Origin: an uncultured Methanoregulaceae archaeon
GTDB taxonomy: Archaea; Halobacteriota; Methanomicrobia; Methanomicrobiales; Methanospirillaceae
NCBI GenBank assembly: GCA_963737635.1
Contig: CAVTTL010000001.1
Span: forward strand, 320,001 to 384,000
Reading direction: 5' to 3'
Length of the DNA: 64,000 nucleotides
Shown here: in pieces, positions 1 to 64,000 of the stretch
Layout: each line of letters opens with the position of its first letter
How positions within the stretch are numbered: the stretch's first letter is position 1
Notes under the pieces: model-generated
What the model was told of the DNA's origin: nothing
The model's input: only the letters and a program-made list of their open reading frames with translations
Database searches by the model: none
Translations under genes and position numbers: made by a program

Positions 1-121
1 CTGGAGGAATCGCCGGGCATAGCTCTGATCGCCGCCGGCGGGCTTCTCGTCCGGCGCTGGTGGATCCGCAGGCAGAATCCGGCCCTGTTCCGGAAATACG
101 ATTAACCCCTTTTTTATCCGG
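1..121 (+). repeat. Gene-tail repeat copy 1: 3' end of a membrane-anchored protein gene (..[29 protein letters not shown], stop 103-105) plus T-run and ATCCGG; gene may continue upstream of the window
   Basis: Direct translation of frame +1; near-identical to 1001-1113 and 2173-2284. Confidence 0.9.
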
Positions 122-426
122 ATCCCCTCGCTGGGCAGATCTCTGTCTGATCGGGCACAATTATATCAGGATTGCTCATTTGGAACATGGTTTGTCAGAC
201 TATAGTCAACAAGAAGGAAGGAAGTGTCGTATTATGCTCCGATAAAGAAGCAAAGAAACTCTCGGGATCGACATCGAAACGCTTCACGGGATACATCCAT
301 TTCGCCGGTATCTCTACCCGGTTGCGATTTTTCATTCCCAAGCGGGTGTGTGTGAGATAAAATGATTACAACAAAGATTATCTTTTCATGGTTCGAACAG
401 GTACGATAATCCATGGGGGGAAGACC

Positions 427-627
427 ATGCAGCTGAAAGTTGTGATCACCAAAGGCGAAGATGGCTGGTATGTTGTAACAGTCCCCGCACTTCCCGGTTG
501 TATTTCACAGGGACGGACAATCAGGGAGGCAAAACAGAATATCAGAGAAGCGGTCTCCCTGTACCTTGAACCAGATGAGGATATCATCACGGAAAAAGGT
601 GCACGGGTCATCGAGGTTGCGGTGTGA
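427..627 (+). CDS. hicB: HicB-family antitoxin (short, no DNA-binding domain)
   Basis: EDGWYVVTVPALPGCISQGRTIREAKQNIREAVSLYLE is the typical HicB pattern; stop overlaps the hicA start (GTGA). Confidence 0.9.
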   Translation: MQLKVVITKGEDGWYVVTVPALPGCISQGRTIREAKQNIREAVSLYLEPDEDIITEKGARVIEVAV

Positions 628-855
628 AGCATCTCCCGGTACTATCCGGCAGCGATGCAATCCGGGTATTAACCCGGGCGGGATTCTCATTCGTACGCCA
701 GAGAGGAAAGTCATGTCCGGATGAAAAAGCAGCAACCGGACACTACCTTTAATGTTACTATCCCTCTGCATGATGAACTTGACCGTACAACACTCCGTAC
801 AATCATCAAAGCGGCGGGACTTTCTGAAGATGAGTTCCTGAAACTTCTGGAATGA
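624..855 (+). CDS. hicA: HicA-family mRNA interferase toxin, one-base frameshift at ~707
   Basis: Manual translation [68 protein letters not shown]; extra A in GGAAAGTCAT breaks the GSH motif; absent from ORF track. Confidence 0.85.
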
Positions 856-1000
856 CACCTTTCTTTTGCTCCTGTCCTTGTCAGAGGCTTCCCTTGTCCC
901 CGGGCCCAAACGTCTTTCAAAGACCGAAGCGTCTTCTGCTCCGGCAAAACCGGTTCCGGCGGACGGCAGTGGGCCTTCCCCGATTATTATCGTGGCTGGG

Positions 1001-1113
1001 ATCGCCGGGATCGTGCTGATGGTCTCCGGCGGACTGCTCATCCGGCGCTGGTGGATCCGCCGGCAGAACCCGGCCCTGTTCCGGAAATACGATTAACTCT
1101 TTTTTTAATCCGG
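1001..1113 (+). repeat. Gene-tail repeat copy 2 (orphan C-terminus: Pro/Ala/Ser linker, TM helix, [17 protein letters not shown], stop 1094-1096)
   Basis: ORF 866..1096 ends in the same peptide; begins just after the hicA stop so no room for a full-length gene. Confidence 0.9.
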
Positions 1114-1246
1114 CTTTGCCGGCTTCTCGCGGAAATATCCTCAATGAAAGCCGGTGCCGGCATATACCCTTATCAAGGGTATCTGATAGGAGAAACCTGA
1201 TGTGCAGAAACGTCCAAGAAAGATCAGGAATATTGGGGAATCCATC

Positions 1247-1436
1247 CTGAAAGTCCGTGAGATTATTAAAATGATAGAGAACGACGGATGGTTCCTTGTC
1301 GCAACAAAGGGGAGTCATCGCCAGTACAAGCACCCAGAGAAATCCGGCAGGATCACTATTGCCCGGCCATCCGTCTGAAGATCTTGCGCCCGGCACAATG
1401 AACAGTATCGTAAAACAGGCACATATAAAGGATTGA
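1247..1436 (+). CDS. hicA: HicA-family toxin (second module), one-base frameshift at ~1362; start uncertain (CTG 1247 or GTG 1202)
   Basis: Manual translation KVREIIKMIENDGWFLVATKGSHRQYKHPEKSGRITIA/GHPSEDLAPGTMNSIVKQAHIKD. Confidence 0.85.
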
Positions 1437-1441
1437 GTACC

Positions 1442-1660
1442 ATGCACCGGTTCCTTATCGTGATTGAAAAAGCGGAAAAGAATTACTCGGCATATTCACC
1501 GGACCTTCCCGGATGCGTCGCAACGGGAAAGACCCGGGAAGAGACTGAAGAGCGGATGCACGAGGCAATCGAGATGCATATCCGGGGAATGATCGAAGAC
1601 CGGATACCAGTCCCGAAGTCTCATTCATCCGCGACATTTGTCGCAGTCCAGGCTGACTGA
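1442..1660 (+). CDS. hicB: HicB-family antitoxin (second module)
   Basis: YSAYSPDLPGCVATGKTREETEERMHEAIEMHI motif, directly downstream of hicA. Confidence 0.9.
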   Translation: MHRFLIVIEKAEKNYSAYSPDLPGCVATGKTREETEERMHEAIEMHIRGMIEDRIPVPKSHSSATFVAVQAD

Positions 1661-1786
1661 CAGCGGCCAGGCCACTTTTGCAAAGACCGGATTTTCCGGG
1701 CAAAACGATGTCGGCATCACAGATGGTGAATGGTACTAAACTCTCTTAATACCGGAACCAGATATCTGTATACAATCCGAACAGGT

Positions 1787-1861
1787 ATGGATTTCAAAAT
1801 TGCGACCGAAAAAGATAAGGATGGCTGGTATATTGTTACCGTACCGGCATTACCGGACTGA
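1787..1861 (+). pseudogene. Truncated hicB (N-terminal 24 codons)
   Basis: MDFKIATEKDKDGWYIVTVPALPD*, closely similar to the first HicB (DGWYVVTVPALPG). Confidence 0.75.
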
Positions 1862-2046
1862 TTTTATGTCAGGGTAAAAACAGTCTTACGGTGGAATATG
1901 CCTTGAGGGACATGAAGAAGCCGATCGGTGTCATCGAATGGCAGACAAAACTGATAGAATCGCTTCCAAAAAGGCCCCGAGGAAGCTTGCCGACCGTGGA
2001 AGACTTGGAGGCTGAGTTCGCGAAAGGCGGAAAAAAGACGTCATAA
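1855..2046 (+). pseudogene. C-terminal remnant of a DUF1016/YhcG PD-(D/E)xK nuclease-like gene
   Basis: Frame +1 reads GLILCQGKNSLTVEYALRDMKKPIGVIEWQTKLIESLP..GSLPTVEDLEAEF, matching the DUF1016 C-terminal pattern; N-terminus missing. Confidence 0.75.
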
Positions 2047-2172
2047 ATTGTCAGCTCGTGTATTTGTCCCACAAGCTGTGGGACAATTTACGGTCACGAA
2101 GCCGCCGGTCTGGTTTTCCCAGCCATACCGGCAACGAGCATCGGGTCTTCGCTTCTCCTTGCCGGCATCGGC

Positions 2173-2284
2173 ATTGCCGGGATTGTGCTGATTGTCGCCG
2201 GTGGGCTTCTCGTCCGGCGCTGGTGGATCCGCAGACAGAACCCGGCCCTGTTCCGGAAATACGATTAACCTTTTTTTAATCCGG
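2173..2284 (+). repeat. Gene-tail repeat copy 3 (orphan: ..[35 protein letters not shown], stop 2266-2268)
   Basis: Frame +1 translation; in-frame stop at 2044-2046 and no ATG between it and the tail. Confidence 0.9.
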
Positions 2285-2500
2285 GCTACGGATCGGGCAC
2301 TGAGTAATGCCCGGCGGTATCGGGTGGAACCAGTGTGCGGCAACGTCAAAAAAAGAACCCGTTATGATACCTAGTAATATATCAAGTATAAGGAAAATGA
2401 GAGGATGCGTTTTTTTCAAGTGTCGACAGTACAAGCAATTTACGCCAAATATCCTGCACGGTACAAAATAATATCATGAGTAAGGGAGAATGAAGATCAA

Positions 2501-2770
2501 ATGGACGGAGTTAACGTAAAATGGCTGAACGATATCCTCATGGGTATCACGTTCTTAATCTGTTTTATTACCGGACTTTTGAAATACAGCGTTCTTTTGC
2601 AGGTGACCGGGTTAAACAACGTCATCCTTCCCGGCGCATTGATCTCCGATCTCCATGACTGGTCCGGCATTGTTCTTGGGATCTTTGTCTTCCTCCACCT
2701 GTTCCTGAACCGCCGGTGGATTATTTCCACGACTCACAAAATAGTTACCGGGACCGGCCCGGAACCCTGA
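2501..2770 (+). CDS. DUF4405-like small membrane protein
   Basis: Two hydrophobic segments, DLHDWSG..LHLFLN motif. Confidence 0.65.
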   Translation: MDGVNVKWLNDILMGITFLICFITGLLKYSVLLQVTGLNNVILPGALISDLHDWSGIVLGIFVFLHLFLNRRWIISTTHKIVTGTGPEP

Positions 2771-2814
2771 TCACTGGCCGGTTCCACCCGGCGGCCGGGA
2801 AAAAAGAATCAGAC

Positions 2815-3504
2815 CTAGAAGAAACTCTGGTTCAGGTTCCCGGAGAGCGAATACCCTCGTTGTTCCCAGTAGCCCTGGTAGGTAGGATTGTCGGTAAGTT
2901 CTATTTTGTCGATCCATTTGATCCACTTGTACCCCCACTTGTCCTCTGCCACCAGCTGGAACGGATACCCGCGTTCTGCGGGAAGGGTGACGTTATTTAT
3001 CCGGTATGCCATGATAATGTCCTGCTGGGTGAAGTAGCTGAGAGGAAATGAGGTAGTATACCCATCGGTGGCGGTGAACACCACCGTATTTGCCCGGGGA
3101 TCGACACCTGCATCATTAAGGATATCCCGTACAAGCACGCCCTGCCACAGGACAGTTGCGTCCCAGCCTTCCACGCAGTGGAGGGTCACCACTTTGGAAT
3201 AATCCGGGAACTGTGTAAGAATCTGGCCATAGGAATACGTGACCGTACGTTTGGTCAGTCCAGTCACCGTCAACTGGTAGGTGGAAGTATTGACATGCTG
3301 GACGCCATTTATTGCATTCTCCCGGAAATCGTTGATGGACGAGAGATCCTGTCCCTGGTAGGAACGTACTTCAACCGGGGAAAGCGGGGTAGCACCTCCG
3401 GTATTTTGTCCTATTCCGTAAAGAGGGCCGATAAAAATCACGGCTACAATAACGATCGCTGCAACGGCGGCGAGCACACCGGCGAGCATGACCCGGGGAT
3501 TCAT
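2815..3504 (-). CDS. Membrane-anchored molybdopterin-dependent oxidoreductase (sulfite oxidase/MsrP-like domain)
   Basis: LHCVEGW, ERGYPFQLV..KWGYKWIKWI, GYWEQRGY motifs; N-terminal TM helix. Confidence 0.85.
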   Translation of the reverse strand: MNPRVMLAGVLAAVAAIVIVAVIFIGPLYGIGQNTGGATPLSPVEVRSYQGQDLSSINDFRENAINGVQHVNTSTYQLTVTGLTKRTVTYSYGQILTQFPDYSKVVTLHCVEGWDATVLWQGVLVRDILNDAGVDPRANTVVFTATDGYTTSFPLSYFTQQDIIMAYRINNVTLPAERGYPFQLVAEDKWGYKWIKWIDKIELTDNPTYQGYWEQRGYSLSGNLNQSFF

Positions 3505-3578
3505 AAAAGTACATCGACATGCGGGATAATGAAGAATGAGATAGAGGCAGATTCCCCATTACGCCGGTAGGATCGGCA

Positions 3579-4343
3579 TCACTCAAGATTTGCGATCGTC
3601 GCAAAATCCTCCAGGTACAATTCTTCCGGCCGGCTTTTGAGGATCACTTCGGGAAGCGCGGTGATCGCCCGGTCTGCCCAGTCCCGATCGAGTATTCCCG
3701 ACGATCCTCTCAGGCCGTTTTTCACAGTCTTTCTCCGGTGGGTAAAGAGCGCCCGCACGACTTCTTCATACCGTTTTTTGTCATTGACGCCGAAAATCGG
3801 TGGACGCGGAATGATCTTAACAACCATCGAGTGTACCTGAGGCTTAGGTGAGAAACACGTAGGCGGGAGCGTAAAGCACTGCTGCACGACCGCATAGGTC
3901 TGGACCATAATCGAAAGCCGCCCACAATCCTTTGTGCCAGCCGGGGCGATCATACGCCTGGCAAACTCCTCCTGGAACATCAGGACGGCCACTTGAAATC
4001 CGGCATCGAGAAGGCGAAACGTAATCTTCGACGAAACAGAGTAAGGGAGATTGGAAACAACCATCTCAAACGGGGGGAGTTCGCACCGGATCGCGTCCCC
4101 ATGCGTAACCGTGAGTGTATCATCCCGGATTTCGGCTGAGAAAAGGTCGGCAAGCTCTTCACAGAGATGCCCGTCAAGCTCTACCGCATGGACAATGGCA
4201 CCCCGGTCGAGGAGGGCCCGGGTCAGGGCCCCGTTTCCCGGCCCGACCTCAAGGACTGTCCTTCTTTTCACTTCCGCAAGATCCGCGATCCGGTTTACCG
4301 CGTTCTTATCAATGAGGAAGTGCTGGTCGTGATGGGCTTTCAT
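3579..4343 (-). CDS. rsmA: 16S rRNA m6,2A dimethyltransferase
   Basis: QHFL, LEVGPGNGALT, SNLPYS motifs; conserved archaeal context. Confidence 0.95.
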   Translation of the reverse strand: MKAHHDQHFLIDKNAVNRIADLAEVKRRTVLEVGPGNGALTRALLDRGAIVHAVELDGHLCEELADLFSAEIRDDTLTVTHGDAIRCELPPFEMVVSNLPYSVSSKITFRLLDAGFQVAVLMFQEEFARRMIAPAGTKDCGRLSIMVQTYAVVQQCFTLPPTCFSPKPQVHSMVVKIIPRPPIFGVNDKKRYEEVVRALFTHRRKTVKNGLRGSSGILDRDWADRAITALPEVILKSRPEELYLEDFATIANLE

Positions 4344-4903
4344 TTCGTCGTGAAGAGATGGTACTTGACGTCTTTATCCTGAAGCTCTTCGAGGATCCGG
4401 GCCTGAATCATCTTTTCCGGATGGGGGATCGACTTGATCCGGGCCGAAATATCAGCAAAGTTCTCAAACGGCTTCCGGTTCCGGGCTTCCAGCACCTCCC
4501 ACATCAATTTCTTGCCGATACCGGGCAGCAGGTGCAACATGTGAAGCTTGGGGGTGATGGAAATTGCCTTGTTAAAGAAGGTGACAAAATCCTGTTCCCG
4601 GTCTGTCACGACCTGTTCGATCATGAACGGCAGCTCCCCCCGGGCAGTCTGCGTCAGCTCGTCATAACTGATCCGGCGTTTTACGCGTTCGATTTTGTCA
4701 CGCGAGGAGTCCCCGATATAGACTTTATCGTGGAGGTTGATTACCACCCCAGGTTTGGGGATCAATTCGAGGAGCTTGAACTGCTCAAGACCCATTGCCT
4801 GAACAACAGGTTCGCGTTTAAACTGCGGCCGGGGATCCTCGGCATGCCCTTTCATGAGCACATCCAGTACGATCGCGTTGACCTCTTTTTTCTCGGCCTT
4901 CAT
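4340..4903 (-). CDS. DUF655 family RNA-binding protein
   Basis: HhH LPGIGKK motif; usual position between rpo4 and rsmA. Confidence 0.85.
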   Translation of the reverse strand: MKAEKKEVNAIVLDVLMKGHAEDPRPQFKREPVVQAMGLEQFKLLELIPKPGVVINLHDKVYIGDSSRDKIERVKRRISYDELTQTARGELPFMIEQVVTDREQDFVTFFNKAISITPKLHMLHLLPGIGKKLMWEVLEARNRKPFENFADISARIKSIPHPEKMIQARILEELQDKDVKYHLFTTK

Positions 4904-4913
4904 GATCTGCACC

Positions 4914-5265
4914 TCAGAAGTGTGCCATGACCAGGTCGATAATGGAATCAATCTCTTCGGGCGAAAGCGTAAATCGCTCTTTTGCGAAGATTGCCCGCAC
5001 TTCGTCCCTGCTTTTAGGCATGATATTTGCTATACGGTAGGCAATCTCCGGCTTCATTTTCTCCAGCTTGAGGAGCTTATCCACGAGATCTTTGGATTTT
5101 TCAGGCGTGGTCTTGGCAAGATGGTTGGCATGGTCCATACTGCGCCTGAACTCGTAGGACAACTCCTTCTCGGCAGCGATCCTCTCTGATTCCACTCCCA
5201 TAAGAGCTGACGCGGAGTTCGGGGAGAGTAACCTTCTCTTCGCTAAGAATACCCTTCACTTTCAT
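4914..5265 (-). CDS. rpo4: RNA polymerase subunit Rpo4 (F); frameshift near 5205
   Basis: ELSYEFRRSMDHA..IANIMPKSRDEVRAIF; N-terminus MKVKGILSEEKVTLPELR lies in another frame from ATG 5265. Confidence 0.88.
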
Positions 5266-5286
5266 GCCAATCACCTGACAATGAGT

Positions 5287-5577
5287 TTACTTTTGTGCTT
5301 TTAGATGTTGCGGTCTTGCAATGACCGTTTTTTCCGCATTACCGTCGTTAATGGTGAGCATCCATGCCCGGCCGCGTTTGCCGATTACCGTGCCCGTGAG
5401 GCCGTGGAACCGGCGGTGCGGCATCCCTTTCTGGATGCTCGAATTCACAACAATGTGTACTTTCGCGCCGATCTCGAACTGCTGGATGACGGAGGTAACC
5501 GGCGGCAGCCCGCGCTGTCTCAATTCTTTCTTGAACTTATACCGTGTTTTCTTTCTTGGTCCGTTGTGATGTGCCAT
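5287..5577 (-). CDS. rpl21e: 50S ribosomal protein L21e
   Basis: KGMPHRRFHGLTGTV, RPQHLK motifs. Confidence 0.97.
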   Translation of the reverse strand: MAHHNGPRKKTRYKFKKELRQRGLPPVTSVIQQFEIGAKVHIVVNSSIQKGMPHRRFHGLTGTVIGKRGRAWMLTINDGNAEKTVIARPQHLKAQK

Positions 5578-5579
5578 TG

Positions 5580-6813
5580 TTAATCTCCCTCCTTTGGTCC
5601 TTCAACATGCACGACATCAAGACTGGTGACGTGCGCCGATCGCTGCAGGATCTCGGCAAGACTCGGGGTGGTCCTTCCCTGATCGCCTGATATGAGTTCC
5701 TTGATATAGAGGCCGGCTTCGCCGAGGACTTCGAGAATAAACTGTCCATCCTGTTCCCCTATGCACTCGATATCGAGGACTTTACGCTCCCGGACTTTAT
5801 CTGCTCTCCGGTGGGCGACCCGTTCGGGCGTGCGCTGGTGTATTGTGACGCCCTTTAAGGTATTCAGGGCATTTACCAGCACTTCTGCCGGTAATTGCCC
5901 TTCGACCTCGACCAGGATCCTGTATTTTTTATGCGCTTTACTTGATTTAAGGGTTTCCACATCAGAACGGTCGGTCCAGTGTGAAAGGGAAACCGCGACC
6001 CTTCCTTCGGCAGTTCGGTTGATCTCCGATTCGAGTGCGCCAAGGGAAACCGACCGCTTTTTCGGGGCGACGATCTCGAGGATGAATGGACGGCCGGTGC
6101 CGATCATCCGTGCATCGATATCTTCCCTGCCCGGCTCCGTGCAGGACAGCATTTCCAGCATCGAATGCCTCAATTGCAGGCCTGCCAATCAGTTCTTCCA
6201 CCGAATCCATGTACTGCTTGCCCGTATAGTTACACTTCTCGCAACCGGCTCCCTTGCAGGACCGGCAGTTCCAATGGGTCTGGGGGATACCGCGTTCGAA
6301 CTTCTGGTATCTTCCGTAGAAAAAGAGGGAATTCACCTGGATTTCAACAGTACCGCCTGCCGGATCGATCAGGGCAACGACGTCGGGTTTTTTGAATTCC
6401 ACCACCTTTCCCGTAATTGCCGAGACCGCTTTTCCCACCTCCCGGTTCACTTCGGACTTAAATGGCTCGGGATCCCCAAGGGAGAGGTCGCTCCAGACCA
6501 TCTCCTCGTTCTCTGCAATAAGCGGGGGCACCCGACAGCCGACGAGGAACGTCGAGTACTCGTAGCCTTCCAGCGCACAAACAACCTTATCCGCCCATCC
6601 GGACACATCGTCAAAGAAGTTTCCGCAGATCCAGCATGTGCCGGAGAAGTGATCGTATGGCTGGTTTGCAGCCAAAGCCCGTGCTATCCGGAGCCCTTTT
6701 CCCCGCTCGTCATTGCCAAGGCCATGTGACCGTTTACCGAAAAACCGGCCCAGGCAATGATCGCAACAGTCGCCATACGCCAGAATTTTTTCCACTTGTT
6801 CGTTCATTTCCAT
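5580..6813 (-). CDS. pus10: tRNA pseudouridine(54/55) synthase Pus10; frameshift near 6130
   Basis: GRYQKFERGIPQTHW and HGAG/REDIDARM catalytic motif split over ORFs 5962..6813 and 5580..6188; GLYIKELISGD. Confidence 0.92.
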
Positions 6814-7379
6814 CCGTTTTTCCTCCGGTCAATCTCATTCGAGATCACGGTAATCGTATGATCGGCGTGCAGGCAGGCGGGTCCCACCGAATACCGGGAT
6901 GTATCCTTGATCAGTATCTCCTCATCGTCGGAAAAATTCTGGTGATCGGAGAGGAGATACCCTTCCGGAATACCCGGTACCGTTCGGATATCAGTGCCTT
7001 TCTCGTCGAGTACGGCAAACGCATGTTCCGTAAAAAGACGTTCAAGGCCGGCGGTCCTCACATAAACACCGGGGGCTGCTTCGCGAAACTCACTCCCGCA
7101 GGGTATCGAGAGCCCTTTTTTGATGAGCGCCCCGGCACTTCTTTCATCAGGAGAGAGAGAACGGATCTCGCTCCCCCGGAACAACACGGTTTTTGGCGAT
7201 TTTGGTTCGCCACGTAAGACAAGGTAACAATCCACGTCCCGGCGCAGGTCATGCGAAAGGAAGAGAGAGGCATTCACGCAGCGGCAGAGCACGTCCATAC
7301 GCCCTGCTCCGGGAAGATCGTTGAGGGAAAAGTCCCCGTCTGTGCGGGCAAGGTGCCCGACAATGGCAAACGAGGTCAT
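6804..7379 (-). CDS. trmY: tRNA (pseudouridine54-N1)-methyltransferase
   Basis: FSLNDLPGAGRMDVLCRC, PDERS, LSDH SPOUT motifs; adjacent to pus10. Confidence 0.92.
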   Translation of the reverse strand: MTSFAIVGHLARTDGDFSLNDLPGAGRMDVLCRCVNASLFLSHDLRRDVDCYLVLRGEPKSPKTVLFRGSEIRSLSPDERSAGALIKKGLSIPCGSEFREAAPGVYVRTAGLERLFTEHAFAVLDEKGTDIRTVPGIPEGYLLSDHQNFSDDEEILIKDTSRYSVGPACLHADHTITVISNEIDRRKNGWK

Positions 7380-7380
7380 C

Positions 7381-8706
7381 TCACTGCATTCCGGAGAAGC
7401 GCTTCATCAGGCGCTGCATGTTGAATTTCCCGCCTGCAGCTCCCCGAAGCCCCTTGAGGGTCTTATGCATCATCTTGTAATATTTCAGGAGTTCCCTGAC
7501 TTCTTCGGGAATACCGCCGGTGCCCCGGGCGATCCGTTGCATCCGCGAACTGGTGATGATGGCAGGATCGTCGAGTTCCTGAGAAGTCATCGAGTCCATG
7601 AGTATCCGATACCGCACCATCTTGGTGCTCGTTACATCATAGACACCCTCGGGAAGCTGTATGTTGCCCATCGGGAGCATATTCATGATCTGCTTGAGGG
7701 GACCCATTTTGTTGAGAGCTTCGAGCTGCTTGTACATGTCGCGAAGAGTGAAGTGCCCCTTCATCATCGCATCCATGTCCATCTCGTTTGCTACCTGGGC
7801 TTCCTGAACTTTTTCCGCCAGTGCCTGGAGATCACCCATCCCGAGAAGCCGCGAGATAAAACCATTTGCGTCGAAGCGTTCAAGATCCTCAATGGTCTCT
7901 CCTGCGCCGATAAAGACGATCCCGCTCTTTGTCTCGGCAACGGCCGAGAGAGCGCCCCCGCCTTTTGCCGTACCGTCCATTTTCGTGATGATGACACCGT
8001 CAATCCCAATCGCTTCATGGAACCGGCGTGCCTGTTCGCTTGCCTGCTGGCCAAGCGCGGCGTCGATCACGAGCCAGCGGTGGTTGGCTTTCGTGAGCAC
8101 ATTGAGATCGATAATCTCCTGGATAAGATCGGGTTCGAGCGCATGGCGTCCCTGGGTATCGACAATAATGACCTCAAGATCTTTTATGGCGACAAGGCCT
8201 TCCCGGACTATCTTCCTGGCGTCGGTGACCTTAGGATCGCCAAAGCAGGGGACATTGATCTTTGCACAGAGAGTGGAAAGCTGATCATATGCCCCGGGCC
8301 TGAAGGTATCGGCGCAGATTACCCCGACTTTCATCCCCTTTTTCTGGAAGTAGCGGGCGATCTTTGCTGTTGTTGTGGTCTTCCCGCTTCCCTGGAGACC
8401 GGCCATCAGGATGACCTGTGGCTCGAGCCTTAAGTCTGCCGTGGCATAGACGAGCCTGACCAGTTCCTGGTAAACAATCCGAAGGACATGTTCCCGGACG
8501 TTGGTGTTTTTTGGCAGCTCCTCGTCAAGCGACCGGGTACGGATCGCCTTTGAGAGTTCCATCACCAGCTTGACATTCACATCTGCTGAAAGAAGCGCCC
8601 GCTGGAGGTTTTTGACTAGTTCGTCAACCGCTGCCCGGTCAACGACCGCTTTCCCGGCGAGTTTCTTGAGGGCATCCTTAAGCGAGGCGGAAAGAGAGTC
8701 CATCAT
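7381..8706 (-). CDS. srp54: Signal recognition particle protein SRP54
   Basis: GLQGSGKTTT, DTFRPGA, TKMDGTAKGGG; Met-rich M domain. Confidence 0.97.
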   Translation of the reverse strand: MMDSLSASLKDALKKLAGKAVVDRAAVDELVKNLQRALLSADVNVKLVMELSKAIRTRSLDEELPKNTNVREHVLRIVYQELVRLVYATADLRLEPQVILMAGLQGSGKTTTTAKIARYFQKKGMKVGVICADTFRPGAYDQLSTLCAKINVPCFGDPKVTDARKIVREGLVAIKDLEVIIVDTQGRHALEPDLIQEIIDLNVLTKANHRWLVIDAALGQQASEQARRFHEAIGIDGVIITKMDGTAKGGGALSAVAETKSGIVFIGAGETIEDLERFDANGFISRLLGMGDLQALAEKVQEAQVANEMDMDAMMKGHFTLRDMYKQLEALNKMGPLKQIMNMLPMGNIQLPEGVYDVTSTKMVRYRILMDSMTSQELDDPAIITSSRMQRIARGTGGIPEEVRELLKYYKMMHKTLKGLRGAAGGKFNMQRLMKRFSGMQ

Positions 8707-9746
8707 GAGATATCACTCCCCAGAAGTTCCTCGACCATTGCACCGGGCTCAAAGGGTACGATATCATCATAGGCCTGCCCGGTTCCAAGGAAAAGCAGGG
8801 GTTTTCCAATGGTATGAGCGATCGAGATCGCTGCTCCGCCCCGGGAGTCCATATCCGCTTTGGTGAGCACGATGGCATCGGCCCCCACGGTCCGGTCAAA
8901 TTCTGCTGCCCGTACAACCGCATCGTTTCCTGCCACCGCCTCGTCAACGTACACGACGAGATCGGGTTTCATCACGCGCCGGATCTTTTCAAGCTGGCTC
9001 ATAAGGTTCGCCTTCGTGTGGAATCGGCCTGCGGTATCAGCAAGTACCACATCGGTGTTGTGTGCCTGTGCATACTGTACGGTATCAAAGAGCACCGCTG
9101 ACGGGTCGGCGCCTGACTGGTGTTCGATTACCTTGATCCCCAGGCGTTCTGCGTGCACACCGATCTGCTCGATAGCTCCCGCCCGGTACGTATCGCCAGC
9201 ACCGATCACCACCGAGAAACCCTGCTTCTTAAGATATGCTCCGATCTTTGCGACGGTCGTGGTCTTACCGGTCCCGTTCACTCCGGTAAAGAGGATCTTG
9301 ACCGGTCGCTCGTGGGTTTTGATGTACGCCGGCAGGTCAAGACCCGAGCCGAGCACCTTAAGCAGGGCTGATTTAAGGGCCCGGACAACGAGAGCATCCA
9401 CAGATTCACCGATCTTGCGGTGTTTTCCCACGAGGCCGCTGCGGATGTCGGCGACGAGCGCCTCGGCGACCGGCAGTGCAACATCGCTTTCGAGAAGGGT
9501 CATCTCCAGCTCTTCAAGGGCCCCGGCAACGTCTTTTTCCGAGACTACCAGTTCACGATCGATGACAAGAATCCGGACTTTCTCGGCAAGCGTCGGAGTC
9601 TTTGCCGGACCTGCTGCCGGCCGGGCTTCATCCGGTTGTGCGGGAGCGGCCGGGGCAACCGGCTGAGCTGCCTCTGCTGCTGCCCCGATACTTGCGCCAA
9701 GCCGGTCCCGTGCTGCCTGCAGCCGGTCCCTGAGACCCGAAAACAT
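8703..9746 (-). CDS. ftsY: SRP receptor FtsY
   Basis: GVNGTGKTTT, DTYRAGAIEQ, DTAGR, GTGQAYDD. Confidence 0.96.
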   Translation of the reverse strand: MFSGLRDRLQAARDRLGASIGAAAEAAQPVAPAAPAQPDEARPAAGPAKTPTLAEKVRILVIDRELVVSEKDVAGALEELEMTLLESDVALPVAEALVADIRSGLVGKHRKIGESVDALVVRALKSALLKVLGSGLDLPAYIKTHERPVKILFTGVNGTGKTTTVAKIGAYLKKQGFSVVIGAGDTYRAGAIEQIGVHAERLGIKVIEHQSGADPSAVLFDTVQYAQAHNTDVVLADTAGRFHTKANLMSQLEKIRRVMKPDLVVYVDEAVAGNDAVVRAAEFDRTVGADAIVLTKADMDSRGGAAISIAHTIGKPLLFLGTGQAYDDIVPFEPGAMVEELLGSDIS

Positions 9747-9763
9747 AGGTGAGCTTTCCCCGC

Positions 9764-10246
9764 TTATTCTTCGTCGTTATCTTCGTGAGCGTGCCGGAGG
9801 GGGGCTGGTCCTTCTGCCGCAGATGCCTGCCTGTACCCCTGCTCCAGCCGTTTTGCGATCTCATTCATCTGGGTACGGAGTTTTTCGAGGGCCTCGGCAA
9901 CTTTTTTCTGTGAGGCTTCCATCTCGGTGATCCGGTCTTTGAGATACTCCACTGCGTCTGTGTTTGTCTTCTCGATGATAACCTCAGCACCGATATTGAG
10001 AAGGACTTTTTCCGGTTCGAGGATCTTCGCCCTCAGGCTCGCCCCGCCGCCGATCTGGAGAAGAACGGTGCCATCATCTGCAGCGACAAGCGCCTCAAGT
10101 GCTTCGATCGCGGCAAGCGCTTCCATGCGCCCGTTCTCCATAAGTTCAAGCTGGCCGGCAAAGACTTCGGCCTGCTGTCCGTATTCCTTTAAATAATACT
10201 GGAGCGTCTCGATTTCACGCTGATCCATGGGTTGTGCTGCTGCCAA
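9764..10246 (-). CDS. pfdA: Prefoldin alpha subunit (start TTG 10246 or ATG 10228)
   Basis: Coiled coils flanking VLLQIGGG..VLLNIGAEVIIEK hairpins; upstream of ftsY. Confidence 0.9.
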   Translation of the reverse strand: MAAAQPMDQREIETLQYYLKEYGQQAEVFAGQLELMENGRMEALAAIEALEALVAADDGTVLLQIGGGASLRAKILEPEKVLLNIGAEVIIEKTNTDAVEYLKDRITEMEASQKKVAEALEKLRTQMNEIAKRLEQGYRQASAAEGPAPLRHAHEDNDEE

Positions 10247-10612
10247 GATTTCTGCCCCCCCCTACCTTTTATGCGGGTAAATAGGTCTTTCTGATATGTT
10301 TGTCCGCAGGGTGCATAAATACATCATTATGGGGTGCTTTGGAAGCCTCCTAAAAAATAGCTATCACCGTAACTTACCTGAACCATGTGATTGTTCCTCA
10401 CGAGTACCGGTTGATGCGGACAGAACGGTCAGAAAGAAAGATTTCGCCTTTTCATAAAATGAAAAGATTAATTAACACGAGTAAGCCGCTATTATTCAGG
10501 TCTATCCCGGTGCCGGGCCGGCATGGCCGTTGCAGCCGGACGCGGTCACTCCAGAATCGCCGGTCACCCCGACCCCATCGATGGACCTGTGAGCATTGCC
10601 TCGGAGTTACCT

Positions 10613-12968
10613 ATGACAGAAAATCTCAGCCCAAAAGACCAGATGCGGGTCGCCATCGTCGATGACATGCACACAACCGACACCCCACAGGGCAGAGCCA
10701 TCTCCCGGATCATGGACGGACTTCGGCAGTTTGGGATCGAAGTCACCGATGTTGCCTCGCCTGATGATGCACGGGCGGCCTATTCGACCCTCGCTGCAAT
10801 AGACTGCATCCTTATCAACTGGAATATCGGGGGGAGTTCCCCCAGACGCCACGCTGATACTCAGCGTCTGATATGGCAGATACGTGAGATCAACGAGCAG
10901 ATCCCAATCTTCCTTATGGGAGAACCGACCAATGCGGCCCCAGTTGATCTCGATATGGAGATGGTCAAAGAGATCAACGAATACATCTGGGTGATGGAGG
11001 ACACCCCTGAGTTCATCGCGGGCAGGATCAGTGCCGCGGCCCGTCGGTACCGTGAACACCTTCTCCCACCGTTTTTCGGGGAGCTGGTACGATTCTCTAA
11101 AGATTTCGAATATTCCTGGCATACCCCCGGCCATGCGGGAGGCATTGCGTTCCTGAAATCACCCGCAGGACGGGCTTTTCATACCTTCTTTGGGGAGCAG
11201 CTCTTCCGGTCGGATCTTTCGATCTCAGTCGGAGAGCTGGGATCGCTGCTCGACCACTCCGGGCCGGTAGGAGCGGCGGAGCGGTACGCGGCCAAGGTCT
11301 TTGGTGCAGACCAAACCTATTTTGTGACAAATGGTACTTCAACAGCAAATAAGATCGTCTTTTTTGGGAGGGTGACAAAAGACGATATCGTCATTGTCGA
11401 TAGGAACTGCCATAAATCAAGCGAACATGCGCTCACCATGACCCATTCGGTGGCAGTCTACCTGATGCCGACCCGGAACCGGTACGGGATCATCGGCCCC
11501 ATTCCGCCTTCAGAGATGACACCCTCGGCGATCAAGAAAAAGACAGCCGCCTGCCCGCTTACCAAGGGATTAGCAGAAGCCAAACCCGTGCATGTGATCA
11601 TCACCAACTCCACCTACGACGGTCTCTGCTACCACGCGGCCGATGTCGAGGCACTGCTCGGGAAAAGCGTGGACAGTATTCACTTTGACGAAGCGTGGTA
11701 TGGCTATGCACGGTTCAACCCGCTCTACCGGGACCGGTTCGCGATGCGGGACGGCTCAAAGGATGAAAAAGGTCCGACCGTATTTGCCACCCAGTCCACC
11801 CACAAGCTGCTCGCAGCCCTCTCCCAAGCATCGATGGTTCATGTAAGGAACGGGCGTGTCCCCATCGAGCATGCCCGGTTTAACGAGGGTTTCATGATGC
11901 ATAGTTCCACCTCCCCGCTCTATACGATCATTGCATCACTTGACGTCTCCTCAAAGATGATGGAGGGCGCTTCCGGGAAGAGTACTGACAAACGAGTCCA
12001 TCGATGAGGCAATCCGGTTCCGGCGCATGATGGCCCGGATCCGGCACGAGATTGAGGGCCGTAAAAAAGGCAAGAGCGGTACACCTCATGACTGGTGGTT
12101 TGGGATGTGGCAGCCGGAGACGGTCACCGATCCGAAAACAAAAAAGAAGATCCCCTTCCAGGACGCACCAATCGATGTGCTCCGGAACGAGCCGTCAGCA
12201 TGGGTGCTCCACCCGGGGGATACCTGGCACGGCTTTTCCGGTTTCCCTGACAACTACTGCATGCTCGACCCCATCAAGGTAACCGTGCTGATGCCCGGTG
12301 TCAATGATGACGGATCGCTTGCCGACTGGGGCATCCCGGCGGCACTTGTCGTGAAATTCCTCGACACCCGCGGCATTATAAACGAGAAGTCCGGGGACTA
12401 TTCCATCCTGTTTTTATTCTCTATGGGCATCACCAAAGGAAAATGGGGGACACTTATAACCGAACTCTTCGAGTTCAAGCGGCACTATACAGAAAATACC
12501 CCGCTCGAAGAGATTTTCCCTGACCTTACAACTGCATGCCCCGGCCGGTACGCAGGCATGAAACTTCAGGATCTCGTCAAAGAGATGCATGAATTCAAGA
12601 AGGAGCACCGGATGTGCGAGCTCCTCGGCGAAGCTTTTGCGATCCTGCCGGAACCGGTGCGGACCTATGCGGACGCCTATGCGAGACTGGTGAAAAATGA
12701 GGTCGAATACCTGCCGGTGGAAAAAGCGGGTGACCGTATCCTGGCGACCGGTATCGTCCCCTATCCCCCGGGGATTCCCCTGCTTGCACCGGGGGAGAAG
12801 ACCGGGAAACTCTCGGGGCCGATCCTTCAGTACCTTAAAGCTCTTCAGGATTTCGACAATGCATTCCCGGGATTCTCGCACGATATTCACGGAATCGAGA
12901 TGGTAAACGGGAAGTACATGATGTACTGCCTTAAAGAGACCGGCAGGAAAAAGGTGAAACGATCGTGA
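10613..12968 (+). CDS. Orn/Lys/Arg decarboxylase (PLP, fold type I, with N-terminal wing domain); frameshift near 11980
   Basis: WHTPGHAGG, FVTNGTS, DRNCHKS, HFDEAW, QSTHKLL (PLP Lys), HSSTSP; LDPIKVT and VPYPPGIP in the second ORF. Confidence 0.92.
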
Positions 12969-14392
12969 GCGAAGAAAACAAGAAAACGGCTCCCCTGCAA
13001 AGGAAAAAGATCCTTGGTGTCTTTGCCCTTGCGATGATAAACGTTGCCGCAGTCTTAAGCATCAGGAATTTCCCGTCAATGGCGGAGTACGGCTGGTCAA
13101 GCATAGGGTGGTACATCATCGGGACAATCCTCTTTTTGATCCCGATCTCGCTTGCCGGTGCTGAACTTGCTACCGGCTGGCCGGAAGGCGGAGGTATTTA
13201 TGCATGGGTTAAGCGGGCGTTTGGCGATACCGGGGGATTTATGGCGATCTTCTGCGAATGGTCCAACAACCTTGTCTGGTTCCCGACGGTACTAGCGTTT
13301 ATTGCGTCGACGCTGGCGTTCGCACTCACTCCGACACTTGCAAACAACCCCCACTATATGTTTATCGTCATGATGGCCGCGTTCTGGGGAACGACCCTGA
13401 TTGCCCTGTCAGACCCGGAGCTCACCAACAAATTTTCCAATGTCGGTGTTATTCTGGGAAGTATTATCCCGGCAGTCCTGATCATTGCGCTTGGTGTGAT
13501 CTGGATCGCAGGAGGATCAAAGACTGTGCTGCCACCGTTTTCTTTTGGAGCAATGCTCCCTACGATCACCTTCTCAACCCTGCCCTTCTTTGCTACCATC
13601 GTCCTGCTCTTCTCGGGAATGGAGATGGCAGGATTTCATGCCCTTGAGACAAAAAATCCCCAGAAAGACTACCCACGAGCCATGGCATTTTCTGCCATCA
13701 TTATCTTTGTCTGCACGGTACTTGCCACGCTCGCGATCGCTTTTGTGATCCCGGCAAACCAGTTGAATCTTGCATCGGGAGTTATGCAGGCAATCCAGTA
13801 CTTCTTCGTCTCGTTTGGTCTTTCCGCCTTGGTAGCACCCATGGCCCTCCTGATCACCATCGGTGGTGTCGTTCTTCTGGCGGCATGGCTTATCGGGCCG
13901 GCGAAAGGTCTTGGTGTGGTTGCAGAGGATGGGAATATGCCCCCTCTGTTTGACCGGACCAACAAGCACGGCTCACCGGTGGCAATCCTCATCATCCAGG
14001 CCATCATCGGCTCGATTATTTCCCTTCTCTACGTCTTTCTTCCTTCGGTTAATGCTGCATACTGGCTCCTGTCTGCTATCACGACCGAGCTTTTGGCCAT
14101 CGTATACCTGTTCGTCTTTGCAGCGCTCATCAAGCTGCGGTACAACCAGCCGGACACGCCACGGCCGTTCAAGATCCCCGGGGGGATGATTGGCGTCTGG
14201 ATCGTGGGAGGCCTTGGAGCATTCGGCGTCATCTTCACCTTTATCGTAGGACTAATTCCCCCGTCGTTCTTTGCAAATGGACCAGCCTATGTCGCAGCCG
14301 TACTCATAGGTACCTTTATTCTTGCCGTCCCACCACTGATCTTCTTAAAATATAAGAAAACCTCATGGAAAGCCACACCTCCTGGGAACTAA
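12965..14392 (+). CDS. APC-family amino acid permease (GadC-like antiporter)
   Basis: About 12 TM helices; AELATGWPEGGGIYAWVKRAFG, PRPFKIPGG; start overlaps decarboxylase stop. Confidence 0.88.
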   Translation: MSEENKKTAPLQRKKILGVFALAMINVAAVLSIRNFPSMAEYGWSSIGWYIIGTILFLIPISLAGAELATGWPEGGGIYAWVKRAFGDTGGFMAIFCEWSNNLVWFPTVLAFIASTLAFALTPTLANNPHYMFIVMMAAFWGTTLIALSDPELTNKFSNVGVILGSIIPAVLIIALGVIWIAGGSKTVLPPFSFGAMLPTITFSTLPFFATIVLLFSGMEMAGFHALETKNPQKDYPRAMAFSAIIIFVCTVLATLAIAFVIPANQLNLASGVMQAIQYFFVSFGLSALVAPMALLITIGGVVLLAAWLIGPAKGLGVVAEDGNMPPLFDRTNKHGSPVAILIIQAIIGSIISLLYVFLPSVNAAYWLLSAITTELLAIVYLFVFAALIKLRYNQPDTPRPFKIPGGMIGVWIVGGLGAFGVIFTFIVGLIPPSFFANGPAYVAAVLIGTFILAVPPLIFLKYKKTSWKATPPGN

Positions 14393-14465
14393 TGCATTAC
14401 CCTCTCTTTTTGTTATAGAGATTCAAAACGCAATTCTCATCTCTCATGGACGGTAACATCCCTCT

Positions 14466-15953
14466 ATGAGTGGTTATGGTACCGGTGCTGCCAGATCCGG
14501 CTTTTTCCTTCTGGTTTTCTCTATCTCGCTTGCCACGTTTATGGCCGGTCTCGACGGCACGATCGTAAACATTGCCCTCCCGACCATCTCACAGGCTTTC
14601 AACGTATCATCGACCACCGTGAGCTGGGTCGCCACTGCCTACCTGCTCGTGATGGCCGGCTGCGTACTGGTCTTTGGGAAGATCTCGGATATTATCGGGT
14701 TTAAGCGGATCTTTCTGTTAGGGTTTGTCATTTTTACGCTTGGCTCGTTTGCTTGTGGTTCCCTGCCGGACATCTTTGGTTCGCTGACCGTGTTGATCGG
14801 CGCACGTATGGTCCAGGCGGTCGGGGGCGCGATGATCACCGCGATTGCCCCGGCCATGGTGATTGCCTATATACCAAGGGAGGATATTGGAAAGGCGATG
14901 GGGATTGTCATGACACTGGCCGCGCTTGGGACAGCACTTGGGCCGACCATCGGTGGCGTCCTGACCCAGTACCTCTCGTGGCACTGGATCTTCTTTATCA
15001 ATGTACCGGTGGGAATAGGTGCAGTCCTCCTCGGGGAGAAAGTGATCCCATCATCGACCGGCAAAGGTTCTCTTGCCGGCTTTGACCGGGCTGGCGCCCT
15101 GCTTATCTTCTGTGGTCTCGCTTCCCTGCTTTTTGTTGTTGCCGAGGGGGAGGATCTGGGCTGGACTTCTCCGACCATACTGGTCCTTGCCGCTGTCGCC
15201 CTTGGTACCCTTGGATGGTTTGTGTGGCATGAATGCCGAGTCGCTGACCCGCTTCTCGACTTCGGGCTTTTTAGGAATAAAAATTTCCTCGCAACGAATC
15301 TTTTACTCTCGCTTGTCTTTTTCAGCTTTGCCGGGATCAACTATCTCCTGCCCTTCTACCTGAAATATGTCAGTGCTTATGATACCTCCGATGCCGGTTT
15401 CATTATGACCTCGCTTTCCTTTGCGATGATGGGGGCCGGTATTCTCGCCGGGGTTCTCTTCAACCGGGTAGGACCAAAGAAGCTCTGCATCGCGGCCGGA
15501 GTTCTTCTAGTGGCAGGCTATTTCTGTATCATGCAGCTTCATTCGGATACCCCGGTCCAGTACGTCGTCCTCTGCCTCGTACTCATCGGCCTTGGACTGG
15601 GCCTTGTCATCACACCTGCATCGAACATGGTGATGAACTCAGTTTCGAAGGCAAAACAGGGGATGATCTCGAGCCTCACCAGTCTCGAACGCTTTGTCCC
15701 CCTTACCCTCGGGATAGCCATGTCCAACCTGATCTTTTTATGGGGGCTCCTCTCCGTTGCTGCAAACCACAACGTGACGCGGGAATCCCCGATCGATCTT
15801 CAGCTTAAGGTAGTCACGGCCGGCTTTGATCTCGCATTCCTTGGCTCCTTTATACTCGGCCTCATTATCCTCATCCTGACGTTAGTGATACACCAGGAGA
15901 TCCACCCGGACTATCAGGACGAATCGGCTGGTAGTGGGCCGGGAATGATCTGA
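14466..15953 (+). CDS. MFS transporter, DHA2 (14-TM) family
   Basis: LDGTIVNIALPTI, GKISDIIGFKR, WHWIFFINVPVG motifs. Confidence 0.9.
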   Translation: MSGYGTGAARSGFFLLVFSISLATFMAGLDGTIVNIALPTISQAFNVSSTTVSWVATAYLLVMAGCVLVFGKISDIIGFKRIFLLGFVIFTLGSFACGSLPDIFGSLTVLIGARMVQAVGGAMITAIAPAMVIAYIPREDIGKAMGIVMTLAALGTALGPTIGGVLTQYLSWHWIFFINVPVGIGAVLLGEKVIPSSTGKGSLAGFDRAGALLIFCGLASLLFVVAEGEDLGWTSPTILVLAAVALGTLGWFVWHECRVADPLLDFGLFRNKNFLATNLLLSLVFFSFAGINYLLPFYLKYVSAYDTSDAGFIMTSLSFAMMGAGILAGVLFNRVGPKKLCIAAGVLLVAGYFCIMQLHSDTPVQYVVLCLVLIGLGLGLVITPASNMVMNSVSKAKQGMISSLTSLERFVPLTLGIAMSNLIFLWGLLSVAANHNVTRESPIDLQLKVVTAGFDLAFLGSFILGLIILILTLVIHQEIHPDYQDESAGSGPGMI

Positions 15954-16145
15954 AAGGGGTATAAAATTCGGTGCTGTTGGGTTAATGATATCGTCGTGAC
16001 GTATCAATGTTTAAAAGTCCCGACGATGCGATAGAACCGTCCATTGCGATAATTTTTTAAAGAATATCCAAAGAATTGTTAAATATTGAATTGTCTTGTG
16101 TTTTTCCAGAGAAGTCTTTCCGCATTTCGCATTGTCCGGATTATT

Positions 16146-16721
16146 CTATGAACGGAACCCATAGACACGTTTGATCCGGTGGGCGATTGTCTTCCAGTCT
16201 TCCTTTCTCATAAGGGGGCCATCGCGCAGCTTGATATGGGAAAGGGTAAACCGTTTTCCATCAACTACGTATTTCTGCCCGACAACAAACTCGTCTTCTC
16301 CTTCGCATTCCATATACAGGGGGATCGTCTTCCTACCGTCGTGGACTGAGATCTTCACGACAACGCGGTCGATGGTCCGGGTCCACAACGTGGTTATATC
16401 CCTTACCTTTGCCCGTGGCAGCCGTTTCCCGCCACACTCGATCGCCGTAACTTCAACCCCATAGGCTTCCTCGCCGCATTCCGCGACAAGATGATCGTCA
16501 AGAAAACACTCGTCTTCCGGGTCAAATTCGATGATTCCGGTCAGTGAGGTTCCTTCCATGGAGACAATGGTCTTTATCACCACCATTTCAGGCTCTTTTT
16601 CCCAGGGAATCCGGTGGTGGTGACCACACGCGGTGCACCTGACGAGGCGGTCGCGGGATTCAGAGAGGACCTCATGCTCGGTTTCTTCCCCGCACTCAGG
16701 ACACAAAACGGTGATAAACAT
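16146..16721 (-). CDS. HVO_0476-family zinc-finger protein
   Basis: CPECG..HEVL..CTACGHHH N-terminus. Confidence 0.75.
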   Translation of the reverse strand: MFITVLCPECGEETEHEVLSESRDRLVRCTACGHHHRIPWEKEPEMVVIKTIVSMEGTSLTGIIEFDPEDECFLDDHLVAECGEEAYGVEVTAIECGGKRLPRAKVRDITTLWTRTIDRVVVKISVHDGRKTIPLYMECEGEDEFVVGQKYVVDGKRFTLSHIKLRDGPLMRKEDWKTIAHRIKRVYGFRS

Positions 16722-16756
16722 TAAAATATGATTGGCGACCCTCACATGATAAAAGC

Positions 16757-17186
16757 ATGGAAGCGCACGAGATTATCCGGTGCCAGGGGCATCCCCTCGT
16801 TCTAGGCACCCATCCGACTACCTTTGAGCTGACCTGCGAGGAGCATCTTTCCCACAACGGCAACTGTATCATCGGCGTCGCTGCAGACAAAGGATGTGCC
16901 GGCCTCTCCAAAGAATTCCGGTCTCTTCTCGCCAACGATGATGCAGTGCTTGTGACCCGGCTTTGCGTTGGTAGCGTTATCGCAGAAGTGAGATCGCATG
17001 GCTCACCTCACCTCACGCTCGCTCACCCGGCCGATCTGGTCTGGCGGCGGAGTACATTTACCTGCGAAAGGACTATCGGCGTCTGCTCGGATCGGGTCGC
17101 TGCAACGCTACCGCGGGAGCTGATTGCCCGGACTCCGGGGCGGGGCAGAGATGACCGTTATGCTGACCGTCACACGTCCCGGCTGA
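16757..17186 (+). CDS. DUF371 family protein; frameshift near 17128
   Basis: GHPLVLGTHPTTFELT..GNCIIGV..LVWRRS..RT; plausible C-terminus LRGGAEMTVMLTVTRPG* in shifted frame. Confidence 0.8.
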
Positions 17187-17355
17187 GTGTCGTAATCTTT
17201 TCTTCGGCGTCGGCAAGCAGGGTTTCGCATTGCTTTACGAGCACTGCACCTTGTTCGTATAACTTCATACTCTCGTCAAGGCTCGTGCCGCCGTCCTCAA
17301 TCTTTGCAATGATCTGCCGTAACTGCTCTATCTTCTCCTCATAGGTTTCCGTCAT
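17170..17355 (-). CDS. xseB: Exodeoxyribonuclease VII small subunit
   Basis: YEEKIEQLRQIIAKIEDGGTSLDESMKLYEQGAVLVKQCETLLADAEEKI. Confidence 0.92.
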   Translation of the reverse strand: MTETYEEKIEQLRQIIAKIEDGGTSLDESMKLYEQGAVLVKQCETLLADAEEKITTLSRDV

Positions 17356-18615
17356 AATCCACACGCTCTGCCACAACCCGGCTCCTGCCGTCGTAAAACC
17401 GCAGGTCCAGCCGGTCATCTTTCCTCAGGGTCTCAACCGATCTCACTACAGTGCCATCTTTTTCCGCCACGCAATAGCCCCGGGCCAGTACCGCACGCGG
17501 GCTCCTTCCTTCGAGCGCCGTTTTCATCTCTGCGAGCATAAGGCGGTCACGTTCGATCCGGGTGACAAACGCCCGTTCAAGCCGGTCGGAGAGATCCAGC
17601 TGTTGCCTGTCGTTTCTCGCTGATCATCCGGGAGAACCGTTGCGGGCGGAGGCGGTCCCGGAGATCGGCGATCTCCTCACTTGCTCGTGAGATCCGCGTA
17701 AGCAGGGCGGCACTCGAGCTGGCACTGGAGATCCCCAAGCGCGATCTGGAGGTCTTTTCGGTCCGGTACAACCAGTTCGGCCGCAGCTGAGGGTGTCGGC
17801 GCCCGCACATCTGCAGCGAGATCGGCAAGGGTTACGTCCACCTCGTGGCCAATGGCCGAGACGACCGGTACCGGGCAGGTAGCAATTGCCCGGACAACGT
17901 CAGGATGGTTGAAGGGGAAGAGATCCTCAAAACTTCCTCCACCCCGGGCAACGATCACGACGTCGGCATGTGCCGCGACACGTGCGATGGCCCGTGCGAT
18001 CTCAGTAGGTGCATTTTCTCCCTGTACAGCAGCAGGGGAAATGACAATTTCCACCGGAAAACGACGGGCAATAACGGTACGGATATCGTGGATGACCGCC
18101 CCGGTCTCCGAAGTGACCACTCCCACCCGTGTGGGAAACGACGGCAGCGGACGTTTGCGCTCGGTGGCAAACCATCCCTCTTGGGCGAGTTCTTTTCGCC
18201 ACCGTTCGACAAGCAGGTACTTCTCCCCGGCACCACCCTTTGTCATCTTTTTGACTTGTAACTGGTAGGACCCCTGTGGCGGGTACACCCGGACCGAACC
18301 GGTAACAACCACCTCCACACCGTCTTCTGGTACAAAGGAAAGCCGTTCGGCATCCGACCGCCACATAACACACTTGATCACTGCAGCCATACTGCCTCCT
18401 TCTTTCTCGGAGAGGGAAAAATACCGGTGGCCACGGCTGTGGCGCTTATAGTTGGTGATCTCGCCTAGCACCCTGACATCCTGCAACTGCGGGGCATCGA
18501 GGAGACATTCAATTATCTCACTGACTTCCCGGACGGTAAGCGGCGTATCTGGTACTACGGGAATTTCCTTCTGTGCCTTTTCATCTGAAGGCTCGGTGCC
18601 GTAAAACCAGTCCAT
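17339..18615 (-). CDS. xseA: Exodeoxyribonuclease VII large subunit; frameshifts in the 17600-17700 region
   Basis: GHRYFSL, ARGGGSFEDL, SAIGHEVD, APTPSAAAE; C-terminal SPRAVLARGY in ORF 17339..17539. Confidence 0.92.
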
Positions 18616-18657
18616 CAGGATTTATTATGCACAAAGCGCTTATCAATTAGTATTATC

Positions 18658-19485
18658 ATGACCGCCTATGGCGTTTCGAGCATGTTCTTCCATGAATACA
18701 CTTCCGGGGAGATCTTCTCATCTGTTGCACAATCGGGCCTTGACGGGATCGAATACTGGCTTGAGACACCCCACTTCTGGCTCCGCGATCTCCCTGTCGA
18801 AGAAGTGATCGCCTACCGGCGGGCACACCCGGAGATCACCACCTTTCATGTCCATACACCCGTTCTCGACCTCAATCCCTGTTCTATCAATCCCGAGGTT
18901 GCGGAGATCTCGGTCGCCTCTGCGGTCCGGTCGCTCGCTATGGCGCAGGCGCTGGGGGCCCGCGTTTTCACGGTACATCCCGGGCGGAGAACAGCAAAGC
19001 GGCCCCCGGGTGATGCGGATCTCGCCCGGTTTGACCACTATATATCCGCGCTCCGGGATGCGGCCGTCAGGGACACGGTAACCGTTGCTCTCGAAAACAT
19101 GGAACCGGTAATCAACTCCCTTATCTATACACCTGAGAAAATGCGGGAAGTCCTTGATGCCGAACCGTGGCTCCGGTTCACGCTTGATACCTCCCACGCA
19201 TTGATGACCTCAGAGGAGACCGTGATGCGGTATATCGATCTCTGTGCAGACAGGCTTACAAACGTTCATCTCAGCCGGGCAGAACATGGCCGGGTCCATC
19301 TGCCGCTGGACAAGAGCCCGGTGATTGCCAGGATCCTTGCCTCGCTCCGCGACCACCATTACCAGGGTGCCCTGGTGCTCGAGATCGACGATCTCAACTT
19401 CAAGTGGCCGCTCTCCGCCCGGGAAAAATGCGCAATCCTTGCAAAGGATCTCTCGTTTGCAAGAGAATGCATGGAACCGGCCTGA
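18658..19485 (+). CDS. Sugar phosphate isomerase/epimerase (xylose isomerase-like TIM barrel)
   Basis: VHPG, LENM, LDTSH, VHLS..HLPL, VLEI metal-binding pattern. Confidence 0.8.
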   Translation: MTAYGVSSMFFHEYTSGEIFSSVAQSGLDGIEYWLETPHFWLRDLPVEEVIAYRRAHPEITTFHVHTPVLDLNPCSINPEVAEISVASAVRSLAMAQALGARVFTVHPGRRTAKRPPGDADLARFDHYISALRDAAVRDTVTVALENMEPVINSLIYTPEKMREVLDAEPWLRFTLDTSHALMTSEETVMRYIDLCADRLTNVHLSRAEHGRVHLPLDKSPVIARILASLRDHHYQGALVLEIDDLNFKWPLSAREKCAILAKDLSFARECMEPA

Positions 19486-19594
19486 TCAGGAGTGCCGTCG
19501 TCCGTTGGTTTTATTAAATCACATTCCCCATACTTGCTGTAGATACCTTCTATGAACCAAAGATACGGTCGTGCTCCTCACGGCGTGAAAGAAG

Positions 19595-20872
19595 ATGATT
19601 GAAGACTTTTTTTATCTTCTGCTCTTTATCATCTGCATCCTGCTCTCCGCTTTTTTTTCCAGTTCGGAAGTTGCCCTGATCTCTATTACTAAAGCACGAG
19701 TGCGAACGCTAGTTAATGATAAGAAGCCCGGCGCTCTTACACTTGCCACCTTAAAAGAGAAGCCGGATCATTTCCTGATAACCATCCTGATAGGAAATAC
19801 GATTGTCAATATAGCTGCTGCTGCCATCGCTACTGCTATTGCAATCAGTGTATTTGGCAGTATTGGTGTTGGAATAGCCACCGGTGTTGTGGTTATCATT
19901 CTGCTGATCTTTGGCGAGATTGGGCCCAAGATTTACGCAACCCGTGCCCCGGATACGTTTCCCCGGGCCGTAGCCCCGGTCATTCTCTTCCTCTCACGCC
20001 TGCTCTCTCCCGTTATCTGGATTGTCGAGCGGGTGAGCCCGTCCCTTGGTGTCGGGAGAGATAACGGGGAGCCCGCCGTAACTGAGGATGAGATCAAGGA
20101 ATGGATAGACGTTGGCAAGGAAGAAGGCACCATCGAGCAGGATGAAAAAGAGATGCTGTATTCGGTGCTCGAGTTCGGCGACACGACGGCCCGGGAGATC
20201 ATGACCCCTCGCGTCGATGTTATCCTTATGGAGGATACCACTGAGATCGACGATGCGATCCAGATCTTCAATGAAACCGGTTTTTCCCGTATTCCAGTCT
20301 ACCACGAGCAGATCGATAACATCACTGGTGTCCTCAACGTAAAGGATGTCTTCTCTGCAATGGTCTCCAAAAGGAAGGATATTTCGATAAAAGAGATCAT
20401 GTACGACCCGACCTTTGTGCCGGAAACGAAGAAAATTGACGACCTCTTAAAGGAACTTCAGGTCCACCGGGTCCAGATTGCCATCGTTATCGACGAGTAC
20501 AGCAGCTTTGTGGGGATTGTCACGGTTGAGGATATCCTTGAAGAACTCGTCGGCGACATCCGTGACGAATACGACCGGGAAGAACCTGACGTGCAGAAGA
20601 TCGCGGATGGGGTCTATGTGCTTGACGCCCAGATGTGGGTAGAAGATATCAACGATGAGCTTGGCCTTGCGCTACCTATGGACGAGTCGTACGAGACTGT
20701 CGGCGGACTTTTGATCGACCGGCTTGGCCACATCCCGCAGCACCCGGGAGAGAAAGTCGAAATCGAGGCAGGCAGGATCACGCTTGTCGTCATGCAGATG
20801 CACGGCCGGCGCATCGTAAAGATCAAGTGCGTTATTCGCCCCGATACACACGATGGGGGAGAGAACCGGTAA
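19595..20872 (+). CDS. CNNM/CorB-like (DUF21-CBS-CorC) membrane protein
   Basis: SAFFSSSEVAL, FGEIGPK, IMTPRVD, FSRIPVY, TVEDILEELVGDI. Confidence 0.9.
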   Translation: MIEDFFYLLLFIICILLSAFFSSSEVALISITKARVRTLVNDKKPGALTLATLKEKPDHFLITILIGNTIVNIAAAAIATAIAISVFGSIGVGIATGVVVIILLIFGEIGPKIYATRAPDTFPRAVAPVILFLSRLLSPVIWIVERVSPSLGVGRDNGEPAVTEDEIKEWIDVGKEEGTIEQDEKEMLYSVLEFGDTTAREIMTPRVDVILMEDTTEIDDAIQIFNETGFSRIPVYHEQIDNITGVLNVKDVFSAMVSKRKDISIKEIMYDPTFVPETKKIDDLLKELQVHRVQIAIVIDEYSSFVGIVTVEDILEELVGDIRDEYDREEPDVQKIADGVYVLDAQMWVEDINDELGLALPMDESYETVGGLLIDRLGHIPQHPGEKVEIEAGRITLVVMQMHGRRIVKIKCVIRPDTHDGGENR

Positions 20873-20882
20873 CGGGAAAATC

Positions 20883-21491
20883 ATGGTTGCAAAACGGATT
20901 GTTGCTGTCGCGTCTGGATGGGGCTCGAATTTTCAGGCAGTCATCGATGCCATCAAGAGAGGAACCGTTCCCGCGGCCTGCGTAGGACTCGTCACCGATA
21001 ACCCAAAAGCGTTCGCGATTCAGAGGGCAGAGACTGCTGGCATCCCCGTCACGGTGATTGATTTTGCAGCGTTTGCTACCCGCGAACTCTACGAGCAGGC
21101 ACTACTCGCCGCACTTAGGAATATACAGCCCGATCTTGTGGTGCTCGCCGGTTATATGCGGATTCTCGGGGGAGAGATTGTACGCGAGTATACCGGGAGG
21201 ATGATCAATATCCACCCGGCGCTCCTCCCCAGTTTTGCCGGCATCCATGCCCAGCGCCAGGCCCTCCTGCACGGGGTAAAAGTTACCGGATGTACGGTGC
21301 ACTTTGTCGATGAGAACCTTGACGGTGGCCCCATCATCCTCCAGCGGTGTGTCCGGGTGATGGATGACGATGATGAGGACGTGCTTTCCCAGCGCATTCT
21401 CATTCAGGAGCATATCGCACTCCCGGAAGCAGTCAGGCTTTTCTGCGAGGACCGGCTCACTCTTGAGGGAAGAAAAGTCCTGACGCGGTAA
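20883..21491 (+). CDS. purN: Phosphoribosylglycinamide formyltransferase
   Basis: LAGYMRIL, NIHPALLP, GCTVHFVDENLDGGPII. Confidence 0.95.
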   Translation: MVAKRIVAVASGWGSNFQAVIDAIKRGTVPAACVGLVTDNPKAFAIQRAETAGIPVTVIDFAAFATRELYEQALLAALRNIQPDLVVLAGYMRILGGEIVREYTGRMINIHPALLPSFAGIHAQRQALLHGVKVTGCTVHFVDENLDGGPIILQRCVRVMDDDDEDVLSQRILIQEHIALPEAVRLFCEDRLTLEGRKVLTR

Positions 21492-21589
21492 ACGACTCTT
21501 TTCCGAGTGACGTCTATTTCTGCCGGGGTACCCTCTTTTTATATCTTGGGATGCTGATAGTATGACACCTGCAGGCTGACCCGTTGACC

Positions 21590-21904
21590 ATGAAGGATAG
21601 AAAACGCACCACCTCTGTAAAACCCCTGGCACAGGAGCGTATTGCGGTTCTTTTTTCGGAAGCGGAGAAGATATTCCATGAGCATCCCGGGTACAGCAAC
21701 CGTTATGTTGCTCTTGCCCGGAAGATTGCCATGCGCGAGCGTGTCAGAATCGACCGGGAATACCGGCGCCGGTTCTGCCACCACTGCTACCGGTATCTGG
21801 TGCCTGGGGTAAATATGCGGGTGCGGGTACATCATGGGTGGGTGGCGGTTACCTGCCTTGAGTGCAGGAAGATAACACGGTACCGGATGGAGGGATCCAC
21901 GTGA
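21590..21904 (+). CDS. rnp4: Ribonuclease P protein Rpp21
   Basis: AQERIAVLF, RYVALARKI, RRFCHHC..LVPG..TCLEC. Confidence 0.92.
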   Translation: MKDRKRTTSVKPLAQERIAVLFSEAEKIFHEHPGYSNRYVALARKIAMRERVRIDREYRRRFCHHCYRYLVPGVNMRVRVHHGWVAVTCLECRKITRYRMEGST

Positions 21905-22152
21905 CACCAAAGACTCATCCCACGATGCAGGACCTCAAACCGACGGTCTGGATTGGAAAACAAGGCTGCACGGAATCAGCGATCGAAGAGATCGTGGCCC
22001 AGCTCAAAAAACGTAAGGTTATTAAGGTAAAATGGCTCCAGAACACTGAAGTCGACCCGGAAGCGGTAGCAGCAGCAGCCCGCGCAGTCCTTGTCGAAAT
22101 GAGGGGAAGGACCATGGTACTTGCAGAACGCGGGAAAAATGAGAAAAAATAA
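21901..22152 (+). CDS. YhbY/CRM-domain RNA-binding protein
   Basis: LKPTVWIGKQG..IKVK..RGRTMVL; conserved position after rnp4. Confidence 0.88.
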   Translation: MTPKTHPTMQDLKPTVWIGKQGCTESAIEEIVAQLKKRKVIKVKWLQNTEVDPEAVAAAARAVLVEMRGRTMVLAERGKNEKK

Positions 22153-22262
22153 ACCTCTTTTTGCGCCTGAATGCCAGGTTTCGGTATCTCGAAATATATA
22201 AAAACCTCGCTTACCAATAAGATAAGACTGTTATTTAATTTTAAAAACAGTGAGGGATTTAC

Positions 22263-22892
22263 ATGACGACCGTATATGATGTCCCGGCCGACCATCTTAT
22301 CAGGAAGGTCGCTGAGGAGCTCAAGAAGCGGCAGGAGATCAAGCCGCCGGCATGGGCTGCCTTTGCCAAGACCGGGGTACATAAAGAGATGCCTCCCGAA
22401 GACCCCGACTGGTGGTTTACCCGGGCAGCAGCAGTGCTGAGACGCGTCTATGTCGACGGCCCCCTGGGTGTCGAGAGGATGCGGAGTTTCTATGGAGGGA
22501 GCAAGAACCGCGGTTCAAGACCGAATGCTTTCCGGAAGGGCAGCGGCTCGATTCTCAGAAAGGCCCTCCAGCAGCTTGAAGCCGCAGGGCTTATCATCCA
22601 CGACAAAACCGGCCGCAGGGTTTCTCCTGCCGGCATGGCGTTCCTGGACAACATGGCCCAAGATGTCGTTGCCAATCCGCCGGCGCCAATTCCAAAAAGG
22701 GTAAAGCCGGTTGCCGAAGAGCCAAAGAAGGCTGAGGCAAAGAAGGGTAAAGGCGACAAGGCAGCAAAGGCCGAGAAGTCCGACGATGCAAAGGGTGAGA
22801 AGAAGCCTGCTGCAAAGAAGGGCGAAGGCAAGAAGACTGAAAAGCCTGAAGCCCATAAAGAGAAAGCTGAAGGCAAGAAGCCTGAAGCATAA
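22263..22892 (+). CDS. rps19e: 30S ribosomal protein S19e with Lys/Glu/Ala-rich C-terminal extension
   Basis: MTTVYDVP, KTGVHKE, DWWFTRAA, GSGSILRKALQQLE. Confidence 0.96.
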   Translation: MTTVYDVPADHLIRKVAEELKKRQEIKPPAWAAFAKTGVHKEMPPEDPDWWFTRAAAVLRRVYVDGPLGVERMRSFYGGSKNRGSRPNAFRKGSGSILRKALQQLEAAGLIIHDKTGRRVSPAGMAFLDNMAQDVVANPPAPIPKRVKPVAEEPKKAEAKKGKGDKAAKAEKSDDAKGEKKPAAKKGEGKKTEKPEAHKEKAEGKKPEA

Positions 22893-22907
22893 GATCGGTG
22901 ATGATCC

Positions 22908-23246
22908 ATGGGAGACGATGAGCTGAGTGAGATCCGCAAGAGAAGGATGGCGCAACTCCAGCAGCAGGCCGGCGACCAGCAGGTCATGCAGGAGGAGCTC
23001 GAACGCCAGCAGCGTCTCAAGTCCCAGATGCAGATGGTGCTCATGCAGATTCTCGAGCCTGATGCCCGGGAGCGGCTGAACACCATAAAACTCACAAAAC
23101 CGGACTTCGCAGCTGCCGTGGAGCAGCAGCTGGTGACGCTTGCCCAGAGCGGGCGTCTCCAGCATAAGATCACCGATGCACAGTGAAAAGAGCTGCTCCG
23201 GCAGCTTGCACCGGCAAAACGGGATTACTCGATCACCAGAAAGTGA
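22908..23246 (+). CDS. PDCD5-like dsDNA-binding protein; frameshift near 23183
   Basis: ELSEIRKRRMAQLQ..ILEPDARERL; C-terminus KELLRQLAPAKRDYSITRK* in shifted frame. Confidence 0.88.
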
Positions 23247-23845
23247 TGAAAGCAGGAGTGCTTTATAGCGGCGGGAAGGATAGTTCCCTTGCAGCGATCA
23301 TGCTGGGTACGTATTACGAGGTTGAACTCAACACGTTTGTGTTCGACCCCGCCCGCTTAATCCCGACAATAGAACATGCCGCGCAGGCGCTGGGGTTTCC
23401 TTTGAGAAAACGGGTATTTCCCGAAGGTATGGCAGAAAAGATGGCAGACATGGTAATTTCATGCGGGTATCCAAACGATGCAATCAACCGCATCCACCAG
23501 ACTGCCATCGAGACCCTTGCCGGTGAGTACGCCATTGTTGGCGACGGCACCCGGTTTGATGACCGGGTCCCGATGCTCACCAGGGCACAGGTGCAAAGCA
23601 TCTGCGGCCGGACCGGGAGCACCTACGTGCGACCGCTTCTTGGCTATATGCGATCGGAAGTCGACCGGCTGGTCGATCGGTTCTTTCTCGTGGAGTACGG
23701 GGAGACCGGGACTATACCAAACGGCGATTACGAATCTGAAATCAGGGAGGCGATCCGTGCCCGCGGAACTGATCCCGCCACCCTGTTCCCCCCCAACCAT
23801 GAGCAGTCGCTTGTGGTAGGAAAAAAGAAGTGCAATAACAACTAG
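23246..23845 (+). CDS. PP-loop (adenine nucleotide alpha hydrolase) family protein
   Basis: MKAGVLYSGGKDSS, DGTRFDDRVP, DYE; usual position before rpl39e. Confidence 0.82.
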   Translation: MKAGVLYSGGKDSSLAAIMLGTYYEVELNTFVFDPARLIPTIEHAAQALGFPLRKRVFPEGMAEKMADMVISCGYPNDAINRIHQTAIETLAGEYAIVGDGTRFDDRVPMLTRAQVQSICGRTGSTYVRPLLGYMRSEVDRLVDRFFLVEYGETGTIPNGDYESEIREAIRARGTDPATLFPPNHEQSLVVGKKKCNNN

Positions 23846-23854
23846 GTGAAGAAC

Positions 23855-24007
23855 ATGAGCAGGCTTAGCAAAGGAAGGAAGATCCGGCTGGCAAAGGCAT
23901 GCGAGCAGAACAGGCGCGTGCCCCAGTGGGTCATGATCAGGACGAAAAGGAGCGTCGTTTCGCACCCAAAGAGACGCAACTGGCGCAGAAGCACGTTAAA
24001 GGTGTGA
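23855..24007 (+). CDS. rpl39e: 50S ribosomal protein L39e (below ORF-track length cut-off)
   Basis: Manual translation [50 protein letters not shown]. Confidence 0.96.
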
Positions 24008-24011
24008 GATC

Positions 24012-24278
24012 ATGGCTGAACAGATGCAGGAACATGTCTATATCATCCCCCTGCGGGATGCACGCAGGATGCCCCGGTGGAAGCGGGCAAACGGCGCAAT
24101 CAAGGATATCCGCAAGTACCTTGCCAAGCACATGAAAACCGAAGATGTCAAGCTTGACAAGACCATCAACGAGAAGGTATGGAGCCGGGGAAGCGAAAAA
24201 CCGCCATCAAAGATCCGTGTCCGTGCCATGAAGATGGAAGACGGGCAGGTCCAGGCGGAACTTGCCCCGGAATCGTAA
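24012..24278 (+). CDS. rpl31e: 50S ribosomal protein L31e
   Basis: [29 protein letters not shown]. Confidence 0.96.
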
Positions 24279-24282
24279 CGTT

Positions 24283-24946
24283 ATGGAACGCACGACTAAT
24301 TTTACCGGGGACCCCAATATCGGGGTTTTTGCCCGGGTAGCAGGCGACATTGCGGTGATACCACCGGAATCTCCGGAGGAATTCCGGGCCGCGATCAGGG
24401 AGGCGCTTGGCGTCGAGCTGGTCGTTTCCACGATACAGGGCAGTTCCATTATCGGATCACTGGTCGCCGGGAACAGTCGGGGCCTTATCGTCTCCGGCCT
24501 TGCCACCCAGAACGAGCTTGCTATTGCTAAGCAAGTACCGCAAGGTCATGCAGCTCTCGGAAACGATGAACGCGGCAGGTAACGTAATCATGGCAAATGA
24601 TTCGTTTGCCGCAGTGCACCCGGACCTTCCCGCTGATATTGCGGCAAAGATCGGGGAGTTCCTCGGTGTTGAAGTGATTCACCTGACTCTGGGGGGCGTT
24701 CGAACGATCGGCATGGCCGGCGTTGCAACCAACAAGGGTGTAATCGTGCACCCACTTGCGACCGCACAGGAGATAGCCCGGCTTGAAACAGTGGCAAAAG
24801 TGCCGGTAGGCACTGGCACCATCAACATGGGCAGCGGTCTGGTCGGCACCGGCCTTCTCGTGAATGATACCGGATACCTTGCCGGTAACGCGACGAGCGG
24901 GTTTGAACTTGGCAGGATTGAGGATGTATTTGGATTTCTGGAGTGA
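24283..24946 (+). CDS. eif6: Translation initiation factor aIF6; frameshift near 24530
   Basis: [16 protein letters not shown] in one frame; [23 protein letters not shown] in the next. Confidence 0.93.
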
Positions 24947-24951
24947 GTACT

Positions 24952-25146
24952 ATGGCAGAAGAGCAGAAGTTTGAAGTGAAAGGAACCTTTCTCATGGGCG
25001 AAGACTGGATGCCCTACACGAAAGTAGTTGAGGCACCGAATGAGAAGCAGGCCGAGGAACGCACCTTTGCGGTTATCGGCAGCAAGCATAACCTGAAGAG
25101 ACGCTACATAAAGATCTCCGGTGTAACACCGGTGAAAAGCCAGTAA
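24952..25146 (+). CDS. rpl18a: 50S ribosomal protein L18a (LX/eL20)
   Basis: FEVKG..YTKVVEA..IGSKHNLKR..IKI. Confidence 0.92.
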   Translation: MAEEQKFEVKGTFLMGEDWMPYTKVVEAPNEKQAEERTFAVIGSKHNLKRRYIKISGVTPVKSQ

Positions 25147-25172
25147 CTTTTTTTTAAAAAAAGAAAGGCCGG

Positions 25173-25370
25173 TTAACTATGAAAGCAGGACGTTGAAATG
25201 GTTGAACGTTTCTTGCAGTGCCTGCATGAGGAATCCCGCGATGCCTTGAAAAACTCCCCTGGGGTTCTGTTGATAATTACATTTTCTGCATAACAATCGG
25301 GACAGGTCCACCGGATGACATATCCGGAGCGTGTTCCCGCAACTTCCGATTTTAATAATTGTTTAGCCAT
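25173..25370 (-). CDS. Small putative zinc-ribbon protein
   Basis: CPDC..CRHC pairs in a 65-aa ORF with ATG start. Confidence 0.55.
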   Translation of the reverse strand: MAKQLLKSEVAGTRSGYVIRWTCPDCYAENVIINRTPGEFFKASRDSSCRHCKKRSTISTSCFHS

Positions 25371-25715
25371 TGTTTACTCTTTGATATGCTGAATTCGCCA
25401 AGGCAAAAAGATATCAGACCCTGGTTTTTATTCGATCAATACTACAAGTGGTTTTTGAAGGGAGGTCGTGGATCGCAGTTACACGATTCTCAGGAACGGG
25501 TGCGATCGCATGTATACCCAAAACCGTTTGTGTACATAGGAATGGGTTGTCCTGACGTATAGTATGTGCGGAAAAAATGCGCGGGGAGAGCGGAAAACAC
25601 GGAACTACTGTCAAAAAATTGCTCGAACGAGATAAGAATACAGCAACGCAAAGAAATCTCAATTTCTCATATCAGAAATAATACACGGTCAACAATGTAT
25701 TATTAAAAAAAAATA

Positions 25716-26411
25716 TCAGCTTGATGCCTCGTTGATCGAGGTAACCGTGACATCGATAGTGGGATAGGAGAAATCGATGGTGATCCCATCTGTTGTCTTG
25801 TTGACTATCTCTCCGATCCTGACATACTGTGGGCCAGTGGAGTTGACCTGCGATGCGGTCTGTGAGTTGGAAACGCCAAGAGGTATCATGTCGCCAACCT
25901 GAATCGATGAAAGACTCAGATTACTGGAAGCCAGCTGGTTTGCCGACCAGAACTGGGTCATGGGTTTTGCGGGTGCAAGTGAGATCGTTTTCTGGTCGTT
26001 TGTCTTGAGACCGACGATCCCTGAACCGATGGTATCGTACTCAGTCGAAAACAGGACGAACTGGTTTGTCCATCCGGTTGACGCAGAGTAGACTTGTATC
26101 GGGAATAGATTGGTGTTAAGGGTCTGATTTGCCGTTATGGTGAGTGGCTTAGAGAACAGGACACCATAACCCTGACTGGTAAGCTGTTCATACAACTGCT
26201 GGTTTGAGGTAATAATGGGGTTGCCTTGCTCATTGAGCAGGGTATAATCCACAACTACTACATCTCCGGGTTTGACCGCGGCAAGCGATGTAATCCAGCT
26301 TGAACCCATGGCTGAAAACACCATGAGAAAAACGAAAACCACACCAGCAATAACCGCGAGAACTTTTATCCACAACTTCTTCGATTTCTCTACCTGTTTT
26401 TTTGTGCCCAT
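25716..26411 (-). CDS. Membrane-anchored FKBP-type PPIase-like protein (degenerate)
   Basis: N-terminal TM; VKPGDVVVVDYTL..G..I.TS and ITIDFSYP echo long FKBP/SlyD motifs. Confidence 0.55.
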   Translation of the reverse strand: MGTKKQVEKSKKLWIKVLAVIAGVVFVFLMVFSAMGSSWITSLAAVKPGDVVVVDYTLLNEQGNPIITSNQQLYEQLTSQGYGVLFSKPLTITANQTLNTNLFPIQVYSASTGWTNQFVLFSTEYDTIGSGIVGLKTNDQKTISLAPAKPMTQFWSANQLASSNLSLSSIQVGDMIPLGVSNSQTASQVNSTGPQYVRIGEIVNKTTDGITIDFSYPTIDVTVTSINEASS

Positions 26412-26641
26412 TCCAAGGATCCTCCTTATCAATTCAATGTTAAACGGTCATAAACTATTCTGATACGACGATAAGCAGGAGCTCCGGGGGGAGCACGAAG
26501 CAGACGCGATGCATGCTGGAAGTCCACCTCAAACGCACGATCATCATTACGCCGGCATCAGGTATCGTTCTTAAATAATCTCCCACTGTCCTCTATGTTC
26601 TACCGATTCCTTTAAAATCATCAGCGCCGGACGCTTTACTG

Positions 26642-27427
26642 ATGGATAAAAAAAAGGTCAAGGATTACATGACCTATGATGTCGTCAGTGTGGATCTGCA
26701 CGGGACCGTCGAGTCAGTGATTGACAAGATCCGGCAGACAAAACATGACGGTTTCCCGGTCCTGGACGGTGAGGAAGTAGTCGGGTATATCGCAGCCCGC
26801 GACCTTCTTTTCGTGAAGCCGGGCGAAACCATAGAGCAGACTATGTCCGGCGAGCTCATCGTCGCCGATCCCGAGATGGACATTACCGATGCTGCCCGGG
26901 TGATCTTCCGGAGCGGGATCCAGAAACTTCCTGTCGTGGATGAGAAAAACCACCTGCTTGGGATCATCTCCAATTCCGACGTGATCCGATCGCAGATTGA
27001 ACACGTCTCCCCGGAAAAAGTCTTTAACTTCATGACGACACTCAAAAAACTCTATGGAGTGGATCCCACCCTCAACCGGGGAACCGTCCCCGTCAGGGAC
27101 CTGCTCCCGACCCAGTCCAAGATCTACGAAGACGAACTCGAGGGTCGGATATACGAGATCAAAAAGGGGCTTGCCGAACCTATCATCGTGGTACGTAAAC
27201 CGGGCCGAACCATTCTGGTGGACGGCCACCACCGTGCAATTGCTGCAAAGAGGCTTGGCATCACCGCGCTTGACGCTTATATAATCGAGATCACCGATAA
27301 TATCGAACTCGGCATGGAGCGGACCGCAAATACCATGAACTTAAAGACGCTTGATGATGTGCAGGTGCTGGATTATGCCCGTCACCCACTTGTGGCAATC
27401 ACGCACCGTCTGGTAAAACGGCCATAA
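26642..27427 (+). CDS. CBS-pair + ParB/Srx domain protein
   Basis: Two CBS repeats (HDGFPV, QKLPVV); LLPTQ..EPIIV..LVDGHHRA. Confidence 0.88.
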   Translation: MDKKKVKDYMTYDVVSVDLHGTVESVIDKIRQTKHDGFPVLDGEEVVGYIAARDLLFVKPGETIEQTMSGELIVADPEMDITDAARVIFRSGIQKLPVVDEKNHLLGIISNSDVIRSQIEHVSPEKVFNFMTTLKKLYGVDPTLNRGTVPVRDLLPTQSKIYEDELEGRIYEIKKGLAEPIIVVRKPGRTILVDGHHRAIAAKRLGITALDAYIIEITDNIELGMERTANTMNLKTLDDVQVLDYARHPLVAITHRLVKRP

Positions 27428-27443
27428 AAAAAGTACTTTTTTT

Positions 27444-28622
27444 TTACGATCCCTCGCACCGGAGATCGAATTTGTCGTTGAGTATGTGCTCTTTTATGAC
27501 CATTCCGTCGTTCACCACAACTTCGGGCCAGATCCGGGTCTTGGAATGGACGATGACATTATCACGCAAAACGACACGGGGTCCGATAACCGTGTCGTTT
27601 TCGATGCTGCATCCTTCGCCAATATGGGTATCGTTGTCAATGATGCTTCCCGAGATCGTGGTATTTGCGCCGATGCTCACCCGGTTGTAGAGCGATGCTG
27701 AAAAGATCTTCGCGTTGTTCCGGATGATACACCGGTCACCGATACTGGTGTAGGGGCCGATCAGCACATTATTCCCGATAGTAGTGCCCGATCCAATTGA
27801 CACCGGCCCGATAACCCGGGTATTCTTCCCCAGTGTTATCGAGTCTCCAAGGTTTACCGGGCCCTGCACCCGGGCGCCGTGCATGGAGAGGTCGCCGATG
27901 ATATCAGTGATGGTAATCTCCTGCAGTTTCCACCGCTCTGCCTGCCGGAGAGAGTGCGGGCTTCCCACATCGCTCCAGTTCCCGCGTGCAAGCCAGCCCT
28001 TAAGAGGCTTACCTGCTTCCATCAGGTGCGGGAAGAGATCCCGTGCAAAGTCAAACTTTTTTCCTGCCGGAATGTGGTCGAAAATTTCCGGACTGCAGAC
28101 ATACATACCGGTGCTTGCAAGATTGGAGAATATCTCTCCGGGCGCAGGCTTTTCCTTAAACCGTTTTATTTCGTACGTGACGTCAATTTCGGCAATGCCA
28201 TATTCCCCGGGGTCATCGATCGATATGAGACCGATGGTGGTTATGGCCTTTTCTTTCTGGTGGACCCGATAGAATTCAAGGACATTGAGATCGGTCACAT
28301 GATCTCCGCCGACGATAAGAAAATCCTGGTCGTCAAGATATTTTTTCGCGTTCCTGACACTTCCGGCTGTACCAAGCTTGGTCTTCTCGTGGACATAGGT
28401 AATATCGACGCCGAAAAGGGAGCCATCGCCGAGTGCTTCTTCTATATCCTTTCCCATGTACCCCAGAGTCATCACGACTTCGCGGAATCCCAGGTTGGAA
28501 AGATGGGAAACAAGGTGCTGGACAGAGGGTCGGTTAACTATAGGGATGCAGGGTTTCGGACGTTCGAACGTGAGGGGTCGAAGGCGTGTCCCTTCGCCCC
28601 CGCACATAATACACACCTTCAT
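27444..28622 (-). CDS. Sugar-1-phosphate nucleotidyltransferase (NDP-sugar synthase) with left-handed beta-helix
   Basis: GGEGTRLRPLTFERPKP, LGTAG, FKEKP; hexapeptide repeats. Confidence 0.92.
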   Translation of the reverse strand: MKVCIMCGGEGTRLRPLTFERPKPCIPIVNRPSVQHLVSHLSNLGFREVVMTLGYMGKDIEEALGDGSLFGVDITYVHEKTKLGTAGSVRNAKKYLDDQDFLIVGGDHVTDLNVLEFYRVHQKEKAITTIGLISIDDPGEYGIAEIDVTYEIKRFKEKPAPGEIFSNLASTGMYVCSPEIFDHIPAGKKFDFARDLFPHLMEAGKPLKGWLARGNWSDVGSPHSLRQAERWKLQEITITDIIGDLSMHGARVQGPVNLGDSITLGKNTRVIGPVSIGSGTTIGNNVLIGPYTSIGDRCIIRNNAKIFSASLYNRVSIGANTTISGSIIDNDTHIGEGCSIENDTVIGPRVVLRDNVIVHSKTRIWPEVVVNDGMVIKEHILNDKFDLRCEGS

Positions 28623-28701
28623 GGTTCAAACCTTAGTGTTGAATTATTTTAAGTATAGTGGCCGTGATACTCATAAAGAAAAGACCTTTTGGTGATCTGA
28701 T

Positions 28702-28956
28702 ACGGACCGGGAACTTAGTGTAACTGGAGGCACGGTTCAATGCCTTCCCGACAAACAGCAAACGGTTGAGCACTGCCGGTTCTGCATCCACTGCCGGGAA
28801 TTCAAGGTAAATGGCCAGTACGTGAAATCCCCGTCTCTTGCCTACTGCGTGAAGTGCCGGGTGACCGGTGACGTGGATCTCTCTACCGTGCAGGCAGTCC
28901 GTTGCGCGGACCGGCAGAGTGAGGGTTTCCACAGCTTCACCGATATCATAGGATGA
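28702..28956 (+). CDS. Unannotated 84-aa Cys-rich protein, apparent ACG start
   Basis: Open frame (T/M)DRELSVTGGTVQCLPDKQQTVEHCRFCIHCREF..LAYCVKCRV..VRCADRQSEGFHSFTDIIG*; GGTGA SD-like motif at 28691-28695; fills intergenic gap. Confidence 0.6.
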   Translation, partial: TDRELSVTGGTVQCLPDKQQTVEHCRFCIHCREFKVNGQYVKSPSLAYCVKCRVTGDVDLSTVQAVRCADRQSEGFHSFTDIIG

Positions 28957-28992
28957 TGAAACAAAACAGCACCGGTCACACCTGAGCTGGGC

Positions 28993-30438
28993 TTATTTAA
29001 GCATTGCTAGAATCGCTTCCATATCGACATGTTCCTCGAAGAGGCTGGCAAGCAGATCATAAGGATCCGCGCTTTCTACGGGAATCGGGGTATATGGCAG
29101 GCCTTTTTTTGCGGACAGGTAGGCAAGCAGGGCATTGACGGCCGATGAATTGAGGAAGAGCCCGTGCATGTAGGTACCAAAAACAAGGCCGTCAGCACTG
29201 ACCCTGCCATCACCGGAGAATGCCTCACGATCAGAACCCGGTTCCGTCACACCCATGTGGATCTCGTAACCGGTTACCTCACCCATGGATGACAGGAGGG
29301 GAGGCACCGGCGCTGCCTGGCGCCGCACCTGCGTGGTATTCTTTGCATACGAGGAAAACCGGGTGATGCAGTCGAGGAGGCCGAGGCCGGGATACACACC
29401 GGCTGCGGACTCAAAACCCTCATCCACGAGGGTTTTTCCCAGCATCTGGTATCCCCCGCAGATGCCGATGACCGGGACACCGTTTTCCTGTGCAGCCAGC
29501 AGTTTGTGATCCATACCGGCCACTCTCAGCGCTGCAAGATCGTCTATAGTATTCTTTGTACCGGGAAGGATGAGACAGTCGTAGCCGGCAAGCGACCCGT
29601 CGCAAGGCACGTACTCGACCGATGCGTACTGCTCGAGCAGTTCGAAATCCGTGAAATTTGATACATGGGGAAGCCGGATCACGGCAATACGGATCGGGAA
29701 ATCACGGTGTACCTTATCGGCGATTGACAGGGAGTCCTCGCTTGGGAGGGGAATGTGGAAATACGGCACCACGCCGAGCACCGGAACCCCGGTGATATCC
29801 TCGATGATCTGGATCCCTGTGGCAAAAATGGCGGGATCGCCCCGGAATTTATTGATGATAACGCCACGCACAAGCGGTTTTATTGATTCGGGTAACAGTT
29901 TCAGGGTACCGTAGATCTGGGCAAAAACCCCCCCTCTTTCAATATCAGCTACGAGGATCAGGGGAATCTGCAGTTTTTCTGCAAGCAATGTATTTGCAAT
30001 ATCACGATCATACAGGTTGACTTCGGCTGCGCCGCCGGCCCCTTCGACAATAACCTCCCCATATTCCTGCCTGAGGCGCTCAAACGCAGCTACCGCTTCC
30101 GAAAGAAGATACGGAGTTTCCGCATAGTATTCCGTGATCGGGACATCCTTATAGGGATGGCCGAACAGTACGACCTGCGAGACGCAGTCCCCTTTGGGTT
30201 TGAGCAGCACCGGATTCATATCGGTAATGGGAGAAAGCCGGGCGGCCCAGGCCTGCATTGCCTGCGCTATGCCAATTTCTCCACCATCTGCAGTCACAAA
30301 CGAGTTCAGGCTCATGTTCTGGGATTTAAACGGCGCAACACCGATTCCCCGGCGCACCAGACACCGGCAGATCGCCGCCACCGTCGTGCTTTTCCCCACA
30401 TGCGACGATGTTCCCACGATCATGAGCGGCATACTCAT
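28993..30438 (-). CDS. cobQ: Cobyric acid synthase
   Basis: GTSSHVGKS, PFKSQNMS, EGAG, SNFTDF, GICGGYQMLG, GTYMHG. Confidence 0.96.
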   Translation of the reverse strand: MSMPLMIVGTSSHVGKSTTVAAICRCLVRRGIGVAPFKSQNMSLNSFVTADGGEIGIAQAMQAWAARLSPITDMNPVLLKPKGDCVSQVVLFGHPYKDVPITEYYAETPYLLSEAVAAFERLRQEYGEVIVEGAGGAAEVNLYDRDIANTLLAEKLQIPLILVADIERGGVFAQIYGTLKLLPESIKPLVRGVIINKFRGDPAIFATGIQIIEDITGVPVLGVVPYFHIPLPSEDSLSIADKVHRDFPIRIAVIRLPHVSNFTDFELLEQYASVEYVPCDGSLAGYDCLILPGTKNTIDDLAALRVAGMDHKLLAAQENGVPVIGICGGYQMLGKTLVDEGFESAAGVYPGLGLLDCITRFSSYAKNTTQVRRQAAPVPPLLSSMGEVTGYEIHMGVTEPGSDREAFSGDGRVSADGLVFGTYMHGLFLNSSAVNALLAYLSAKKGLPYTPIPVESADPYDLLASLFEEHVDMEAILAMLK

Positions 30439-30545
30439 TCATTTGAATGCCACAACATAAAACGGATGTGTGCGAAAATCTAGAAGTCTATCACACATAG
30501 CGGCAATGCCAAGTAATAAATAACCAGAACTGAAAAATAGGTGTA

Positions 30546-30851
30546 ATGATTGGTGGCATTTGCCCGACGTGTGGACTTCCCAAGGAACTTTGTATCTGTG
30601 AGGAGGTAGCTAAGGAACAGCAGAGGATCAATGTCAAAGTCAATAAACGCCGCTATGGAAAAGAGGTTACGGTAATTGAAGGCCTCGATCCAACGGATAT
30701 TGACCTTGAGGATCTTTCGAAATTCATGAAGGGAAAACTTGCCTGTGGGGGCACGGTGAAAGGGAACTCGATCGAACTGCAGGGGAATCACCGTGACCGT
30801 GTAAAAGAGCTCCTTTCCCTGAAAGGATACAGCACTGAAAACATCTCTTAA
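30546..30851 (+). CDS. Translation initiation factor aIF1 (SUI1)
   Basis: [38 protein letters not shown]. Confidence 0.95.
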
Positions 30852-30973
30852 GCTTTTTTCTTGTTTTTAGCTCATCTGGATTTTTCCTTCACTGGCGCAG
30901 AGAGTGGAGTGTGTGAACTGGGCGACACCGACCATTCCGGAAAGCCTTTTCAAAAAAGAGCCGGTTAAAAAGA

Positions 30974-32026
30974 TCAGATAAAGAAGCGGAATACAACCCA
31001 CGATATGATCAGCATAATCGCTGAGTATTTGAGACCTGCAACGACCCGCCCTTCACCCATCTGGCCCGCACAGAGGCCGGAAAAGAAGCCCTGAATCATC
31101 GCGGCATGGGAGAACAGGCGTTTGTATGCCGGGAGATCTATCCTTCCCATAAACTTGCTGCTTGCAGCCGTCATCTGCGCCGCCGTTCCTGCCGTTGCCA
31201 TCGTGGTTAAAAAGGAACTCACCAGTACCGCAATAACAAACAGGAAGACCGCAAACGAGACAAGGACGATGATCACGTAGATCAGCATGTTATTCCGGCG
31301 TTCTTGGGAAAGGTTGACTACTTCGAAGGTATCGTTTGCCGCTGCGCGAAGGACTTCGCTGATGTCCCCGCCGGCCTTACTTGCCTTTGCAATCAAATCT
31401 ACACTCCGGTCGGCAAGTGGGGTGCCAAGGTTTTTGCCAAACCGGTACATTGCCTCAACGAAACCGACTCCCCATGACATCTCATTGTCCATTTTCCGGA
31501 TGTGAGGGCTCAGAGCACCATATTCCGCACTGGCGACAAGATGGATGGCGTTTGGGAGGGTCATACCGGAATCATTCATACCCGCAAGATCGCGGAAGAA
31601 GTTAGGGAGTGCGCCTTCAAGGTTATTAATTCTCGACTGTTCCCTGAGATCGAGAACTGCGACGGGAATTATCGAGATAAGAATTGCAAGCACCGCAAAA
31701 TCGTCAACTACGGTCGATGTGAAGAGCACGGAGATGCCATACATCTTTACCACAGAGATAAAACCGCCGATAAAGACAATCAGCGACAACGGGATGCAGA
31801 CAATGAGGATATTTTCGGGTTTTTCCACAAGGACACTGACCGGGTGTTTGAGGAATCGTCCGAACCCTTCCTGGCTTTTACGCTCAGCTTCTAATTTCTC
31901 GCTGATCTCAGTAATTTCGCGTTCCGTTGCATCCATTTCGGCTTGGTTGAGAGGCCGGGGAGACTGGGAACGCTGATCCTTCTGTTTTCCGAGTAGTATG
32001 CCAGTGATTTTGTCGGTGAATGCCAT
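30974..32026 (-). CDS. Type II secretion/type IV pilus membrane platform protein (TadC/ArlJ-like)
   Basis: LPNFFRDLA..SGMTL..YGAL; GQMGEGRVVAGLK C-terminus; downstream of ATPase. Confidence 0.88.
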   Translation of the reverse strand: MAFTDKITGILLGKQKDQRSQSPRPLNQAEMDATEREITEISEKLEAERKSQEGFGRFLKHPVSVLVEKPENILIVCIPLSLIVFIGGFISVVKMYGISVLFTSTVVDDFAVLAILISIIPVAVLDLREQSRINNLEGALPNFFRDLAGMNDSGMTLPNAIHLVASAEYGALSPHIRKMDNEMSWGVGFVEAMYRFGKNLGTPLADRSVDLIAKASKAGGDISEVLRAAANDTFEVVNLSQERRNNMLIYVIIVLVSFAVFLFVIAVLVSSFLTTMATAGTAAQMTAASSKFMGRIDLPAYKRLFSHAAMIQGFFSGLCAGQMGEGRVVAGLKYSAIMLIISWVVFRFFI

Positions 32027-32027
32027 T

Positions 32028-32951
32028 TCAAGACTCCGGGGTCATAGAACTTATCATGATAATGAACATTATCGTGCCAAAGGGAATCATGAGATAGATG
32101 ATAACATAGAGAAACATCGGTTTTGAATCTCCCCCAAGGACCGACATGATCGACTGGAGAATGATCAAAAAGAGCGTTCCTGCCACCATTGCTGTTACAT
32201 AGGATTCCGAGATTAACGCGAGCGTATCGAGGAACAGTTTCTGGGTCTGGCGGTTCTCTAGGGCGTACTGTTTGGCTTTAGTACGGAAATATTCCGTAAG
32301 GTTACCCCCACTGGATATGCTGGCCATTGCGCCCTGTAAAAATTCCTTCATACGCAGGGAGGGGGTGCTCGAAGAGACTATCCTGAGTGCATCAATAAGA
32401 TCACGTCCGAAAATATCGATTTCCCGGGCGATATAGCGGGCTTCCACCGAACTTTCCCCATAGATTGGGCTGTCGCCAAGAAGACGGAAAATCTCCGCAG
32501 GTGTTATACCGGCAGTAGACATGGAGGTAATATAGTTGATGGCATAAGGAAGCGTAGCGTCGATATTCCGGCGCCGGTTTCCTGCCATGACTGAAGGATA
32601 GATGATAAAAATGGCATACGTGATACCTCCAAACACTAGTAATGAGAAGATTACTGCAAAGATGGTCCCAAGAATGAGGCCGTAATGGGAAAGAAAGAGA
32701 ACCGTTGCTGGTACTTCACCTTTGTACTTTACAAGGTTGGGGAGTTTTAGAACCCATGTAATCAGTCCCAGTCCTACAGCGGAGATGAGCCCAACGATGA
32801 GAGAGCTGATAATTGCAGTAGAGATATAGACTTCAAAAGGGGTTTTTATTCGTGCGGAGAGGATATCATTCCTGAGCTGAGTGTACTGTTCCCGCTGAGC
32901 CTTCATCCTCATGCCGAGAAGGTTGAAACAGAATCGTTCAAAACTATTCAT
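32028..32951 (-). CDS. Type II secretion/type IV pilus membrane platform protein (TadB/ArlJ-like)
   Basis: IDATLPYAINY..IYGE..FGRDLIDAL..TPS..EFL..SGG. Confidence 0.88.
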   Translation of the reverse strand: MNSFERFCFNLLGMRMKAQREQYTQLRNDILSARIKTPFEVYISTAIISSLIVGLISAVGLGLITWVLKLPNLVKYKGEVPATVLFLSHYGLILGTIFAVIFSLLVFGGITYAIFIIYPSVMAGNRRRNIDATLPYAINYITSMSTAGITPAEIFRLLGDSPIYGESSVEARYIAREIDIFGRDLIDALRIVSSSTPSLRMKEFLQGAMASISSGGNLTEYFRTKAKQYALENRQTQKLFLDTLALISESYVTAMVAGTLFLIILQSIMSVLGGDSKPMFLYVIIYLMIPFGTIMFIIMISSMTPES

Positions 32952-35363
32952 ACAGGTCCTTCCTCACGCGCTCGATAACCACTTCGGGTTCCCGGTAGTA
33001 CGAGATAAGGACCTTAGCGACATCCTTATAATGCCGGATCTTTTTGATACGCATCCACTCCAGCACTTCCTGCCGCCGTTTGAGTTCTTCCCGCATTCGA
33101 TTTTCGTTCCAGCCCTTGGATTCCATAATATCTTCAAGAATGAAGGATTTCCCCGAGTAGCTGATTTCATCGGTTGCCGATCGCCACTTGAAAACCTCGT
33201 TGGTGATAAGCTCATTGGTCCGCGGGTCGATATCAAGAATCTCGACGATTTGTTTGTTCCGGCGAATCCGTTTTCCGCCCATCCTGGCCTGTACCTGAAT
33301 ACAAACGATATCAAGTGCTGACAGCATGTTCCGCGGCACGTCCATGGGCGGGTTTTCGATACGGTGCACGACACTCGATACCGAGTCCGCGTGGATCGTG
33401 GAATAGGTGATATGGCCGGTGCTCATTGCCTGGAAAAGCGTCTGGCATTCCTTGCCACGGACCTCGCCGACAATGATATATTCAGGCCGTTGACGCATGG
33501 CTGCGCGCAGGAGTTCGTACATATTGATCTCTCCCCGGCCCGCCGTATCAAACGAATCTCTCGTTACACTGGGGATCCAGTTGGGATGGGGAAGTTTTAC
33601 TTCGCGGGTATCTTCTAGGGTGACGATCTTAGCCATCGGGGGGATGAAGAGTGAGATCGCGTTTAACGATGTTGTCTTACCGGATGCTGTCCCGCCAGCA
33701 AAAATGGCAGATTTGCCGTTCTCGACTGCGAGCCAGATATATGCAACGGATAAGGGGGCAAACGTATGCCACTCGATGAGATCGGTCGGCGTAATCGGCT
33801 CGTCTTTGAACTTACGGATCGTAAAAGTGGAACCGTGTGCAGTTACTTCCTGGCCGAGTGTCATCTGGATACGGGAACCATCACCCATGGTTGCATCAAG
33901 AATCGGCTCAGCAATGGAGATGTACTTGCCGGCACGCTGGGCGAGTTTCGTAACAAACGAGTCAAGCTCTTCAGCATTATGATACGTCAGAGTGGTCTTC
34001 ATCGATTCATAGCTGGCATGGAAGGCAAAGATAGGAGTGTTGACGCCATCGCAGGAGATATCTTCGATAAATTTATCGTGCATGATCGCATCGATGAGAC
34101 CGTCTCCCAGGAAATCCTTGTGCATATTATAAAGGATCTTCTCACGCTGGACCGGGTTGAGTTTGATCCCATAATCCCCAAGGATGTCATCGACAGAACT
34201 TCTAAGCTGGCGCTTGGCCTCCTCTTTCGAGATATCCTTGGTATTAATATCAAGCATTTCAAAGAGACGTTCTTTTATCTCCTTTAACAGGTCTTTTTCC
34301 GGTTCGGAAAGTACGGGTTCAATGACCTGATAAGTATATTCATGGGTGGAATGATCGTAGATGACCCGGACATATGCATAGGGATCATTTACCGGATATA
34401 ATTCCATCTCTTCGACACCGGCTATTGTTTCAAAAGTGAGATCGACGAGGGGACCATGTAATTTGGGATCGTATTCCACAGTCACTTGGCGTATAGCACC
34501 GAAGAGCGTTGCAAACCTGGACTTCTTTACCGGCGTCTGGTCGGTCTTTTGATTCTCCAAGCTCAATTCAGATTCGAGATCTTTGAATCCCGCATTCGAA
34601 AATTCCCGTTTCCAGATATCGGCGAGTTCCGGAGGCAGGGTACCGGTGCTCTCAAACGCATTTACCCGTCCATGAAGGTTGATCTCTTCAATCTGAAATG
34701 TTGCACCTTTAGGCAGGATAAGTCCGGAATATTCGGATAGCTGGTCTGCTGATATGATTCGCTCGTCCGCTTCAGTCCGTTCAGTACGAGCCGTACTCTC
34801 CCCTTCTCCTGTAATTTTTGCTGCCTTCTTTTTCTTGAAAAATAAAGAGGTCTTATTTTCCCGGGGATCTTCTTCAATAATTTCGACTGGTGGTACAGGA
34901 GGATGTTCGATTGCCGGTAGAGCGGATTTTTTTCCTGATGGGAGGATTGGCGCAGCTGGAGTCTTCGGTTGTTCCATGATTTTTTCCGGTGCTGCACGGA
35001 TATCGTCTTCGCTTGTGCCGGGAGACGCAAGAGACATTTTGGCCGGGGGAGCATCTTCAAGCAGGTCATCCAGATCATCCGCCACATTATTCGGAGGGGG
35101 CGATTTCCCGGGAAGGGAGTCGTCGCGGGCATGAACCGGTTCCGCTCAGCCCCGGGCGTAGTTCCGGTATAACCTATATTGAGTTTTTGTATAAGCGCCG
35201 AGAAATCACCCATGCCTCCTTGATCATCTTCCTGCCCAGGCTTCTTTTCAGAGCGTGGTTCTGCCACTGGTCCGGTAGATTCTTTCTCCGGCGCCTGTAT
35301 GCCCCGGATTTTTTTAAGAAGAGTACTTACACTATCAAGAGTTTCATCATCGTGCGATTTCAA
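32944..35363 (-). CDS. Type II/IV secretion (ArlI/TadA-like) assembly ATPase with long N-terminal extension; probable frameshift near 35100-35150
   Basis: IEDISCDG, GGTASGKTT, EDTRE, RQRPEYIIVGEVRG, AMSTGH..TIHA. Confidence 0.93.
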
Positions 35364-35494
35364 TCTGGAGTCCCCCCTGTCAGATGTTAACCGTTCCCCG
35401 GAATTTATATAAAAGATCGTTCTTATCTCACACTATATGTATTGTCTGCCATACTGAAGGAAAAAACTTCCCCAGTTCACGATCAACAGTCTTG

Positions 35495-36235
35495 TCAGGC
35501 TTCACTCTCCACTTCATTCTGGATGCTCCTGATCAGGACACGTATGAGACCGAGCTGGGCATCCGCACGCGTAATAATGCAGAGGAAGAGATCTCCGCAG
35601 GGAACGATAATAAATTTGTTCTCCTCAGTTTCGAGGATGAGCTGGCCGGGCTGCCCAAGGTTCATATCCTCAGATATTCTGGTCCCGGCCCGGAGGAAAT
35701 CCTCGGCTCGTGCTGCCACATGTTCAAAATCTGCTTCTCCAAGAGAAAGAACGGGAAATCCTTCATAGAACGCAGAAACGGCAACAACCCCCGGCTGACT
35801 CATAATCTTATTGAGGATAGATTCATCGACGAGAGGAGACGTGTGACCTGACGTCTCATGGCCTCTAGTAGTAAGGGAGAGATCATCCTGCACCTGCGGA
35901 GCAGTGCTGATAAAGAGGCCCCCTAGCGTGCACATAGTTAACGCCTCTTTGTAATCCTCCTGATTGTACGTTTTCAGGACGAAATTTTGCTGGTTTTGTC
36001 CGCCGTTGCTGGCAGGGCTGTTCATAACATAACTGACAGCAGAATTCCCCCGGTAAATGCCATCTTCCCCCTCGAAATATGCTGCAACCAGCTCACCGTC
36101 TCGCATAAGGATAAAACCCCGCCCCCTGCTGGTATCGATCTCGATTACTCCCTTAAACGCTTTGAGAGACTGGACGACGTCATCCTTACGGGGATCGATA
36201 ACGGCACCCGCTTGTCTTCCTGCCGGCAGTTTCAT
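35495..36235 (-). CDS. DUF2226/PATAN-like N-terminal domain fused to roadblock/LC7 domain
   Basis: MKLPAG..FKGVIEI..GFILMRDGELVAA; C-terminal QPGVVAV..EGFPV..ADAQLGLIR. Confidence 0.7.
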   Translation of the reverse strand: MKLPAGRQAGAVIDPRKDDVVQSLKAFKGVIEIDTSRGRGFILMRDGELVAAYFEGEDGIYRGNSAVSYVMNSPASNGGQNQQNFVLKTYNQEDYKEALTMCTLGGLFISTAPQVQDDLSLTTRGHETSGHTSPLVDESILNKIMSQPGVVAVSAFYEGFPVLSLGEADFEHVAARAEDFLRAGTRISEDMNLGQPGQLILETEENKFIIVPCGDLFLCIITRADAQLGLIRVLIRSIQNEVESEA

Positions 36236-36259
36236 AAAATAGCCCGAAAAATAATAATC

Positions 36260-36607
36260 CTAGAGAGCTGCGACGATACGTTCCTTGTTTTTCTTTAATT
36301 CATAGCGGATCCTGCCGATATTTGCTGTTGAGTCAGCCACGAGTGCGATCAGTTCGTCCGCCGAAAGAGGGGCAAGGATTATAGGCCCTTTCTCAAGTTC
36401 AATAAGTAACTGGGAGAGCTCACCTTTCCCAAGGGTGATTCCCATCGCTTCAGATGTCCCAAGACCGGTTGAAGCCATAGCGCCGAGCGCCTCAATATCC
36501 AGCTTGCCGGAGACTGCGCTCTCGATCACAAAACCATCTCTTCCCACAACCACTGCTGCGGCAACCCCTTCAACCTTCAAAAATTCATCCAACAACGGCT
36601 TGAGCAT
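36260..36607 (-). CDS. Roadblock/LC7 (MglB-like) protein
   Basis: VEGVAAAVVVGRDGFVIES..EALGAM..ANIGRIRYEL. Confidence 0.92.
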   Translation of the reverse strand: MLKPLLDEFLKVEGVAAAVVVGRDGFVIESAVSGKLDIEALGAMASTGLGTSEAMGITLGKGELSQLLIELEKGPIILAPLSADELIALVADSTANIGRIRYELKKNKERIVAAL

Positions 36608-36867
36608 CTTTTCACCATTCAACAAATGTGAGTTTCTTGTTTCGTTCGTATTAATATGTTGGGATTATTTTCCGGGATATGCAGATATATTCTCCAAAAA
36701 TAAAAAAAAATGCCATTCAGTTCTGAACTGGACAACCAGCCCATAAAACCATACCAATTAATTATAATATAATTTAATAAATATTTATTTGTTATCTGCC
36801 ATAGATACAACGGGCCTAATGACCGTGAAAAGAAACTATATACTCGTATGTGATCATTAAAGAGATC

Positions 36868-37568
36868 ATGCAACTTCCCCGCGGGACGTTCCGCGAGATC
36901 CAAAAAAACAAGAAAACTAAAGACCTTCTTTCTGAGCTTGAGGGGGGCCGATTTTCCGGGATCTGCAGCATTTCGGGTCAGGATAGTATCTGTACACTTG
37001 TGATGAAATCGGGAAAATGCATTCTTGCGGAATACAATGCGCTTAAAGGAGATGCCGCAGTCGAGGAACTTTTCAATTCCCTCTCTGGCGGAAATGTGGA
37101 CGCCGCACTCTCAACGCTCGACGAACCTCAGATCCAGCTATCGCTGGAATTCAATAAAGCCGAGCGGATCGTAAAAACCACGCATATTCTTCCGGTCCAG
37201 AAACCTTCTCCAGTACCTCCCGTTCAACGGGAGATAGCAAAGGAAACCGGCCCGCTCCGGCAGCAAACCCGTCCTCGCCGAGCAAAGAGGCGGCAGCCCT
37301 GATAGGACGTTCACCGGATCTGACCCCCGGCCACCGTGCAGGCCCGAAAAATCCTTTCACCGCCCCCCCGTCGTCTATACGTGCAGAAAAAGCACCAATT
37401 TCCGAAGAGCCGGAATCTTCCGTAAAAGATGCCGAACCAACGGATCTGGAAAAAGATCTTGACTTACTTGATTCAATGAACCTTGACCAGGTAACGGATA
37501 AGATCAGGGATGAATGCAAAACGATGGTGAAACATCTTCGGCTCGACCACCTGATGGATAAGGACTAA
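36868..37568 (+). CDS. DUF2226/PATAN-like protein with Pro-rich linker; frameshift in the 37250-37310 region
   Basis: MQLPRG..FSGICSI..LVMKSGKCILAEY..GDAA; helical C-terminus DLDLLDSMNLDQVTDKIRDECK.. in shifted frame, stop 37566-37568. Confidence 0.65.
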
Positions 37569-37600
37569 GACCCGGGGATTCAAAGGTATGTCGGTTATGT

Positions 37601-38155
37601 TTGGCATTGACAGGTACTGTTCTGCTCTTTGGTGTGGTAATCGCAGTAGTTATCTGCGTTGTAGTAGTCGTCGTAAGAAAAATCCGATCCCGGGCAAAGA
37701 GCGACTCCCGCAACATAAATATGAGTTCGTCGAGGACACCTCTCCATGTACGGAAAATCCCGGCATCCTCTTCGGATAGTTCTTCCGATCAGGATACGGT
37801 TTTTGCCTCTCCATCGCGCCAAAAGGAAGTCGACTCCCTTGGCGGCAAAGTCAATATTTCAGAGAGCCTCACTACTCTTGCGGAAAAATATTCTCTGGAT
37901 GAGATCACTCTTTCTACATCGGATGGCCTCTTGCTCGCATCTTCCCGGAAAACGCCTTCAGCTGATGCTATTGCGAGATATTCCGAGATGTATGCCGGCA
38001 ATTTGCGACCTTGGCCCCCGGGAATCATATTATTTGGCCTTGAGCATAAAGGATCGCTCCTGGTGGGAATTGCCAAAACAAAAGATTTGCTCGTTCAGGA
38101 TGCAGATCAGGATTTGATACGCGAGACAAAAGATATTTTAAACAGGTGGATATAA
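37601..38155 (+). CDS. Membrane-anchored protein with roadblock-like domain
   Basis: N-terminal TM; LAEKYSLDEITLSTSDGLLLASS resembles roadblock; start uncertain. Confidence 0.6.
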   Translation: MALTGTVLLFGVVIAVVICVVVVVVRKIRSRAKSDSRNINMSSSRTPLHVRKIPASSSDSSSDQDTVFASPSRQKEVDSLGGKVNISESLTTLAEKYSLDEITLSTSDGLLLASSRKTPSADAIARYSEMYAGNLRPWPPGIILFGLEHKGSLLVGIAKTKDLLVQDADQDLIRETKDILNRWI

Positions 38156-38238
38156 CACGAATATGATACACATATAATAAAAATATTTCAGAATACGCAT
38201 ATTCCCGCTAGGATTATTATCGGGGCAACAGGTGTTTG

Positions 38239-39039
38239 ATGGTAAAAGTATACACGATCGCATCCGGAAAAGGAGGTACCGGTAAAACAACCGTTTCTGT
38301 TAATCTGGGAACGATGCTTGCAAAACTGGGGAAAGAGACCTACCTTATGGATGCTGACATTGGTATGGCAAATGTTGGGCTGATTCTGGGTCTGCAGGAC
38401 GCACCAGTAACCCTGCATGAGATTCTTGCCGGAAAAAACAGTATCGATGAAGGCATCTACCCGGGCCCTGCCGGGCTTAAGGTTATCCCGAGTGGTATCT
38501 CGCTCCAAGGCTTCCAGCAGGCGGATCCGGACAAGATTCGCGACGTTCTTTCTGAAATTGTGAAGAGATGTGAATTTCTGCTGATTGATGCACCTGCCGG
38601 TATAAGCAAGGATGGCGTCGTCCCGCTTGCCGTCGCAGACGAAGTTATTCTTGTGGTTAACCCCGAGTTGTCTTCGATCGTCGATGCACTAAAGACAAAA
38701 ATCCTGACAGAAGTTGTTGGAGGACATATCCTTGGTTCTATTATTAACCGGGTCGATCAGGAGAAAAGCGATGTCATTACCCAGAGGATGGAAAAAGTGC
38801 TCGGTGTAAAAGTCCTCGGAATTATCCCTGAGGATTCCAACGTGAGAAGAGCTGCAGCTGCACGTTCTCCCATTGTCGTGAGTTATCCGGATTCACCGGC
38901 ATCAAAGGCAATACAACGGATTGCGTCGGACCTTGTCGGGGTAGCTTACCGGGATGAAGGCACAGCCAAAACGTCTAAGGAAGGCTTTATCGAACGGTTC
39001 TCGAAGGCACTTTTTAGAAAGAAATCCGATATGAAATAA
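38239..39039 (+). CDS. minD: Archaeal MinD-family ATPase
   Basis: SGKGGTGKTT deviant Walker A, DADIGMAN, IDAPAG; C-terminal amphipathic GFIERFSKALF. Confidence 0.92.
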   Translation: MVKVYTIASGKGGTGKTTVSVNLGTMLAKLGKETYLMDADIGMANVGLILGLQDAPVTLHEILAGKNSIDEGIYPGPAGLKVIPSGISLQGFQQADPDKIRDVLSEIVKRCEFLLIDAPAGISKDGVVPLAVADEVILVVNPELSSIVDALKTKILTEVVGGHILGSIINRVDQEKSDVITQRMEKVLGVKVLGIIPEDSNVRRAAAARSPIVVSYPDSPASKAIQRIASDLVGVAYRDEGTAKTSKEGFIERFSKALFRKKSDMK

Positions 39040-39085
39040 CGTTTTTTGCCGTTTGTTTCTTATGTGGGTTTTCGGAAAAGAAATA

Positions 39086-39877
39086 TCAGATCTTTTCTGC
39101 CATTTTAATCTCAGTAAGGGTTTTTTCGCGAATCTGAACTGATACACCTATCATTTCGTTTCTGTCATCTTTCACCGGGCGCGCTGTGAGTGCGACGAAA
39201 CGTTTCTTGTTTGCAAGAGATACGAGAACCGTATTGAGATCATAACTTACGACGATTTTATCTTTAAGTACATCGAGCGCCGGGTCATTGATCCGTTCCC
39301 CTGTCTGCTTGTTTACGAGGATCAACACCTTTTTGAGGGGTTGTGCCAATGCATCTTTTTCCAGGACATCAAGAAGCCTGCAAGAATAAGGATTCAGAAA
39401 AATGATTCGCCCTTTGGTGTCGGTTATTAGCACCGCTTCGAGGGCACTCATAATCTTTTTTATATCCCAGAGAGCCGCCTTGTCAAAATACCGTTTGCGC
39501 ATGCTGTGATTATAAAGGGCAATTTCTATATTCGATACGATCTCATTTGAAGTAAAGGGTTTGAGAAGAAACCCGTACGGCTCAGCCGCTTTCGCACGCG
39601 TGAGTATAGCGTCATCACATTGGCCGGTCAGAAAAATAACCGGAATGCGAAATATAGAATAAATATATCGTGCAGCAGTGATGCCATCCAAGGCGCCGGC
39701 AAGACTGATGTCCATGAGAACGAGATCCGGCAGATATTCTGCTGCCTTCATGATTGCATCTTCACCCGTCATGGCTTTGCCGACAGTAGCATACCCTTTT
39801 TTCTCGAGAATCACACTAATGAGATTGGAGATTATCTCGTCATCTTCCACAATCAGGATCGTGATGGGTAACGGCAT
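39086..39877 (-). CDS. Response regulator (REC + PAS)
   Basis: ILIVEDD, PDLVLMDI, IFLT, LLKPF; PAS AVLITDTKGRIIFLN. Confidence 0.9.
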   Translation of the reverse strand: MPLPITILIVEDDEIISNLISVILEKKGYATVGKAMTGEDAIMKAAEYLPDLVLMDISLAGALDGITAARYIYSIFRIPVIFLTGQCDDAILTRAKAAEPYGFLLKPFTSNEIVSNIEIALYNHSMRKRYFDKAALWDIKKIMSALEAVLITDTKGRIIFLNPYSCRLLDVLEKDALAQPLKKVLILVNKQTGERINDPALDVLKDKIVVSYDLNTVLVSLANKKRFVALTARPVKDDRNEMIGVSVQIREKTLTEIKMAEKI

Positions 39878-40070
39878 GGCATTCACGGGAGTTTTTCGCT
39901 TAATAAAATACGAGACAAGAGTATTTAAATATAGATTTTCATTCTGTAAACAATATCTTTTTGCTCAATTATATATCCCCTAACTGAAAAAACTCTTAAT
40001 ATTATTCTGGCATAAGATTATTGAGAGAATTCTATAAATATAAAGGGGTGGGATGAGTGGCTCCCGTGTC

Positions 40071-41180
40071 TTATTCAGATTTGTTGGTAATAGTAAAGAC
40101 GCAAAACTCATCTCCTTTCGAACGGCATTTTATTTCGCGGGCCTGGACCTTGATCCCAAAAGCCCCCTCAATGATCCCAGCGAGAAGACCGGCAGTACAG
40201 TAGCAGACGTTCTTTCCGGTAGAGCCAAAAGCTTCGGATTCAACGGTATGTTCGAGCGTAATGGTTTTCTCCTTTTTGGCTTCGTTCCATTCACTCTTCA
40301 CCGGCAGGAACCAGCCCATCTGAGAATAAAAGGTAAGCGCCATATTTGAGAGCGTATTTGGATCGGTAATGCCCATTTTCTTATAGTGTTCGACGTTTTC
40401 CTTACCCATGTCCAGGTACGCCCGGTAGTTTACCCCGCCAGCCGGTAACTCGCCCATGGTCTTTTTAAGGGAGTTCATCATTGAGGTGAAAACAAATCTT
40501 GGCATTATGACTACGGGGTCATCGATCAACTTGATCGTCCCTTCTACCGGCCTGTGGTCAATAAACTCGGTGATGGCAGAGTCTCCCTTTACCACCGCTT
40601 GTGCCTTGAACTTCCAGCTGGGTTCTACCTGATCGGCAACAAATTCACAACAATCGTCACCGTTTGCCACGCACTTGGTTTCCAGGCAGTACCAGGATTT
40701 GCCGGTAACAGCAGTCAAGACACCTTCGATCCATCCCATATGAACCCCACAAACGGGCATTTTCCAGTCTTTAAGGATCTCTGATTCGAAGGTATGTTTT
40801 GTGCGCAGGATAATCCTTTTCTCACTCTTCTCAACGAGTTCAAATGGTGCACCCCACCCCTGTTGGTGCTGGAGTTTGAAAACCAGAAGAAGGAAGTCTG
40901 CAGGTGCCAGATCCATACCAAATTTTTTTAAGAGATTGTTCAGGCCGGTGGATCCCAGACCCACGGAACGGAACAGTTTGCGCACTGCCTTCACAGCCAA
41001 TTTCTTGTTGAGGTGGGACTCATACATCTCATAGATTGCCTTGATGAGGTAATTGGGGTTGCTTGCTGTTTTCACGCCGAATACAGAATAACTGCCGGAT
41101 ACCGTATCGAGCTCGATGTAGGGGGTGATGTCTTTCTCGCCTTTGATCAGCGCCTCGAAATCTTCTCGTCCAATCTTCAT
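40071..41180 (-). CDS. Tandem V4R-domain protein
   Basis: Two repeats with GW, C....G...G, E.KC...GD..C.F motifs. Confidence 0.85.
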   Translation of the reverse strand: MKIGREDFEALIKGEKDITPYIELDTVSGSYSVFGVKTASNPNYLIKAIYEMYESHLNKKLAVKAVRKLFRSVGLGSTGLNNLLKKFGMDLAPADFLLLVFKLQHQQGWGAPFELVEKSEKRIILRTKHTFESEILKDWKMPVCGVHMGWIEGVLTAVTGKSWYCLETKCVANGDDCCEFVADQVEPSWKFKAQAVVKGDSAITEFIDHRPVEGTIKLIDDPVVIMPRFVFTSMMNSLKKTMGELPAGGVNYRAYLDMGKENVEHYKKMGITDPNTLSNMALTFYSQMGWFLPVKSEWNEAKKEKTITLEHTVESEAFGSTGKNVCYCTAGLLAGIIEGAFGIKVQAREIKCRSKGDEFCVFTITNKSE

Positions 41181-41288
41181 AAGCGATAACTTCTGTTATT
41201 ATATAATTAAAGGATTTCGTATTGGTTTTTGAAGCAAATAACGTCGATAAGAGGTACCTACAAAAGCCAGAACTTTTTTGGCGAAATA

Positions 41289-41900
41289 TTAAAGATCCAG
41301 CATATGGGTCGGGTGAGATTCGTCGAATGTAATGGTAAAGTGCATCACGACCTGTGATCGATCCTGGAGAAGACAGGTATAATCTCCGTACATCACCCGG
41401 AAACTGACTTCGCCATTACCGGTCGTGATATCACTACCAACGACCTTACCGTCTTTCCTGAGTGAGACACGTATGCCGTTCTGCGGATTTTTCTCCCGGC
41501 AGACGGTCAGGCTGACTACCCCGATACCCTGGCTTTTTTTCCCGATCTCCGGTACTGAATGAGTGATATTTTTCCTGAGGTGCGATTTTTCAAAGATCCG
41601 GCATCCCATAACAAGAGCTTCAATTATCTCGGCTTTCACATCACAAAGGACATACTGCCTGCCCTCGCGGATATATGCGACCGCGTTGTCGCCAAAGAGG
41701 GGCCCTTCGGAATCTACGTAAAGCGCTCCCTCAGGTTCACCATTCAGAAATGCAAGATAATACTCACGATTCCCGTCTTTTGCCACAGCTATGGCATTTA
41801 TGCGCCGGGATGCGGCGGACATAAGTATTTCGCCGAGGGAAAACGTTCCCAAGTATTTTGATCCTTTCAGGATATTTTCGAGAATCTCCTGCAGATCCAT
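41289..41900 (-). CDS. Hypothetical protein: DUF2226/PATAN-like N-terminus plus beta-sandwich C-terminus
   Basis: YLAFLNGEPEGALY..LFGDNAV; C-terminal GIRVSL..TTGNGEVSF..GDY. Confidence 0.5.
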   Translation of the reverse strand: MDLQEILENILKGSKYLGTFSLGEILMSAASRRINAIAVAKDGNREYYLAFLNGEPEGALYVDSEGPLFGDNAVAYIREGRQYVLCDVKAEIIEALVMGCRIFEKSHLRKNITHSVPEIGKKSQGIGVVSLTVCREKNPQNGIRVSLRKDGKVVGSDITTGNGEVSFRVMYGDYTCLLQDRSQVVMHFTITFDESHPTHMLDL

Positions 41901-42160
41901 GGAATTATCCTCTTATCACATTCCAGGGGGCGGGATTAGGTGAATTCTCCCCGGAATTAGTCTCAATTACTCTCAATCATATATTCACTGCCGGCGTATT
42001 ATATATTTGCAAAGGTATTTTCGAACGCCAAAACAGAGTGTTTTAACCCCCCGGATTTTCCGGAAGCGGGCAATATCCTGTCCGGCTATACTACTGCATA
42101 ATTATTGCGATGGGGAATCGCCATGAATAAGTTGTAGAAGATATAACGGTAAAACTGCTT

Positions 42161-43343
42161 ATGATATTTTATCCGACGGTGATTTCGGCCGTTGCCGTTC
42201 TTGTTACCCTTATCTATGCATCGTATCTGGATATCAAAGACCGGCGCGTTCCATTCAGGACATGGTACCCGATGCTCATTGTCGGGATCTCCGCGACTAT
42301 CGTACTCTTCTACCAGCAGACCGGAAATATGAGTTTGATCTTCGGATACGTTGCATTGGTAGCGAGTTTTCTGTACGCAGACTATCTCGACAACCATGAA
42401 CCCGGAACCCCCTTCCGGCTTCCTTACCTGGCTATAGTCCTTGCCCTTCCCGCTATCTCCTGGTTCGTTATACCGGCTATTTCCACGGGAAAACTGCCTG
42501 AGGCCCAGATTATACCGTGGTACGTGATGTTTGCCGGGCTGCTCGGGTACATGTCCTACCGCGAATATAAAAGACCACCGGAACGCAAACTTACCACAAA
42601 GCAAGCTAAAAAAGAGGCCAGGCGAGAATCGAACGTTGAAGAGGTGCTGAGCCGCTGGTACTTCGTCCTAGTTATTGTGATCCTCGCTGTTGCATCTTTC
42701 TACATGATTGGCGGCGGGATTTGGGTAGGTCTCCGGCATCTATATTGCCCTTGCTGCAGTATTTTGCGGCGTTTTTTATATCTTCGGGCAGATGCGCCTC
42801 TTTGGTGGGGCTGACGCGTGGGCTCTCATCTTTATCGCCTTCTGTGTACCGACATTTCCCCTCACTCCGCTTCTGGACACCCCGCCGTTAGGGTTTTTTT
42901 CGTTTTCGGTATTGATCAACGCTCTTATTCTCAATCTGGCGGCACCGGTAGGCATTTTTATTATAAACGTTGTAAAAAAGAACCGTGCACCGATCCAGTA
43001 CATGTTCTTTGGCTTCCCGGTTAGTGGGGAGAAGATTCAAGATTCGTGGGGTTTTGTGATGGAAGATTTTATCGAGAGAAACGGTAAAGTCGAACGAAAA
43101 TTTATCGGGTTCTGGGATTCCCTGCACCGGATGCGATCTGATGAAGGCAGGGTTTATACAAAAGACCTCCGGGAACGCCCTGAAGAGTTTGAGAAGGAAC
43201 TGGGAGTTTACAAAAAAGCAGAAAAAGTCTGGATTTCCTATGCAGTCCCCTTCATCCTCCCGATTACGGTAGGATTTATTTCAGCAATTATTCTCGGTGA
43301 TTTCCTCTTCGCAATCATAAAAATACTCAGCGGCGGTGCCTGA
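42161..43343 (+). CDS. A24-family prepilin/prearchaellin peptidase (PibD/FlaK-like); frameshift near 42725
   Basis: [10 protein letters not shown] and FGGADAW catalytic Asp motifs; [16 protein letters not shown]-terminus. Confidence 0.88.
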
Positions 43344-43716
43344 AGTGCTCTTCCTGAAATTTCCAGATGGCGGGCTGATCCCGGTGATTGTTCAGGAAAG
43401 AAAAACCGGGGAAGTCCTTATGATGGCGTATGCAAACGATGAGGCAGTCCGCCTCACCCAGACTACCGGATTTGCTCATTACTACAGCCGGAGCCGAAAA
43501 AAACTCTGGAAAAAAGGAGAAGAGAGCGGGCATTTCCAGAAGGTTGAGAAGATCCTTGTCGATTGCGATGAGGACTGCCTTATATACGAGGTCGAACAGA
43601 CCGGCGCTGCCTGCCATACCGGCCACCGAAGCTGTTTTTTCAGGACACTGGATGGTACAATCATAAGTGAGAAGGTTTTTGATCCGGAAAAAGTCTATGG
43701 AAGAACCGGGCACTAA
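43336..43716 (+). CDS. hisI: Phosphoribosyl-AMP cyclohydrolase
   Basis: [33 protein letters not shown]. Confidence 0.96.
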
Positions 43717-43780
43717 AAGTCAATATCAATTGTTTTCCGCACAGGTCTCCTTTTGCGGCAAATAGCTCTTGAGAGAAACT

Positions 43781-44737
43781 ATGAACAAAGATCCTGAACA
43801 GCTTGAAACCCTTGATCGGTTGAAAGTGCGGACCGCTCATCTTTCGGTCATATCCAATACCTGCCTTGTTATCTTGAAATTCAGCGTGGGTTTCACCATC
43901 GGATCGGTTAGTATCATCTCTGAGGCCATCCATTCCTCCATGGATCTGCTTGCTGCGGTCATTGCTTTCTTTTCGGTGAAAAAATCGGCAGAACCACCCG
44001 ATGCAGGTCACTCATTCGGGCATGGAAAATTCGAGGATATCTCGGGTCTAGTCGAAGCGCTGCTCATCTTTGGAGCGGCGATCATTATAATTGCTGAAGC
44101 CCTGATCAAGCTGCTGACAAGTCAGGGGCAGGAATTTTCACCCGGACAGCTCTCTTTTGGTATTGCAGTGATGGGTATTTCAGTCATCGCCAACTGGTAT
44201 GTTTCTTCACGACTTATGAACGTGGCAAAAGAAACTGAATCTATAGCTCTGGAAAGTGATGCATGGCACCTAAGGACGGACATTTACACTTCCCTTGGGG
44301 TTTTCACCGGACTGATCCTGATCCATTTTACCGGCCGTACTATCCTCGATCCACTCATTGCCATTGGTGTCGGCCTTGTTATCCTGAAAGCCGCCGGTGA
44401 TCTGCTGAAACGATCGTTTGCCGATCTCATCGACCATTCTCTTCCCCCGAAAGACGAAGAGCGAATCAAGGCAATCATCTGTGCGCATTCCAGCGCGTAC
44501 GCCGGATTTCACGGCCTTCGCACACGGCGTTCCGGCCCGGATATCTTCATCGAGTTCCACCTTGTCGTTCCTGGTGAAATCTCGGTAACCCGGTCTCATG
44601 ATCTCGCCGATCATCTCGAATCAGATCTGCTCACAGAGTATCCCAGGGCAAAAGTGACAATCCATATCGAGCCTTGCGAGAAAGGGTCTGATAAGTGTGA
44701 TCTATCCTGTTCCTGCCAAGAAAAAAAGAGAGACTAA
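43781..44737 (+). CDS. Cation diffusion facilitator (FieF-like)
   Basis: EAIHSSMD, HSFGHGKFE, DAWHLRTD, IHIEP. Confidence 0.92.
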   Translation: MNKDPEQLETLDRLKVRTAHLSVISNTCLVILKFSVGFTIGSVSIISEAIHSSMDLLAAVIAFFSVKKSAEPPDAGHSFGHGKFEDISGLVEALLIFGAAIIIIAEALIKLLTSQGQEFSPGQLSFGIAVMGISVIANWYVSSRLMNVAKETESIALESDAWHLRTDIYTSLGVFTGLILIHFTGRTILDPLIAIGVGLVILKAAGDLLKRSFADLIDHSLPPKDEERIKAIICAHSSAYAGFHGLRTRRSGPDIFIEFHLVVPGEISVTRSHDLADHLESDLLTEYPRAKVTIHIEPCEKGSDKCDLSCSCQEKKRD

Positions 44738-44792
44738 ATGAGTGGTCTCCGTAGCGTTTTGCAGGATGATTTTTATAGGACTCCCGGAGCTT

Positions 44793-45827
44793 TTATTTTC
44801 CTCCCGGCCTGCGTCGCAGTGACCGGTCTTCTTCGACGATATAATTGATCACGTTCTCGGCGATATCGGCGGCGTATTCTCCCGCCCTGCGGATACTCTC
44901 GGCAATATAGCTGACCGAGATCGCCGTGACCGTCTCCTGTTTAAAGGCCATATTACTGATATCGCCGCAGATATGTTCCAGGGCCGCGACCGACTCGATA
45001 GTCTTATGGGCCTCCCGGATATCGGCATTGAAAAACGATATGATACTCTTGTCAAAGATCTGCATGGACAGGACACTTGCTTTCTTGAGCGCGTCCACGA
45101 TCTTCGGGTCGAGATCGGCATCCAGGACCGGCCGGGCATTCTCGGCGATCCGGACGGCATGGTCGCCGATTCGTTCGATGATCCTGCTGATCAGGTGATA
45201 GTACATGGCCATGCCCACCGATACCTCCATCTTCCGGGAGAGAGACGGGTTCTGCATGATCATATTGGTCTGGCGGGCGATCAGCCAGTTGAGCCGGTCC
45301 GAGTCCATATCACGGTTGATCACGTCTGTGGCAAGGGTATGATTGTGTTTTTCGAGCGCTGCGATCGCATCTTCGTGCATGTTCCTCACGATCACAAACA
45401 TACGCTTGATGGTGTTGTCAAACGGCATCTCGGACGGGTTGAGAAGGTCTTTTATCATGATGAGCGTGTCGGTCTCTTCGACAACTTCCTGGCCGATGGT
45501 CATCTGGGTGAAATCCCGGACGACCGTTCGGACAAACGGCGGAAACCGCTGTTTCGAACTGATCCGGATCGTCGTGAAACCCGTGATGTAGGTCCCGATC
45601 AGGATCCGGAAGAGAAACGACGGATCGGTGATGTGACCGATGTCGATCTCCTTGACACGCTGGACCGGTTCCTCCGTGGTTTTCTTCGTGACCAGGAGTG
45701 TTCCGTCTGGCTGCGCGATCAGGCCCACCGGATCGTTCTTCTTGATGCGCATCTCCTGGACCCAGTTCTTGGGTAGCGTTACTACAAATGATGACCCCCC
45801 CGTCATCTGTACACGGCGTAATTCCAT
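44793..45827 (-). CDS. AbrB-PhoU phosphate uptake regulator
   Basis: RRVQMTGGSSFVVTLPKNW AbrB domain; ERIGDHA and RAGEYAADIAE PhoU repeats; divergent from pstS. Confidence 0.92.
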   Translation of the reverse strand: MELRRVQMTGGSSFVVTLPKNWVQEMRIKKNDPVGLIAQPDGTLLVTKKTTEEPVQRVKEIDIGHITDPSFLFRILIGTYITGFTTIRISSKQRFPPFVRTVVRDFTQMTIGQEVVEETDTLIMIKDLLNPSEMPFDNTIKRMFVIVRNMHEDAIAALEKHNHTLATDVINRDMDSDRLNWLIARQTNMIMQNPSLSRKMEVSVGMAMYYHLISRIIERIGDHAVRIAENARPVLDADLDPKIVDALKKASVLSMQIFDKSIISFFNADIREAHKTIESVAALEHICGDISNMAFKQETVTAISVSYIAESIRRAGEYAADIAENVINYIVEEDRSLRRRPGGK

Positions 45828-45840
45828 CTCTGTTTTCCTC

Positions 45841-45960
45841 CGATGAATAGAGCAATATGATGAATATGCTTATCTCTATTTTAGACTTTTTTGCATATAT
45901 ATCTGTATATTTTATGTCGAAAAACTGTATATGAGTACTCATTAAAGTTATGATCGAAAA
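45841..45960. promoter_or_regulatory. Divergent AT-rich promoter region between regulator and pstS, with perfect palindrome ATGAGTACTCAT (45931-45942)
   Basis: Repeated ATAT/AATATG motifs and 12-bp palindrome seen directly. Confidence 0.5.
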
Positions 45961-45962
45961 CC

Positions 45963-46898
45963 ATGAGATCCAAACGGAGTTCGTATGTATTATTGACAGT
46001 GTGCCTTGCGGCATTACTTATCGTATCGATTCTGGTAGCAGGCTGTACCAGTAACGGAAGCACAGCTTCTTCAAGCGCCAGTACCACTGCTGCGGCTGCG
46101 CAGACTAATACTGCGTCATCGGCATCCAACCAGACAGAAACACTCACCCTGACCGGTTCAACCACGGTCCTGCCTATCGCTCAAGCTGTTGCAGATGCAT
46201 ATGAGCAGGCGCACCCGGAGGCGAACATCCAAGTCTCTGGCGGAGGATCGGGAGTTGGTATCCAGACTATCATTAACCAGAAAGTGGACATCGGCATGAG
46301 CTCCAACACCATATCCGCAGCCCAGCAGGCACAGGATCCAAACATGAATATTATCACAATTGCCCACGACGGTATCGCCATCATCGTCAATCCTTCAAAC
46401 ACGATACAGTCCATCTCCCTTGCACAGGTTAAGCAGATCTACAGCGGGAATATCACATCTTGGGCATCTGTCAATGGCGCCGGGGTTCCAAACACGAACC
46501 AGATAGTCCTCGTTGGCCGTGACAGTTCATCAGGAACCCGTGCCTATTTCGATAGTTTCGTGATGAACGGTGTTAATGATTCCATGTCCATGCATGAAGA
46601 CAACTCAAACGGCGCCGTCGCTCAGGAAGTTGCCCAGACGCCCGGTGCAATCGGCTACATATCCATCGGTTACCTCACGCCCAGTGTCAAGGCAGTCCCG
46701 ATTATGCTGGCAAATGGCACCACGATTGCCCCGACCGTCGCCACAGTAACGGATAAAACCTACCCGATCCACCGTGACCTCTTTATGCTCACCAACGGCC
46801 AGCCCACCGGCCTTGCCTCGGACTACATCAATTTCCTCCTCAGCCCAGCCGGCCAGCAGATTGTCGTTGCTCAGGGGTATGTCGCCCTGAACAGCTAA
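45963..46898 (+). CDS. pstS: Phosphate ABC transporter substrate-binding lipoprotein
   Basis: Lipobox LVAGC; GSTTVLP, GGGSGVG, RDSSSGT, YPIHRDL. Confidence 0.94.
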   Translation: MRSKRSSYVLLTVCLAALLIVSILVAGCTSNGSTASSSASTTAAAAQTNTASSASNQTETLTLTGSTTVLPIAQAVADAYEQAHPEANIQVSGGGSGVGIQTIINQKVDIGMSSNTISAAQQAQDPNMNIITIAHDGIAIIVNPSNTIQSISLAQVKQIYSGNITSWASVNGAGVPNTNQIVLVGRDSSSGTRAYFDSFVMNGVNDSMSMHEDNSNGAVAQEVAQTPGAIGYISIGYLTPSVKAVPIMLANGTTIAPTVATVTDKTYPIHRDLFMLTNGQPTGLASDYINFLLSPAGQQIVVAQGYVALNS

Positions 46899-46962
46899 AA
46901 GAGGTAAAATTTTCTGTAAAACTCACTTTTTTTTACCCCTCAAGAGGCGATGCACCATTACC

Positions 46963-48918
46963 CTGTCAGAATATTCTGCCCGAGAAATCACGGGAAGTAC
47001 CGCGACGGTTTCCCGCATCAGGGAGAAATTCGTCAGATCTGTATTCTTCCTCACAGCCATCTTCGCAGTCATTGTTGTTTCATTTATCCTGCTCTTCTTG
47101 TTCCGGGATGGTTATCCCATTTTTGAGACGGTGGGTGTCACTAATTTCCTCTTTGGGACTACATGGGCTCCGGCCCAAGTAGTGCCCATCTACGGAATAT
47201 CTGCTCTCATCATAGGCACGCTCCTTGTCACCCTTGGTGCGATGATCTTTGCCGTCCCGCTTTCCATTGGCTGTGCCATCTATATTTCAGAACTCGCATC
47301 TCCCCGGATAAAAAGCGTCTTTAAGCCGGCAACCGAACTGCTCGCCGGTATACCGTCGGTAGTTTACGGTTTCTTTGGCCTGATCGTCCTGAGCACATTT
47401 ATCCGCACCACATTCAACGTCCCGAGCGGCCAGACCTGGCTTGCCGGGTCGATCATCCTTGGGGTTATGGCACTTCCCACGATCATCAGCGTTTCCGAGG
47501 ATGCTATTAGTTCGGTCCCCCCGGAATACCGGGAAGGATCCCTCGCAACAGGGGCGACTCGCTGGCAGACAATCAGCCGGGTCATTGTGCCGGCGGCTCT
47601 CTCCGGGATCGCGGCGGCGATTATCCTGGGAATCGGCCGTGCAATCGGGGAAACAATGGCAGTCCTGATGGTAACCGGGAATGCCGCGATCATACCGAAT
47701 CCTATCTGGAATGTGCTCTCTTCTGTCCGTACCCTGACGGGAACCTTGGGGATTGAAATGGGCGACGTCGAGATCGGGAGCCAACATTACCATGCACTGT
47801 TTGGTGTGGCGGTAGTACTCCTCATCATCACGCTTATTATCAACATGAGCGCAGTCGCTATTCTGTCGTATATCAGTGAGGGAAGGACCGGAGGCAAAGC
47901 GAAAGGGTCATTGCTTCATTCCCCCACCCTTGATTCGGTTATGGACAAACTTCTCCCACGGTCCCGGATCGTTCTCCTTGCCATCCTTGCGCTCCTGCTC
48001 CTCGTTGCCGGCCTCTGGGAGGTGGCGCTCATCGTCGTTCTTGCGGCAGCCGCTTGGCACTATGGCAGGGGCCGGATCTCGAGACACCATATCGAGATGG
48101 TCGCCTTTGCCTGCGTTGTTGCGGCCGCTCTGGCTGTTCTAGCCATTCTTGCGATAATTCTCGGCTATATTATAGTAAACGGATTACCAGCACTTTCGTG
48201 GGAATTCCTGACGCAACCGCCTACGGACCTTGGCAGGAGCGGCGGGATTTTCCCGGCGATTGTCGGGACTCTTTACCTGGTGGCAGGCGCGATCCTCATT
48301 GCGCTCCCCCTTGGTGTCGGGGCCGCAGTCTACCTAGTTGAATATACCCGGGAGGGGCGGATTACAAAACTGATCAGGACCGGCGTCGACCTCCTCAATG
48401 GGACGCCCTCGATCGTTTTTGGACTCTTCGGCTTTGCCTTCCTTGTGCTCTTCCTTGACATTGGCGTATGCCTCCTTGCCGGAATGATAACCCTTGCGTT
48501 GATGGTGCTGCCTACCATGATCCGTACAACAGAAGAGTCTCTCAAAAACATCCCCCAGTCCCTCCGCGAAGGGAGTCTAGCACTCGGGGCGACGCAGTGG
48601 CAGACTATCCGCAACGTGGTTATCCCTCCAGCCATCCCGGGGATCGTTACCGGTGCAATCCTCTCAATAGGCAGGGCAGCAGGAGAGACTGCGCCGATCA
48701 TGTTCGTAGCGGTCGTCTTCTCGACCCGGTTCCTGCCGACATCGCTCTTTCAGCCCGTGATGGCACTGCCGTATCACCTCTTCATCCTTTCAACTAACGT
48801 ACCGGGCTCATCGACCAACAAGTACGGAACGGCACTGGTTCTCCTGATGCTCGTCGTGGCATTTTACGCGGTCGCTATTCTGATCCGGAATTACTATGCA
48901 AAAAAGGCAAGGGGATAA
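46963..48918 (+). CDS. Fused phosphate ABC permease PstC-PstA (start uncertain, upstream of ORF-track start)
   Basis: Two permease domains in one frame: LLAGIPSVVYG..GRAIGETMA and LLNGTPSIVFG..GRAAGETAP. Confidence 0.9.
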   Translation: MSEYSAREITGSTATVSRIREKFVRSVFFLTAIFAVIVVSFILLFLFRDGYPIFETVGVTNFLFGTTWAPAQVVPIYGISALIIGTLLVTLGAMIFAVPLSIGCAIYISELASPRIKSVFKPATELLAGIPSVVYGFFGLIVLSTFIRTTFNVPSGQTWLAGSIILGVMALPTIISVSEDAISSVPPEYREGSLATGATRWQTISRVIVPAALSGIAAAIILGIGRAIGETMAVLMVTGNAAIIPNPIWNVLSSVRTLTGTLGIEMGDVEIGSQHYHALFGVAVVLLIITLIINMSAVAILSYISEGRTGGKAKGSLLHSPTLDSVMDKLLPRSRIVLLAILALLLLVAGLWEVALIVVLAAAAWHYGRGRISRHHIEMVAFACVVAAALAVLAILAIILGYIIVNGLPALSWEFLTQPPTDLGRSGGIFPAIVGTLYLVAGAILIALPLGVGAAVYLVEYTREGRITKLIRTGVDLLNGTPSIVFGLFGFAFLVLFLDIGVCLLAGMITLALMVLPTMIRTTEESLKNIPQSLREGSLALGATQWQTIRNVVIPPAIPGIVTGAILSIGRAAGETAPIMFVAVVFSTRFLPTSLFQPVMALPYHLFILSTNVPGSSTNKYGTALVLLMLVVAFYAVAILIRNYYAKKARG

Positions 48919-48921
48919 CTC

Positions 48922-49683
48922 ATGTCTGATTCAACCGTCATTTCCACAAGAAACCTAAACCTCTGGTACAACGAGAAACATGCACTCCAGGATATTACCA
49001 TGGAGATTGAAAAGAAGAAGACCACCGCACTGATCGGGCCGTCTGGGTGCGGGAAATCCACTCTCCTGCGATGCTTCAACCGGATGAACGATCTCATCAA
49101 CCATGTCAGGATGACCGGTGAAATCCTCATCGATCGCGAAAACCTGCTCAGGGATGGCATGGATGTAGTGGCGCTGAGAAAAAGAGTGGGCATGGTTTTC
49201 CAGCGGCCCAATCCTTTTCCCAAATCGATCTACGAGAACGTCGCATATGGCCCCCGGGTCCATGGGGTAAACGACCGGAAGAATCTGGACGAAATCGTCG
49301 AAAAAAGTCTGCGTCATGCGGCTCTTTGGGATGAAGTCCGGGACCGGCTCAATGATTCCGCACTCGGGCTCTCAGGTGGCCAGCAGCAGCGACTCTGTAT
49401 TGCACGTACCTTGGCAGTCGGTCCCGAAGTAATCCTCATGGACGAGCCCTGTTCGGCTCTAGATCCTATCGCGACAGCAAAGATCGAGAACCTCATCGAA
49501 ATGCTCAAAGAAGAGTATACCGTTATTATTGTCACACACAACATGCAACAGGCAGCCCGTGTCAGTGATTATACCGGATTCATGTACCTTGGTAAGCTTA
49601 TCGAATTCGACCGAACGATAAACATTTTCGAGCACCCGAAAGAAGACCTGACTGAGAACTATATTACCGGGCGATTCGGGTGA
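48922..49683 (+). CDS. pstB: Phosphate ABC transporter ATPase
   Basis: [40 protein letters not shown]. Confidence 0.97.
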
Positions 49684-49693
49684 GGAGGGGAAG

Positions 49694-50344
49694 ATGACTG
49701 ATAAATTCCATATGGAGCTTAAAGATCTCAAAAAAGACGTTTCGGGGATGGCCCGATTTGCATTCTCGATGTTACAGGATTCGCAGGAGGCGTTCATCAA
49801 CCAAGATGCCGCACTCGCGGCAACGGTATTAAACAGGAAAGACCAACTCAGGGAAACGACCGTCGCACTTGAGGAGAACTGTTACCAGCTGATTGCATTA
49901 AACCAGCCGGTGGCAAAAGATATGCGGATTATAGTATGTTCCCTCAAAATCGTCGCCGCATCAGAACGGATTGGGAGGTATGGCAAATCGACGGCAAAGA
50001 TTGTCAAGGAAATTTCCGGAAAACCCCATATAGCTAACATGATGAGTATTCCTCTTATGTCGGAGTACGTGCTTGCGATGGTCGATGATGCAATCACGGC
50101 CTATGAAACCGAGAACCTCAAGAAACTCGATGGTTTTTCGACACGAGACGACGCAATCGATACACTGCGCCATTCTATCTTCCGCGAAGCGATCACCTAC
50201 ATGATGGAAAACCCCAAAACCATCACGCAGGCCACATACTATATTATCATTGCGCGGTACCTGGAGCGATGCGCCGATCATGCCTGCAAGATGGCTGAGA
50301 ACGTCCACTATATGGAAACCGGTGACAGAATCGAGATCAAATAA
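49694..50344 (+). CDS. phoU: Phosphate signalling protein PhoU
   Basis: QPVAKDMR, ERIGRY, RYLERCADHA. Confidence 0.94.
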   Translation: MTDKFHMELKDLKKDVSGMARFAFSMLQDSQEAFINQDAALAATVLNRKDQLRETTVALEENCYQLIALNQPVAKDMRIIVCSLKIVAASERIGRYGKSTAKIVKEISGKPHIANMMSIPLMSEYVLAMVDDAITAYETENLKKLDGFSTRDDAIDTLRHSIFREAITYMMENPKTITQATYYIIIARYLERCADHACKMAENVHYMETGDRIEIK

Positions 50345-50458
50345 CCGTTTTCCGGTCTAAGAAACTAAAAAAGCATAAGGCGGTCACAACGGATCACATC
50401 GAAGGGTGTGGACTCCAAAGATCAAGAGTGTAAGAGAAATTTCCTTTTTGCCGTTCTT

Positions 50459-50851
50459 TCAGGTAGAGGATTGTACGATAATTGTCCCTTTTATCGCCGC
50501 ATTATCTGTGCAGTGGTACCCGTACGTTCCAGCTATTGTAAATGTAAACTGATATCTATCGTTACTTTCGAGAGGTGGAGACGTAAAGAAGTCTGGATCC
50601 CCGGAATCAGAAGTAATAGTATGCAGTCCCATATCGCGATTGAGCCATGTGACTGTTATACCACGGCTGACAACAAGGATCTGGGGATTGACGCCATCAC
50701 TTTCAAGGAGGATTGTCGTTTGTGGAGTATATGCTGGTGGCGAGTTTACAGCCGGAGTGACCTTACTGGTGCACCCTGCGACAAGGATGAGCATGGCCAT
50801 GATGAGGAGAATACCGGTCGTAAATACTATAGGACCGGGACGGATATGCAT
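50459..50851 (-). CDS. Cupredoxin-fold lipoprotein
   Basis: Lipobox LVAGC; VTWLNRD..HTITSD..FTFTIAGTYGYHC..GTIIV. Confidence 0.8.
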   Translation of the reverse strand: MHIRPGPIVFTTGILLIMAMLILVAGCTSKVTPAVNSPPAYTPQTTILLESDGVNPQILVVSRGITVTWLNRDMGLHTITSDSGDPDFFTSPPLESNDRYQFTFTIAGTYGYHCTDNAAIKGTIIVQSST

Positions 50852-51373
50852 GGAGTAAGGTTCGTGAGAGGATATAAAAAGTTCATGGTTATTTAACGGT
50901 TCGATCGAACAATGTGCACGCCAAAAGCATGAGTCCGTATCGCCACTGATATTAGAGACCCCCTATTGCAGAACAAAACCAACCCCAGTCTCCGCAATCC
51001 TCACTCTCCTTTAAGCTTGCAGGAGTCACGGAAACAATGGCCAAGCAAATCGCCCGGTGATAATTAAAGGATACGATTCAGGCTTGGTTCCCAAACCTGT
51101 TAAGAGAGATCCAAAATTCTAAAAAACTCTAAAAACAATTATAAAAGATTCAAATTCAACAGAATACAGCGTTAACCCAAAATATTCAACGGAAACCTCG
51201 TAAATCGTCAAATTAACATTGGATTTAAGATTTCAATTCTATCAGGAAAACCTTCTCTCTTTTCTTCCCCGAACCCCTTATAAACCCCAACGCCTCATAT
51301 CAGTACCTATCAACGTACCCATTCGTTGAATGAATAGTATACAACATCATACCATAGGGAGGAAGAATATTTT

Positions 51374-53347
51374 ATGATATTGGTACCAGATACAAGTGTC
51401 CTCATCGACGGGCGCATAACCTCGATGATAAAAGCCGGTGAATACAAAGGAGCAACAATAATCGTCCCTGAGGCAGTCATTGCGGAACTCGAAGCTCAGG
51501 CAAATAATGGACGCGAGATTGGATTCTCGGGCCTCAACGAGCTCCAGTCGTTGTGCAAGATGGCCGAGGAGAAAACCATCGAACTCAAGTTCTCCGGCAT
51601 CCGTCCGACACTGGAACAGGTCAAGCTTGCAAGCGGCGGCGAAATCGACGCGATGATACGAGGTATAGCGATCGAAAATTCTGCACGCTTTATCACGAGC
51701 GATAATGTACAGGCAGAAGTGGCCAGAGCAAAAGGGCTCGATGTAATCTACTTAAAACCGCAAGTTACTGATTTTGTCCCTCTCGGGATTGACCAGTTCT
51801 TTGACGAACACACGATTGCCGTTTACCTCAAGGAACGCGTCAGCCCGGTTGCTAAGAAAGGCACAATCAACGAGATGAAACTCGTAAAGATCCGCGATCA
51901 GCCGGTCAGTGAGTACGAACTCCGCAACCTTGCGCAGGAGATTCTCGAACGGGCCAAAAGGGATCCCGATGGGTTCATCGAAATCGAGAAGCGCGGCATC
52001 ACGGTCGTCCAGATTGGTTCCTTACGTATCGCAATTGCCCGCCGGCCATTTTCAGATGGCATGGAGATCACCGCTGTGCGTCCAATCGTGGATGTGACTC
52101 TTGATAACTATGCAAAAGCAGACATAATCAAGAAACGGATCATCTCAGATCAACGTGGTCTTATCATTGCTGGTTCTCCTGGCGCTGGAAAGACCACACT
52201 TGCCCAAGGTATCGCGACGTATCTCTCCGAAAGTGGATATGTCGTCAAAACCATGGAAGCGCCTCGCGAACTTCAGGTTCCGGATCAAATCACACAATAC
52301 ACTACTCTCGACGGCAGCATGTCAAACACTGCTGACGTTCTCCTGCTGGTCCGCCCGGACTTTGTCATCTTCGACGAACTGCGCAAGAATGAGGACTTCA
52401 CGGTCTTTGCAGATATGCGCCTCGCCGGCCTCGGCATGGTCGGGGTCATCCACGCAAACAGCGTCCAGGATGCACTCCAGCGGTTCTCTGACCGCGAAGA
52501 CTTCTCCGTTCTCTCGCAGATCATCAATACCATTGTATTTTTGGAGAAAGGCGTTGTTACAAAGATCTACGATGTAGGGTTTAAGATTAAGGTACCTGAA
52601 GGCATGGGAAGTGAAATGCATATCCGGCCCGTGACTACTGTAACGGATTCCGAGACCGGCAGCCTCGTGCTCGATGTTTTCAGGTACGATGGACAGACTA
52701 TTGTTATGCCTGTGTTACCCGGAGCCGCAGATGCACCTGTCGGACCTGCTCCAAGGGCGATATCCATCCAGAATGTCGGGCAGCCAGTACTTCCGGCTAG
52801 TAAAGCAAGCAGTTCCCTCGCAGCTATTCCTGATGCTACACCTTGGGCAACAGCAGAGGATCACCCAAGCTGGAAGCTTAATGAGAAGGAGATTCAGCGC
52901 GAGATAGGCAGATACACAGATGGCGCTGTCGATGTTGAGATGATCAGCGACACTAAGGCAGTTGTTTATATTGATGACAAGGATGTCCCGGCAGCAATCG
53001 GAAAGGGCGGCAAGAATGTCTCAGCTATCGTTAACAAAATAGGAATCGGCATCGATATTAAGCCCCGGTCCGACCTTGAACGCCAGCATGCCCAGCCAAT
53101 GGCAAAATCAGACGGCGAGATTTCCCTTGGGGGAGGAATCAAAATCCAGACCGATAAAAAGCAGCTTGTCATCATTGCACCGGATCAAAGCGGGAAGATC
53201 GTCGACGTCTTTGCCGGCAAGGAATATCTCTTTACTGCAACGGTCAACGACAGCGGTGAAATCAGCCTAGCCAAAAATTCGAGCATCGCGCAGGAAATGA
53301 TCCGGCGCTACCAGAATAACGAGACTATCAAGCTCAGGCCGGTATAA
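51374..53347 (+). CDS. PIN-domain/ATPase/KH protein (PINA family)
   Basis: PDTSVLID PIN start; GSPGAGKTT; LLVRPD..FDELR; KH IGKGG. Confidence 0.92.
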   Translation: MILVPDTSVLIDGRITSMIKAGEYKGATIIVPEAVIAELEAQANNGREIGFSGLNELQSLCKMAEEKTIELKFSGIRPTLEQVKLASGGEIDAMIRGIAIENSARFITSDNVQAEVARAKGLDVIYLKPQVTDFVPLGIDQFFDEHTIAVYLKERVSPVAKKGTINEMKLVKIRDQPVSEYELRNLAQEILERAKRDPDGFIEIEKRGITVVQIGSLRIAIARRPFSDGMEITAVRPIVDVTLDNYAKADIIKKRIISDQRGLIIAGSPGAGKTTLAQGIATYLSESGYVVKTMEAPRELQVPDQITQYTTLDGSMSNTADVLLLVRPDFVIFDELRKNEDFTVFADMRLAGLGMVGVIHANSVQDALQRFSDREDFSVLSQIINTIVFLEKGVVTKIYDVGFKIKVPEGMGSEMHIRPVTTVTDSETGSLVLDVFRYDGQTIVMPVLPGAADAPVGPAPRAISIQNVGQPVLPASKASSSLAAIPDATPWATAEDHPSWKLNEKEIQREIGRYTDGAVDVEMISDTKAVVYIDDKDVPAAIGKGGKNVSAIVNKIGIGIDIKPRSDLERQHAQPMAKSDGEISLGGGIKIQTDKKQLVIIAPDQSGKIVDVFAGKEYLFTATVNDSGEISLAKNSSIAQEMIRRYQNNETIKLRPV

Positions 53348-53407
53348 ACCGCCATAGGAGTTTTATAACGCAACAATTCCCATAATAAGAGGAGAAGGTG
53401 AAGGGTT

Positions 53408-56190
53408 TTGAGCGAATTTAACTTGGGCGAATTTGAAAGGGAAGCACATGAGCAGTGGGCAAGGGCATTTGAGTCCAACCCCTCTGACCGCGAAAAATTT
53501 TATCTCACGGTCGCATTCCCGTACCCAAGCGGCGCAATGCACGTTGGACATGGCCGTACCTATATAGTACCCGATGTGATCGCACGATTCTGGCGGATGA
53601 GAGGAAAGCAGGTCCTGTTCCCGATGGCGTTCCATGTCACAGGTGCGCCGGTTGTCGGCATTTCAAAGAGGATTGCAAGGAACGATCCAAAGACGATCCA
53701 CCTGTACCGTGACCTCTACAAAGTCCCACAGGATGTACTCGCGGAATTTACAGAACCGTTAACAATCGTCAAGCATTTTGCTGCAGAATATCAGCGCGTG
53801 ATGACCTCATGCGGTCTCTCGATCGATTGGCGACGGCGGTTTATCACCGTCGATCCAACCTACAGCAAATTCGTCGAGTGGCAGTGGAAACACTTGTACG
53901 AGGCAGGTCATGTAATAAAGGGTGCCCACCCGGTCCGGGTACTGCACTGTAGACGAGAACCCGGTCGGTGATCATGACCTTCTCGAAGGGGACAAAGCTG
54001 AGGTAATCAAGTTCACCCTTGTCATGTTCCGGTATGGCGACACGTTCATCCCGACCGCCACGCTCCGGCCCGAGACCATCCATGGAGTCACTAACCTCTG
54101 GGCAAATCCGAATGTTACCTATGTAAGGGCACTTATTGATGGCAGACCATGGATTGTTTCAAAGGAATCAGCCGAAAAACTTGTGCTGCAGGATCATACA
54201 GTCGAGGTAAAAGAAGAGATCGAAGGAAAGGATCTCATAGATAAGACTGTCACCCACCCCCTCTGCGGCTCCATCCCGATCCTCCCCGCCGATTTCGTCG
54301 ATCCCGACATGGCGACAGGTATAGTGATGAGTGTGCCTGCCCATGCTCCGTTTGACTACATCGCGCTCCGCGATCTCCAGCAGCAGGGAAAATATACGGA
54401 GATCAAACCGATTCCGCTGATCACAGTCGAGGGTTACGGGAATCTCCCTGCCCAGGATGCTGTCGAACGGGCTGGCATTCGCCACCAGATGGACAGCCGG
54501 ATGGAATCCCTTACGCAGGAGATCTACTCCGCCGAGTTCTCAAAAGGAAAACTCTTCGAGAAGTATGGCGGCAAGCCGGTCAAGGTTGCGCGTGAAGAGG
54601 TCGCACAGGAAATGTGCGATAAATATCATTCAGTCGTCATGTACGAGTTTGACACCCGGCCGGTGATCTGCCGGTGCGGGAATAAAGTCAAGGTCAAGAT
54701 CCTCCACGATCAGTGGTTCCTGAAGTACAGCGATCCCGAATGGAAACAGCAGGCTAGCTACCACCTAAAAGATATGGTGCTTGTCCCCCCCGAGGTTCGT
54801 ACTGAGTTTGACCGGACGATTGGCTGGCTCAAGGACTGGGCCTGCACCCGGCGTGTTGGCCTTGGTACCAAGTTCCCATGGGATCCTGCCCAACTGATCG
54901 AGCCGCTTTCGGACTCGACCGTCTATATGGCCTATTATACAATCGCCCACAGGATCCGGGAAATCGAACCAAAACTTCTCACGCCTGAAGTCTTTGACTA
55001 TATCTTCCTCGGAAAGAAATCGCCGGATCTACCCGAGAAAAAGAGGCTTGACGCAATGCGGGAAGAGTTCATGTACTGGTACCCGTATGACTTCCGGTTC
55101 TCGGCAAAGGACCTCATCTCCAACCACCTCACCTTCCAGATCTTCCACCATGTGACGATCTTCCCAAAAGACAAGCTCCCCAAGGGCATGGTTGTTTTCG
55201 GGATGGGGCTCTTAAACGGCGCAAAGATGTCCTCTTCAAAAGGCAATGTTTTCCTGCTTGAGGACGCAGTTGGTGAATTTGGCGCCGATACGGTCAGGAT
55301 GTTCTTGACTGGCAGCGCAGAGCCCTGGCAGGACTTTGATTGGAGAAATGAACTGGTGCTCTCCACAAAAAAACAAATCGAGAGGTTTTATGCCACGGTC
55401 ATGGAGATCCGGGACTCAGGCGGCGAGCCACAGGATATCGACCGCTGGCTTATCAGCAGGCTCCAGGAGCACATCTCAAAGATGACTTCGGCTTTGGAAA
55501 ACTTCCAGACCCGTCAGGCGCTTCAGGAGGCTTCATTCGGGATCGAAACCGATCTGAAATGGTACCGGCGTCGTCTGCCTGATGGCTGCTGTGGCAGCAG
55601 GGACCTGAGCTACCCTCTGCTCGGTATGGACCCGGCTTCTCACACCGTTCATCCCTTTCACCACTGAACATCTCTGGAAAGAACTGGGCAACAAAGACCT
55701 TATTTCGTTTGCAGAGTGGCCGGTAGCGAATGAAAATCTTATCAACTCGAAGATCGAACTTTCCGAGGAACTCCTTGCCCGGACAGTAGAGGATATAGAA
55801 TCGATCCGGAAACTGATCCAGATTACACCTAAATCGATCACCATCGTGCTTGCGCCCTCATGGAAGCATGAAGTCTTCAAAACGATCGCCTGTTCCAGCG
55901 ACCGGAACAAGGTGCTCAAGGAGATCATGAAAGACGAGGAGATGAAAAAGCGAGGCAGAGAAGCGACCGATGCGGTAAAACAGTGCACCACCCTTATTCA
56001 CCGCCTTCCTCCACGGGTTGTTGCGCCTCTCGCAAAGGAATCGGTCAACGAGCGTGCAGTCTTTGAGGCTGCTCAGGCATTTCTCGAAAAGGAGTTTTGC
56101 GTTCCCATTCACGTAGCTGATGCTGAATCGAGCGGGTACGCAAAAGGAGCAACCGCCCTCCCGTTCAAACCAGCTATCGTGATTGAATAG
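53408..56190 (+). CDS. leuS: Leucyl-tRNA synthetase; frameshifts near 53937 and 55612
   Basis: [12 protein letters not shown] (HIGH), [20 protein letters not shown] spread over three ORFs. Confidence 0.95.
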
Positions 56191-56242
56191 AATTTTCCTT
56201 TTTTAAATCGAGCTGGCCGGGATTATACCGATCCAGATTATA

Positions 56243-56785
56243 TCACGTAACTGGATCGCACCGGTAGCAATGAGATGCCAGGATTGCAGATACTTGCTGA
56301 AGCCATGAGGGATCACTGCATGGGGATGCCGTTCTTCCGGAGCCATCGATCGCGTTGTATGGCAGGAGTTTGACTTCAGCGTTCCAGATCCGGGCAAGGA
56401 TAGCATCGGATGTTTGGATGTCAGTCTTCCCGACAACTTTGCCTGCAACATCCCCGCCGGAATTCCGGATGATCATATGGTAGCACCGAAAATCCCGGCA
56501 GATCTGGGGACGGCTCGGATAGATCGCACAGATAAAACTCGGGCTTTCAGGATTCCTACGGTGGAAGACACATCCATTGCGGGATTTGGTGGTACTCTCA
56601 ATGCCAGATACGTATTCCTCATCGATTTCACGTGCAAATTCCGGCTGGACATGAACCGGGAATAGTTCCCCAGTGATATCATTTTTGCAGTAATAATCCT
56701 GTTCGGTGAGCTGCCGCTCGATCCTGATATAGATGCCGAGGCTGGTACAACACTTCCCGCAATTATCACAACAAAAAAATGCCAT
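56243..56785 (-). CDS. YkgJ-family cysteine cluster protein
   Basis: CDNCGKCC..CVF..CAIYPSRPQICRDF. Confidence 0.85.
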   Translation of the reverse strand: MAFFCCDNCGKCCTSLGIYIRIERQLTEQDYYCKNDITGELFPVHVQPEFAREIDEEYVSGIESTTKSRNGCVFHRRNPESPSFICAIYPSRPQICRDFRCYHMIIRNSGGDVAGKVVGKTDIQTSDAILARIWNAEVKLLPYNAIDGSGRTASPCSDPSWLQQVSAILASHCYRCDPVT

Positions 56786-56856
56786 ACCCCTCCCTGAATC
56801 CTGTATCGCATGGAGGTAATGTAGGTCCGGGGGTAAAAAGCCGGTGCCGGGGGTTG

Positions 56857-57174
56857 TTATGCTCCTTCTACACTCTTTGCCCGTTTCACCCGTTCTTTTG
56901 TGGAGAATCCGGTCGCCGCATCCAGAAATTTCCTGAACCTTTTATTCGTGTCGATGATAATCTCATCGCTTGCCGCTGTGTCAGATTCGGTGTTCACACG
57001 AAGGGTCTTTCCCCCGGCCCCAGTGATCGCCTCAAGTCGTTTCAGGGCACCGTAACGGATGCGGTACGAGTTCCCGTTTTTTTCCGGCTCGACTCCGAAA
57101 CAATTCCTGAGTTCCGCGACAATCCTTTGGTCGAGATCTTTTGTCAAGCCTCTTTTTATGGGGTACTCCTGCAT
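56857..57174 (-). CDS. Conserved archaeal protein (DUF5611-like)
   Basis: MQEYPIKRG..FRKFLDAATGFSTKER; divergent from the PAC2 gene. Confidence 0.65.
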   Translation of the reverse strand: MQEYPIKRGLTKDLDQRIVAELRNCFGVEPEKNGNSYRIRYGALKRLEAITGAGGKTLRVNTESDTAASDEIIIDTNKRFRKFLDAATGFSTKERVKRAKSVEGA

Positions 57175-57208
57175 ACTATTTTTTAGGTAGTGCGTGTATG
57201 TTAACTTA

Positions 57209-57937
57209 ATGACGACCGACTCATCGCATGATCTCACGATCTATGCAAAACCGCCACCCAGCGAAGGCGCTGCGGTGCTTATGGGATTTCCGGGGAGCGG
57301 ACTCGTAGGTACGATAGCTCTCCAGTATATGGTCGATCAACTCGAATTCGAGCTGACCGGCACTATGACTTCCCGGTATTTCCCTCCGCTTGCTATGATG
57401 AACAAGGGCGTAATAAATGATCCCGTGAGGTTATACATGAAAAACAATATCGCAGCCATTGTTGCCGATATCCCCATTCACCCTATGATCTGCTATGAGA
57501 TCTCCACGGGCATTCTTGACTGGCTCGCCCCGTATAAACCAAAGGAAGTACTCACCATTGCCGGGATTGTAACTAATGAATCCGAAAAGCGCGTATTTGG
57601 CGTTGCAACAACCACAGAAGCTCTCCAGAGGATCCAGGATCATACGCTGGTGCTTCCCATCGGGAGTATTTCCGGTATAGCCTCAAGTATACTGACAGGA
57701 TGTAAGATCCGGGGTATCCCGGCATTTGGCCTTCTTGGTGAAACTATTAACGCACCGGATCCCCGGTCATCAGCGGCAACTATCGAAGTACTCAACAAGA
57801 TGTACAACCTCGGCCTTGATGTCAAACCGCTTCTGGAGCAGGCTGATGAAATTGAGCAGAGCATGCACAGGATCTCCGAGGAGGTCCAGCAATCTGCGGA
57901 TACGTCGCCGAAAAAAGATCTTCCGATGTATGGGTGA
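57209..57937 (+). CDS. PAC2-family proteasome assembly chaperone
   Basis: GFPGSGLVGTIA, PDPRSSA, LLEQADEIE, C-terminal MYG (HbYX). Confidence 0.9.
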   Translation: MTTDSSHDLTIYAKPPPSEGAAVLMGFPGSGLVGTIALQYMVDQLEFELTGTMTSRYFPPLAMMNKGVINDPVRLYMKNNIAAIVADIPIHPMICYEISTGILDWLAPYKPKEVLTIAGIVTNESEKRVFGVATTTEALQRIQDHTLVLPIGSISGIASSILTGCKIRGIPAFGLLGETINAPDPRSSAATIEVLNKMYNLGLDVKPLLEQADEIEQSMHRISEEVQQSADTSPKKDLPMYG

Positions 57938-57942
57938 GCTTC

Positions 57943-58341
57943 ATGAAGTGCGCTGCATTAACCGGAATATCGCCGGAAGTGATCCGGGATCTTCGCGAGG
58001 GAAGACCCCGAACTATCGAGCTCCAGAGTACCCAGAATATTGTAACCATAGCCGGGATCGAGTCCGGGACCAGTGTCCAGATATTTATGACTTCAACTGA
58101 CGTCGATGATCTGGGCCCCGGGGACGGGGGAATCTGTGTCGATCTGCTGTCATCATCAATTTCCATGAAACGGATTGTAGAGTACTCCAAAGGGATCTAT
58201 TATGAGGAACGGGAGAGGATGTCAGCCAGGGTTCAGGTGAAATATTGCTTCTCATCGGTGGTTCGGGAGGTATTTCATGAGAAACTTTGTTCCCCAACGT
58301 ATGTGGAAGTTCTCAAATCGTCATCTTATCACGCCGGTTAA
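57943..58341 (+). CDS. DUF473 family protein
   Basis: ALTGIS..RTIELQS.QN..EERE; follows PAC2 gene. Confidence 0.75.
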   Translation: MKCAALTGISPEVIRDLREGRPRTIELQSTQNIVTIAGIESGTSVQIFMTSTDVDDLGPGDGGICVDLLSSSISMKRIVEYSKGIYYEERERMSARVQVKYCFSSVVREVFHEKLCSPTYVEVLKSSSYHAG

Positions 58342-58501
58342 ATGCCCAGCAGACATTTAACCGGTTTTTTTACTTCGGTTAATATCGATTTTTGTTTGAA
58401 GTCGTACTGCCTTATCGTTGCTGCCTCCTACAGGGACTAACCTCTTCAAATTCATGAAACAGATTAATTAGCCCGGAACACGAAACTAAGAGGCACGACA
58501 A

Positions 58502-58576
58502 GGGCTTGTGGCTTAGCTTGGACATAGCGCCGGGCTTCTAACCCGGACGTCGGGGGTTCAAATCCCCCCAAGCCCG
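58502..58576 (+). tRNA. tRNA-Arg(UCU), no intron, CCA not encoded
   Basis: Acceptor GGGCTTG/CAAGCCC; anticodon arm CCGGG-CTTCTAA-CCCGG; T arm GGGGG-TTCAAAT-CCCCC. Confidence 0.96.
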
Positions 58577-58691
58577 TAATTCTCTTTTTTTTACGGAACA
58601 CAAAAGAAGGTTTGTTACGGATTTGTCACATCTGGCGTAACAGCCTGAAAGACGCAAACAGTTACACTAGGACAAAATGAGAGAGAAATGG

Positions 58692-59162
58692 TTACTGCAT
58701 AGCAGTGGCTTCAGCGTCGTCCACAGGTTTTTGGAGGATCTGCACATCCACGATGTTGTGCTGCCGCAGGGCCAGTTTCTTTGCCTTGAAAATATTCTTA
58801 CCATCTTTACCTATTGCTATGCCACGGTCTTCATCACGGACTTCGACCGTAGCTGCCTGTTCTTCTGTTTCGCCGGTAAAGACGATACTGGTCACCTGTG
58901 CGGGAAGGAAACAGTTCTTTAAGAATTGCTCGGGGTTGCTATTATATTCCACAACCTCTATCTTCTTTCCCATAACTTCGGACGCCTTTTTGATAGATAC
59001 TCCCTTTTTGCCGATCGCAAGCCCCATATCCCCGGGATTGACGACAAATATGAGTCTGCCGTTGCGCTCATCAATAACACAGTCACGGCTTCCCGCACCG
59101 GTCAACGATTCGAACTGGGAGATCAGGCGCATGCAGTCTTCAGTCAGTTTGACTTCGACCAT
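58692..59162 (-). CDS. nusA: Archaeal NusA
   Basis: Two KH domains (AIGKKG, AIGKDG); downstream of rpl30e. Confidence 0.95.
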   Translation of the reverse strand: MVEVKLTEDCMRLISQFESLTGAGSRDCVIDERNGRLIFVVNPGDMGLAIGKKGVSIKKASEVMGKKIEVVEYNSNPEQFLKNCFLPAQVTSIVFTGETEEQAATVEVRDEDRGIAIGKDGKNIFKAKKLALRQHNIVDVQILQKPVDDAEATAMQ

Positions 59163-59163
59163 A

Positions 59164-59457
59164 TCATGCCGTCCTCTTCAGTGAAAGAATATCTGATTCG
59201 CCAGGACTGACAATAGCTAGCGTGCTTACCATGAATGGTTTACCGCAAGCCTTGCCGAGCGCCAAACTGGACCCCTCAAACGTGTGGATGAAGAGGCTTT
59301 CATACCCGCCAAGCTGGTTTTTAAACTTCTCCGGGCAGTTTGCCGCGATGACCACCATCTGGGCCTTACCCTCTTTTACGCATTTTTCCGTGTTGTTCTG
59401 ACCGAGAATGACGTCTCCGGTCTTGATCGCTCTTCTCAATGAAGCATTAAAATCCAT
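59164..59457 (-). CDS. rpl30e: 50S ribosomal protein L30e
   Basis: AIKTGDVILG..AANCP..LGKACGKPF..GESDIL. Confidence 0.96.
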   Translation of the reverse strand: MDFNASLRRAIKTGDVILGQNNTEKCVKEGKAQMVVIAANCPEKFKNQLGGYESLFIHTFEGSSLALGKACGKPFMVSTLAIVSPGESDILSLKRTA

Positions 59458-59500
59458 CTACAATTCTCCTGAAAGTTGGTTGGTTTTTAAGTTTAGATCA

Positions 59501-63316
<3,816 letters not shown>

Positions 63317-63326
63317 GACGCACCTC

Positions 63327-64000
63327 CTATACGACGTCCTCTAATCTCAGGCGGGGTGCTATCCCCATGCTCTTCATCTCATCAAGCAGGAGCTTGAATG
63401 CATAACTCATCTCGACCGGGTAAATATCGGTCTCGTTACCGCAGGCAAGACACCGGGTCATGTTGCGCTTGCGGTCAAGCATCGCCACCATCCCACAATG
63501 GGCGCAGACATATTCCTGAACTTTATCTGACTCGTCAAGCAGCCGCTCCTTTAAAGCCATGGCTGCGCCGTGGCCGATCATAACATCCCGCTCCATCTCA
63601 CCAAACCGGAGACCGCCTTCACGGGCACGACCTTCTGTCGGCTGGCGAGTGAGCACCTGCACGGGTCCTCGTGAACGGGCGTGCATCTTGGAGGAGACCA
63701 TGTGGTACAATTTCTGGTAGTAAATCACACCGATGTAGATATCGGCCTTGAACGCCTTGCCGGTGATGCCATCATACATCACTTCCCGGCCGGTATGGGA
63801 GTATCCAAGGTTTTTGAGAGATGAACGGAGGTCTGCCTCACTCTCGCCACTGAATGCAGTGCCATTGATGCGTCTTCCCTCAAGAGCTCCTACCTTTCCC
63901 CCTATCATCTCAAGCATGTGTCCGATGGTCATACGGCTCGGGATAGCATGGGGATTGATCACAAGGTCGGGCGAAAGCCCGCTCTCAGTGAAAGGCATGT
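63327..64000 (-). CDS. rpoB1: RNA polymerase subunit B' (Rpo2 C-terminal part), truncated by window edge
   Basis: [40 protein letters not shown]. Confidence 0.97.

Follow-up and report, generated by a model that had tools for sequence, protein, structure and literature searches.

How do several toxin-antitoxin (TA) operons come to lie in a row behind one surface-protein gene, each set off from the next by a copy of that gene's end? This question is raised by the first lines of a 64,000-nucleotide stretch of DNA (hereafter the window; positions 320,001 to 384,000 of contig CAVTTL010000001.1, assembly GCA_963737635.1) from an uncultured Methanoregulaceae archaeon. A preliminary description of the locus had proposed that the conserved 3' end of a surface-protein family acts as a recombination handle, on which units of cargo plus tail accumulate downstream of an intact gene. 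Our analyses partly support this interpretation as a whole. We give about an even chance to the explanation that the array consists of integrase-free, homology-driven scars of tail duplication and displacement, with TA operons as cargo.

Three gene tails enclose two hicAB pairs in the window

The array is ordered as tail, hicB-hicA, tail, hicA-hicB with hicB and YhcG debris, and tail, followed by conserved flanking genes (window coordinates):

1..105, + strand: tail copy 1, the last 35 codons of the 2151-aa surface-protein gene (TM helix, motif, stop)
106..121, + strand: T-run and ATCCGG after the stop of copy 1, resembling an oligo-T terminator (putative role)
388..627, + strand: hicB antitoxin gene 1, intact, 79 aa (Pfam HicB_lk_antitox, E 9e-11)
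624..855, + strand: hicA toxin gene 1, a pseudogene that a 1-nt frameshift breaks into two pieces, 624-752 and 721-855 (Pfam HicA halves in two frames)
944..1115, + strand: tail copy 2, an orphan with ~53 C-terminal codons from a related surface-protein gene, stop, T-run and ATCCGG
1095..1170, + strand: 76-nt post-tail module (blastn, alignment)
1202..1436, + strand: hicA toxin gene 2, 77 aa after removal of an assembly indel (Pfam HicA, E 2e-11)
1433..1660, + strand: hicB antitoxin gene 2, intact, 75 aa (Pfam HicB_lk_antitox, E 2e-11)
1730..1861, + strand: remnant of a third hicB, 43 codons (nucleotide similarity)
1891..2046, + strand: C-terminal remnant of a YhcG-type PDDEXK nuclease gene, 51 codons (Pfam YhcG_C)
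2098..2287, + strand: tail copy 3, an orphan with a linker-like stretch, TM helix, motif, stop, T-run and ATCCGG (left limit as read)
2288..2460, no strand: non-coding right end of an ~11.0-kb island (synteny and junction alignments)
2501-2770, + strand: conserved flank, DUF4405 gene (Pfam)
2815-3504, - strand: conserved flank, molybdopterin oxidoreductase gene (Pfam)

By searching for repeats, we recovered a single family of three direct 118-nt copies, as first described (7-124, 998-1115 and 2170-2287), that are 77-86% identical to the reference copy. Blastn of the window tails against the whole 2.46-Mb genome gave pairwise identities of 86-90% over 116-117 nt (E 1e-32 to 1e-38). Each unit is composed of a TM helix, a motif of 17 residues, a stop codon and a T-run, and ATCCGG comes after the T-run in all three. 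The stretches originally quoted as identical are so in all three copies, and the sole differences within the 17-codon motif (AGG/CGG/AGA and AAT/AAC) are all synonymous. The extent of copy 2 had been read too short at its 5' side: its homology to the end of gene 1 covers 944-1113 (171 nt at 80%). Copy 3 aligns with copies 1 and 2 over 116 nt at 88-90%, and we read its 5' limit as ~2098 from a G-x-x-FP linker like those of relatives' tails. Copies 2 and 3 are indeed orphans, lying in stop-to-stop frames of 84 and 73 codons, and copy 3 has no in-frame start codon.

Both TA pairs are HicAB pairs of adjacent HicA (PF07927) and HicB (PF15919) genes. The two HicB proteins scored 42.4 and 44.7 bits and the second HicA 44.3 bits by Pfam, with the two halves of the first HicA at 17.6 and 25.9 bits, each below the cut-off of 27. 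Pfam agreed with the original reading of the cargo as HicB, HicA, HicA, HicB and YhcG_C; the YhcG_C match spans positions 124-157 of 157 and lies below the curated cut-off (E 6e-4). The hicB remnant drew no Pfam hit and is identified by 74-84% nucleotide matches to hicB-type sequence in this genome and others. Since the frameshift in hicA 1 is present in contigs of runs X1 and X2, which reproduce it with 0 gaps, this gene is a real pseudogene. The apparent truncation of hicA 2 to 58 aa results from an assembly indel, as all 4 runs have contigs that lack one base at L001 13362 (window 1362). Homologues of the second hicAB pair with 80-84% nucleotide identity are listed in other genomes of the genus. 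The 76-nt module has a second copy in this genome, 93% identical (G000:C1:1197350-1197425), which precedes an MNT-HepT pair in a region with no tail.

The repeat is the conserved end of a surface-protein gene

Gene 1, whose end forms tail copy 1, begins upstream of the window (G000:C1:313649) and encodes a PKD / beta-propeller / PGF-pre-PGF surface protein with seven PKD_4 domains (Pfam) and TIGR04213 near its C-terminus (60.7 bits, compared with 63-64 bits in three others). The assembled sequence places copy 1 outside the frame of the 2198-aa ORF that enters it (L001 5649..12245). The base at L001 12015 is missing from the contigs of all 4 public runs, and without it the gene encodes 2151 aa and ends with the motif. 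Gene 1 is thus intact and its frameshift an assembly error, in agreement with the intact upstream gene that the early reading had called for.

Many PKD / PGF-pre-PGF surface proteins in this genus of methanogens share the tail as their conserved C-terminus, with matches in 73 of 107 other same-genus genomes and in 19 of 24 in a smaller set. Among exact-motif sites in the species genomes, 71 of 79 close an ORF of at least 150 aa. The repeat is therefore what it had been taken for, the 3' end of a paralogous surface-protein family that terminates full-length genes across the genus. No NCBIfam model, including TIGR04126 (the PGF-CTERM / archaeosortase A signal), scored above its cut-off on the tail, and the literature surveyed on Methanoregula with PGF-CTERM describes PGF-CTERM S-layer proteins, with this tail not among them. 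PGF_CTERM matches occur at three other loci of this genome. At the codon level, Arg2 of the motif is CGC in 52 of 71 cases (background 14%) and Pro10 is CCG in 67 of 71 (background 55%).

Recombination within this gene family has left a fresh trace. The two tail-bearing paralogues of this genome, 1.59 Mb apart, are 60-80% identical and then agree at 100% through nine consecutive 100-column windows, followed by two windows at 99% and 97%, with the tract stopping just before the tail. This tract records recent ectopic recombination between the two genes.

Independent contigs reproduce the units

An array of near-identical gene ends could also be a product of misassembly, in which dispersed paralogue ends were falsely joined. 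The assembly does contain proven 1-base indel errors at two places within 4.5 kb, and short-read contigs break at every tail copy, so that they leave the order of the units unconfirmed. On the other hand, contigs of 4 runs, drawn from 4 studies, reproduce the interiors of the units with at most a few differences. These contigs extend from within one tail across the entire cargo and into the following tail (L001 12040-13096 and 13068-14232, 0 differing letters). Together with the private differences in each copy and the synteny of the flanks with relatives, this makes an assembly artefact extremely unlikely. The early concern over misassembly is thus answered for the content of the units, while their order is taken from the assembly. 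In the contigs of the 4 runs, a type of data that drops rare variants, we found no excision or deletion joints, circles or altered unit number. Exact-word scans of a metagenome collection, to the right of tail 3 and to the left of tail 1, gave 0 matches each.

A second array carries a duplicated dead tail

This genome has six tail copies; two terminate large genes, and the other four are orphans distributed over two arrays. The second array lies elsewhere in the genome and reads hicBA, tail, MNT-HepT, tail, giving three plus two co-oriented tail copies with TA operons between them. Its two tails bracket exactly one MNT-HepT operon, are identical at 75 of 78 positions, and have the same 5' edge and a common 2-nt indel that breaks the TM frame. 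A dead, non-coding tail has thus been duplicated together with its cassette. Every orphan is 5'-truncated and begins 3-90 nt past the stop of a TA gene or gene remnant, and the natural stop and T-run are kept in every left-hand copy. The repeats measure 67, ~88, 171 and ~190 nt, a variability expected for exchange that is limited by homology and not by a site.

Outside this genome, the orphan-tail pattern is rare. Relatives' tails are nearly always the ends of full-length genes; orphans make up at most 7 of the 79 sites, several of which are frameshifted genes. One array was found in another species (G085), where a DUF4258/DUF2283 pair lies between the tail of a 781-aa gene and an orphan tail (62 of 67 positions identical). 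The bracketing of different TA cargoes by orphan tails, first noticed in the window, therefore recurs at a second locus and in a second species. A true orphan without any TA gene follows serA in G012. Elsewhere in the genus, other species show what look like true cassette arrays (L201, L202), in which hicAB and MNT-HepT are flanked by a different conserved repeat of ~135-170 nt.

Orphan tails might be retained because they are useful, either as terminators or insulators of TA operons or as silent spare anchor ends. Each copy has its stop and T-run, the motif of the window orphans is undamaged, and the array is unchanged in contigs from the 4 studies. Orphans elsewhere are decaying, with R>C and L>S replacements in L002b and W>G in G085, and copy 3 in the window has no start codon. 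As the tails are nearly alike, a swap would also alter little. We consider retention for function very improbable.

The arrays lie in islands that three relatives lack

For synteny comparison we used G066, G076 and G004, three relatives in which the order of the flanking genes is preserved; the flank protein of G066 is 78% identical. The window array lies inside an ~11.0-kb island (G000:C1:~311437-322460) that is absent at the syntenic site of all three, and the orthologues of its DUF4405 and molybdopterin oxidoreductase flanks adjoin a methyltransferase gene in relatives. The second array lies inside a 2.6-kb insertion; the housekeeping genes on its two sides are direct neighbours in the same three genomes, which have no surface-protein gene at this site. 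Each island closes with a tail copy, which lies 25 nt (one island) or ~173 nt (the other) from the right border. Junction alignments showed no target duplication at either island, and no tail-like target was found at the relatives' empty sites. The GC content of islands and cargo (0.47-0.52, versus 0.516 for the genome) is uninformative.

These data also bear on decay in place, in which tandem paralogous surface-protein genes once stood with TA pairs between them and deletions left only the last 90-190 nt of each, the TA pairs marking the limits of tolerated deletion. Tandem full-length tail-bearing paralogues are common in relatives (877 and 987 aa at L053, 757 and 932 aa at L054, 1066 and 1065 aa at L055), and the debris of two further genes in the second cargo indicates that deletions do occur at this locus. 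C1:1197200-1197425, which includes the second copy of the 76-nt module, resembles an island of the same type from which the whole gene and tail were deleted. The perfect motif of the window orphans, with synonymous differences only, suggests that they diverged while functional; the window tails differ by 6-10%, which fits three functional parents and also the decay of neighbouring paralogues. The TA-less orphan behind serA points the same way. Against decay, the shared 5' edge and frame-breaking indel of the second array would not arise from two independent deletions, its site has no surface-protein gene in the three relatives, and the remnants are all short (67-190 nt), longer 3' fragments not being seen in this genome. 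We therefore regard decay in place as rather unlikely.

Searches for a recombinase and for a general TA association

By searching the whole genome with PF00589, we found two tyrosine recombinases (C1:273900 and C1:1459787), the nearest 46 kb away and neither in the islands, consistent with the original remark that no integrase is in view. No integrases were found on the array contigs of 5 other genomes. An attC-like structure was rejected: for 8 strands (both strands of the 3 window copies, and 2 copies at L002) with 200 shuffles each, fold z-scores of -1.50 to +0.73 were indistinguishable from shuffles. An Rfam scan of L001 and L201 returned no family. The resemblance to integron arrays that had been suggested thus does not extend to the machinery, the tail having no attC fold, no IntI being found and the repeats ranging from 67 to ~190 nt.

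The tail core could still be the site of a dedicated cassette system, integron- or att-like, whose recombinase is encoded elsewhere and mobilises TA cassettes bearing a tail mimic in trans. The topology of the array with its TA cargo, the tail copies near both right island borders, the Arg2 and Pro10 codons that are more fixed than codon usage predicts, and the sister-species arrays on a different repeat would fit such a system. The distance to any tyrosine recombinase, the lack of one on the array contigs of the 5 other genomes, tail folding no better than in shuffled controls, variable repeat lengths and 5' edges among units, and empty sites without a tail-like target all speak against it, as does the main text of an archaeal integron paper that does not mention this order (PMC9668308). 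Taken together, a dedicated system is quite improbable.

We also scanned the regions behind tails in relatives for TA genes. Of 378 ORFs of at least 50 aa behind 32 tails, 334 were scanned, leaving out 12 + 6 off-edge ORFs and 26 already annotated ORFs of L002; loci L005, L009 and L012 duplicate L034, L033 and L047 and did not enter the scan. TA or TA-like pairs lay within 1.6 kb downstream of only 2 of the 32 tails (MNT-HepT at L022; DUF7557 with a ParE-like ORF at L049, the latter below the Pfam cut-off). A general enrichment of TA or defence genes beside tails, which the preliminary description had led us to expect, is thereby rejected. No degenerate tail scoring at least 34 was found after the TA pairs at L003, L022, L049 and L201 (best score among 30 shuffles, 24). 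The nearest hicBA relatives in other species (89% nucleotide identity; G057 and G019) are on contigs without a listed tail match, and TA pairs therefore also move without tails.

A proposed homology-driven route and its relation to known systems

The mechanism, that is the circle, the crossover and the role of the TA pairs, we infer as follows. The stretch encoding anchor and cytoplasmic tail would be the only well-conserved nucleotide part of a fast-diversifying surface-protein gene family, and segments carrying a tail with its downstream DNA, often a TA operon, could be linked to a resident tail by homologous recombination of the ordinary kind. Most probably a small circle would integrate through a single crossover; break repair with another tail-flanked unit as template may give the same product. 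This product would be the gene with a complete tail and new cargo, then a 5'-truncated tail, and then the old downstream DNA, and repeated rounds would stack units of cargo and tail behind the gene. Tail-tail recombination could in turn free circles of cargo and tail able to enter any other tail, making a dedicated recombinase unnecessary. TA pairs may predominate as cargo because they lie behind such genes, are mobile between species and are hard to delete; whether they stabilise the array or hitch-hike on it, as first suggested, their part is presumptive. The tail as a recombination handle thus gains from the recurrence of the pattern and from the paralogue tract, with its manner of working as proposed here. 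The entry of the two islands at non-homologous sites is unexplained by tail recombination.

Some features of the locus are shared with mobile and variable regions of other genomes. Replacement-type flexible genomic islands hold surface genes and are strain- or species-specific. Similarly, the window island has a giant surface protein between conserved housekeeping genes and no mobility genes found, yet stacked copies of a gene's final 100 nt, with TA pairs between them, are not expected under this concept. Integrative elements at the 3' ends of tRNA or protein genes carry a replacement end, duplicate their att site and can form tandem islands. As with these, direct repeats of the target gene's 3' end flank the inserts here, arrays are tandem and the gene is intact; in contrast to them, no integrase was found, the duplicated length differs by unit, and the units of 0.9-1.2 kb contain TA genes alone.

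A close parallel is with the orphan arrays of rhs and cdiA, in which stranded 3' fragments of the same family, interspersed with small gene pairs, lie behind a large gene for a surface or secreted protein, old ends being pushed downstream by a proposed mechanism that has no dedicated recombinase. The window has a 2151-aa gene followed by two 5'-truncated orphans (171 and ~190 nt). The rhs model outlined by Jackson et al. (2009, PMC2935791) has the topology proposed here, with displaced C-termini accumulating through homologous recombination that proceeds via circular intermediates. There, a variable toxic tip follows the conserved homology and has its immunity gene as the small gene, whereas here the conserved part is the extreme C-terminal membrane anchor, the orphans consist of linker, TM helix and motif without variable toxin tips, the small genes are free-standing HicAB, MNT-HepT and DUF4258/DUF2283 pairs, and the host is a methanogenic archaeon. 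Integrons and CALINs share with our arrays the co-oriented small cassettes, a recurring repeat of ~60-140 nt and prominent TA cargo. They differ in that our repeat is coding sequence of the neighbouring gene without an attC-like hairpin, varies in length, and has no IntI near it by the PF00589 search. In archaeal integron arrays, TA proteins make up 10.5% of annotated cassette proteins and are thought to stabilise the arrays (PMC9668308). The main text of that paper has no mention of Methanoregula, Methanomicrobia or Halobacteriota, and its supplementary tables could list such genomes. In the literature surveyed on archaeal TA loci flanked by direct repeats, we found nothing on tail-flanked arrays.

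A further-reaching possibility is that the tail is a portable recombination site, with integrase-free circles of a TA operon and a 90-170-nt tail moving between genes and species. We consider this unlikely. The case as a whole, with two arrays in the present genome and a third in G085, amounts to a lead and not a system. If true, it would constitute a homology-based cassette system in methanogens that also reshuffles the ends of surface proteins, in parallel to the sister-species arrays on a different conserved repeat. Those repeat-delimited cassettes are an architecture separate from the gene-tail arrays.

The above analyses bring to light a near-invariant C-terminal motif, without annotation so far, on the surface proteins of an entire order of methanogens. 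Arrays built on this conserved gene end would bring the 'displacement' logic of Rhs/CDI into archaea, with a membrane anchor as the shared sequence and TA operons as cargo. Importantly for the biology of TA operons, whose chromosomal movement without mobility genes is poorly explained, tail-homology arrays would offer a simple enzyme-free route.

Toxin-antitoxin genes lie between copies of a surface-protein gene tail

By searching against the whole 2.46-Mb genome, in which the window is C1:320001-384000, we recovered the three direct tail copies named in the preliminary description as a repeat with pairwise identities of 86–90% (E 1e-32 to 1e-38). All three code for the last part of a transmembrane (TM) helix and a motif of 17 protein letters, followed by a stop codon, a T-run and ATCCGG. 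Pfam agreed with the cargo that had been read between them, hicB-hicA and then hicA-hicB with a yhcG remnant, while the additional hicB remnant was recognised through nucleotide matches only.

Features of the window array
Window 1-121, direct: tail copy 1, ~116-nt unit
Window 388-627: hicB (Pfam)
Window 624-855: hicA, split over two frames (Pfam)
Window 998-1115, direct: tail copy 2, ~116-nt unit; homology to the gene end starts at window 944 (171 nt, 80%)
Window 1202-1378: hicA #2 (Pfam)
Window 1433-1660: hicB (Pfam)
Window 1730-1861: hicB remnant, 43 codons (nucleotide matches; no Pfam match)
Window 1891-2046: YhcG_C remnant (Pfam)
Window 2170-2287, direct: tail copy 3, ~116-nt unit

At window 2064-2086, between the YhcG remnant and orphan tail 3, two perfectly inverted 10-nt arms flank a 3-nt loop.

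Contigs from four public runs (four studies), the best-matching of which possibly represents the window's own source sample, were aligned to positions 10500-15000 of L001, the locus holding the array. As assembled, a 2198-aa ORF upstream of the window enters tail copy 1 in the wrong frame. Since the contigs of all four runs lack a single base at each of L001 12015 and 13362 (window 15 and 1362), both apparent frameshifts are assembly errors at CCGGG-type words. Without these bases, hicA #2 has 77 aa rather than 58, and the intact upstream gene that had been supposed is indeed there, with 2151 aa, a beta-propeller, seven PKD domains, a PGF-pre-PGF domain and the motif at its end. The frameshift in hicA #1 is real, because contigs of runs X1 and X2 reproduce it without gaps. 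Errors of the same type may explain the splits in the second large tail-ending gene (L003 1286-5948), in its tail (extra base, L003 ~5900) and in fwdC beside the second array (L002 5406-6076), and single-base indels may likewise have depressed the genome completeness figure of 90%. From the assembly alone, none of the L003 tail, the L003 gene body, fwdC and a ParE-like toxin can safely be read as a pseudogene.

Run contigs end at each tail copy, as expected of repeats; from within one tail they extend across the cargo to the following tail with no differing letter (L001 12040-13096 and 13068-14232). The array units are genuine and identical across several studies; an assembly artefact has almost no probability, given that contigs of several studies run unbroken from tail to cargo to tail.

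Further tail copies and islands in the genome

Six tail copies occur in the genome, two ending large paralogous genes and four being orphans.

Tail copies in the genome
Gene-ending: the window's gene
Gene-ending: L003 gene, C1:~1904286-1908948
Orphans: window copies 2 and 3
Orphan: L002, C1:1654391-1654482
Orphan: L002, C1:1655264-1655348

The second array reads hicB-like ORF, hicA, tail, MNT, HepT, tail. Its two tails are identical at 75 of 78 positions, start with the same word and have in common a 2-nt indel by which the TM frame is lost; of the two, the first retains its natural stop and T-run and runs into MNT-HepT, and the second begins 3 nt past the HepT stop. From the common edge and the frame-breaking indel it follows that an already non-coding tail was copied along with one toxin-antitoxin (TA) operon.

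Both arrays lie in islands. In three related genomes (G066, G076 and G004) a methyltransferase gene is followed within ~100 nt by DUF4405 and molybdopterin-oxidoreductase genes; at this site, behind the methyltransferase gene (310839-311396) on its left flank, our genome carries ~11.0 kb extra (C1:~311437-322460), comprising a Tfx-type regulator, a 334-aa ORF without family, the giant gene and the entire array. At the L002 site, ~75 nt separate a conserved 132-aa gene from fwdC in G066, and the two genes are neighbours in G004 and G076 too; here 2.6 kb are added, ending 25 nt beyond the second tail. The L002 tail pieces therefore came in with foreign DNA and are not relics of a resident gene. 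Decay of tail-ending genes in situ is an unlikely origin of the orphans, as the L002 pair has common derived features and stands where relatives have no such gene. Neither target repeats at the flanks, an integrase nor deviant GC was found at either island.

Behind the L003 tail there are three TA or TA-like pairs and no more tails.

Pairs downstream of the L003 tail
Small ORFs without Pfam match, read as ParE-like by eye
MNT-HepT
ORF with weak DUF7557/VapB-antitoxin-like matches (E 9e-4, 8e-3) and a weak ParE-like ORF, all below curated cut-offs

Three of the seven hicA loci in the genome fall inside the two arrays. There are four HepT loci, including one in an array, one 1.2 kb behind the L003 tail and one at C1:1197823, where 76 nt of the type following window tail 2 directly abut a copy of the island's Tfx-side intergenic region, with neither gene nor tail between. 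Besides a Tfx paralogue, this sister locus (C1:1196900-1198110) has the island's left intergenic region in a copy of 87% identity, then the 76-nt module and MNT-HepT; a surface-protein gene and its tail appear to have been deleted there. A third Tfx paralogue adjoins hicBA (C1:1897996-1898977); a third PGF-pre-PGF gene, whose anchor differs, is nearby.

The tail is a conserved surface-protein C-terminus

In an initial sample of 24 genomes of the genus, 19 matched the tail unit; in a larger sample 73 of 107 did so, each genome giving 8 scored matches at most. In the loci around these matches it ends ORFs of 222 to >2100 aa whose bodies are unrelated. Searching one-genome-per-species contigs for 10 protein letters of the motif, as a degenerate pattern, found at least 121 stretches, the record titles naming Methanoregula, Methanoculleus and other Methanomicrobiales. 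The 80 loci fetched contained 79 motif sites, 71 of which end an in-frame ORF of ≥150 aa; one is cut by a contig end, and the seven others include several frameshifted genes (e.g., L123, a PKD gene, L110, L095 and L105) and one true orphan (L121, behind serA). No Pfam or NCBIfam model matched the tail at its cut-off. We conclude that surface proteins of this methanogen order share the tail as a conserved C-terminal anchor that lacks annotation and that, because it is conserved at the protein level, the tail is the sole DNA stretch common to diverged paralogues. Some motif codons are fixed beyond what codon usage predicts (Arg2 CGC in 52/71 against a background of 14%; Pro10 CCG in 67/71 against 55%), and others vary freely.

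After the TM helix, a stretch of 14 protein letters followed by [KE]YD is near-invariant at window 1-105 and in tail-bearing loci L005-L139. The motif takes the place, behind the PGF-pre-PGF domain, at which one would expect a PGF-CTERM signal; elsewhere, the genome has PGF-CTERM proteins as well as an archaeosortase-like gene.

Recombination between paralogues and origin of the array

Identity between the window's gene and its L003 paralogue is otherwise 60–80%, rising to 100% at ~L001 10850-11870 and 97–99% up to ~11970 before falling again in the tail. This tract of about 1.0–1.1 kb (97–100%; L001 ~10850-11970 against L003 ~4660-5780) stops just before the tail, and at L001 11942-12002 the variant letters in the contigs agree with the L003 copy. 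The tract is a recent gene conversion between loci 1.59 Mb apart and demonstrates recombination between the 3' regions of such genes in this lineage.

From left to right, the array comprises a complete tail fused to a gene and with its natural 3' UTR, then cargo, a tail truncated at its 5' side and old downstream DNA. A circle with a tail fragment and downstream DNA, crossing once with the resident tail, would give this anatomy; repair of a break in the tail by copying a tail-flanked unit would give the same product, and tail-tail recombination would free exactly the cargo and one tail. We give such homology-driven duplication or displacement about an even chance, ahead of every other reading; crossover and circle, like any stabilising effect of the TA pairs, are our inference. 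The rhs model outlined in PMC2935791 has this same form: displaced C-termini pile up by homologous recombination via circular intermediates. Rhs/CDI orphan arrays are alike in working, but have a variable toxic tip and immunity gene that this array lacks.

A site-specific system is improbable: of the two tyrosine recombinases of this genome the nearest lies 46 kb away, no integrase was found on the array contigs of five other genomes, the tail has no attC-like fold, and repeat lengths vary from 67 to ~190 nt. The likeness to integron arrays drawn in the preliminary description is one of appearance, both defining features tested, an integrase beside the array and an attC fold, being absent. Functional retention of the orphan tails is more improbable still.

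Tails and toxin-antitoxin operons in other species

A 781-aa gene of G085 that ends in the tail is followed by a DUF4258/DUF2283 pair, an orphan tail (62/67 identical to that gene's tail, with W>G in the motif) and a 685-aa tail-ending gene. In G020 a degenerate orphan tail follows the tail of a gene at a distance of 250 nt, and no cargo could be recognised; the remaining close tail pairs are tandem full-length paralogues. An enrichment of TA modules beside tails elsewhere was not borne out, a TA or TA-like pair lying ≤1.6 kb downstream of just 2 of 32 relatives' tails.

Two sister species have arrays of a different repeat, co-oriented, intergenic, highly conserved and ~135–170 nt long, with spacings of 399–5256 nt.

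Repeats in the sister-species arrays
L201 (G099:C13), 8 copies in 16 kb: ~1111, 4400, 6366, 7077, 11375, 11785, 13363, 15529
L202 (G122:C4), 4 copies in 18 kb: ~308, 4813, 8748, 9449
~95-nt MITE-like repeat with terminal inverted ends, within the same arrays: L201 11533-11627, 11682-11776; L202 180-256, 8260-8336, 8443-8519

In both species, homologues of the cargo 2 hicAB are bracketed exactly by a pair of copies spaced at 700 nt. The L201 array begins ~40 nt past the RRWW tail of a surface-protein gene and contains MNT-HepT, a second HepT, hicAB, a split carboxylesterase, a PLD nuclease and an NHL protein. The longer repeat is absent from our genome, has no Rfam match and shows almost no covariation, and no integrase was found on the L201 and L202 contigs.

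The hicBA of cargo 1 has relatives of 89% nucleotide identity in G057 (L182, G057:C44) and G019 (L183, G019:C1), where homology covers the operon and ~30–40 nt per side, on contigs without a tail among the matches listed. This DNA identity exceeds that of the oxidoreductase flank protein within the genus (52–78%), a comparison without a match from G057 or G019 themselves, and points to a probable recent transfer of hicBA between species. A 51-nt promoter-like repeat occurs three times around the L183 operon. Among the matches listed, the hicAB of cargo 2 has relatives of 76–84% in other genomes, and some part of cargo 2 was matched in 46 of 107.

The literature searched describes neither the motif nor TA pairs bracketed by gene-tail copies in methanogens. 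The array is genuine and recurrent, yet sparse, and its mechanism is one that we infer; the distribution of the hicBA and hicAB relatives indicates that TA operons travel between species independently, their link to the tail being occasional.
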